A DNA stretch of 31,803 nt, from positions 1-31,803 of the IMG/VR virus record IMGVR_UViG_3300025870_000044. One strand, given 5' to 3'. How positions within the stretch are numbered: the stretch's first letter is position 1; every line of letters starts with the position of its first letter. This document shows positions 1 through 31,803 of this stretch, piece by piece. A program made the translations under genes and the position numbers. A model generated the notes under the pieces. That model had not been told where the DNA came from. It did not search any database and saw only the letters and a program-made list of their open reading frames with translations. Source of the DNA: a virus.

Positions 1-127
1 TAGCTGTAGCTGGATTTCCTAATAATTACAGTATGAATTTTGATTCTGCAAGCGGGGATTATATAAATGCTGGAAGCTCTTTAGATGTAACTGGCACAAT
101 AACTTTTTCAGCTTGGATAAATATAGA
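1..127. repeat. Terminal direct repeat, copy 1. It is identical to 31677-31803, so the window closes into a 31,676-bp unit.
   Basis: Compared by eye base by base. tagctgtagctggatttcct...cagcttggataaatataga occurs at both ends with no mismatch. Confidence 0.95.
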
Positions 128-629
128 CTCAGCAGCAACTGGAGGAAATATATTATTTAGCTCTGGAACTACATCTGGAAATCATATACAAATAGGATAT
201 AATAGAGGAGGTTATGAAGGTAGAATATTAGTTTCTACTACTGCTTCATACTGGGATACTGATAATAGTGTAATGAGTTCTGTGTTAAGTTTAAATACTT
301 GGTATCATTTAGTTGTTACTAAAGTTTGGGATGGCTCAGACAATGTAAATAATATATATATAAATGGTTCTTTAGATTCTTCAAGTCCATCTATAGGAAA
401 CTATTGGGGAGCAAACACAACAACAAATACTCTTATCGGTGTTGGTGGTTCAGCATTTTTACAATATAAATATTTTGATGGAAAAATGGACGAACTTGCA
501 GTCTGGAACACAGCTCTAACATCTACACAAGTAGCAGAGATATATAACGGAACAGGAACTAATTTAACTAAAGACTTAACCACAGTATCAGGTTCAAACC
601 TAATTTACTGGAATAGAATGGGAGATTAA
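1..629 (+). CDS. 3' part of the wrap-around fibre gene that starts at 29876. It encodes the C-terminal LamG / concanavalin-A-like lectin module.
   Basis: The frame is open from base 3 with no upstream stop and matches the frame of 29876..31803 through the repeat. LamG (Laminin_G_3-type) hallmarks: TFSAWINI, WYHLVVTK, IYINGSL, FDGKMDELAVWNTALTSTQVAEIYN. Stop is TAA at 627-629. Confidence 0.8.
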   Translation, partial: AVAGFPNNYSMNFDSASGDYINAGSSLDVTGTITFSAWINIDSAATGGNILFSSGTTSGNHIQIGYNRGGYEGRILVSTTASYWDTDNSVMSSVLSLNTWYHLVVTKVWDGSDNVNNIYINGSLDSSSPSIGNYWGANTTTNTLIGVGGSAFLQYKYFDGKMDELAVWNTALTSTQVAEIYNGTGTNLTKDLTTVSGSNLIYWNRMGD

Positions 630-631
630 TT

Positions 632-2815
632 ATGAGTACACAGTTTACAAATAGACAATGGCGTTTGCCTAACAATGAGAATAAAGACAAGCAGAGTAAC
701 TATTCTATGAACTGTATTCCTAATGCAGCAATAAATATATCATCTCCAGTTGAAGTAGGTATAACAAGTTCATTTTCTTTTTGGTTAAAAAGAACAAATA
801 ATACAGCGATTAGTCAGCCTTATAGAGTTGTTGGGAATGGACTTTATGGAATGTATATTTCTTCGAGTGCTATGTATGTAAGATATGGTGGTGCTGCAAT
901 AACCATTAACAACACAGAAACTTTAAATGCTATTGCTTTAACTGATTGGGTTCATTGGGTAATAACAAGAGAAGAAGTAACATCAACTACTCAAGATGTT
1001 AGATTATATGCAAATGGAAGTTTAGTTTATTCTTTAAATGGAACATTAGGTTTAGGGACTTTAGATTCAAAAGTAGATGTTTTAATGTGGTCATTACAAA
1101 CTACAGATTTTATGGATGGCTTTGCTATTTTTGACTACGCACTTTCTTCAAGCCAAGTAACAACTCTTTATGGTTCAAGCTCTACTGGTATAGGTAATCC
1201 AATGAGTTTATCTCCAAAACCAGTTGCTTACTATCCTTTAGGAGACCAAGATGCTTTTAATGGAGCAGATTATTTAGTGCCTAATAGTTCTCTGAAAGAT
1301 TATGTTTTTGATTTTGCAAATTCTAATATTGAAGTTGATAGTATAGGAGATTTATTTAGTGGTATTACAAATTTTAGTTTTTCGGGATGGTTTAATTTAA
1401 CTTCTTTTGTTAGCCAGCAAGTTTTTAACATTTTAGAAGGTAGTAATTGGAAATTTGGAATTAACACATATAACTATCAATTAAGATTTAATGTAAATCC
1501 TGGAGTTGCTTATATTGCTAGTTTACAAAATATAACAAGTACAAATACTTGGTTTCATTATGCAGGTGTTTTTGATGGTTCTGGAGCTTCTGACACTGAT
1601 AGATTAAAACTATATATTAATGGACAACCTCAAACAGTAACATATAGTATTACCACACCAACCTCATTTCCTACATTACTTTCAACTGCTGATATTTCTA
1701 TAGGTGGTTCTTTAGCTCCATTTAATGGAATGACTGGTAAAGCAAGTAATATACAACTATGGGATACAAATTTATCTTCTACAGAAATAGAAACTCTTTA
1801 TAATAATGGCTCACCATATACAGGAACGCAACCTCAAAACTCTAATCTTCAGGGCTGGTGGAAATTAAACGCTTCTGCTACTTATGATTCATCAACTACA
1901 ACTTGGACTATACCTGATGACAGTACAAACTCAAACGATGGCACAAGCTCAGGAATGACACAAGCCAATTTAGTACAAAGTGATTTAAGTTTTACAAGTG
2001 GTTACTCTCCTTATGCTTTAGATTTTGATGCTGCAAGTAGTGATTTAATACAAATTAATAACGGAAGTTCTTTGACTAATGGTTTTTCTGAATTAACTGT
2101 TTCTATATGGGCTAATTTTTCTTCTAATTTAAGTCAACAGCAAATAATAAGTAAAGATGATACTTCTCAAAGAAGTTGGATTTTAAGAAAATTATCAAGT
2201 GGAGTAAATTTTTTAGTTTCAACTGATGGTACAAGTGCTTCACAAACTTTATTTTATCCTTCAAGTAGTATAACTATAGGTAAATGGTATCATTTTGTTG
2301 GTATTTATGATGGTTCTAAATTACTACTTTATGTCGACGGCGTTTTAATAGATGACTCAGTTAGTTTAACAGGAAGTTTACCAAGTACAACATCAGGACT
2401 TTTTATAGGTTCATATGGCTTTAATAACAATACAACTTTTGATGGCTCTCTTTCAAACGCTTCAATCTGGAACACCGCTTTAACATCTGCGCAAGTAACA
2501 GAAATTTATAACGAAGGCGTACCATCTAACCTAAACAACCATAGTGCCTATTCAAACTTAGTAAGCTGGTGGCAGTTGGGAAGTAATAGTTCTTTTAATA
2601 CTAACTGGACTGTATTAGATGAAAAAGGTAGTAACAATGGAACTTCTACAAATATGGGAGAGGATGCTATAGTAGATGGTGTTGGTAGTTATGCCAATGG
2701 TTTAAGCTCTGGAATGGGAGGAGATGAAGTTATAGGAGATGCTCCGTTTTCAGATGCAAATTCTCTTAGTGTGAATATGGACGTTTTAGACCGCGTAGAG
2801 GACACGCCGTCGTGA
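632..2815 (+). CDS. Second fibre / receptor-binding protein carrying three tandem LamG-like lectin modules (727 aa).
   Basis: The LamG pattern recurs three times. Module 1: SFSFWLK..WVHWVITRE..LYANGSL..FDYALSSSQVTTLYG. Module 2: FSFSGWFNL..WFHYAGVFDG..LYINGQP..IQLWDTNLSSTEIETLYNNG. Module 3: TVSIWANF..WYHFVGIYDG..LYVDGVL..ASIWNTALTSAQVTEIYNEG. The start lies 2 nt after the upstream stop. Confidence 0.75.
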   Translation: MSTQFTNRQWRLPNNENKDKQSNYSMNCIPNAAINISSPVEVGITSSFSFWLKRTNNTAISQPYRVVGNGLYGMYISSSAMYVRYGGAAITINNTETLNAIALTDWVHWVITREEVTSTTQDVRLYANGSLVYSLNGTLGLGTLDSKVDVLMWSLQTTDFMDGFAIFDYALSSSQVTTLYGSSSTGIGNPMSLSPKPVAYYPLGDQDAFNGADYLVPNSSLKDYVFDFANSNIEVDSIGDLFSGITNFSFSGWFNLTSFVSQQVFNILEGSNWKFGINTYNYQLRFNVNPGVAYIASLQNITSTNTWFHYAGVFDGSGASDTDRLKLYINGQPQTVTYSITTPTSFPTLLSTADISIGGSLAPFNGMTGKASNIQLWDTNLSSTEIETLYNNGSPYTGTQPQNSNLQGWWKLNASATYDSSTTTWTIPDDSTNSNDGTSSGMTQANLVQSDLSFTSGYSPYALDFDAASSDLIQINNGSSLTNGFSELTVSIWANFSSNLSQQQIISKDDTSQRSWILRKLSSGVNFLVSTDGTSASQTLFYPSSSITIGKWYHFVGIYDGSKLLLYVDGVLIDDSVSLTGSLPSTTSGLFIGSYGFNNNTTFDGSLSNASIWNTALTSAQVTEIYNEGVPSNLNNHSAYSNLVSWWQLGSNSSFNTNWTVLDEKGSNNGTSTNMGEDAIVDGVGSYANGLSSGMGGDEVIGDAPFSDANSLSVNMDVLDRVEDTPS

Positions 2816-2840
2816 AGTTAAAATTTTAAAATAAATAAAA

Positions 2841-3092
2841 ATGAATAGTAAAAGTTATATAGTAATTAGTCTAAATGATACGGATAGCGTGCTTTTTTCT
2901 CAGGTTTCACAATCTTCTGCACAAAGTATGAGAAGAAACTTAGCAAACACTCAAGGTTTATTGAGCTATAGTATTACACCAAGTTTTATTTCAGATGGTT
3001 CTGTAGTGCCTGTTGGTGATGTTATGAACCAAACAGAAGCTCTTGAATTATTGCAAACCTCTGCTTGGAGTGAGCCAATACCAGAAGAATGA
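2841..3092 (+). CDS. Hypothetical protein (83 aa).
   Basis: ORF with ATG start in the same orientation as its neighbours. No recognisable motif. Confidence 0.45.
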   Translation: MNSKSYIVISLNDTDSVLFSQVSQSSAQSMRRNLANTQGLLSYSITPSFISDGSVVPVGDVMNQTEALELLQTSAWSEPIPEE

Positions 3093-3220
3093 GAAAAGCT
3101 ACAATATTAAAAAAATACAAGCCTAAGAAAAAGCGTAAAGGAATCCACGCTAAGACTAAAACGTCTACGACTAAAGGTTCTAAATTGTATGTAAAGAAGT
3201 ATAATGGACAAGGTAAATAG
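3089..3220 (+). CDS. Micro-ORF encoding a 43-aa extremely basic peptide (MRKATILKKYKPKKKRKGIHAKTKTSTTKGSKLYVKKYNGQGK).
   Basis: Hand-translated; below the ORF-track size cutoff. Its ATG overlaps the upstream stop (ATGA at 3089-3092). About 40% of residues are Lys/Arg. Confidence 0.35.
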   Translation: MRKATILKKYKPKKKRKGIHAKTKTSTTKGSKLYVKKYNGQGK

Positions 3221-3524
3221 TATAAAAATGGATGACCACAGTTTATTAATAGCTTTAATTTCAGCTTTAGGAATTAAAGAAATTTGGAACATAATAAAGC
3301 AGAAAATAGACATAGGAGATAAAAGAGAACAACGCCAGGACTCTTTACAAGCCCAGGTCATAATGCAATTAAAAGACAAAATAGAATCTTTAGAGTCTAG
3401 AATTGATGTGTTAATACAAGAAAATACACAACTAAGAGAAAAACTTGCAAGAGTTGAGGAGCGTTTAATACTAAACGCAAAAAAAAAAGTCAATAGAAAA
3501 ATAAAAAGAGATGAGGGAAATTGA
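3204..3524 (+). CDS. Membrane-anchored coiled-coil protein at the head of the lysis cassette. It could be a holin-associated, antiholin-like or spanin-like factor.
   Basis: N-terminal hydrophobic stretch HSLLIALISALGI followed by a heptad-like charged helix (LKDKIESLESRIDVLIQENTQLREKLARVEERL). It overlaps the endolysin start by 14 nt. Confidence 0.45.
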   Translation: MDKVNSIKMDDHSLLIALISALGIKEIWNIIKQKIDIGDKREQRQDSLQAQVIMQLKDKIESLESRIDVLIQENTQLREKLARVEERLILNAKKKVNRKIKRDEGN

Positions 3525-3924
3525 TAAAATTATAGTTCATTGCTCTGCTACAAGAGAAGGTCAAGACATACCAGTTGAAACTATTAAGAAATGGCATGTT
3601 GAAGGACGTGGCTGGTCAGACATTGGCTATCATTTTTATATAGAATTAGATGGCACTATTAAAAAAGGTAGAGACATACAAAAAATTGGGGCTCATTGTT
3701 CAAAAAATAATCGTAGTTCAATTGGGATTTGTTATTGTGGAGGAGTTGAGGCAGATGGTAAAACACCTAAAGACACTAGAACAGAAAGTCAAAAAGAAAG
3801 TCTATTACATGTACTTAAAACATTAAAAGCAATGTTTCCAGAGTCTACTATTTACTCACATAATGAGTTTGCAAATAAAGCCTGTCCATCATTTGACGCT
3901 ACAAATGAGTATAAAGATTTATAA
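3511..3924 (+). CDS. Endolysin: N-acetylmuramoyl-L-alanine amidase, Amidase_2 / PGRP fold (T7 lysozyme type).
   Basis: Family motifs IIVHCSAT, GYHFYI, NRSSIGICYCGG and SHNEFANKACPSFD, including the His/His/Cys zinc-ligand positions. Confidence 0.85.
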   Translation: MREIDKIIVHCSATREGQDIPVETIKKWHVEGRGWSDIGYHFYIELDGTIKKGRDIQKIGAHCSKNNRSSIGICYCGGVEADGKTPKDTRTESQKESLLHVLKTLKAMFPESTIYSHNEFANKACPSFDATNEYKDL

Positions 3925-4365
3925 GTGAAGAAACTAAAAGACACTAAAATAGGATTATTACTAAAAGAAAAAGCACCTAAAATTTTAGATTTAATTGGAG
4001 ATGTTTTACCTTCTAGTGGTACTATGGGAATATTAAAAAACATTATTTCTAAAGACCCTGACTTAACACCTGAAGAAAAAAAAGAACTACATAATAGAGT
4101 TATAGAACTATATAAACTAGAAGTAGCAGACAGAGACTCAGCTAGAAGCAGAGAAGTAGAAATCTCAAAGGTTAGAAAGTTTGATTTTATGTTTAATTTA
4201 ACTGGTTTAGTTGGGTTAGGAACTTTTGTTTTTTTAGTTTATTGTATTGTTTATATTACAATTCCAGAGAGTAACGAGAAAACATTTTACACTCTAATAG
4301 GTTTATGTGAGGGGATTGTTCTTTCTATTTTTGGTTTTTACTTTGGAAGTATAGCAAAAAAGTAA
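3925..4365 (+). CDS. Putative holin / lysis membrane protein (146 aa, GTG start).
   Basis: Two C-terminal hydrophobic helices (FMFNLTGLVGLGTFVFLVYCIVYITIP and FYTLIGLCEGIVLSIFGFYFGSI). It starts immediately after the endolysin stop. Confidence 0.45.
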   Translation: MKKLKDTKIGLLLKEKAPKILDLIGDVLPSSGTMGILKNIISKDPDLTPEEKKELHNRVIELYKLEVADRDSARSREVEISKVRKFDFMFNLTGLVGLGTFVFLVYCIVYITIPESNEKTFYTLIGLCEGIVLSIFGFYFGSIAKK

Positions 4366-4410
4366 ATTAAATATTTTTATTATATTTACAAAAACCAACA
4401 CTAAAGAATT

Positions 4411-5463
4411 TTGAAATCTCATAATAAAAGGTGGAAAGACAAAGGTAACCCACGCTACAGACTAAACCAAGACGAAGCAGAAATAATAAACAACTACAGA
4501 CGAGCCATTCAAGAATGTGAAAAAGAAGGGTTAGACCCTCAGACTTTACATAGTGGATGGATTAAGAATGACAACGCTAGTCTATATTTTAAGCAACCTA
4601 AACCACAAGAAAAAGACTTTAAGAAACTAGCTAAAGAAGTTATAGAAGAGGCTAAACAGTATTCCCCTAAATACCCTAAACTAAATTATAAGAAATATAC
4701 AGACGGACATTTATTATTTATGTGTCCAAGTGACTTGCATATAGGGAAACTCTGTAGGTCTTTTGTAAGTGGTGAGGAGTATAACAATCAAATAGCAGTT
4801 ACAAGGGCTTTAGAAGGTGTTAGAGGATGTTTAGCAAAGTCTCAAGGGTTTAACATAGATAAGACTATTCTATTACTCTCAGGAGACTTATTACATGTAG
4901 ATAATTTTAACATGACTACTACAAATTCAACCAGACAAGATAGTGATGGTTTGCTAAGTGACCATTTTCTAATAGCAAAAAGGTTGATGGTTGAAATAAT
5001 AGAAATGTTGTTACAAGTCTCTAAGGTTCACGTAATGTTTACACCTGGTAATCATGACAATACTGTGGGGTGGATGGTTGCAGAGTTGTTAGCTGCATGG
5101 TTTAGGCATAATAAAGCTGTTACTTTTGATGTTAGTTTGCAGATGCGTAAATACTACAAGTACAAAAACAACTTAATTTCTTCGTGTCATGGTCATAAAA
5201 TTAAGGCTGACACGTTACCAATGATAGTAGCTGACGAATGTGCAGACTGGTCTAGCACTAAATACAGATACATGTTTACTCAGCACATACATCACAAAGT
5301 AAGTAAGCAATATCCAGGACTCTGGGTGGAGTCTCTTATGTCAACGTCAGAACAAGACTATTGGCATCACACCTCAGGCTATCAAAGTTCAAATAACAAA
5401 GCTATAGAAGCATTTTTATTTAGTGAATTTGGACAAATTGCTAGAATAACACACCTCTTTTAA
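4411..5463 (+). CDS. Calcineurin-like metallophosphoesterase, Mre11/SbcD-like (350 aa; apparent TTG start).
   Basis: All five phosphoesterase motifs occur in order: SDLHIG, SGDLLHVDN, PGNHDN, CHGHK, QHIHH. There is no in-frame ATG upstream of motif I, so the non-ATG start is uncertain. Confidence 0.7.
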   Translation: MKSHNKRWKDKGNPRYRLNQDEAEIINNYRRAIQECEKEGLDPQTLHSGWIKNDNASLYFKQPKPQEKDFKKLAKEVIEEAKQYSPKYPKLNYKKYTDGHLLFMCPSDLHIGKLCRSFVSGEEYNNQIAVTRALEGVRGCLAKSQGFNIDKTILLLSGDLLHVDNFNMTTTNSTRQDSDGLLSDHFLIAKRLMVEIIEMLLQVSKVHVMFTPGNHDNTVGWMVAELLAAWFRHNKAVTFDVSLQMRKYYKYKNNLISSCHGHKIKADTLPMIVADECADWSSTKYRYMFTQHIHHKVSKQYPGLWVESLMSTSEQDYWHHTSGYQSSNNKAIEAFLFSEFGQIARITHLF

Positions 5464-5548
5464 CAATCGTTTGTTAATAAAGTTTCTTTAATTTGTATTT
5501 ATATTTATAAATATATTTATATATTTGACTAAATTATAAAATTAAAAT
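5464..5548 (+). promoter_or_regulatory. AT-rich intergenic region ahead of the early block. It holds a candidate Bacteroidota-type -7 promoter box and a palindromic operator.
   Basis: TATATTTG at 5520-5527 matches the TAnnTTTG -7 consensus. A perfect 16-bp palindrome, TATATTTATAAATATA, lies at 5500-5515. An RHH regulator gene starts at 5549. Confidence 0.35.
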
Positions 5549-5701
5549 ATGTCAGATTTAAAATATACTATGAGAACATTTTATGTTCCAGCAGACAAAT
5601 TAGAAACTCTAGTAAAATTTCAAAATAAATGTAAAGAGTTAGGACATAAGTCTTATTCTAAGGTTTTACTAAAACTTATGGAGGACTTTAATGATGGATA
5701 A
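5549..5701 (+). CDS. Ribbon-helix-helix (Arc/CopG-like) DNA-binding protein, 50 aa.
   Basis: Hand-translated: MSDLKYTMRTFYVPADKLETLVKFQNKCKELGHKSYSKVLLKLMEDFNDG. The layout is short beta strand (RTFYVP), helix, G, helix, as in RHH proteins. It is the first gene after an intergenic region. Confidence 0.45.
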   Translation: MSDLKYTMRTFYVPADKLETLVKFQNKCKELGHKSYSKVLLKLMEDFNDG

Positions 5702-6020
5702 ATACGAGTTTTACTACAGGCAGAAACAAGAATGGGACTATTGGCAAGCTAACCAAAGACACAACTTTTTAAGTGACAGACTTCTAGCTATTATAAGTCA
5801 GGTCCAATGGAATAAAGGTATTTTAAAAAGAGTCAAACTTAGTGACAATGACCTAGAAATCCATCAAAATAGATTTAGTAATTTAATAACTGAGGTTGTT
5901 AAAATATCTATTGAGCTAAAAGAATTAGCTATCAATTACAATCCAAAGAGGATGAAACAATTAATAATAATATTAACCAAAATTAAAAATCACAACAATG
6001 AACCAATTGAAAACAGTTGA
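5691..6020 (+). CDS. Hypothetical protein (109 aa), probably helical.
   Basis: ORF overlapping the RHH gene end. No motif recognised. Confidence 0.4.
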   Translation: MMDKYEFYYRQKQEWDYWQANQRHNFLSDRLLAIISQVQWNKGILKRVKLSDNDLEIHQNRFSNLITEVVKISIELKELAINYNPKRMKQLIIILTKIKNHNNEPIENS

Positions 6021-6345
6021 CATAAAAGGTAAAGCCTACGTCACAGTAAACGAGAGAATTAAATATTTTAGAGAAAAATTTACAGGATATTCAATGACCT
6101 CAGAAATAACTCACATTAACGATAATGGAGTAATAATTAAAACAACTATCAAAAACGATGCTGGAATAGAAGTAGCTTCTGGACATGCACACGAAAAGCA
6201 GAACTCTACTTTTATTAATAAGACTTCTTTTATTGAAAACTGTGAGACTTCAAGCTGGGGTAGATGTTTGGCTAACTTTGGAATAGGAGTAGATTCTAAC
6301 GTAGCAAGTGCAGACGAAGTAGCTAACGCAATTAAAAACCAATAA
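5998..6345 (+). CDS. Possible recombination / ssDNA-annealing accessory protein (115 aa).
   Basis: Placed directly upstream of the exonuclease gene. The pattern KGKAYVTVNERIKYFR...ENCETSSWGRCLANFGIG...ASADEV recalls small phage recombination-module proteins. Family assignment was not verifiable here. Confidence 0.3.
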   Translation: MNQLKTVDIKGKAYVTVNERIKYFREKFTGYSMTSEITHINDNGVIIKTTIKNDAGIEVASGHAHEKQNSTFINKTSFIENCETSSWGRCLANFGIGVDSNVASADEVANAIKNQ

Positions 6346-6346
6346 G

Positions 6347-7006
6347 ATGAAAGAATTTAAAATAAGATGTTCTGCTATTGGTAAAATAATGACCAATCCT
6401 AGAAGTAAAACGGAAACACTATCTAAAACAACTAAAACTTATTTAGAGGAGTGGAGTAAAGAGCAAATTTATAACCGTAAAAAAGAGGTATTTAGTAAGT
6501 ACATAGACAAAGGAAACGCTGTAGAAGTAGAGTCTTTAGGTTTTATTTCTAAAGAATTAGACATTCCTAGTTTAGTAAAAAATGAAGAGTCTTTTGAAAA
6601 TGGCTTTTTAACAGGAACTCCAGACGCTATTTTAGATGAATATATAATAGACGTGAAAAATAGTTGGGATTGTTTTAGCTTTCCTCTATACTTTAATAGT
6701 GTACCTAACAAAGACTATTACTGGCAAGCTCAGGGCTACATGGCTTTAACTGACATAGACAGGTATAAATTAATCTATACACTAATGGACACACCTGAGG
6801 AGTTAATTCAAAGAGAATACTTTGGAGACGAAAGCACTGATTTAGTAGAGTTTGCTAGTAAATATAAATATTCTAATATAGACTCTAGATATAGAATTAA
6901 AGTGTTTGAAATCTATAGAAACGAAGAGGACATAAGAAAGATTTATGACAGAGTTGTAGAGTGTAGGTCTTATTTAAAAAGCCTTTGGGTAGACTTAAAC
7001 TTTTAG
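6347..7006 (+). CDS. PD-(D/E)XK exonuclease (YqaJ / lambda-Exo-like phage-type nuclease).
   Basis: N-terminal RCSAIGKIMT motif and catalytic-core-like GTPDAILDEYIIDVKNS (D...D/E-x-K), followed by YYWQAQGY. Confidence 0.6.
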   Translation: MKEFKIRCSAIGKIMTNPRSKTETLSKTTKTYLEEWSKEQIYNRKKEVFSKYIDKGNAVEVESLGFISKELDIPSLVKNEESFENGFLTGTPDAILDEYIIDVKNSWDCFSFPLYFNSVPNKDYYWQAQGYMALTDIDRYKLIYTLMDTPEELIQREYFGDESTDLVEFASKYKYSNIDSRYRIKVFEIYRNEEDIRKIYDRVVECRSYLKSLWVDLNF

Positions 7007-7009
7007 ATT

Positions 7010-7165
7010 ATGAAAAAATTTGCTATAATTGGAGGATTAAGTTTAATGACTGCTGGCACTACTAGCATGTTATGGCACAAACAAAAACTAAATTTTAACC
7101 CTAACACATTCGCAATAGCTACGGGAGGTTTTTTTGTAGCTGTAGGAATAACCTATAAATTTTAA
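7010..7165 (+). CDS. Micro-ORF: 51-aa membrane protein with two hydrophobic segments.
   Basis: Hand-translated: MKKFAIIGGLSLMTAGTTSMLWHKQKLNFNPNTFAIATGGFFVAVGITYKF. It fills the gap between 7006 and 7168 exactly. Confidence 0.4.
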   Translation: MKKFAIIGGLSLMTAGTTSMLWHKQKLNFNPNTFAIATGGFFVAVGITYKF

Positions 7166-7167
7166 TT

Positions 7168-7473
7168 ATGAAATATAAAAACACTGACTATATATATTAT
7201 AAATCAGAAACTAAAATTAGATTTGATTTTTTAAAAGTAATGCCTGTATATAAATGGCAATATTGTCATGAGGTTTTAGTAAAACAAAAAGGCATTTATT
7301 GTGATGGCTGTTTTACTCAATTTTTAAAAGAGTTTGAACTTTATGGAATTAATACAGATGAAATAGTTAAATTAAATTGTTTGGAAAAAACCCAAAAAAA
7401 CAAACTAATAAAATTAATTGAAAGACTAAGGAAAGAAAGTAAAAAGTCAACTTCTGAGACTTGGTTAGTATAA
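7168..7473 (+). CDS. Hypothetical protein (101 aa) with a Cys/His cluster.
   Basis: ORF containing YCHEVLVKQKGIYCDGC, a possible small metal-binding motif. Confidence 0.4.
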   Translation: MKYKNTDYIYYKSETKIRFDFLKVMPVYKWQYCHEVLVKQKGIYCDGCFTQFLKEFELYGINTDEIVKLNCLEKTQKNKLIKLIERLRKESKKSTSETWLV

Positions 7474-7500
7474 AAATAATAAACAATAAATAAATAAACA

Positions 7501-7770
7501 ATGGATAAAAAACCAACAATCTACTGCGGAGGCGGTAAAAAAATGAATGATAACTGGATGACTGTTACTGTTCATATTGATAAAGTAAAAGAACATGTTT
7601 TTGATTATAAAGGAAACAAGTATCTTAAATTAAATGTAAACCTAAAGGACCAGCCTGACCAATACGGAAAAGATGTGTCTTTAAGTGTTAACACATACAA
7701 CCCAGAAGAACAAAAAGAGACTAAGCCAGTGGCAGAGGTTTCTAATAGTTCTGATGACTTACCCTTTTAA
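7501..7770 (+). CDS. Small SSB-like protein (89 aa) with a canonical acidic SSB C-terminal tip.
   Basis: It ends ...SNSSDDLPF, resembling the bacterial SSB tail D-D-D-I-P-F. A Gly-rich N-terminus and beta-rich core (TVTVHIDKV, KYLKLNVNL) are followed by a disordered linker. Confidence 0.5.
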   Translation: MDKKPTIYCGGGKKMNDNWMTVTVHIDKVKEHVFDYKGNKYLKLNVNLKDQPDQYGKDVSLSVNTYNPEEQKETKPVAEVSNSSDDLPF

Positions 7771-7775
7771 GTTAT

Positions 7776-8093
7776 ATGAAAGAGTCAAAAGTCTTGAAGG
7801 CATTGGGTTTGAGTTGGTTAGATATACAAAATATGTTAACAAACGGAATGACAATGCCTGAAATTGCTAAAAAATATAAAATAACTTATATTAGTTTAGT
7901 ACAAGCCTATAGAATCCAGAAAAAGGATTTTAAATATATTGACTACAAACAACCTAAAAAAGAAGTAGAGGACATTAAAATAGTGTCCTCTAGTTTCGAT
8001 AGGTTATACACTGAAGAGTCATTAAATGAAAATGAGTTATTAGCCTTTTACAAATACGAACAAAAAAACAAAGCATATTTTGACTTTAATTAA
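7776..8093 (+). CDS. Helix-turn-helix DNA-binding protein (105 aa).
   Basis: HTH-like segment MTMPEIAKKYKITYISLVQAY. Confidence 0.45.
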   Translation: MKESKVLKALGLSWLDIQNMLTNGMTMPEIAKKYKITYISLVQAYRIQKKDFKYIDYKQPKKEVEDIKIVSSSFDRLYTEESLNENELLAFYKYEQKNKAYFDFN

Positions 8094-8502
8094 CAATCAT
8101 AAACAAATTAAACAAGTCGTAGACTTCACTGGTTTACAAAATGGGTTAATACATCCTACTGACATAGACGCTGTCTTAGAGTTTGACAATGATGTTTTAA
8201 TAATTATAGAGTTAAAATATAAAAATGCTGAAATACCTACAGGACAAAGGTTGGTTTTAGAAAGAATTTGCAATTCATGGCACACAAAAAAGTCAGTAGT
8301 TTTAAAAGTAGAACACGACTTTAATGTAGAAAATGAAGCAATACCTTTAGACAGTTGCACAGTAACTAAAATTTATTATAATAGTAAATGGCATAATAAA
8401 AATATTAATTTAGTTGACCAATTAAACAACTTAGGTAAACATTTTAACTGCAACAAACTACAATTTAATACAAACAATGAGCAAAGAACTACCCTATTTT
8501 AA
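8080..8502 (+). CDS. PD-(D/E)XK-fold nuclease-like protein (140 aa; TTG start uncertain).
   Basis: HPTDIDAVLEF...VLIIIELKYK fits the D-x(n)-E-x-K restriction-endonuclease-like core. Confidence 0.4.
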   Translation: MTLINNHKQIKQVVDFTGLQNGLIHPTDIDAVLEFDNDVLIIIELKYKNAEIPTGQRLVLERICNSWHTKKSVVLKVEHDFNVENEAIPLDSCTVTKIYYNSKWHNKNINLVDQLNNLGKHFNCNKLQFNTNNEQRTTLF

Positions 8503-8866
8503 AGCGTTTCCTAGTCAGTGGCTAGGAGGTGATATAATGTATTTATCTAAAGAGGACAAAGGGTCTTTTATAGATGCCTGTTTTCACTACTGGAATAAAG
8601 ATTGTTCAATGACCTATATTAAAATGGCTAGGCGAATTGGTCAAGATTCTCTAGACGTTCTAATAGATGAGGGAATGATTGAAAAAAAGGACAACCAAAT
8701 TAACATAAAATTTTTAGATACACAATACAAAGAAAGAAAAGAACAATATTTTAAACGAGTCGAAGCTGCTAAAAAGTCAAAGAAAAAAACTACATTTAGT
8801 GACCCAATACACAAAAATACTGACTCATTAAAGAAATTTTTAAGCACAATCAATGATACTAAATAA
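8477..8866 (+). CDS. DUF1376 / YdaU-like replication-associated protein (129 aa).
   Basis: N-terminal LPYFKAFPSQWLGGDIMYLSKEDKGSFIDACFHYW matches the DUF1376 signature. It sits directly upstream of the helicase. Confidence 0.5.
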   Translation: MSKELPYFKAFPSQWLGGDIMYLSKEDKGSFIDACFHYWNKDCSMTYIKMARRIGQDSLDVLIDEGMIEKKDNQINIKFLDTQYKERKEQYFKRVEAAKKSKKKTTFSDPIHKNTDSLKKFLSTINDTK

Positions 8867-9725
8867 AGGCTACGGACTAGACTACGCTATTAAATACAAA
8901 AACGGAGAGATTAAAAAAGGTCTAGGAATAGGCTGTCCAATTACTGACAAGTATGTAAGATTTAAAACTGGTCAAATGGTAGTAGTTTCTGGCTTTCCAA
9001 ATGTTGGTAAAACTTACTTTTTTATTTGGTATTTACTTTGTCACTCTATAAATAACAATTTGAAATGGTGTGTTTGGAGTGGAGAAAACTCTCCAGAACT
9101 ATTAAAAATTAGTATGATTCAAATGCTAACAGGACAAAAAGTTGAGGACCTAACTGAATCAGAAATTAAAAAACAAATAGAAATCATTGACAGTTACTTT
9201 AAATTTGTAGACAATAGAAAGTTATACACTGCTGGAGACCTTTTAAATATATTTGCTAAAGAAGATGTAGACGGTTGCTTAATAGACCCTTACACTGGTC
9301 TAAATATAGAAAGAGGTGGTAAGCTTGGACAGTTTGATAGAAATTATTTATTCTGTAATAATGTTAGAGAGTTTTGTAATAAGACTGGAAAGACAGTTTA
9401 TATTAATACACATCCAATAAGCGAAGCAGCTAGAAGAGTCTACAAGCCTGGACATACTTTAGAGGGCTTCGTCCAGCCTCCAAAGTCTAGTGATATTGAG
9501 GGAGGCATGGGGTTCATAAATCGAGCTGACGATGTATATGCTATTCACAGAATGGGCAACCATCCAGAGTTTAAAACAATGACAGAACTACATGTTCAAA
9601 AGGTTAAAAATGTTATGACTGGAGGAGAACTTACTACACTAGATGAACCTTTAAGATTTAATTTTTACAATGGTTATTATACAATTGGAGGTAATAATCC
9701 ACTAAAACACATACAAAATGGATGA
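8853..9725 (+). CDS. DnaB-C-terminal-domain-type replicative helicase (290 aa, no DnaB N-terminal domain).
   Basis: Walker A GFPNVGKT, SGENSPELLKISMIQMLTG (compare SLEMS..QL), Walker B GCLIDPY, and SDIEGGMGFINRADDVYAIHR (compare SG.IEQDAD.V..L.R). Confidence 0.7.
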   Translation: MILNKGYGLDYAIKYKNGEIKKGLGIGCPITDKYVRFKTGQMVVVSGFPNVGKTYFFIWYLLCHSINNNLKWCVWSGENSPELLKISMIQMLTGQKVEDLTESEIKKQIEIIDSYFKFVDNRKLYTAGDLLNIFAKEDVDGCLIDPYTGLNIERGGKLGQFDRNYLFCNNVREFCNKTGKTVYINTHPISEAARRVYKPGHTLEGFVQPPKSSDIEGGMGFINRADDVYAIHRMGNHPEFKTMTELHVQKVKNVMTGGELTTLDEPLRFNFYNGYYTIGGNNPLKHIQNG

Positions 9726-10017
9726 ATTAGATATTATTTTAAGAAAAAATAGACTAGATATAATGATTATTAAAGCTAGTGCTGAAGTTGAAAAGAATAA
9801 TAATAAAGTAAAAAAGGAAGGTCTAGAAGTTTTAATGGATATACTAGAACTTATACACGATTTACAGCACGAAATTAGACAAAACTATAAAGACATAGCT
9901 AAACTTAAATATGAAAATGCTGTAGCTTACAAAGAAAACGCTATAATAAAATCAGAATTTTCTACCTACAAACACAACTTAAAAAAAGCAGAATTAGAAT
10001 CTAACAAAAATGAATAA
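9718..10017 (+). CDS. Hypothetical coiled-coil protein (99 aa).
   Basis: ORF with charged, heptad-like composition. Confidence 0.4.
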   Translation: MDELDIILRKNRLDIMIIKASAEVEKNNNKVKKEGLEVLMDILELIHDLQHEIRQNYKDIAKLKYENAVAYKENAIIKSEFSTYKHNLKKAELESNKNE

Positions 10018-10129
10018 AATTTATTTTCTTATATTAGCGTCACACATCACAGTTTTTTTTTGTGGTTGTGTATTTAGTTTATTAATCGAAAAGTATAATA
10101 ATCAAAATGAAAAAAAGGACTTTAAATGA
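10010..10129 (+). CDS. Micro-ORF: 39-aa single-pass membrane peptide.
   Basis: Hand-translated: MNKIYFLILASHITVFFCGCVFSLLIEKYNNQNEKKDFK. Its ATG overlaps the upstream gene end. Confidence 0.3.
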   Translation: MNKIYFLILASHITVFFCGCVFSLLIEKYNNQNEKKDFK

Positions 10130-10265
10130 ATACAGACAAACAAAAGACGCAGACTATAGCCATCCTTATAATAGCACTGACGGTAGTATTAATTTACTCT
10201 GTAGGATATATCCTAATGACGCTGAGTTAGGTAAAATTATTAGAAAACATTTTCAAAAATTATGA
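10107..10265 (+). CDS. Micro-ORF: 52-aa hypothetical protein.
   Basis: Hand-translated: MKKRTLNEYRQTKDADYSHPYNSTDGSINLLCRIYPNDAELGKIIRKHFQKL. Its stop overlaps the methyltransferase ATG (ATGA at 10262-10265). Confidence 0.3.
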   Translation: MKKRTLNEYRQTKDADYSHPYNSTDGSINLLCRIYPNDAELGKIIRKHFQKL

Positions 10266-10936
10266 AGATATTAAATTTATATGCTTGCTTAGGTGGTAAC
10301 AGATACAAATGGGATGAGGTTACAGATGTAGAAGTTACTGCTGTAGAATTAGACCCAGAAGCTGCAAGATTATACCAAGAAAGGTTTCCTAATGATACTG
10401 TAATAGTTGCAGATGCACATCAATATTTATTAGACCATTACAAAGAGTTTGATTTTATATGGAGTTCTCCTCCTTGCCCAACGCATTCCAGGGCAAGGTA
10501 TTGGGCAATTGGAGCTAATGGAAAAAACCCAACATACCCAAACTTAAATTTATATGGTGAAATTCTTTTATTAGATTATCACTTTAAAGGAAAGTATGTA
10601 GTTGAAAATGTAATTCCTTACTATGAACCAATGTTAAATCCAAAAAAAAGAGGAAGGCATTTATATTGGACTAATTTTAATTTACCAAATAATTTAAATG
10701 ATAGAAGATTTAGCATCAGTCAAACAAAAAATGAATTAAATGCTTTATCAGAATTTCATAATTATAATTTTACTAAATATAAGGGAAACCAAAGTAAAAT
10801 TAAAATTGGTCGCAACCTAGTAGACTATGAAGCTGGTAGAACAATATTAGAAACAGCAGTAGGAATAACAAGAAAACAAAATATAAACCAAACAACTATA
10901 TTTGATGAATGCAAATCAGAAAGGCAAGCGTTTTGA
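10262..10936 (+). CDS. DNA (cytosine-5) methyltransferase, unusually compact (224 aa).
   Basis: Motif I LNLYACLGGN (FxGxG-like). Motif II VTAVELDPEA. Motif IV FIWSSPPCPTHS (the PC catalytic dipeptide). Motif VI YVVENV. RGRHLYW (motif VIII-like). IGRNLV (motif X-like). Confidence 0.7.
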   Translation: MKILNLYACLGGNRYKWDEVTDVEVTAVELDPEAARLYQERFPNDTVIVADAHQYLLDHYKEFDFIWSSPPCPTHSRARYWAIGANGKNPTYPNLNLYGEILLLDYHFKGKYVVENVIPYYEPMLNPKKRGRHLYWTNFNLPNNLNDRRFSISQTKNELNALSEFHNYNFTKYKGNQSKIKIGRNLVDYEAGRTILETAVGITRKQNINQTTIFDECKSERQAF

Positions 10937-11273
10937 AAGAGACGTGGCTAAACAACTAAATAAAAAGTTTAATACTAATGTAAGACGCACCCCTATGAGT
11001 GGTGGAATGAGTATTAAAGGAGACATTATAGACATTAATCCAGACTCTGTTTTATTTGACTATCATTGGGAATGTAAGAACCAAGAAAAGTTAAACATCT
11101 GGAAAGCCTTAGAACAGGCTAGAAGTGACAGACCAATGGGTAAAATTCCTGTTGTAGTGTTTACTAAGAACTTTGAGAAAGACTATGCCTGTTTAGAATT
11201 TGAGGACTTTATGAATTTATTATTAACAATACAACAACTACAAGATGAAATCAACACTAAAAAAGATAGCTGA
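10902..11273 (+). CDS. PD-(D/E)XK nuclease, Holliday-junction-resolvase-like (123 aa).
   Basis: KGKRFERDVAKQL N-terminus followed by GDIIDI...HWECKN (D...E-x-K), as in Hjc-type or phage resolvases. Confidence 0.5.
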   Translation: MMNANQKGKRFERDVAKQLNKKFNTNVRRTPMSGGMSIKGDIIDINPDSVLFDYHWECKNQEKLNIWKALEQARSDRPMGKIPVVVFTKNFEKDYACLEFEDFMNLLLTIQQLQDEINTKKDS

Positions 11274-11589
11274 AATAATCAAAGACTACAAACAAACTGA
11301 CGTATTTGATGGTAACAGCTTAAATAAACAACTAAAAGAATTGACAGCCTATCTATACTATATAGAAACTATTAGAACTAAAGCACACAAAGACTATGAA
11401 AAAGTCATACACGATAGAGTGAAAGAGGGTTTTTCTGTAGCTAGAGCTACTAATGAGGCTAATGTAGAAGTCCCTGAGATGTATGAACTTAGAAGATTAT
11501 TAGAGTCTGGCTATAGAGTTATAGATGCAATGAGAACAAACATAAGTTTTCTTAAGTCTGAAATGTACAACGTAACAAAAGAATATTAA
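11245..11589 (+). CDS. Hypothetical helical protein (114 aa).
   Basis: ORF only. Confidence 0.4.
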   Translation: MKSTLKKIAEIIKDYKQTDVFDGNSLNKQLKELTAYLYYIETIRTKAHKDYEKVIHDRVKEGFSVARATNEANVEVPEMYELRRLLESGYRVIDAMRTNISFLKSEMYNVTKEY

Positions 11590-12077
11590 TGGACAGAAAG
11601 CTAATTAAGAAAATAGAAAACTTTATATTTTGGATAGGTAGAGAATATAATGTCGTAGAGTTAGAGGACTTTAAACAAGACATTTTCATGATTCTACTTA
11701 ACAAGGGTGAAGACTTTATTATCCAATTAGACAAAGAAAACTCTATTAAGAAATATGTTTATAAACTTTGCCTCTATCAAATAATTAGCGAGCGTGGACA
11801 ATACAGAACTAAATACTATTTACCTAGTCAATTTAGTAGCATAGAAGACATAGAAACCTACTCTAATAGTTGTTTTAAAGATGAGGTATTAAAAGACCTT
11901 ATTGACTCTTTAGATGGTTTAGATAAAATAATGATGGAACAATTATTGATTTGTAGTGGTAATAGAAACTGTTTAGCTGAAAAAAGCGACATTCACCGTA
12001 ACACAATACAATATAAGTTCAAAGAATTAGCAAACAAGATAAAACAAAAATGGACATTAAATGAATTCTATAGTTGA
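11589..12077 (+). CDS. Sigma-70 family (ECF-like) sigma factor / late-gene transcription regulator (162 aa).
   Basis: Region-2-like EDFKQDIFMILLNK and KKYVYKLCLYQIISERGQY. Region-4-like LDKIMMEQLLICSGNRNCLAEKSDIHRNTIQYKFKELANKIK with an HTH. It lies at the end of the early block. Confidence 0.45.
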   Translation: MDRKLIKKIENFIFWIGREYNVVELEDFKQDIFMILLNKGEDFIIQLDKENSIKKYVYKLCLYQIISERGQYRTKYYLPSQFSSIEDIETYSNSCFKDEVLKDLIDSLDGLDKIMMEQLLICSGNRNCLAEKSDIHRNTIQYKFKELANKIKQKWTLNEFYS

Positions 12078-12276
12078 CATATTAGTAATAATTACCATAG
12101 CTACAACATGGGTAGACTATGCTAGACCTTTGATTAATAAATGGGACTACAAGCCTTTTAACTGTAGTTTTTGCCTTACCTTCTGGCTATCATTAATTTA
12201 TTTTTTAATAACTTTAAACCCAATAATATTAATAACTCCGTTAATTTTACGTATAATTGAAAGACGATTGCTATGA
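12061..12276 (+). CDS. Small membrane protein (71 aa, 2 TM).
   Basis: Hydrophobic segments ILVIITIATTWV and CLTFWLSLIYFLITLNPIILITPLIL. Confidence 0.4.
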   Translation: MNSIVDILVIITIATTWVDYARPLINKWDYKPFNCSFCLTFWLSLIYFLITLNPIILITPLILRIIERRLL

Positions 12277-12533
12277 CAATAGAAGAAACCATAAAACTAT
12301 ATAACAAAACAAGTGCCTTTCCTGGCTCTGTAGACATATCCTTTTTAAGAAACAACTTAGAACCAATACTAAAAGAATTACATCCAGACATGAAAGTGAG
12401 TTGGGCTTGTAATAGTTGCGTAAAAAACCAAATGCAAATCTTATTTAATTGGCTTACTGAAAAAGAAGCTAAGGAAGTTAAACAAGTAAAAAAGAAAAAG
12501 AATGCCAAACGAAAGAGAACTACTAAAAAGTGA
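12273..12533 (+). CDS. Hypothetical protein (86 aa) with a CxxC motif and a Lys-rich tail.
   Basis: ORF with ATGA overlap to the upstream gene. Contains WACNSCV and ends KKKKNAKRKRTTKK. Confidence 0.4.
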   Translation: MTIEETIKLYNKTSAFPGSVDISFLRNNLEPILKELHPDMKVSWACNSCVKNQMQILFNWLTEKEAKEVKQVKKKKNAKRKRTTKK

Positions 12534-12723
12534 TTTTAGCTATGGTTATTATATAGACGATGAGGGACTTTATTTCTACTCAGAAATGAATGGGGAAGTC
12601 TACCAGTGTTTTGACATTAATGGGGTTGCCTCTACAACTTTTGATTTTGACGCAGATTATAGAATATTAGAATTAGCATACATACACGAAGAAAATGGAT
12701 TGGATGATTTTGGAGAAAACTAA
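12502..12723 (+). CDS. Hypothetical acidic protein (73 aa).
   Basis: ORF only. Confidence 0.35.
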   Translation: MPNERELLKSDFSYGYYIDDEGLYFYSEMNGEVYQCFDINGVASTTFDFDADYRILELAYIHEENGLDDFGEN

Positions 12724-12874
12724 AAAAGAAATGTTAAAAAGGAGATTAACATATAATAATAAAAGAGTTTATATTAAATCATTAAGTAGCAAAATAGCTA
12801 TTGTTAGTCATACTGAGGAAGGTAATTATAAACAATTTAAAGTTAATATTGAGGACCTAGTAGAGTTTAAATGA
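12695..12874 (+). CDS. Micro-ORF: 59-aa hypothetical protein.
   Basis: Hand-translated: MDWMILEKTKKEMLKRRLTYNNKRVYIKSLSSKIAIVSHTEEGNYKQFKVNIEDLVEFK. Its stop overlaps the next ATG (ATGA). Confidence 0.3.
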   Translation: MDWMILEKTKKEMLKRRLTYNNKRVYIKSLSSKIAIVSHTEEGNYKQFKVNIEDLVEFK

Positions 12875-13026
12875 AACTAACACCTAAAGAAATAAAAGAA
12901 CAAAAAGCTAAGTTTGGAAGTAAAGCTGTAAATTACTTTGTTAGGTTTATGGAAGCTAAAAGAAAATGGAGGAGACTTCCAGACTACTTTATAAAACAAG
13001 TTATAGACAATAGCGAGAAACTATGA
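12871..13026 (+). CDS. Micro-ORF: 51-aa hypothetical protein.
   Basis: Hand-translated: MKLTPKEIKEQKAKFGSKAVNYFVRFMEAKRKWRRLPDYFIKQVIDNSEKL. It has ATGA overlaps at both ends and so bridges to terS. Confidence 0.3.
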   Translation: MKLTPKEIKEQKAKFGSKAVNYFVRFMEAKRKWRRLPDYFIKQVIDNSEKL

Positions 13027-13490
13027 ATAAGCTAACACCTAAACAACGTAAATTTGCTGAGGAGTATGTCAACACTGGCAATGCGTCAGAGGCTTATAGA
13101 CGGGCTTATAATGTTAGCGAAACAACTAGTCTGGACACTATTAAAGTAAACTCTAGTAAGCTGTTAGCAGATACTAACATAATACTAACAGTCAAAGAGT
13201 TACAGAAACAAGAAGCAGAAGCCTTTCAAATAACACGTAAGGAAGTAGCTGAGGGCTATTTTAAGATGATTAAAAGTTGGGAATATCTAATGGACCTAGC
13301 AGCAAAAGAAAACCTCACAAAAGAGCAGAAAGCTAAATTCTATTTACTTAAAGAAATGGTCAAGGGTTCTGACTATAGAGGTGCTTATGATTCTATAGCT
13401 AAGATGTTTGGGCTAAATGCACCAGACAAACAAGAGATTGAATCCACAGTTAATAATATTAATATCAACATAAAGCGTGGAAGCGACTGA
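13023..13490 (+). CDS. terS: Terminase small subunit (Terminase_2-like).
   Basis: LTPKQRKFAEEYVNTGNASEAYRRAYNVSE matches the family N-terminal HTH signature. It lies immediately upstream of, and overlaps, terL. Confidence 0.8.
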   Translation: MNKLTPKQRKFAEEYVNTGNASEAYRRAYNVSETTSLDTIKVNSSKLLADTNIILTVKELQKQEAEAFQITRKEVAEGYFKMIKSWEYLMDLAAKENLTKEQKAKFYLLKEMVKGSDYRGAYDSIAKMFGLNAPDKQEIESTVNNININIKRGSD

Positions 13491-14655
13491 AATATTCGAG
13501 CGTAATTATGACAGTCAGTCTAAAATCGTAATAAATAGAGGAGGGACTAGAAGTTCTAAAACCTGGTCGTTAAATCAATTATGTGCATTGTGGTTAATTA
13601 GTGGCAACTATGGAGATGGTAAGTATTGTCATGAGGGTGTATGGACCACAGTTAGGAAATATAGGACAAATTTAGATGGTACAGTAATTAGAGACTTTGA
13701 GGACATTTTAAAGGCTGAGGGTTGGTATTCTGGAATTGACCATAACAAAACTAAGAAACAGTATAGATATGGAAAAAGGTTAGTAGAGTTTATAGGTGCA
13801 GATGACGAACAAAAGCTAAGGGGGGCTAAAAGAAATATACTTTACTGCAATGAAGCCAATGAGTTAGAATACAAACAAGAGTTTTTTCAGTTACTAATGA
13901 GGACCGAGAATAAGATATTCCTAGACTTTAACCCAGACGATGAACAAATATGGATTAATCAGGAGCTAGAAATAAAGCGTTCTAATGAAGTAGGAGACGT
14001 TGAGGTTATAGTAAGTAACTACAAAAACAATGCGTTTCTACCTAAGTCACTAATAAAAGAAATAGAATACCTAAAACAAACAGACAAAGAGTTCTGGAAG
14101 ATTTATGGACTTGGTGAATATGGAAATATAAGTGGTTTAATATACGAGAATGTCAAGTATGTTGATAGTATGCCAGATTGTAAGTTAGTGGCACATGGAT
14201 TAGATTTTGGCTATTCAATAGATAGTTGTGCAGCTTTGTCAGTTTACCGAAAAGATGACGAACTATATTTAAAAGAGTTAATCTATGAAAGAGAATTGAC
14301 TAATCATGACATAGCAGAAAAGCTAATTCCTATTATTGGTAGAGAAGAGTTAATTTGTGATAGTGCAGAACCTAAGTCAATTGAGGAACTATATAGACTA
14401 GGACTAAACGCTAAACCAGCAGCTAAAGGAAGAGACAGTATTCTAAACGGAATAGACATTCTTAAACGCTATAAAATCAATGTTGTTAATAGTAGTAACC
14501 TTAGAAGAGAGTTTAGGATGTATAAATGGGCAACTGACAAAAACGGAAATAGTCTTCAAAAACCAATAGGACAAGACCATTTAATGGATGCTTTGAGATA
14601 CGTGGCATTAATACATTTAAAAGAAAATAATCGAGGTTGGTATGCAATAAGATAA
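13477..14655 (+). CDS. terL: Terminase large subunit (PBSX/XtmB-like, 392 aa, GTG start).
   Basis: Walker-A-like NRGGTRSSKTWS, then ILYCNEANEL (Walker B / coupling region), and a C-terminal nuclease-like region with HGLDFGYSIDSCA, LICDSAEPKSIEEL and DHLMDALRY. Confidence 0.8.
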   Translation: MEATEIFERNYDSQSKIVINRGGTRSSKTWSLNQLCALWLISGNYGDGKYCHEGVWTTVRKYRTNLDGTVIRDFEDILKAEGWYSGIDHNKTKKQYRYGKRLVEFIGADDEQKLRGAKRNILYCNEANELEYKQEFFQLLMRTENKIFLDFNPDDEQIWINQELEIKRSNEVGDVEVIVSNYKNNAFLPKSLIKEIEYLKQTDKEFWKIYGLGEYGNISGLIYENVKYVDSMPDCKLVAHGLDFGYSIDSCAALSVYRKDDELYLKELIYERELTNHDIAEKLIPIIGREELICDSAEPKSIEELYRLGLNAKPAAKGRDSILNGIDILKRYKINVVNSSNLRREFRMYKWATDKNGNSLQKPIGQDHLMDALRYVALIHLKENNRGWYAIR

Positions 14656-14740
14656 TTTATTATATTTGAATGATAATTAATAAATAACTAACTCAATGCG
14701 TTAGATTAGCCAATGTTTATTAAATTACGTTTTGGGAATT

Positions 14741-14775
14741 GGGAGTGGTCGGCAAAAGAGCGTCACTCCCTTTTT
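14741..14775 (+). terminator. Candidate intrinsic terminator downstream of terL.
   Basis: GGGAGTG (14741-14747) pairs with CACTCCC (14764-14770) and is followed by TTTTT (14771-14775). The 16-nt loop is large. Confidence 0.45.
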
Positions 14776-14792
14776 ATTTACAGGAAAGAAAA

Positions 14793-14836
14793 GAGCAAAT
14801 GCTGAGCAAATGCTATGCAAATGCTGAGCAAATGGG
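14793..14836. repeat. Four tandem 11-bp units: GAGCAAATGCT, GAGCAAATGCT, ATGCAAATGCT, GAGCAAATGGG.
   Basis: Read directly. Unit starts are at 14793, 14804, 14815 and 14826, about one helical turn apart. Confidence 0.9.
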
Positions 14837-14841
14837 GTTAT

Positions 14842-14869
14842 ATAAGATAAGATAAGATATTTATCTTAT
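14842..14869. repeat. (ATAAG)x3 tandem repeat merging into an 8-bp-arm inverted repeat, ATAAGATA-tt-TATCTTAT.
   Basis: Read directly. The inverted-repeat arms are 14852-14859 and 14862-14869. Confidence 0.85.
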
Positions 14870-15011
14870 TATTGATATATACTAATTCATAAACTAGATA
14901 ATTAAATATATTAGTTTTAAGACACTATAAATAGTTAATGTATATAAACATATATAAAAAGTATTTAAGTTTCTTAGAATTGATTTAAATACTATTCTCA
15001 TCCATTGTGAG

Positions 15012-15043
15012 TTAGTATTTTAGTTAGTGTTTAGTTGTTTAGT
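15012..15043. repeat. Cluster of five TTAGT motifs.
   Basis: gttagtattttagttagtgtttagttgtttagtatttta. TTAGT starts at 15012, 15020, 15024, 15031 and 15039. Confidence 0.8.
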
Positions 15044-15067
15044 ATTTTACTTTAAATTATTTAACAG

Positions 15068-15099
15068 TCGTTTAACGTTCGTTCAAACGTTCGTTTAAC
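15068..15099. repeat. Interleaved direct repeats: TCGTTTAAC x2 (15068, 15091) and AACGTTCGTT x2 (15074, 15086).
   Basis: Read directly. Each AACGTTCGTT copy contains the AACGTT palindrome. Confidence 0.9.
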
Positions 15100-15174
15100 C
15101 ATTAAGAATAAGACAAAATAAAACAATAATAACATTATAGAAAAATTAAACAATAAAAAACTAAATAACAATTA

Positions 15175-15205
15175 TAGCACGCTTTAGCACGCTAAATAGC
15201 ACGCT
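15175..15205. repeat. Three copies of TAGCACGCT, starting at 15175, 15185 and 15197.
   Basis: Read directly. This is a GC-rich 9-mer in an otherwise AT-rich context, with 10- and 12-bp spacing. Confidence 0.9.
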
Positions 15206-15227
15206 TTGTTTTTTTACTATTAAAATC

Positions 15228-15258
15228 AAGTGGACTTTAAGTGCACTTCAAGTGGACT
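15228..15258. repeat. Three AAGTG(G/C)ACT sites phased at exactly 11 bp. The central one is the perfect palindrome AAGTGCACTT.
   Basis: AAGTGGACT at 15228, AAGTGCACT at 15239 and AAGTGGACT at 15250. The flanking CAAGTGGACT copies are 22 bp apart. Confidence 0.9.
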
Positions 15259-15269
15259 CTAAGCATATC

Positions 15270-15293
15270 TATTCTATTATTTTTTATTCTATT
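15270..15293. repeat. TATTCTATT x2 (15270, 15285).
   Basis: Read directly. The AT-only composition makes chance occurrence more likely. Confidence 0.6.
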
Positions 15294-15365
15294 CTTTTAT
15301 TTAATTAAGTAAATTATTTATTTTAGTGTTTTGTTATTATTTAAAAATTTGTTATATATAGAATT

Positions 15366-16010
15366 ATGGAAATTACAATCCCAACAAAGTGGGAAGATGT
15401 TACAATAGGAAACTACATCAACCTAAGACCAGTATTAAACTCTAAACTAAACCCTATAGAAAGAGTAATAAACATTCTAGCAGTCTTAACAGGACAGAAA
15501 AGAGATGTAATAAAGAATATTAGTTTAGACCAGTTTAAGTCTATTAAAAAGAAAATGAGTTTCTTAGAGACTGAATTACCTAACAAACTAAAAGACAAAA
15601 GATTTAAGATTGGTGGTCAATGGTATGAGTTTAAAGTAGATGCTAAGAAGTTATTATTTGGAGAGTATATTAACAGTATGGAGATATTGCAAAATGCTCA
15701 GGATAATGAGGAAGCAATATTTAACAACTTGCATCATATACTAACTACTATTTGTAGACCAGTTAAAAAAACTTTGTTTGGTTGGAAACATATTAACGTA
15801 GATAGTGAGATACTTAGAAAGACAGCAGACAACTTTCTAAACAACATGCCAATGACAATAGCTTACCCAATAGGTGTTTTTTTTTACACTCACTCGGAGG
15901 ACTTAACAAAAGTTATAAAAACTTGTTTGATGGAACAAGCCGAGAAGATGACGAAGGAAGCAAGGGAGGAACTGGATTTAGTCAACGATGGGGATGGTGG
16001 CACACCTTAG
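15366..16010 (+). CDS. Tail-assembly-chaperone-like protein, zero-frame product (214 aa).
   Basis: ATG start directly after the non-coding island. It contains a T9 slippery run and an overlapping -1 frame ORF that lacks a normal start. Composition resembles phage chaperone (G-like) proteins, but the family could not be verified. Confidence 0.45.
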   Translation: MEITIPTKWEDVTIGNYINLRPVLNSKLNPIERVINILAVLTGQKRDVIKNISLDQFKSIKKKMSFLETELPNKLKDKRFKIGGQWYEFKVDAKKLLFGEYINSMEILQNAQDNEEAIFNNLHHILTTICRPVKKTLFGWKHINVDSEILRKTADNFLNNMPMTIAYPIGVFFYTHSEDLTKVIKTCLMEQAEKMTKEAREELDLVNDGDGGTP

Positions 16011-16162
16011 ACAATTTGACTAATAGTAGGATAGACAAATGGGATGAGATACTAAACTGGGATATAACTAAAGCTCTAAACATAGTAGCTTATTATAGTG
16101 ATAAACAAAAAATGGAACAACAGGTCCAAAGAGAAATGAGACAAAAGTATAAACATAGATAA
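15884..16162 (+). CDS. -1 frame extension. The predicted frameshift fusion product (G/GT-like) combines codons 1-173 of 15366.. with 92 codons from this frame, about 265 aa in total.
   Basis: The -1 frame is open from 15818 to 16162. Its only candidate start near the 5' end is TTG at 15923; the first in-frame ATG lies in its last ~20 codons. The slippery heptamer T_TTT_TTT sits at 15878-15884 in the zero frame. Confidence 0.45.
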   Translation, partial: LHSLGGLNKSYKNLFDGTSREDDEGSKGGTGFSQRWGWWHTLDNLTNSRIDKWDEILNWDITKALNIVAYYSDKQKMEQQVQREMRQKYKHR

Positions 16163-16752
16163 TGGCAGACCAATTAGACATATTTGGTTTTGATGTTGAC
16201 CAGTTAGAGGAAGTTAAAATAGACAATCCTACTACATTAAGTCAGGTGTTTAATAACATTGCTGCTGACATGGTTTATTGTTTACAGCAATCAGTCCAAA
16301 AAGAGGGGTTAGTCTATAAAGGTAGTTTGCAGAAGTCTATAAGAATGCCTGTTAAAATGTTTGGATTTAGAATGGTTGCTACATTATATCTAGCTGACTA
16401 TTACGATTATCTTAATAAAGGTGTTAAAGGTATTGGAGGGACTCGTAAATATAAAAAAGGAGTAAAGCTAAATGTTCCAGAACCTTGGGTTATTAAAGCA
16501 CCTAACAGCCCTTATGAATTTAAGAAAGGTCCTAGCGTTAGTCATGTTAGACAATGGGCTAAAAGTAAAGGACTAAACGAATATGCTGTAAGAAACTCTA
16601 TTGCTAGAACTGGAATTAGACCTAGATACTTTTTTGATAACTGTATGCAAGAGACTTTCTATGGTGAGGCTTTTAACAAGTTTAAGACAGATATTAGAAT
16701 AGTATCTGGAGAGAGAATAGCAAAAGGATTAAAAGAAATATTAAAGAAATGA
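16162..16752 (+). CDS. HK97 gp10-like head-tail / tail-completion protein (196 aa).
   Basis: VYKGSLQKSIRMPV resembles the TG.L..SI motif of the HK97 gp10 family. TAATG coupling to the upstream ORF. Confidence 0.4.
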   Translation: MADQLDIFGFDVDQLEEVKIDNPTTLSQVFNNIAADMVYCLQQSVQKEGLVYKGSLQKSIRMPVKMFGFRMVATLYLADYYDYLNKGVKGIGGTRKYKKGVKLNVPEPWVIKAPNSPYEFKKGPSVSHVRQWAKSKGLNEYAVRNSIARTGIRPRYFFDNCMQETFYGEAFNKFKTDIRIVSGERIAKGLKEILKK

Positions 16753-18080
16753 GTTTAGAAATTAAATATCTACCACAACAATTTAGAACAGTCTACAATC
16801 CTGTAGAGGTTGTATTATATGAAACCAACAACACAACTAGAAACTACACTGGATTTGCTTATTTGATTGATGTTAAGGATGGTTCTACTACAGTAGGCAG
16901 ATTAAAAGTTCCTCCAACTACTCAAGGTTTTGGAAGATTTGACATGTCTGGTATTATGGAAAGTTATTTATCTAGTGATTTAGGTTTGTTAAATGGAACT
17001 AATATAGACTCTGTTTATGACAATACTAACTCCTATAAAGACTTTACTTTAGAATTTGGATGGGTGCATTATAACACAGGTTCGGCAACTTATGACATTC
17101 CACAGACTGTAACATTCCCAGATAGTTCTACAGGCACTTCTTATGACTTACTAACTTTTAATGGTAGTTTACCAAGATATAGAAGAGACGTAGTTAATTT
17201 CTATGATTGGCAATCTTTAAACTATTTTAGGAATTATACAGCAAGTACAGTAGATAGAAAGTTTTTGACTAACTCTGTAAATGGTGGTTCTGTTAATAAT
17301 CCTTATAATCAAAAAGTAATGTTAACAGATGAGGGTTATTTATATGCTTTGTATGACCATGCAAACTTCCCTTTAACTGAAGTTAATATTAGAATACTTG
17401 ACATTGTAAACAACACAAGAGATGTAATATTGTCTCTACCAACTGGATTAAGTTCATTTAAACATTTAAGAATCCCATTTGCTCCATATACTCTAAATAA
17501 AATTAACTCTACTTATTTAACTAGTGGCAGTCAACCAATTATAGGGACTGAGGATGTTTCTTATAAAATATTTTTATCTGACTCTAGTGGTAGGGCTACA
17601 CAAGAATTCTTTTTTAACATAGACTCAGAATGTAGATTTGAACATAGGAGGCTAGAGTTTTTAAATAGTTTGGGTGGTTTTGATTATTTTAACTTTACTA
17701 AAGTGTCAAGACATACAGAAGATATAGAAAGAAAGTTTTTTCAAACTACTCCAAATGACTTAACTTCTACAGGTGCTATAGACTACTCTATATCTAATAG
17801 AGAAAAGGTCCAATACTATACTAAGTCAATGCCTAAAATAAAACTAACTTCTGACTGGGTTGACTATAATACTTATAATTGGTTGTTAGAACTTATAGAA
17901 AGTCCTGAGATTTATTTAATGGATAGCTATACAGCACCGTCAGGGAGTACAGAAATTAGAAGAATCCCAGTTAAAAACATTGAAGGTAATTGGGAAGAAA
18001 AGATTTCTAGTGTAGATAAAGTATTTAATTTAGAAGTGAATTTAGAGTTTGGTATTAACAATTTTAGACAGAGATTTTAA
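16749..18080 (+). CDS. Virion structural protein, probably a tail / baseplate component (443 aa).
   Basis: ORF translationally coupled (ATGA) within the tail block. Beta-rich and Asn/Thr/Ser/Tyr-rich. No named motif. Confidence 0.3.
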   Translation: MSLEIKYLPQQFRTVYNPVEVVLYETNNTTRNYTGFAYLIDVKDGSTTVGRLKVPPTTQGFGRFDMSGIMESYLSSDLGLLNGTNIDSVYDNTNSYKDFTLEFGWVHYNTGSATYDIPQTVTFPDSSTGTSYDLLTFNGSLPRYRRDVVNFYDWQSLNYFRNYTASTVDRKFLTNSVNGGSVNNPYNQKVMLTDEGYLYALYDHANFPLTEVNIRILDIVNNTRDVILSLPTGLSSFKHLRIPFAPYTLNKINSTYLTSGSQPIIGTEDVSYKIFLSDSSGRATQEFFFNIDSECRFEHRRLEFLNSLGGFDYFNFTKVSRHTEDIERKFFQTTPNDLTSTGAIDYSISNREKVQYYTKSMPKIKLTSDWVDYNTYNWLLELIESPEIYLMDSYTAPSGSTEIRRIPVKNIEGNWEEKISSVDKVFNLEVNLEFGINNFRQRF

Positions 18081-18193
18081 TGGAAGAAAAATTAACAGAA
18101 TTTGAAAAGATGTTAAGGGAGTTAGAAAATAAAGCAGTTCCAGAAAGAACATGCAATATTGATGACGAAAACTGTGAAAGCTGTAGCGGATAA
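18080..18193 (+). CDS. Micro-ORF: 37-aa peptide with a C-x6-C-x2-C cluster.
   Basis: Hand-translated: MEEKLTEFEKMLRELENKAVPERTCNIDDENCESCSG. TAATG overlaps at both ends fill the gap between the two large tail genes exactly. Confidence 0.35.
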   Translation: MEEKLTEFEKMLRELENKAVPERTCNIDDENCESCSG

Positions 18194-21186
18194 TGGTAAA
18201 AGAGGAACTATATATCAATGGAGAAAATGTAGAGTTGTTAGAGTCTTTAAACCCTAACTTAACTTTTAACATTGCTGACATTGCAAACCCAGACCAAAGG
18301 AAAGCTGACTTTTCTAAGACTATTACTTTGCCAGCTAGTAAAAAGATTAATAAAATCTTTGAGCATATATTTGACGTTAACACAGACTTACAAACATTTA
18401 ACCCTAATCTAAGGACTGACGTTATTTATTTAGTAAATGGTGAGGTCCAGTTAGATGGATATTTGCAAATAAAATCTATTAAGAATAAGAATAAAGAAAT
18501 AAATTACGAATGTGTTATTATTGGTAGAATAGGAAATTTTTTTAGTGAACTACAAGAACAGGAATTAACAGACTTAGATTTAAGCAGTTTAAATCATGCT
18601 TACACAAAAGCTAATCAAGTTGCAACTTGGAATCTTCCTTTAACAACTGACTATTGTTATCCAATGATTAACTATGATATTAATTATGGTGGTTTAGCAG
18701 TTAGCGAGATTTGGAATGTCACAGATTTTTTTCCAGCTATAAAAGTTAAAAAATATATAGATGCTATATTTAGTTCAATAGGTTACACTTATACATCTAG
18801 TTTTTTTACTAGTAGTTATTTTAATACTTTAATTATTCCTTTTTCTAGTAAAGATTTTAAACTGTCAGAATCGGCTATAAATAATTTAATATTTAGTGCA
18901 AGTAATCCAAAATTCTTAGGAACAGGAACTGGCTCTAGTAGTTCTTTTAACGGTGTCTATGATGACACTACTACATTTCAGAGTGACACAATAGTTAATC
19001 AGACTGAGGCTTATGACGCTGGCGGTGTTTATGATAATACTACAGGAGTCTTCACTGCTGGCTCTGCGGCTTATTATAACTTAAATTGTATGGCACAAGT
19101 ACAAGGAGAATTTAATTCACCTATAGCTAGTCCTACAGTTGGCACTCAATACACTTTAGTCTCTGACATACATGGTAAAATAAAACTAAATAAATATAAC
19201 TCTAGTGGTGGTTTTATATCTACAATAGATGAACAGTTTTTCGGAATACAAGGTAGTAACACACCAGTCAATCCAAATACAACTATAACAACATCTAGCA
19301 ACCCTACAACGTCATCTAATGAATATTATGTAGGTTCACTATCTAACCCAGCTTATGTAGTAATAGACAATCTTAACAATGCCTCAACACCAAATAAATT
19401 TTATGTAAGTGCTAATAACATATATTTAAATAGTGGTGAAAAAGTAAAACTAGTTGTCGAATATGAATGTAGAGGAAACGATTTAAAACTGTCGACAAAT
19501 ATAAATTTTAACTTCAATCAGTCTAATGTTTTCTGGAAAGACTCAGGTAATAACTTATATGACGCTAGGTCTTTTGGTTTAAACATTTTAAGCAGTTATT
19601 TTAATAATGAGGTAGTAAATTCTACTTATGTTGAGGGAAGTACTATAGACATGTCTTCGTCTATTCCAACAAAAGTTAAACAAAGAGATTTTATTAAGTC
19701 CTTGGTTAATATGTTTAATTTATATATTCAGCCTAACCCAGATGACGAAAAGGATTTAATAATAGAACCTAGAGACGATTTCTATAATAATGACGTAATT
19801 GATTGGAGTGGTAAAATAGATAAAAGCAAAGACATAGAGTTTCTGCCTATGGGTGCTTTAAATAGTAAAGAGTATTTATACACTTATAAAAAAGACAATG
19901 ACTACTACAATGATTTATATTACAATACTTGGGATGAGGTTTACGGACAAGCTGACTTTATTATTAACAATGATTTTCTAAAAGCAGAACATAAAACAGA
20001 AGTTATATTTTCACCAACTCCAAGCGTTGGACAATCTTGGTATGACAGAGTAGTTCCTACTATAATAAAGTTTGACGATAAAAACGGAGTACAAAGAACA
20101 GAAGCTAATATAAGGATTTTACAATGGGGAGGCTTAAAAAACACAGACCAACTATGGCTACATAATGACTCTAATGGTAGTACTTTTAAAACAGACTATC
20201 CTTATGCTGGTATGTATAATGACCCATATTCACCAACAGAAGACATAGGATTTAATTTAACTAATGAAATATATTGGGCTAATGTTTTTAATAATGTTAT
20301 AACTTTTAGTAATAATAATTTATACAATAAATACTATAAAAAGTTTATTGAAGAAATTACAGACACTAACTCCAAGATAGTTAATGCTTATTTTTATTTA
20401 ACTCCAAGTGATATAACTAATTTAAGTTTTAGAAAACAATACTATTTTGAGGGTCAATATTTTAGACTAAATAAAGTAGAGAACTACAATCCATCTAATC
20501 CAATTACAAAATGTGAATTTCTTAAAATAAAAGAGGCTACTGTTTTTAGTCCTAGTACACAGACTTCTCATGGTGGAAATCAAACTTTAGGCGGTCAAAG
20601 AACTCCGACTTTTGGACAAGGAACAGGAACTTTAACTAATGGAAATAGCGTAGGAAATAGAGGGATAAGTACTACTGGTTCTGATAACTATGTAAGTGGA
20701 ACTGTTCAAGGTGCAACTATATCGGGTTCAAACAATAGTATATTTTCAGGAGCAAAAAATGTAATTATTCAAGGTGACGGAAACACAGTTAATTCAGGAG
20801 TTAAAAATGTACAGTTAATAAACTCTAATAATCAAACAGTAACAGAGTCTAATGTGATGTATATTAATGACGAGATTCAAGGAAACGGAAGTTTTAAAAC
20901 TGTGTCCGCTGATTTTATAGCTAGTGAAAATATTAGAACCTATTTAATAGACACCGCTGGTGGAAATGTTATAGCTAGATTTGCAGCTATTTATGGAACT
21001 TCTTTTCCTTACTTTCCACATATTGGTAAAATATGGACTTTTAAAAAATTACATTCTACTCATCAAGCTATTATAGATGCTACTGGATTATCAACCACTA
21101 TAGATGGAAATTCTACTTATACACTTAGTGCAAATAATGATAGCATATCAATAATGTGGGATGGTCAACAATTTAATATAATATAA
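18193..21186 (+). CDS. Large tail / baseplate protein (997 aa) with a C-terminal beta-helix-like repeat region.
   Basis: Largest gene, located in the tail block. The C-terminal stretch GNSVGNRGISTTGSDNYVSGTVQGATISGSNNSIFSGAKNVIIQGDGNTVNSGVKNVQLINSNN has a short-period G/N/S repeat typical of beta-helix tips. Confidence 0.4.
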   Translation: MVKEELYINGENVELLESLNPNLTFNIADIANPDQRKADFSKTITLPASKKINKIFEHIFDVNTDLQTFNPNLRTDVIYLVNGEVQLDGYLQIKSIKNKNKEINYECVIIGRIGNFFSELQEQELTDLDLSSLNHAYTKANQVATWNLPLTTDYCYPMINYDINYGGLAVSEIWNVTDFFPAIKVKKYIDAIFSSIGYTYTSSFFTSSYFNTLIIPFSSKDFKLSESAINNLIFSASNPKFLGTGTGSSSSFNGVYDDTTTFQSDTIVNQTEAYDAGGVYDNTTGVFTAGSAAYYNLNCMAQVQGEFNSPIASPTVGTQYTLVSDIHGKIKLNKYNSSGGFISTIDEQFFGIQGSNTPVNPNTTITTSSNPTTSSNEYYVGSLSNPAYVVIDNLNNASTPNKFYVSANNIYLNSGEKVKLVVEYECRGNDLKLSTNINFNFNQSNVFWKDSGNNLYDARSFGLNILSSYFNNEVVNSTYVEGSTIDMSSSIPTKVKQRDFIKSLVNMFNLYIQPNPDDEKDLIIEPRDDFYNNDVIDWSGKIDKSKDIEFLPMGALNSKEYLYTYKKDNDYYNDLYYNTWDEVYGQADFIINNDFLKAEHKTEVIFSPTPSVGQSWYDRVVPTIIKFDDKNGVQRTEANIRILQWGGLKNTDQLWLHNDSNGSTFKTDYPYAGMYNDPYSPTEDIGFNLTNEIYWANVFNNVITFSNNNLYNKYYKKFIEEITDTNSKIVNAYFYLTPSDITNLSFRKQYYFEGQYFRLNKVENYNPSNPITKCEFLKIKEATVFSPSTQTSHGGNQTLGGQRTPTFGQGTGTLTNGNSVGNRGISTTGSDNYVSGTVQGATISGSNNSIFSGAKNVIIQGDGNTVNSGVKNVQLINSNNQTVTESNVMYINDEIQGNGSFKTVSADFIASENIRTYLIDTAGGNVIARFAAIYGTSFPYFPHIGKIWTFKKLHSTHQAIIDATGLSTTIDGNSTYTLSANNDSISIMWDGQQFNII

Positions 21187-21187
21187 A

Positions 21188-23227
21188 ATGGCAGAAAAAG
21201 TAGCTTTAGAAATAGATATAAATGCAAAGGGAGCAACTACCTCACTAGGACAATTAGAGGAAGAAGCGGAAAGATTAAACGAGGAACTAAGAAAAGTTCC
21301 TTTAGGGACTAAGGCTTTTAAGGATTTAAAACAAGAGTTAGTAGGTGTTAACAAACAAATTAAAAACACTGAGCTATCTATGGAGGCTTTAGATAATGAA
21401 CAAGTAGCTTCTGAACTTGGTTCTGTTGCTGGTGCTGTTGGTGACGTTTCTGCTGCTTTTATTCTACTTGGTGGTGGAGGAGGTGCTATTGAGGACACTG
21501 TAAGAAACATAGAAAAAGCTATAGGAATCTCCATGGCTTTTAAAGGTGCTATTGAAGGAACTCAATCTGCTATGAAGTTATTTAATAATGTTATTAAAAA
21601 CTCTACAGCGTTTCAGAAAATAAATAGTGCAGCTACTGTTCTAGCTACTGGAATAATGGCTTTATTTGGTCAGTCTGTTGTAGCTACTTCTGCTTCTTTT
21701 AAAATTTTAAGAGGTGCAATTATAGCTACTGGAATTGGTGCTTTAGCTGTTGGGGTTGGTTTGTTGATTGCTAATTTTGATAAGATTAAAAACTCTATAA
21801 TGGGGATTAGTGACGCTAGTAAAGACTTACAAGAAACCACTAAAGCAACTACAGAACTAAACAAGAAAAACCTAGAGACTTTAAACAACCAAGAAAACAT
21901 TTTAAAACTACAAGGTAAGACAGAGAGAGAAATTTTAATGATGAAAATTGACGGACAGAAAAAAGTTGTCGAATCATTAAAAGCAGAATTAACAGCACAA
22001 AAAGTAGTTAACGAAGAAAAGGTACAAGGTAGTAAAAGAAATCAAAAGATTTTACAGTTTACTATAAAGTTATTATCTGCTGCTCCATTATTGTTATTAA
22101 AAACTATTGACTTTTTAGGTGAAGGGGTAGAGAAGTTAATTAACTCAATTACACAAAGTGCAGTAGGAAAAAAAATATTTGGACTAGAACCTATAGACGT
22201 TGATTTTGGTTTAACTGAAAAAGCTAATAAATTAATTGAGAAAGCAAGTACTTTAGTTTTTGACCCAGCAGAAACAGAAGCTCAAGGAAAAGAAGATTTA
22301 AAGAAACTAGAAGAACAATTACTACAGCAAGAAAATGCGTTGGCTGGTTTCCAGTTGAGAGTTATTGACATGGACACTAAAGCAGCTAAAACTAAACAAG
22401 ATAAAATTGACAAAATTGAAGCGGATGCTAAATCTAAAAAAGCTAAACAAGACGCTAAAGACTTAGCAGAAAAATTAAGACTAGAAAAAGAAGAGGAAGA
22501 CAGAAGAAAATTTACATTAGAAGAAAAAGAAAGACTAGAGAATGAATATACTCAAAGTATTTTAAGTAATCAAATACAAGAAGAAAACGCTGTTCATGAT
22601 AAATATTTTGCTTTAATAGAAGCAGCTAAACAATATGGTGAGGATGTTACAGTCTTAGAAGAAGCTAGAGAACACGAAATAAATGAAATTAAAAAGAAGT
22701 TTGCTAAAGAAGATTTAGAAAGACAGCAAGCTGTAGAAGATGCTAAAATAGGTTTGGCTATTGATGGGGTTGACGCTTTAATAAACTTAACATCTGCCTT
22801 TGCTAAAGACAATGAAAAGAGTCAGAGACGTGCATTTGAGATAAATAAAAAACTACAAATAGCACAGGCTATTATGCAAACTTACCAAGGTGCAAACGCT
22901 ATCTTTGCTAGTGCTGCAGCTAACCCAACTACAGTTTTATTTCCAGCTCAACCATTTATTGCTGCTGGAATTGCTATTGCTAATGGACTTGCAAATGTTG
23001 TAAACATATCTAAACAACAATTTCAAACTAGTAGTCCTGGAGGAGCTGGACAACAAACTCCCTCTTTTGGTGGAGGCGGTGGAGGCGGAGGAACACCTCC
23101 AACACTACAACCAGCTAACACTAGCACACTAGTACCTCAACAACAAACTCAGGTATTTGTAACTGAAACAGATATAACATCAACACAAAACTCTGTCGCT
23201 GTAATACAAGGACAGGCAACATTTTAA
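21188..23227 (+). CDS. Tape-measure-like protein (679 aa).
   Basis: Ala/Gly-rich hydrophobic segments (AATVLATGIMALFGQSVVATSASFKILRGAIIATGIGALAVGVGLLIANF), a long charged coiled-coil centre, a C-terminal hydrophobic segment, and poly-Gly runs (GGGGG, GGGGGGGG). Confidence 0.5.
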   Translation: MAEKVALEIDINAKGATTSLGQLEEEAERLNEELRKVPLGTKAFKDLKQELVGVNKQIKNTELSMEALDNEQVASELGSVAGAVGDVSAAFILLGGGGGAIEDTVRNIEKAIGISMAFKGAIEGTQSAMKLFNNVIKNSTAFQKINSAATVLATGIMALFGQSVVATSASFKILRGAIIATGIGALAVGVGLLIANFDKIKNSIMGISDASKDLQETTKATTELNKKNLETLNNQENILKLQGKTEREILMMKIDGQKKVVESLKAELTAQKVVNEEKVQGSKRNQKILQFTIKLLSAAPLLLLKTIDFLGEGVEKLINSITQSAVGKKIFGLEPIDVDFGLTEKANKLIEKASTLVFDPAETEAQGKEDLKKLEEQLLQQENALAGFQLRVIDMDTKAAKTKQDKIDKIEADAKSKKAKQDAKDLAEKLRLEKEEEDRRKFTLEEKERLENEYTQSILSNQIQEENAVHDKYFALIEAAKQYGEDVTVLEEAREHEINEIKKKFAKEDLERQQAVEDAKIGLAIDGVDALINLTSAFAKDNEKSQRRAFEINKKLQIAQAIMQTYQGANAIFASAAANPTTVLFPAQPFIAAGIAIANGLANVVNISKQQFQTSSPGGAGQQTPSFGGGGGGGGTPPTLQPANTSTLVPQQQTQVFVTETDITSTQNSVAVIQGQATF

Positions 23228-23237
23228 ATAAAAAACA

Positions 23238-23855
23238 ATGGAAGATAAAACAGAATTAATAGAGTTAATAATAGACGAAGAGGATGAGTCTGGAGTGGAC
23301 TATGTGGCTTTAGTGGACCATCCAGCTATAATGAGTAACTGGCAAGCGTTTCAAAAACATGAGTTTGAAGACAAATATAAAACAGCTTTTAAAATTCAAG
23401 ATGAAGATAAAAGAATAGTTAGTGGTTATTTTATGAAGGCTGATTTGCCTATTATTAGACTAAACGACCAAAACGAAAAATACTATGTAGTATTTAGAAA
23501 ACCAACTATTGAAAAGATAGTCAATAAATTCTTTAAGAATAATTATAATTCTAATATTAATTTAATGCATGATATAGACTATAAAGATAATGGAGTCTAT
23601 GTAATTGAGTCTTTAATTATAGATAGTAAAAGAGGAATAAAAGCTCCTAACGGTTTTGAGAATGCTCCAGATGGTTCATGGTGGGGAAGCATGAGAGTAG
23701 AGAATGATGAAGTTTGGCAGATGGTTAAGGATGGAACTTTTAAAGGATTCTCTGTAGAAGGAATATTCGGAGAGGCTAAAGCTACTAAATACCCTACTAC
23801 TTTAATTAGTAAAATTATTTCAGTAGTTAAGAAATATAAAGAAAAACATTTGTAA
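23238..23855 (+). CDS. XkdF-like putative prohead serine protease (205 aa).
   Basis: The pattern VALVDHPAI...DEDKRIVSGYFM...NINLMHD...VIESLI...GSWWGSMRV.NDEVWQMVKDGTFKGFSVEG follows the PBSX XkdF family layout. It lies upstream of the scaffold and capsid genes. Confidence 0.6.
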   Translation: MEDKTELIELIIDEEDESGVDYVALVDHPAIMSNWQAFQKHEFEDKYKTAFKIQDEDKRIVSGYFMKADLPIIRLNDQNEKYYVVFRKPTIEKIVNKFFKNNYNSNINLMHDIDYKDNGVYVIESLIIDSKRGIKAPNGFENAPDGSWWGSMRVENDEVWQMVKDGTFKGFSVEGIFGEAKATKYPTTLISKIISVVKKYKEKHL

Positions 23856-23909
23856 TTGTTAAAGTACCAATTATTTGTTATATATATAAAAGTATAAATA
23901 ATATATATT

Positions 23910-24581
23910 ATGAGTGAATTAAAAGAGTTATTCAATGAGATTAAAAGCATTTTTAAGACTGAGGGTGTTGACATTGAAAACGATTCTAAGGAATTTGCTG
24001 AAACTACTGAAAACAACGTGGAAGAAACTACTGAAACTGTAAAGGAAAAATTTGAAGATGTAGTACTGGCTGACGGTACTGTAGCTCAGGTTGAGCCTGA
24101 AGTGGTTGTAGGTGCTGCTGTAGTTGTTGACATGGATGGTGAACTTTTACCAGCTCCAGACGGTAGACATGAATTATCTGACGGTAGAGTTATATCTACT
24201 GAAGGTGGTGTGATTGTCGAAGTTGAGGAAGCTGAGGAAGAGGCTGAGCCAGAAGTAGAAGCAGAATCTGTAGAAGAGGAAGAAATGTCTAGTCCTTTAA
24301 GTGAAGCTCAAGAAAGAGAAGCTAAAAAGATTATAGAGTCGATTGTGACTGAAAAAGTTTTCGGAATGGAAGCTACTATTTCAGAAGAAAACAACGAACT
24401 AAAAGAAGAAATAAATAATCTAAAAGAGTCTTTTTCTATGTTGCTAAACTTAACAGAGAAAATGTTAGAAGAGCCAACAAAAAGCGAAGTGGTTAAAAGA
24501 CCATCTAGTTTTAAGGCTTTGAAAAAAGAAAATAAAAAAGACATAATAAGTGTCTTAAAAAGTAAAAATATAATAAAATAA
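23910..24581 (+). CDS. Scaffolding protein (223 aa, highly acidic, helical).
   Basis: Glu-rich (EEAEEEAEPEVEAESVEEEE) with coiled-coil-like ends. Located between the protease and the capsid gene. Confidence 0.5.
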   Translation: MSELKELFNEIKSIFKTEGVDIENDSKEFAETTENNVEETTETVKEKFEDVVLADGTVAQVEPEVVVGAAVVVDMDGELLPAPDGRHELSDGRVISTEGGVIVEVEEAEEEAEPEVEAESVEEEEMSSPLSEAQEREAKKIIESIVTEKVFGMEATISEENNELKEEINNLKESFSMLLNLTEKMLEEPTKSEVVKRPSSFKALKKENKKDIISVLKSKNIIK

Positions 24582-24586
24582 AAATT

Positions 24587-25531
24587 ATGAGTTTTGATGT
24601 TTCGGCTTTGGCCGCATATACCGAACAAAATGCAATGGACTTAATCATTAAGTCTGTAGCTGGTGGTAGACTTTCAGAATATGCCAATATACAAGATGGC
24701 GTAAAGGGACCTACTACAATTAACATACTATCTAGTGATGTTGTTTTCCAAGCTGATGGATGTTCTAGAAGTGCAAGTGGTTCAACTACTTTGTCACAAA
24801 GAACTATTACACCTGGTGCTGTTGCAATACATGAGGATTTATGTATGACTGACCTAGCTGCTAAATATACAGCAGTTATGTTAAAAGCTGGTTTAACTGG
24901 TGAAAAAGAAGAGATTCCTTTTGAGGAGTTATACTTCGCTGAGAAGGTTGCTAAATTACAGAAAGCTATTGAAGTAGCTGACTGGCAAGGTGACACAACT
25001 TCTGGAAATGCTAACCTATCTAAGTATGATGGATTAAATAAAATTATTGCTGCTGCTACTGCTATTGATGGTAACCCAACGGCTATTACTCAGGTAACTG
25101 GTATCACTAACGCTAACGTAATTGGTATTCTAACTGGAATGGCTGAGTTAATGAGCGAGGATATAATGGACGCTGACGATTTAAAATTGTTTGTAGGAAT
25201 GGATACTTTCTTAAAATACCAAAAAGCTATCGCTGATGGAAACTATTTCCATTATGTTGTAGAAGGTGGATTCAGTTCTGAGCTTCCATTAATCGGTTTC
25301 CCTAATGTTACTGTATGTGCAACTCCTGGTCTTTCAGGTTTAGCTACTGGTAACTGTTACTTGATGAGAGCGTCTAATATTTATGTTGGTGTTGACTTAC
25401 CAGACGAAGAGTCTAACGATGTTAGAAGCTGGTACGATGACAATGACAGAATTTATAAAGTGACTATGGCTTTCAGAAGAGGTGTGAATGTTGCATTTCC
25501 TGACCAAGTTGTAGAATTTTTATTAGCCTAA
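24587..25531 (+). CDS. Major capsid protein, HK97 fold (314 aa, no delta domain).
   Basis: Size, position after the scaffold, HK97-like composition (ADWQGDT, DGLNKII, FVGMDTF, LMRASNIYVGVD), and a strong terminator immediately downstream. Confidence 0.7.
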   Translation: MSFDVSALAAYTEQNAMDLIIKSVAGGRLSEYANIQDGVKGPTTINILSSDVVFQADGCSRSASGSTTLSQRTITPGAVAIHEDLCMTDLAAKYTAVMLKAGLTGEKEEIPFEELYFAEKVAKLQKAIEVADWQGDTTSGNANLSKYDGLNKIIAAATAIDGNPTAITQVTGITNANVIGILTGMAELMSEDIMDADDLKLFVGMDTFLKYQKAIADGNYFHYVVEGGFSSELPLIGFPNVTVCATPGLSGLATGNCYLMRASNIYVGVDLPDEESNDVRSWYDDNDRIYKVTMAFRRGVNVAFPDQVVEFLLA

Positions 25532-25538
25532 ATTTAAT

Positions 25539-25561
25539 GGGGGTTTAATTACCCCCTTTTT
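25539..25561 (+). terminator. Intrinsic terminator after the capsid gene.
   Basis: GGGGGT (25539-25544), loop ttaatt, ACCCCC (25551-25556), then TTTTT. Confidence 0.7.
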
Positions 25562-25606
25562 AATAACTGTTAGCTGAAACGCTAACTAACTGAAAATCAA
25601 TTAATT

Positions 25607-26125
25607 ATGTCATGTGTATTAAGTAATGGACAAGCTAGGGATTGCTCAGATAGCTTAGGCGGAATAGTAGAAGTATTAATCTCAGAGAGAGACAATATTA
25701 CTGCTACTACTGTAGCTAACGGAGACATTTCTGCTATTACGCAATCAGGAGCAACTAATTTCTATAGATATGAGTTAAAGAAAGAGTCAGGTAGTTTGAC
25801 ATCTACAGCAACTGTAGACCAAGCTGGAGGGACTTCTTTTTATGACAATGTAGTAGCTTTCACTATTAACAAAATGAGTGCTGCTAAATCTAACGAAATT
25901 AAAATGCTTATGTTAGCTAGATTGTTCGTCATTGTAAAAGATAACAACGGTGTTTATTGGGCTTTAGGGAATGATAATTTTGCAGAAGGTTCGTCTTTAG
26001 TTGGACAAACTGGACAGGCTTATGGAGACCCTAACCAATACCAAATAGAAATTACTGACAAAAGTCAGTTCCCATGTTATGGGGTAGAGTCATCTGTGGT
26101 GGCTGGTTTAACAATTAGTGCTTAA
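25607..26125 (+). CDS. Abundant virion protein: major tail tube protein or capsid decoration (172 aa).
   Basis: A stand-alone gene bracketed by two intrinsic terminators right after the capsid gene. Beta-rich sequence with IVKDNNGVYWALG and GQTGQAYGDPNQYQIEI, reminiscent of siphovirus tube proteins. Confidence 0.35.
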   Translation: MSCVLSNGQARDCSDSLGGIVEVLISERDNITATTVANGDISAITQSGATNFYRYELKKESGSLTSTATVDQAGGTSFYDNVVAFTINKMSAAKSNEIKMLMLARLFVIVKDNNGVYWALGNDNFAEGSSLVGQTGQAYGDPNQYQIEITDKSQFPCYGVESSVVAGLTISA

Positions 26126-26144
26126 TTGTTCTTTGTTGTATGAA

Positions 26145-26175
26145 AGGGGGGTGGGTTAAACTGTCCCCTTTTTTT
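26145..26175 (+). terminator. Candidate intrinsic terminator.
   Basis: A G-run (26146-26151) can pair with CCCC (26165-26168) and is followed by T7 (26169-26175). The stem is short and imperfect. Confidence 0.5.
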
Positions 26176-26189
26176 AGTAAATTTGAAAT

Positions 26190-26339
26190 ATGTTAAAAAA
26201 AGAATACGTAGGAAAAACAGTTCACTTAAAACATTTTAGTGTTTTAGTATGTGAAGAAAATATCCCAACTCTAAAGAAATTAGACATTGATTGGGTTTTT
26301 GAAACAAAGAAAAAGAAGAAAAATGATAGTGATAAATAA
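26190..26339 (+). CDS. Micro-ORF: 49-aa hypothetical protein.
   Basis: Hand-translated: MLKKEYVGKTVHLKHFSVLVCEENIPTLKKLDIDWVFETKKKKKNDSDK. It is preceded by TAAATTTG (26178-26185), which matches the TAnnTTTG -7 box. Confidence 0.3.
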   Translation: MLKKEYVGKTVHLKHFSVLVCEENIPTLKKLDIDWVFETKKKKKNDSDK

Positions 26340-26724
26340 GAACACTACAACTAATTTTGTAGCAACCTTATTTGAACTTAGTCAACTGACAAACCCAGAT
26401 TATTTGTTTGAGTTTGAGAGTGACCAGACTAAGACTAAATATTATACTATCATAGCAGACATAAGCACTAATAAAAGTAGATATAACGAATTTAACTTTG
26501 TAGAGGGTACTAATAACCCAACAAGTGGAAGTCTGGACCTAGGGTCTCCAGGCTTTTATAAATACAAAGTTTATGAACAAAACAGCACAACAAACCTAGA
26601 CCCAACAGGACTAAACAAAGTAGAAGAGGGAAAAATGAAATTAATAGACTCAACTTATCAACCGTCATTTACTCAGCATTCAGTTTCACCAACTACAAAT
26701 GTAGTATATAACCCAGCACAATGA
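26323..26724 (+). CDS. Hypothetical virion-module protein (133 aa from the ATG at 26323; the ORF track starts it at TTG 26287).
   Basis: ORF with ATGA coupling to the portal gene. The ATG at 26323 is preferred over the upstream TTG. Confidence 0.45.
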   Translation: MIVINKNTTTNFVATLFELSQLTNPDYLFEFESDQTKTKYYTIIADISTNKSRYNEFNFVEGTNNPTSGSLDLGSPGFYKYKVYEQNSTTNLDPTGLNKVEEGKMKLIDSTYQPSFTQHSVSPTTNVVYNPAQ

Positions 26725-28706
26725 GCGTAAAACTAATCCCATTAAATTTTGGAGGGTATGAATTACCTGAGTTTAAAGAGTCTAAGAAGGGAGACTGGTA
26801 CGAATACGGAACAGACAGACCTTATAAAAACACTTACCCAGACTACTTAACTAAACTCTATAATGAGTCTAGTAAACATAACCAAATTATTAATAGTAAA
26901 GTTAAGTTTATTGTTGGTCAGGGTTTTGTTATAGATGAGAAATTAACATTCACAGAAAAGGCTTATGTTAATGGATTTATAAGACACCCTAATGAAGATG
27001 AAAACCTAGACGATTTAATTAGTAAACTAGCTAAAGATAAAAAGGTTTATGGAGGTTTTTGTCTACAGGTTAGAATGTCTAAAAACAATAAGATAGCAGC
27101 AGTTAACCACATAGATTTCGCAGATGTTAGAGCAGGTGTTGACAATGACTTGTATTATTATACAGACGATTGGTCCGCAAGAAACCCAAAAAATAATGAT
27201 GACTTTAAGGTACTACAGCAATTTCCTTACAATGAAGATGCTAGACCTGATGTTGATTATGTTATATATTACAAAGAATATAGACCAGACTTAGGTGCTT
27301 ATCCACTACCTGACTATGTTTCTGCTATACCTTATTTAGAGTCAGACGCTGAGATAGCTAATTTCACATTAAGTAATATTAAGAACAATCTATCTGCTGG
27401 CTATATAATCTCTTTTAAAAATGGTCAACCAAATGACGAGGAGATGGCTGAAATCGAAAGAAGGTTTAAGAATTACGCTACTGGTGCTGACAATGCTGGA
27501 AAGCCTTTGCTATCATTTACAGACCAAGCTAGTGACCATCCTGAGATTATGCCAATTCCAGTTAATGGACAGGATGAAAGGTTTATAAATTTAAATAACC
27601 AAATAAGAGAAGAAATATTTACAGCTCATGGAATTACTAGTCCTCAGCTTTTTGGTATTAAAGAAAATTCAGGATTAGGAAACAACGCAGATGAGATTGC
27701 AGTAGCTTCTCAACTATATCAGAATCTACAAATAGACCCAGAACAAAAAGTATTTAACGAGTTGATTAATTCTATTCTTAACTATAATGGTGTAAATGGT
27801 CAACCTGTAAGAATACAGAAAATAGAACCAGTACAAAGATACTTTAGTGAGACTGCTGTTTTAAGTGCTATGACACAAGATGAGTTAAGAGAAAAAATTG
27901 GTTTGCCTCCTAGTGATGTTGGTGGCAATAAAGTAGCTGAGGCTATTGGAATATTAAGTCCATTGGTAGCGACTAAGGTTCTAGACAACATGTCTATTGA
28001 AGAAATTAGACAGCTTATTGGGTTAAGTGGTAGCTTAACTAGAACTAGCGAAAGTCTTAAAAAAGAATTTACAGACGTAGAGGATGAAATACTATTTAAC
28101 CAACTAGAAGCAACTGGAATAGATATAGAAGAGATTGAGACAGTTCAATCTTTTGTTAAACCTATTACAAGTTTAGAAGATGCTAGACAATTTGAAACAG
28201 AACTTTTAAAGGACTATAAATTTGCTATTGACAGAGTATTGACTGGAGTTGAAAAAAGTATCTTAGACCTTCTTATTGATAATCCTAATATGCCTGTAAC
28301 TGAAATAGCTGAGGCTTTACAATTACAACAATCTGAGGTTAATGATTTAATATCTGAGTTACAGAATGCTGGTGCTTTAGATAATGATTTTAAACCTACT
28401 GAGGATGCTAAACAAAGTATTCAAAGACCAGAGGATGAAACATTTATAGTTTATAAGTATGCTGAAAGACCTGACGCTCCACCAGTACAGACACAGAGTA
28501 GACCTTTCTGTATAAGAATGATGGCTTTATCTAGAGTAAAAAGATATACTCTACAACAATTGGAATTATTAACTAATGACTTTGGACAGTCTGGAATAGA
28601 CATATTTACAAAGCGTGGAGGATGGTATAATAACCCAAACACTGGACAAACAACTCCTTATTGTAGACACATCTGGGAAATGCAAATAGTACGTAAAAAG
28701 AAATGA
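26721..28706 (+). CDS. Portal protein (661 aa) with C-terminal add-ons: an HTH-like segment and a Cys/His-motif domain.
   Basis: Size and N-terminal portal-like region (YPDYLTKLYNESSKHNQIINSKVKFIVGQGF). An HTH-like segment SILDLLIDNPNMPVTEIAEALQLQQSEVNDLISELQNAGAL. A C-terminal SRPFCIRMM...RGGWYNNPNTGQTTPYCRHIWE, reminiscent of the MuF / SPP1 gp7 Cys motif. Confidence 0.55.
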   Translation: MSVKLIPLNFGGYELPEFKESKKGDWYEYGTDRPYKNTYPDYLTKLYNESSKHNQIINSKVKFIVGQGFVIDEKLTFTEKAYVNGFIRHPNEDENLDDLISKLAKDKKVYGGFCLQVRMSKNNKIAAVNHIDFADVRAGVDNDLYYYTDDWSARNPKNNDDFKVLQQFPYNEDARPDVDYVIYYKEYRPDLGAYPLPDYVSAIPYLESDAEIANFTLSNIKNNLSAGYIISFKNGQPNDEEMAEIERRFKNYATGADNAGKPLLSFTDQASDHPEIMPIPVNGQDERFINLNNQIREEIFTAHGITSPQLFGIKENSGLGNNADEIAVASQLYQNLQIDPEQKVFNELINSILNYNGVNGQPVRIQKIEPVQRYFSETAVLSAMTQDELREKIGLPPSDVGGNKVAEAIGILSPLVATKVLDNMSIEEIRQLIGLSGSLTRTSESLKKEFTDVEDEILFNQLEATGIDIEEIETVQSFVKPITSLEDARQFETELLKDYKFAIDRVLTGVEKSILDLLIDNPNMPVTEIAEALQLQQSEVNDLISELQNAGALDNDFKPTEDAKQSIQRPEDETFIVYKYAERPDAPPVQTQSRPFCIRMMALSRVKRYTLQQLELLTNDFGQSGIDIFTKRGGWYNNPNTGQTTPYCRHIWEMQIVRKKK

Positions 28707-28861
28707 AGTTAAGTAGTTATCAAATATTAAAACAAAGAAAGTTAGCTGCTGAGGCTGAGGCTCAAATGATACAAGATGACTTGGAGGCTTTAGTGTTACA
28801 ACCATATAGCAGTAGAGCTAAAAACGTAAGAAACGAAATTAAAATTAAACACGATATATAA
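28703..28861 (+). CDS. Micro-ORF: 52-aa helical protein.
   Basis: Hand-translated: MKLSSYQILKQRKLAAEAEAQMIQDDLEALVLQPYSSRAKNVRNEIKIKHDI. ATGA overlap with the portal stop and TAATG overlap with the next gene. Confidence 0.35.
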   Translation: MKLSSYQILKQRKLAAEAEAQMIQDDLEALVLQPYSSRAKNVRNEIKIKHDI

Positions 28862-29409
28862 TGGCAGTTTTATTCATATCAGAGCAATACGTAAAGAACA
28901 CTACTCTCATTGACGAGAATGTAGATGTCAAATTAATTTTGCCAAGTATTAAAGACTGTCAGGAGTTAAGAATCCATCCAATTCTAGGGACTCCGTTCTA
29001 TGAAGATTTAAAAACTAAGATAACTGCTGGAACTTTAAACAGTGACGAAGTTAATTTATTGGACGTATATATTGCTCCAGCTATGGCTCAATGGACTACT
29101 TATGAGTGTAGTACATCAATGCTATTTAAGTATAGAAACAAATCTGTATCAACTAAGAACAGCGAGAACAGCAACCCTATAAGCTACCAAGACTTGCAAT
29201 ATCTTAGAGACGAATGGAAGAACAAAGCAGAAGAAAGAGAAGCTAGGTTAATAAACTACTTATGTGACAATGATAATCTATTCCCTAAGTATAAGGAAAA
29301 TAGTGACGATTTACATCCAAGAAAAACAGCTTATCAAACTAGTTTTTATTTAGGTGGTTCTAGTTCAAACTTTTGTTGGAGAGACGAATATAGAAATAGT
29401 AAAAAATGA
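28861..29409 (+). CDS. Putative head-tail connector / head-completion protein (182 aa).
   Basis: Position after the portal. The N-terminal pattern ISEQYVKNTTLIDENVDVKLILPSIKDCQELRIHPILGTPFYEDL resembles gp6-like connector proteins. Unverified. Confidence 0.35.
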   Translation: MAVLFISEQYVKNTTLIDENVDVKLILPSIKDCQELRIHPILGTPFYEDLKTKITAGTLNSDEVNLLDVYIAPAMAQWTTYECSTSMLFKYRNKSVSTKNSENSNPISYQDLQYLRDEWKNKAEEREARLINYLCDNDNLFPKYKENSDDLHPRKTAYQTSFYLGGSSSNFCWRDEYRNSKK

Positions 29410-29873
29410 TATTAACCTATAATCAAATATTAAAAGAGTTTAAGACTTTTGCTACTAACCATAAGCAAATAGAAAACTTTGGCAATGGTGACTTATGGGA
29501 AATAGTAGAACATAACCAACTAACAGACTTTAACTATCCTTTGTTTTGGGTAGCTGACCAGCCAGCTAATTTAGGTGATGGGACTTTTACTTGGAATTTT
29601 AATGTCATGGCTATGGACCTAGTAAACAAAGACGAGTCTAATGAGAATGATGTCAAGTCTGATATGTGTCAAGTGCTTTTAGATTGTGTTTCATACTTTG
29701 AACAAAAGACAGCAACTAGCAATAACGTAGATTGGTTAAAAGTTAACTTAGTTAGGTCAGGAACTTTGACTAGTTTTACAGAAAGATTTGAAGACGAATT
29801 AACAGGATGGGGAATGAATATAGGATTTAGACTTCCGTTTAGTTATAATAATTGTGATTTACCAATAGAATAA
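29406..29873 (+). CDS. Hypothetical virion-module protein (155 aa).
   Basis: ORF with ATGA coupling to the upstream gene. Confidence 0.4.
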   Translation: MILTYNQILKEFKTFATNHKQIENFGNGDLWEIVEHNQLTDFNYPLFWVADQPANLGDGTFTWNFNVMAMDLVNKDESNENDVKSDMCQVLLDCVSYFEQKTATSNNVDWLKVNLVRSGTLTSFTERFEDELTGWGMNIGFRLPFSYNNCDLPIE

Positions 29874-29875
29874 AG

Positions 29876-31803
29876 ATGGCTATATTTTACAATCCAAATA
29901 GAAAAAAAGGTTTATTTTACATCCCATCTGGTGCTACTGGAGGAGGTGCTATTTTAAGAATTGAATATAGTGCTGCTAGATTTTGCGAGGATGGAATAGA
30001 CCCAATTCCTGGCATAACTGGAGACACTGGAGGAACTTTTTCTAGTACTACTGGATTAGTATTTATTTCTACTTCTACTGGACAAGTAGACTTATCTGCT
30101 TCTACTCCTGGAAGTTATGTTGTGACTTATACTGCTCTAAGTTCTGACACTGCTACAACATCAATTTCTATAGATTCTATTCCTGTTGTTTCTGCTGGTG
30201 CTGATGTTGCTATTTGTACTGGAAACAGCACTGTCTTAACTGCTTCAGGTGCTACTACTTATTCTTGGTCAACTGGTGAAACTACTGCTAGTATAACTGT
30301 TGACCCTACAACAAACACTACTTACACAGTGACTGGATTTAATGGAGCATGTTCTGCTACAGACTCTGTAGACGTTACAGTTTATCCTTTGCCAAGTGTT
30401 AGTATTTCAGGAACTTTAACTTATTGTATTGGGTCTAACACAACTTTAGATGCTGGAGCTGGTTTTGCTTCTTATTCTTGGAGTAGTGGAGAAACTACAC
30501 AGACCATTAGTGCAACTGCTGGTAATTACACTGTAACAGTAACAGACAGCAATGGTTGTTCTAATACATCTGCACAAGTAACAGTTACAGAAACTCCATT
30601 AGATGTTGCAACAGTTGTTTATGATTCAAGTTCTTATTGTCAAGTGCCAACAGGTGCTTTAGATGTAGAGGGTTACTATCCACTATATTCTACTGAATCT
30701 GCTTCAAATGCAGTAAGTTCAGATGGTACTTCACACAGCCACACATTAGGCGGAACTACTTACTATATGCCAAACGCTGGAATAGTAGTTTATCATGGCA
30801 CTTATTCTCTAACTGCTACTCCTACTATCACAGGTGAAAGTGGAACATTTAATAGTCCAAGCGGATTGAGTATTGATGCTAATGGTGTTATTGATAAAAA
30901 TGCTTCTACTGCTGGAACATATAGCGTAGAATATACTACTACTGGAAGCTGTCCAATTACTATAACTAATTCAATAACTATAACCGCTTTAGATAATGCA
31001 ACATTTGCTTATGGTTTAAGTGCTTACTGTGATAATGTTTCAGACCCAACACCTACTAAAAGTGCTACAGGAACATTTAGTTCTTCTACTGGTTTAATTA
31101 TTAATACTTCAACTGGTGAAGTTGATTTAGATGCTTCTACTGCTGGTACTTATGTTATTGGTTTTGTAACAAATGGTAGCTGTCCAAATAGTTCTATTCA
31201 AACTTTAACTATTAATGCTGCTCCTACTGTAGCTATTAGTGGAACTCTTTCTTATTGTGCTGGTCCTGGTTCAAATACTACACTTACTGCTACTGCTGGA
31301 TTAAGTAGTTATTTATGGTCAAGTGGTGAAACTACTCAAAGCATAACCGCTACCGCTGGTAGTTATACTGTTACTGGAACAGACGCTAATGGTTGTTCAA
31401 ATACTTCATCAAGTGTAACAGTTACAGAAACACCTTTAGACAATGCTGGATTTAGTTACTCTGCAAGTAGTTACGAGCCAACAGATGCAGACCCAACACC
31501 TACTATCACAGGTTTAACTGGTGGAACGTTTAGCGGAACAACTGGTTTAGTAATTAACTCAACTACTGGAGAGATAGATTTAAGTGCATCAACTATTGCT
31601 ACTCATACTATTACTTATGATACTACTTCAAGCGGTTCAAGTGTTTGTCCAAATACATCAACTCAAACTGTAGAAATAGCTGTAGCTGGATTTCCTAATA
31701 ATTACAGTATGAATTTTGATTCTGCAAGCGGGGATTATATAAATGCTGGAAGCTCTTTAGATGTAACTGGCACAATAACTTTTTCAGCTTGGATAAATAT
31801 AGA
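29876..31803 (+). CDS. 5' part of the wrap-around tail fibre / adhesin gene (809 aa on the circular map). It holds alternating Ig-like repeat families; the LamG end is encoded at 1..629.
   Basis: Hand-translated from the ATG at 29876 with no stop to the window end. 29876 and 31709 (= base 33) share a frame. Repeats of type ISGTL(T/S)YC.G..TTL.A.AG..SY.WSSGETTQ.I.ATAG.YTVT.TD.NGCSNTS..VTVTETPLD alternate with type DPTPT..G.TGGTFS..TGL.IN..TGE.DL.AST.G.Y.I. Confidence 0.8.
   Translation, partial: MAIFYNPNRKKGLFYIPSGATGGGAILRIEYSAARFCEDGIDPIPGITGDTGGTFSSTTGLVFISTSTGQVDLSASTPGSYVVTYTALSSDTATTSISIDSIPVVSAGADVAICTGNSTVLTASGATTYSWSTGETTASITVDPTTNTTYTVTGFNGACSATDSVDVTVYPLPSVSISGTLTYCIGSNTTLDAGAGFASYSWSSGETTQTISATAGNYTVTVTDSNGCSNTSAQVTVTETPLDVATVVYDSSSYCQVPTGALDVEGYYPLYSTESASNAVSSDGTSHSHTLGGTTYYMPNAGIVVYHGTYSLTATPTITGESGTFNSPSGLSIDANGVIDKNASTAGTYSVEYTTTGSCPITITNSITITALDNATFAYGLSAYCDNVSDPTPTKSATGTFSSSTGLIINTSTGEVDLDASTAGTYVIGFVTNGSCPNSSIQTLTINAAPTVAISGTLSYCAGPGSNTTLTATAGLSSYLWSSGETTQSITATAGSYTVTGTDANGCSNTSSSVTVTETPLDNAGFSYSASSYEPTDADPTPTITGLTGGTFSGTTGLVINSTTGEIDLSASTIATHTITYDTTSSGSSVCPNTSTQTVEIAVAGFPNNYSMNFDSASGDYINAGSSLDVTGTITFSAWINI
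31677..31803. repeat. Terminal direct repeat, copy 2 (identical to 1-127).
   Basis: See copy 1. Confidence 0.95.

Follow-up and report, generated by a model that had tools for sequence, protein, structure and literature searches.

A candidate replication origin of phased 11-bp repeats within a mosaic intergenic island of a marine Bacteroidota phage

The closest described parallels to the locus reported here are the two origins of phage SPP1: oriL, situated in gene 38 beside the genes for helicase loader and helicase, and oriR, situated in a late intergenic segment. Both comprise directly repeated units together with an AT-rich unwinding element and both are bound by gp38, the oriR segment being bracketed by transcription signals and carrying morons (PMC6316719). 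In phage lambda, the origin occupies the middle of gene O and combines iterons with an AT-rich tract; its four iterons, which possess internal symmetry, encode a linker, and variation in iteron number adds or removes residues (PMC7466680). Inspection of SPP1 gene 38 with Tandem Repeats Finder revealed an 11-nt period (4.6 copies) followed by a 9-nt period (3.6 copies). Systems of other kinds also bear on the comparison: the parC/ParR centromere of plasmid R1 contains arrays of 11-bp iterons, and the lambda PR'-tR' 6S transcript is a small phage RNA ending in a terminator hairpin. Our search of the literature on iterons of flavobacterial phages found nothing relevant.

Here we characterize a gene-free island of 710 bp (positions 14656-15365) lying between terL and the gene at 15366-16010 of a marine Bacteroidota phage. 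The window, that is, the whole stretch of DNA analyzed, spans 31,803 nt (IMG/VR record IMGVR_UViG_3300025870_000044); a DNA search of GenBank phages retrieved no cultured relatives. From the anatomy and conservation of the island, the sequence words common to two loci in relatives, the family-wide occurrence of a similar array within the gene encoding gp8477, and the low helix stability of the adjoining DNA, we reason that the island core (array, purine run and AT-rich DNA to about 14990) is probably a replication origin bound by gp8477, the binding, unwinding and origin activity being predicted from sequence.

A mosaic island at the border of the terminase and late operons

The island forms the border between the terminase and late operons, and its anatomy and conservation in relatives reveal a mosaic of modules (Table 1). 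A first-pass annotation had singled it out as a gene-free segment bearing seven sets of short repeats, a description that our analysis bears out: the longest ORF reaches 38 aa and no ORF shows conservation at the coding level, all seven sets occur where they had been placed, and the segment at 14870-15000, described as nearly pure A/T, has a G+C content of 15%. The small ORFs were rejected as genes, the peptides that the ATG-containing repeats would yield showing substitutions without synonymous bias. Composition-matched shuffling, proposed as a check of repeat enrichment, was equally clear. Repeat density, defined as the count of 8-mers with at least two G/C that recur within 40 bp, was 37 in the island as against a mean of 0.46±0.95 in 500 dinucleotide-preserving shuffles, none of which reached 37; the island has the maximum of all 710-bp windows in the genome (median 1), and each of the five other intergenic gaps scored 0. 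The genome circle of 31,676 bp was likewise confirmed by a terminal overlap of 127 bp. The label "first tail gene" given to the downstream gene is unsupported, since 15366-16010 belongs to a PHROG family of unknown function. Cumulative GC skew, in which a switch at the island had been sought, shows none and rises steadily and monotonically through it, an observation that counts against an origin reading; such skew is uninformative for a one-strand, probably sigma-replicating phage. The phage appears to be lytic, and encodes a RusA-type resolvase and a 5'-3' exonuclease. No Rfam family matched any part of the window at gathering score, and matches to the island at E ≤ 10 were at chance level only; a tRNA/tmRNA search returned none.

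Table 1. Coordinates of features in the island and of the gp8477 gene
Feature	Positions	Strand	Sequence and remarks
gp8477, putative origin-binding initiator, 129 aa	8477-8866	+	directly upstream of, and overlapping, DnaB-like helicase gene 8853-9725
Promoter-like element directly 3' of terL stop	14637-14668	+	TTG at 14637-14639; Bacteroidota-type -7 box TATATTTG at 14661-14668
Variable leader of short transcription unit	14669-14740	+	conserved CGTTTTGG at 14728-14735 (alignments)
Hairpin and T-run, intrinsic-terminator-like	14741-14779	+	fold -16.5 kcal/mol
Hairpin stem	14741-14747 and 14764-14770	+	GGGAGTG/CACTCCC
Hairpin apex, 16 nt, invariant	14748-14763	+	GTCGGCAAAAGAGCGT
Hairpin T-run	14771-14779	+	
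Iteron-like array, four 11-bp units	14793-14836	.	(G/A)(A/T)GCAAATGCT; internal dyad AGC-N4-GCT per unit
Repeat set 1	14793-14834/36		GAGCAAATGCT x3.8
AT-rich low-stability stretch, candidate DNA-unwinding element	14838-14987	.	from nearest-neighbour energy
Repeat set 2	14842-14859		(ATAAG)x3.6; runs into palindrome AAGATA-TT-TATCTT
Purine pentamer run	14844-14859	.	(AAGAT)x3; ends in the same palindrome, 14854-14867
T-rich TTAGT repeats	15008-15063	+	conserved across class 1
Repeat set 3	15012-15043		TTAGT x5
Direct repeat flanking cassette, 11 bp, left copy	15053-15063	.	TAAATTATTTA
Repeat set 4	15063-15099		AACGTTCGTT and TCGTTTAAC
Cassette, first half	15064-15172	.	dyad-symmetric AACGTTCGTT units, then A-rich tract
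Cassette, second half	15173-15302	.	TAGCACGCT x3, AAGTGGACT x3, TATTCTATT x2
Repeat set 5	15175-15205		TAGCACGCT x3
Repeat set 6	15228-15258		AAGTGGACT / AAGTGCACT / AAGTGGACT, spacing exactly 11 bp
Repeat set 7	15270-15293		TATTCTATT x2
Promoter and leader block of gene 15366-16010	15305-15365	+	includes TAAAAATTTG at 15342-15351
Direct repeat, right copy	15310-15320	.	TAAATTATTTA

Two features had been missed in the first reading: the promoter-like box just 3' of terL, and the hairpin with its T-run. The box matches TAnnTTTG exactly and was flagged as well by a sigma-70-type scan; in each of the 56 unique variants of the hairpin a TAnnTTT(G/A) box precedes the apex by 36-87 nt, with TATATTTG as its sequence in 33. 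The 5' part of the intervening leader differs by lineage, GTTTTGG being shared between the window and group-2 phages. The hairpin occurs once in the window, and its stem shows the compensatory changes (nine of nine variable pairs; 94.9% of cells paired, compared with 42-69% in slid controls) and U-run of a terminator or structured RNA. Across two phage groups with 28% TerL identity, the stems covary and the apex GUCGGCAAAAGAGCGU is invariant. Among 185,579 GTDB genomes the motif yielded one chance match, and hence no host or prophage copy; the complement of the apex yielded one 8-mer match in the phage genome against 2.1 expected, and hence no target. We infer that the unit at 14637-14779 either ends the terminase operon or gives rise to a small RNA; it may act as such an RNA, or as an RNA recognized by an antitermination or RNA-binding factor, a function for which the origin reading does not account.

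Downstream, the island varies by the presence of an optional cassette of 246 bp (15064-15309), which carries repeat sets 4-7 and occurs in about 10 of 75 relatives. In cassette-free relatives the direct repeat TAAATTATTTA is present as a single copy, and the TTAGT tract runs without a break into the tract that immediately precedes gene 15366's promoter block, which about 60 of 70 relatives conserve with 82-98% identity. The AACGTTCGTT units of the cassette number 2.5 in the window and two to five in relatives, and the segment 15074-15153 is 82-89% identical to an internal part of a 198-aa gene in Bacteroidota integrative elements, the N-terminus of whose protein is 35% identical to gp8477. We read the cassette as imported, with the initiator-like gene of such an integrative element as the source of one of its iteron-like arrays. 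The AACGTTCGTT array was rejected as an origin belonging to the phage itself, cassette-free relatives keeping a gp8477 that is 93-97% identical. The second half of the cassette (15173-15302) is reversed in L095/L130 and L098/L119/L132 (91% identity, minus strand) between collinear flanks, and is absent from the cassette variant of L023/L025/L090/L129. Despite the flanking TAAATTATTTA copies, the cassette does not fit a MITE or insertion sequence, its ends (ACAGTCGTTT... and ...TTTAATTAAG) not being inverted repeats; the AACGTTCGT units, which presumably resemble the Bacteroides invertase repeat consensus, are not at inversion boundaries. The cassette, likewise beyond the reach of the origin reading, carries the origin-like array of a resident integrative element, which hints at mimicry of an origin or at cross-talk of the two partners: a foreign initiator might be titrated or borrowed by the phage, or the phage might be exploited by the integrative element. 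That the cassette plays this part and that the hairpin unit (14661-14779) is a phage riboregulator is, as a joint proposition, conceivable but rather doubtful.

The repeat module and its counterpart in the gp8477 gene family

Four copies of the array unit (three in a few cases) occur in all class-1 relatives, and in other lineages the word differs although period (11 bp) and number of copies persist; the words recorded across lineages are GAGCAAATGCT, CTTAAGCAATAC, CTACAGC, TAGCGTTTGCT and GCTTAAGYRYT. The layout of three to five 11-bp units, GCATT and (AAGAN)n, with the purine run 3' of the array, recurs in 66 of 70 unique relatives, and the purine run also follows array copies located within genes. 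Conservation of repeat words among relatives, which had been proposed as a test of the island, therefore holds for the architecture of the array; the words themselves change by lineage. By nearest-neighbour energy, no 150-bp stretch of the genome is less stable than the adjoining 14838-14987 (-0.975; genome mean -1.201, sd 0.053). Class-1 relatives conserve this stretch, and 14914-14991 is about 80% conserved in class 4 as well. Two attributes of an iteron origin are accordingly present side by side: at least three direct repeats of one word at helical phasing (14793-14836) and a low-stability AT-rich stretch (14838-14987). A second iteron array was not found elsewhere in the window, including near the replication genes.

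The product of gene 8477-8866 belongs to a family of 1733 representative clusters (50% identity). An AF2 model of moderate confidence (pLDDT 66) describes a helix-helix-helix, beta-hairpin, long-helix arrangement that is winged-helix-like, with a predicted recognition helix at aa 56-64 and wing at aa 68-77, and the top Foldseek matches are all winged-helix DNA binders, weak and non-significant (E ≥ 0.13). PHROGs provide a weak match to "primosomal protein" and no name, Pfam and NCBIfam give no family assignment, and comparison with SPP1 gp38 detected no homology (hhalign probability 0.2%); homology of the initiator to a characterized origin-binding protein, a further attribute of iteron origins, was thus not found in these comparisons. 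The missing family assignment, moderate model, non-significant fold matches and negative comparison with gp38 count against the origin reading.

The connection between this protein and the array lies in its gene. Group-2 phages, whose TerL is 28% identical and whose replication genes are 33-79% identical to those of the window phage, bear a second array copy in the 3' portion of their gp8477 homologue, where it precedes the helicase gene by 60-85 bp. In classes 2, 3, 4 and G2, each has its own word common to the in-gene and terL-proximal copies: the two match exactly over 13 nt in class 2 and collinearly over 42 nt in class 3, and a 10-nt match to the intergenic copy in class 4 is inverted, an orientation that counts against the origin reading. 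The word AAGCAAATGCT forms an array inside the gp8477-family gene of L259. Sampling 80 diverse members of the family (33-47% identical), we found an array of 10-12-nt period in one 220-nt part of the gene in 73, compared with 61 of 786 control tiles (8%), and the array was accompanied by a short-period purine run in 69. Neither in-gene period, 11 or 5, is divisible by 3, so that the constraint acts on DNA rather than protein.

The distribution of copies differs among lineages. Class 1 has the island copy alone, no array being present within gene 8477-8866 of the window; L209 and L149 have the in-gene copy alone; and, among the genomes examined, each one that shows both regions and has a detected gene of the gp8477 family has at least one copy. 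Repeats of the same kind in or beside an initiator gene adjoining a helicase gene, another attribute of iteron origins, are therefore found in relatives and not in the window gene. Class 1 is split from the other array classes by the replication-module proteins g8477, g9718 and g10902 alone, a division confounded by phylogeny and by other genes of that module; TerS, TerL and the downstream genes give no such split.

Interpretation of the island core

These distributions indicate that the origin in the gp8477 family most likely resides normally inside the initiator gene, many relatives having a further copy in the interval that separates terL from the late genes; the window lineage lost its in-gene copy, leaving the island as its only one. 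In the mechanism we propose, gp8477 dimers, acting in trans on the island, would fill the four phased sites, the adjoining purine-run and AT-rich DNA would open, and the helicase encoded by the neighboring gene would then be loaded. The first-pass suggestion of an iteron origin can accordingly be retained for repeat sets 1 and 2 and the adjoining AT-rich stretch, given the array in the initiator-like gene of relatives and the lowest stability in the genome, and not for the other sets. The remainder of the island (hairpin unit, tract and promoter upstream of the late operon, optional cassette) lies outside the origin. Sets 4-7, being in a cassette absent from most relatives, cannot have core functions, and set 3 is a T-rich tract upstream of a promoter; the notion that several DNA-binding proteins converge here is weakened to that extent.

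A promoter-like box or gene start is in every case found 20-100 bp downstream of the array, and a purely transcriptional role would fit its positions as well: array and purine run would be a binding array for a regulator, activator or repressor, of the late or small-RNA promoter, and the in-gene copy would control an internal promoter of the helicase gene. In group 2 and class 2 the module indeed stands before the -7 box that belongs to the hairpin unit, in L056/L060 before a small ORF, and in classes 4 and 5 about 60 bp before the ATG of the next gene; the in-gene copy precedes the helicase start; a near-consensus box, TATTATTG, follows the array in the window (14867-14874); and the island separates two operons. 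We nevertheless regard this as unlikely, since the next gene is about 500 bp away in the window and anywhere between 60 and more than 500 bp away in its relatives, the same hairpin and promoter persist in several group-2 phages that lack the terL-proximal copy, no candidate regulator was found, and a fixed site within the gene (73 of 80 family members), adjoining a helicase gene and with an unwinding-prone tract after it, has the classic layout of an origin. The first-pass annotation had also raised physical ends or a packaging site, and a pac or cos site whose phased repeats are wrapped by the small terminase would suit a position immediately downstream of terS-terL (terS at 12724-13490), an SPP1-like TerL (PDB 2wbn, E 4e-10) implying headful packaging from a pac site, the occurrence of phased repeats in some pac sites, and the breaking of several assemblies inside the island. 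The evidence from relatives makes this very improbable. At least three variants of the variable TerS N-terminal region (aa 30-62) occur within one array class, and the variant of the window recurs in classes 2 and 4, whose words differ, so that TerS was rejected as reader of the array; group-2 phages with an unrelated TerS have the same module, some of them without any terL-proximal copy; a copy inside a replication gene has no packaging logic; and contig ends are scattered over 14683-14983 or fall in the tandem array, as assembly breaks would.

Two further explanations appeal to the plasticity of the region. The gap between terL and the next gene ranges from 2 to 1446 bp across relatives and houses several methyltransferase genes and small ORFs, and the cassette is optional with a variable array, features expected if the repeats were functionless products of slippage and recombination in a permissive hotspot that gathers junk and morons. 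Such an account may apply to parts of the cassette; for the repeats at large it has very little probability, in view of an array architecture kept across groups of 28% TerL identity, words that change in concert at two loci, compensatory substitutions in the hairpin, and the joint conservation of period, copy number and adjoining purine run. The occurrence in both orientations of 15173-15302, which precedes the late promoter block by about 60 bp, raises the prospect of an invertible switch (inverton) controlling that promoter. We consider this very improbable as well: the inverted repeats at its boundaries, short and AT-rich, match imperfectly (about 9 of 12 positions, CTAAATAACAAT versus reverse complement CTTAATTAAAT), the reversed state is confined to one closely related lineage and never accompanies the other in one sample, most relatives lack the segment entirely, and a scan of 38 ORFs, those other than 15923-16162 and 29406-29873, detected no recombinase.

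If the core is indeed an origin bound by gp8477, a large uncharacterized protein family of uncultured marine Bacteroidota phages would gain both a function and a DNA target, as initiators whose origin, of 11-bp iterons and a 5-nt purine repeat, is written into their own gene and can be duplicated into, or relocated to, the border between terminase and late genes. A simple sequence rule for finding origins in such phages would follow, together with natural specificity variants (pairs of word and initiator) for the co-evolution of initiator and iteron recognition, and candidate replicon parts for Flavobacteriia. The analysis also flags a conserved RNA hairpin for which an origin does not account.

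Comparison with described systems

The tandem 11-bp units, at helical phasing and presumably bound cooperatively, recall parC of plasmid R1; unlike that system, the phage has no partition ATPase, actin-like or ParR-like gene that we could find, and a location inside a replication gene does not suit a centromere. The hairpin unit resembles lambda 6S in its promoter-like box, leader of 55-105 nt, G+C-rich stem and T-run just upstream of the late operon. It differs in matching no Rfam family and in having no known antiterminator, and from a plain terminator in that its 16-nt apex is invariant across two phage groups sharing little else.

As in lambda O, the number of in-gene iterons in the gp8477 family varies, adding or removing residues. 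The lambda iteron unit is 19 bp and the units here are 11 bp; here, moreover, an extra copy exists outside the gene, and that of the window lies wholly outside it. Compared with SPP1, a phage of Bacillus, the phage described here has a Bacteroidota host, gp8477 lacks detectable homology to gp38, the units are dyad-symmetric and followed by a 5-nt purine repeat, and the window lineage has the late-region copy alone, its in-gene copy lost. Yet the SPP1 plan is the best-studied parallel: its TerL is of the same kind, the RusA-type resolvase and 5'-3' exonuclease encoded here belong to the resemblance, an array of 11-nt period is followed by a short-period repeat, and, in relatives of the window phage, one copy lies in an initiator-like gene beside the helicase gene and a second in a late intergenic segment, in the manner of oriL and oriR.

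Setting and composition of the island

The window assembles as a circular genome of 31,676 bp (32% G+C; 127-bp terminal overlap), in which every gene lies on the + strand. Positions 1-127 recur exactly at 31677-31803; this terminal direct repeat falls within a structural gene and reflects overlap in the assembly of a 31,676-bp genome that is circular or circularly permuted. The seven repeat sets described by the first-pass annotation in the gene-free island at 14656-15365 were all found at the positions it gave, and their enrichment withstood shuffling: repeat density, the count of 8-mers with at least two G/C recurring within 40 bp, is 37 in the island vs 0.46±0.95 in 500 dinucleotide-preserving shuffles, none of which reached 37. 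This value is the genome-wide maximum, and the five other intergenic gaps each score 0. The longest ORF in the island has at most 38 aa, bearing out the view that none is credible, and searches there for tRNAs and Rfam families found none. The repeat-rich, gene-free island is real. A switch in cumulative GC skew was not seen at this position, and skew is uninformative here.

A search for a close cultured phage found none. More than 100 relatives were collected from IMG/VR and metagenome contigs, with gaps of 2 to 1446 bp between terL and the next gene, and alignment of 70 unique versions divides the island into three parts, A, B and C (table). Where the gap is long, terL and the core are separated by small ORFs or by one of several DNA methyltransferase genes, which makes this operon boundary a hotspot for accessory genes. 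Such insertions lie just 3' of terL (e.g. L002, L004, L005, L011, L018, L035, L106 and, in a second phage group, L148); the DPPY-motif DNA methyltransferases among them come from at least six different genes with a common C-terminus, ...FIGIEQDENYFNIAEQRIKETEYKLF. The window has neither a methyltransferase gene nor a small ORF there.

Features of the island and its flanks in the window
Feature	Position	Description
terS	13023-13490	
terL	13477-14655	directly before the island
-7 box	14661-14668	TATATTTG
Hairpin	14741-14779	7-bp stem, 16-nt apex GTCGGCAAAAGAGCGT, T-run
Part A, core	14656/14741-15063	~50 of 70 versions, 73-95% identity
Part B, optional cassette	15064-15309	repeat sets 4-7; only ~10 relatives
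Part C	15305-15365	promoter and leader block of next gene; kept in ~60 of 70
Downstream gene	15366-16010	function unknown

Arrays beside terL and within the gp8477 family

Relatives at greater distance, with TerL 77-88% identical, have islands that cannot be aligned and yet retain the array architecture: 11-bp units, three to five in tandem, lead into (A/T)AGCATT and a purine pentamer run, (AAGAN)n. The words are lineage-specific: GAGCAAATGCT in the window (class 1), CTTAAGCAATAC in class 2, ACTA(T/C)AGCNNN in class 3, TAGCGTTTGCT in class 4 and GCTTAAGYRYT in class 5. The internal dyad symmetry of the units (AGC-N4-GCT, AAGC-N3-GCTT, GCTTAAGC) is the signature of a putative site for a dimeric DNA-binding protein, whose specificity would evolve with the site.

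The second phage group (group 2), with TerL only 28% identical to that of the window, replication genes 33-79% identical and a TerS without detectable homology to the window's, carries the array and purine run at two sites: downstream of terL, and within the 3' part of the gene for a homologue of gp8477 (product of gene 8477-8866 of the window). The copy inside the gene stands 60-85 bp ahead of the helicase gene and encodes ...GGLSRAKALRKDKIRKD. Classes 2, 3 and 4 likewise have the array inside the gp8477 homologue gene, each with its own class word: class 2 has GCTTAAGCAATGCTAAAGCATT inside the gene and CTTAAGCAATGCTTAAGCAATAC near terL, class 3 TACAGCTAAGCTACAGCGTAGC... and TACAGCTATACTACAGCGAAGC..., and class 4 a 10-mer common to both copies in inverted orientation. 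A profile search recovered 1733 representative clusters of the gp8477 family. Among 80 diverse members from IMG/VR (33-47% identical), 73 bear an array of 10-12-nt period in the same 220-nt part of the gene, vs 61 of 786 flank control tiles, and 69 have an adjoining purine run of 5/6/15-nt period in addition. Neither period, 11 or 5, is divisible by three, so the constraint acts on DNA. In L259, the array inside the gene has the word of the window's island, AAGCAAATGCT. This 56-kb contig (IMGVR_UViG_3300023181_000034) encodes a distant family member, 40% identical to gp8477, and its units at 1120-1220 read AAGCAAGTGCT AAGCAAACCGA AGCAAATGCTA AGCAAAATGA, followed by an (AGAGA)n run. No array was found in window gene 8477-8866, from which the matching linker is deleted; at least one copy is present in every examined genome with both regions visible and a gp8477-family gene detected.

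Class 1 is set apart from all other classes by replication-module proteins only (g8477, g9718, g10902). The variable N-terminal region of TerS (aa 30-62) has at least three versions inside class 1, and the version present in the window is also found in classes 2 and 4, whose words differ; TerS versions cut across array classes, and TerS therefore does not track the array. As its reader TerS was rejected. The region is a mosaic cassette, at least three sharply different versions occurring in otherwise 85-100% identical proteins, which suggests exchange of DNA-recognition modules. In L034, L037, L038, L053 and L055 the helicase (window 8853-9725) is swapped for a version only 48-50% identical; this subgroup retains the window's iteron word, with gp8477 60-70% identical, so the helicase does not determine the word. 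Recent horizontal exchange is indicated for the 105-aa protein of 7776-8093, function unknown: identity is 77-80% in group 2, despite the divergence of TerL, and drops to 28-50% in certain close relatives (L029, L043).

The optional cassette and the hairpin unit

The cassette is bordered by an 11-bp direct repeat, TAAATTATTTA, present as a single copy in cassette-free relatives. Its first half (15064-15172) comprises dyad-symmetric AACGTTCGTT units (2-5 copies in relatives) and an A-rich tract, and 15074-15153 is 82-89% identical to an internal stretch of a gene whose 198-aa product has an N-terminus 35% identical to gp8477. This gene (L124:7907-8503(-), L128:3354-3950(-), L134:3078-3674(-)), which combines the gp8477-like N-terminus with an internal AACGNNCGTT array and A-rich tract, is located in ~8-kb integrative elements adjoining tRNA-Gln or tRNA-Leu/Gly, in company with a tyrosine integrase, an HTH_17 protein and a cargo protein whose T9SS sorting domain marks the host as Bacteroidota. 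These could be small elements of marine Bacteroidota that are mobilisable or resemble satellites. By the logic of the array-inside-gene family, the first half would be an origin-like module belonging to another initiator and brought into the phage island from outside. The cassette was ruled out as the phage's essential origin, cassette-free relatives keeping a 93-97% identical gp8477.

One lineage (L095/L098) has the second half (15173-15302; TAGCACGCT x3, AAGTGGACT x3, TATTCTATT x2) in inverted orientation, bounded by weak AT-rich inverted repeats. The 38 ORFs scanned yielded no recombinase and no sample contains both orientations; we treat this as a fixed inversion, not a demonstrated switch. 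Versions in L143:180-270 and L023/L025/L090/L129 bear other short repeats (ACGTGT / CACACGTG, and ACGTATAA x2), and the position collects diverse short-repeat modules.

Compensatory changes occur at all nine variable stem pairs of the hairpin (18 distinct variants), and 94.9% of cells are paired vs 42-69% in slid controls. The apex is unchanged throughout the variants, an invariance partly by construction in group 2, which was retrieved by the hairpin motif, and not so in relatives retrieved by protein homology. A Bacteroidota-type -7 box, TAnnTTT[GA], stands 36-87 nt upstream of the apex in 56/56 unique variants, and many relatives have another terminator ahead of it. The arrangement resembles a short transcription unit, 55-105 nt long, that would give a small RNA or serve as an attenuator-bearing leader. 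Apart from one chance match, GTDB genomes lack the motif, and its complement has no target in the phage genome; the invariant-apex hairpin sits beside the origin-like array. A perfect -7 box, TATATTTG, is also present at 5520, in an intergenic gap (5464-5690) with (TTTATA)n repeats. This gap ties for the lowest stability of any 100-bp stretch in the genome and is probably an early promoter region.

A candidate replication origin

No 150-bp stretch of the genome is less stable than 14838-14987, which directly follows the array. The gp8477 model (pLDDT 66) has three helices, a beta-hairpin and a long helix; Foldseek returned winged-helix DNA binders only, none significant, and neither Pfam nor NCBIfam supplied a family name. 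From the array inside the gene, the lambda and SPP1 layouts, the low helix stability and the winged-helix-like model, we infer with moderate confidence that 14793-14990 is the phage's origin and gp8477 the initiator that would bind and fire it. The iteron-origin resemblance noted at first pass accordingly narrows to sets 1-2 (14793-14869) and the AT-rich DNA; sets 4-7 are accessory and set 3 (15012-15043) is promoter-proximal.

The module always stands 20-100 bp upstream of a promoter-like box or start codon, as a binding array serving purely a transcription regulator might; this explanation, which accounts less well for the location inside the gene throughout the family and for a distance to the late gene that varies, seems to us unlikely. 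A packaging site or physical end, also raised at first pass, is disfavoured, and that the island is a pac site is highly improbable: TerS does not track the array, group 2 counts against it, a copy sits inside a replication gene, and contig ends are scattered. For an SPP1-like headful phage a more conventional pac place would be the 300-bp gene-free gap immediately upstream of terS (12724-13022) or the 5' part of terS.

If the origin reading is correct, this would be an iteron origin of the kind written into an initiator gene, with a second late-region copy, and the initiators would form an uncharacterised family in marine Bacteroidota phages that are uncultured. In lambda, ori lies in the middle of gene O (PMC7466680), and SPP1 has oriL within gene 38 and oriR in its late region, gp38 binding both (PMC6316719). 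In SPP1 gene 38 we find a repeat of 11-nt period (x4.6) and, after it, one of short period. As in lambda, the gp8477 family has symmetric repeats and an unwinding-prone tract in the linker of the gene directly preceding the helicase gene; as in SPP1, a second copy occupies a long late-region intergenic segment, bracketed by transcription signals and accompanied by morons. Unlike the SPP1 case, gp8477 has no detectable relation to gp38, and the proposed likeness is one of analogy in mechanism, not membership by homology.
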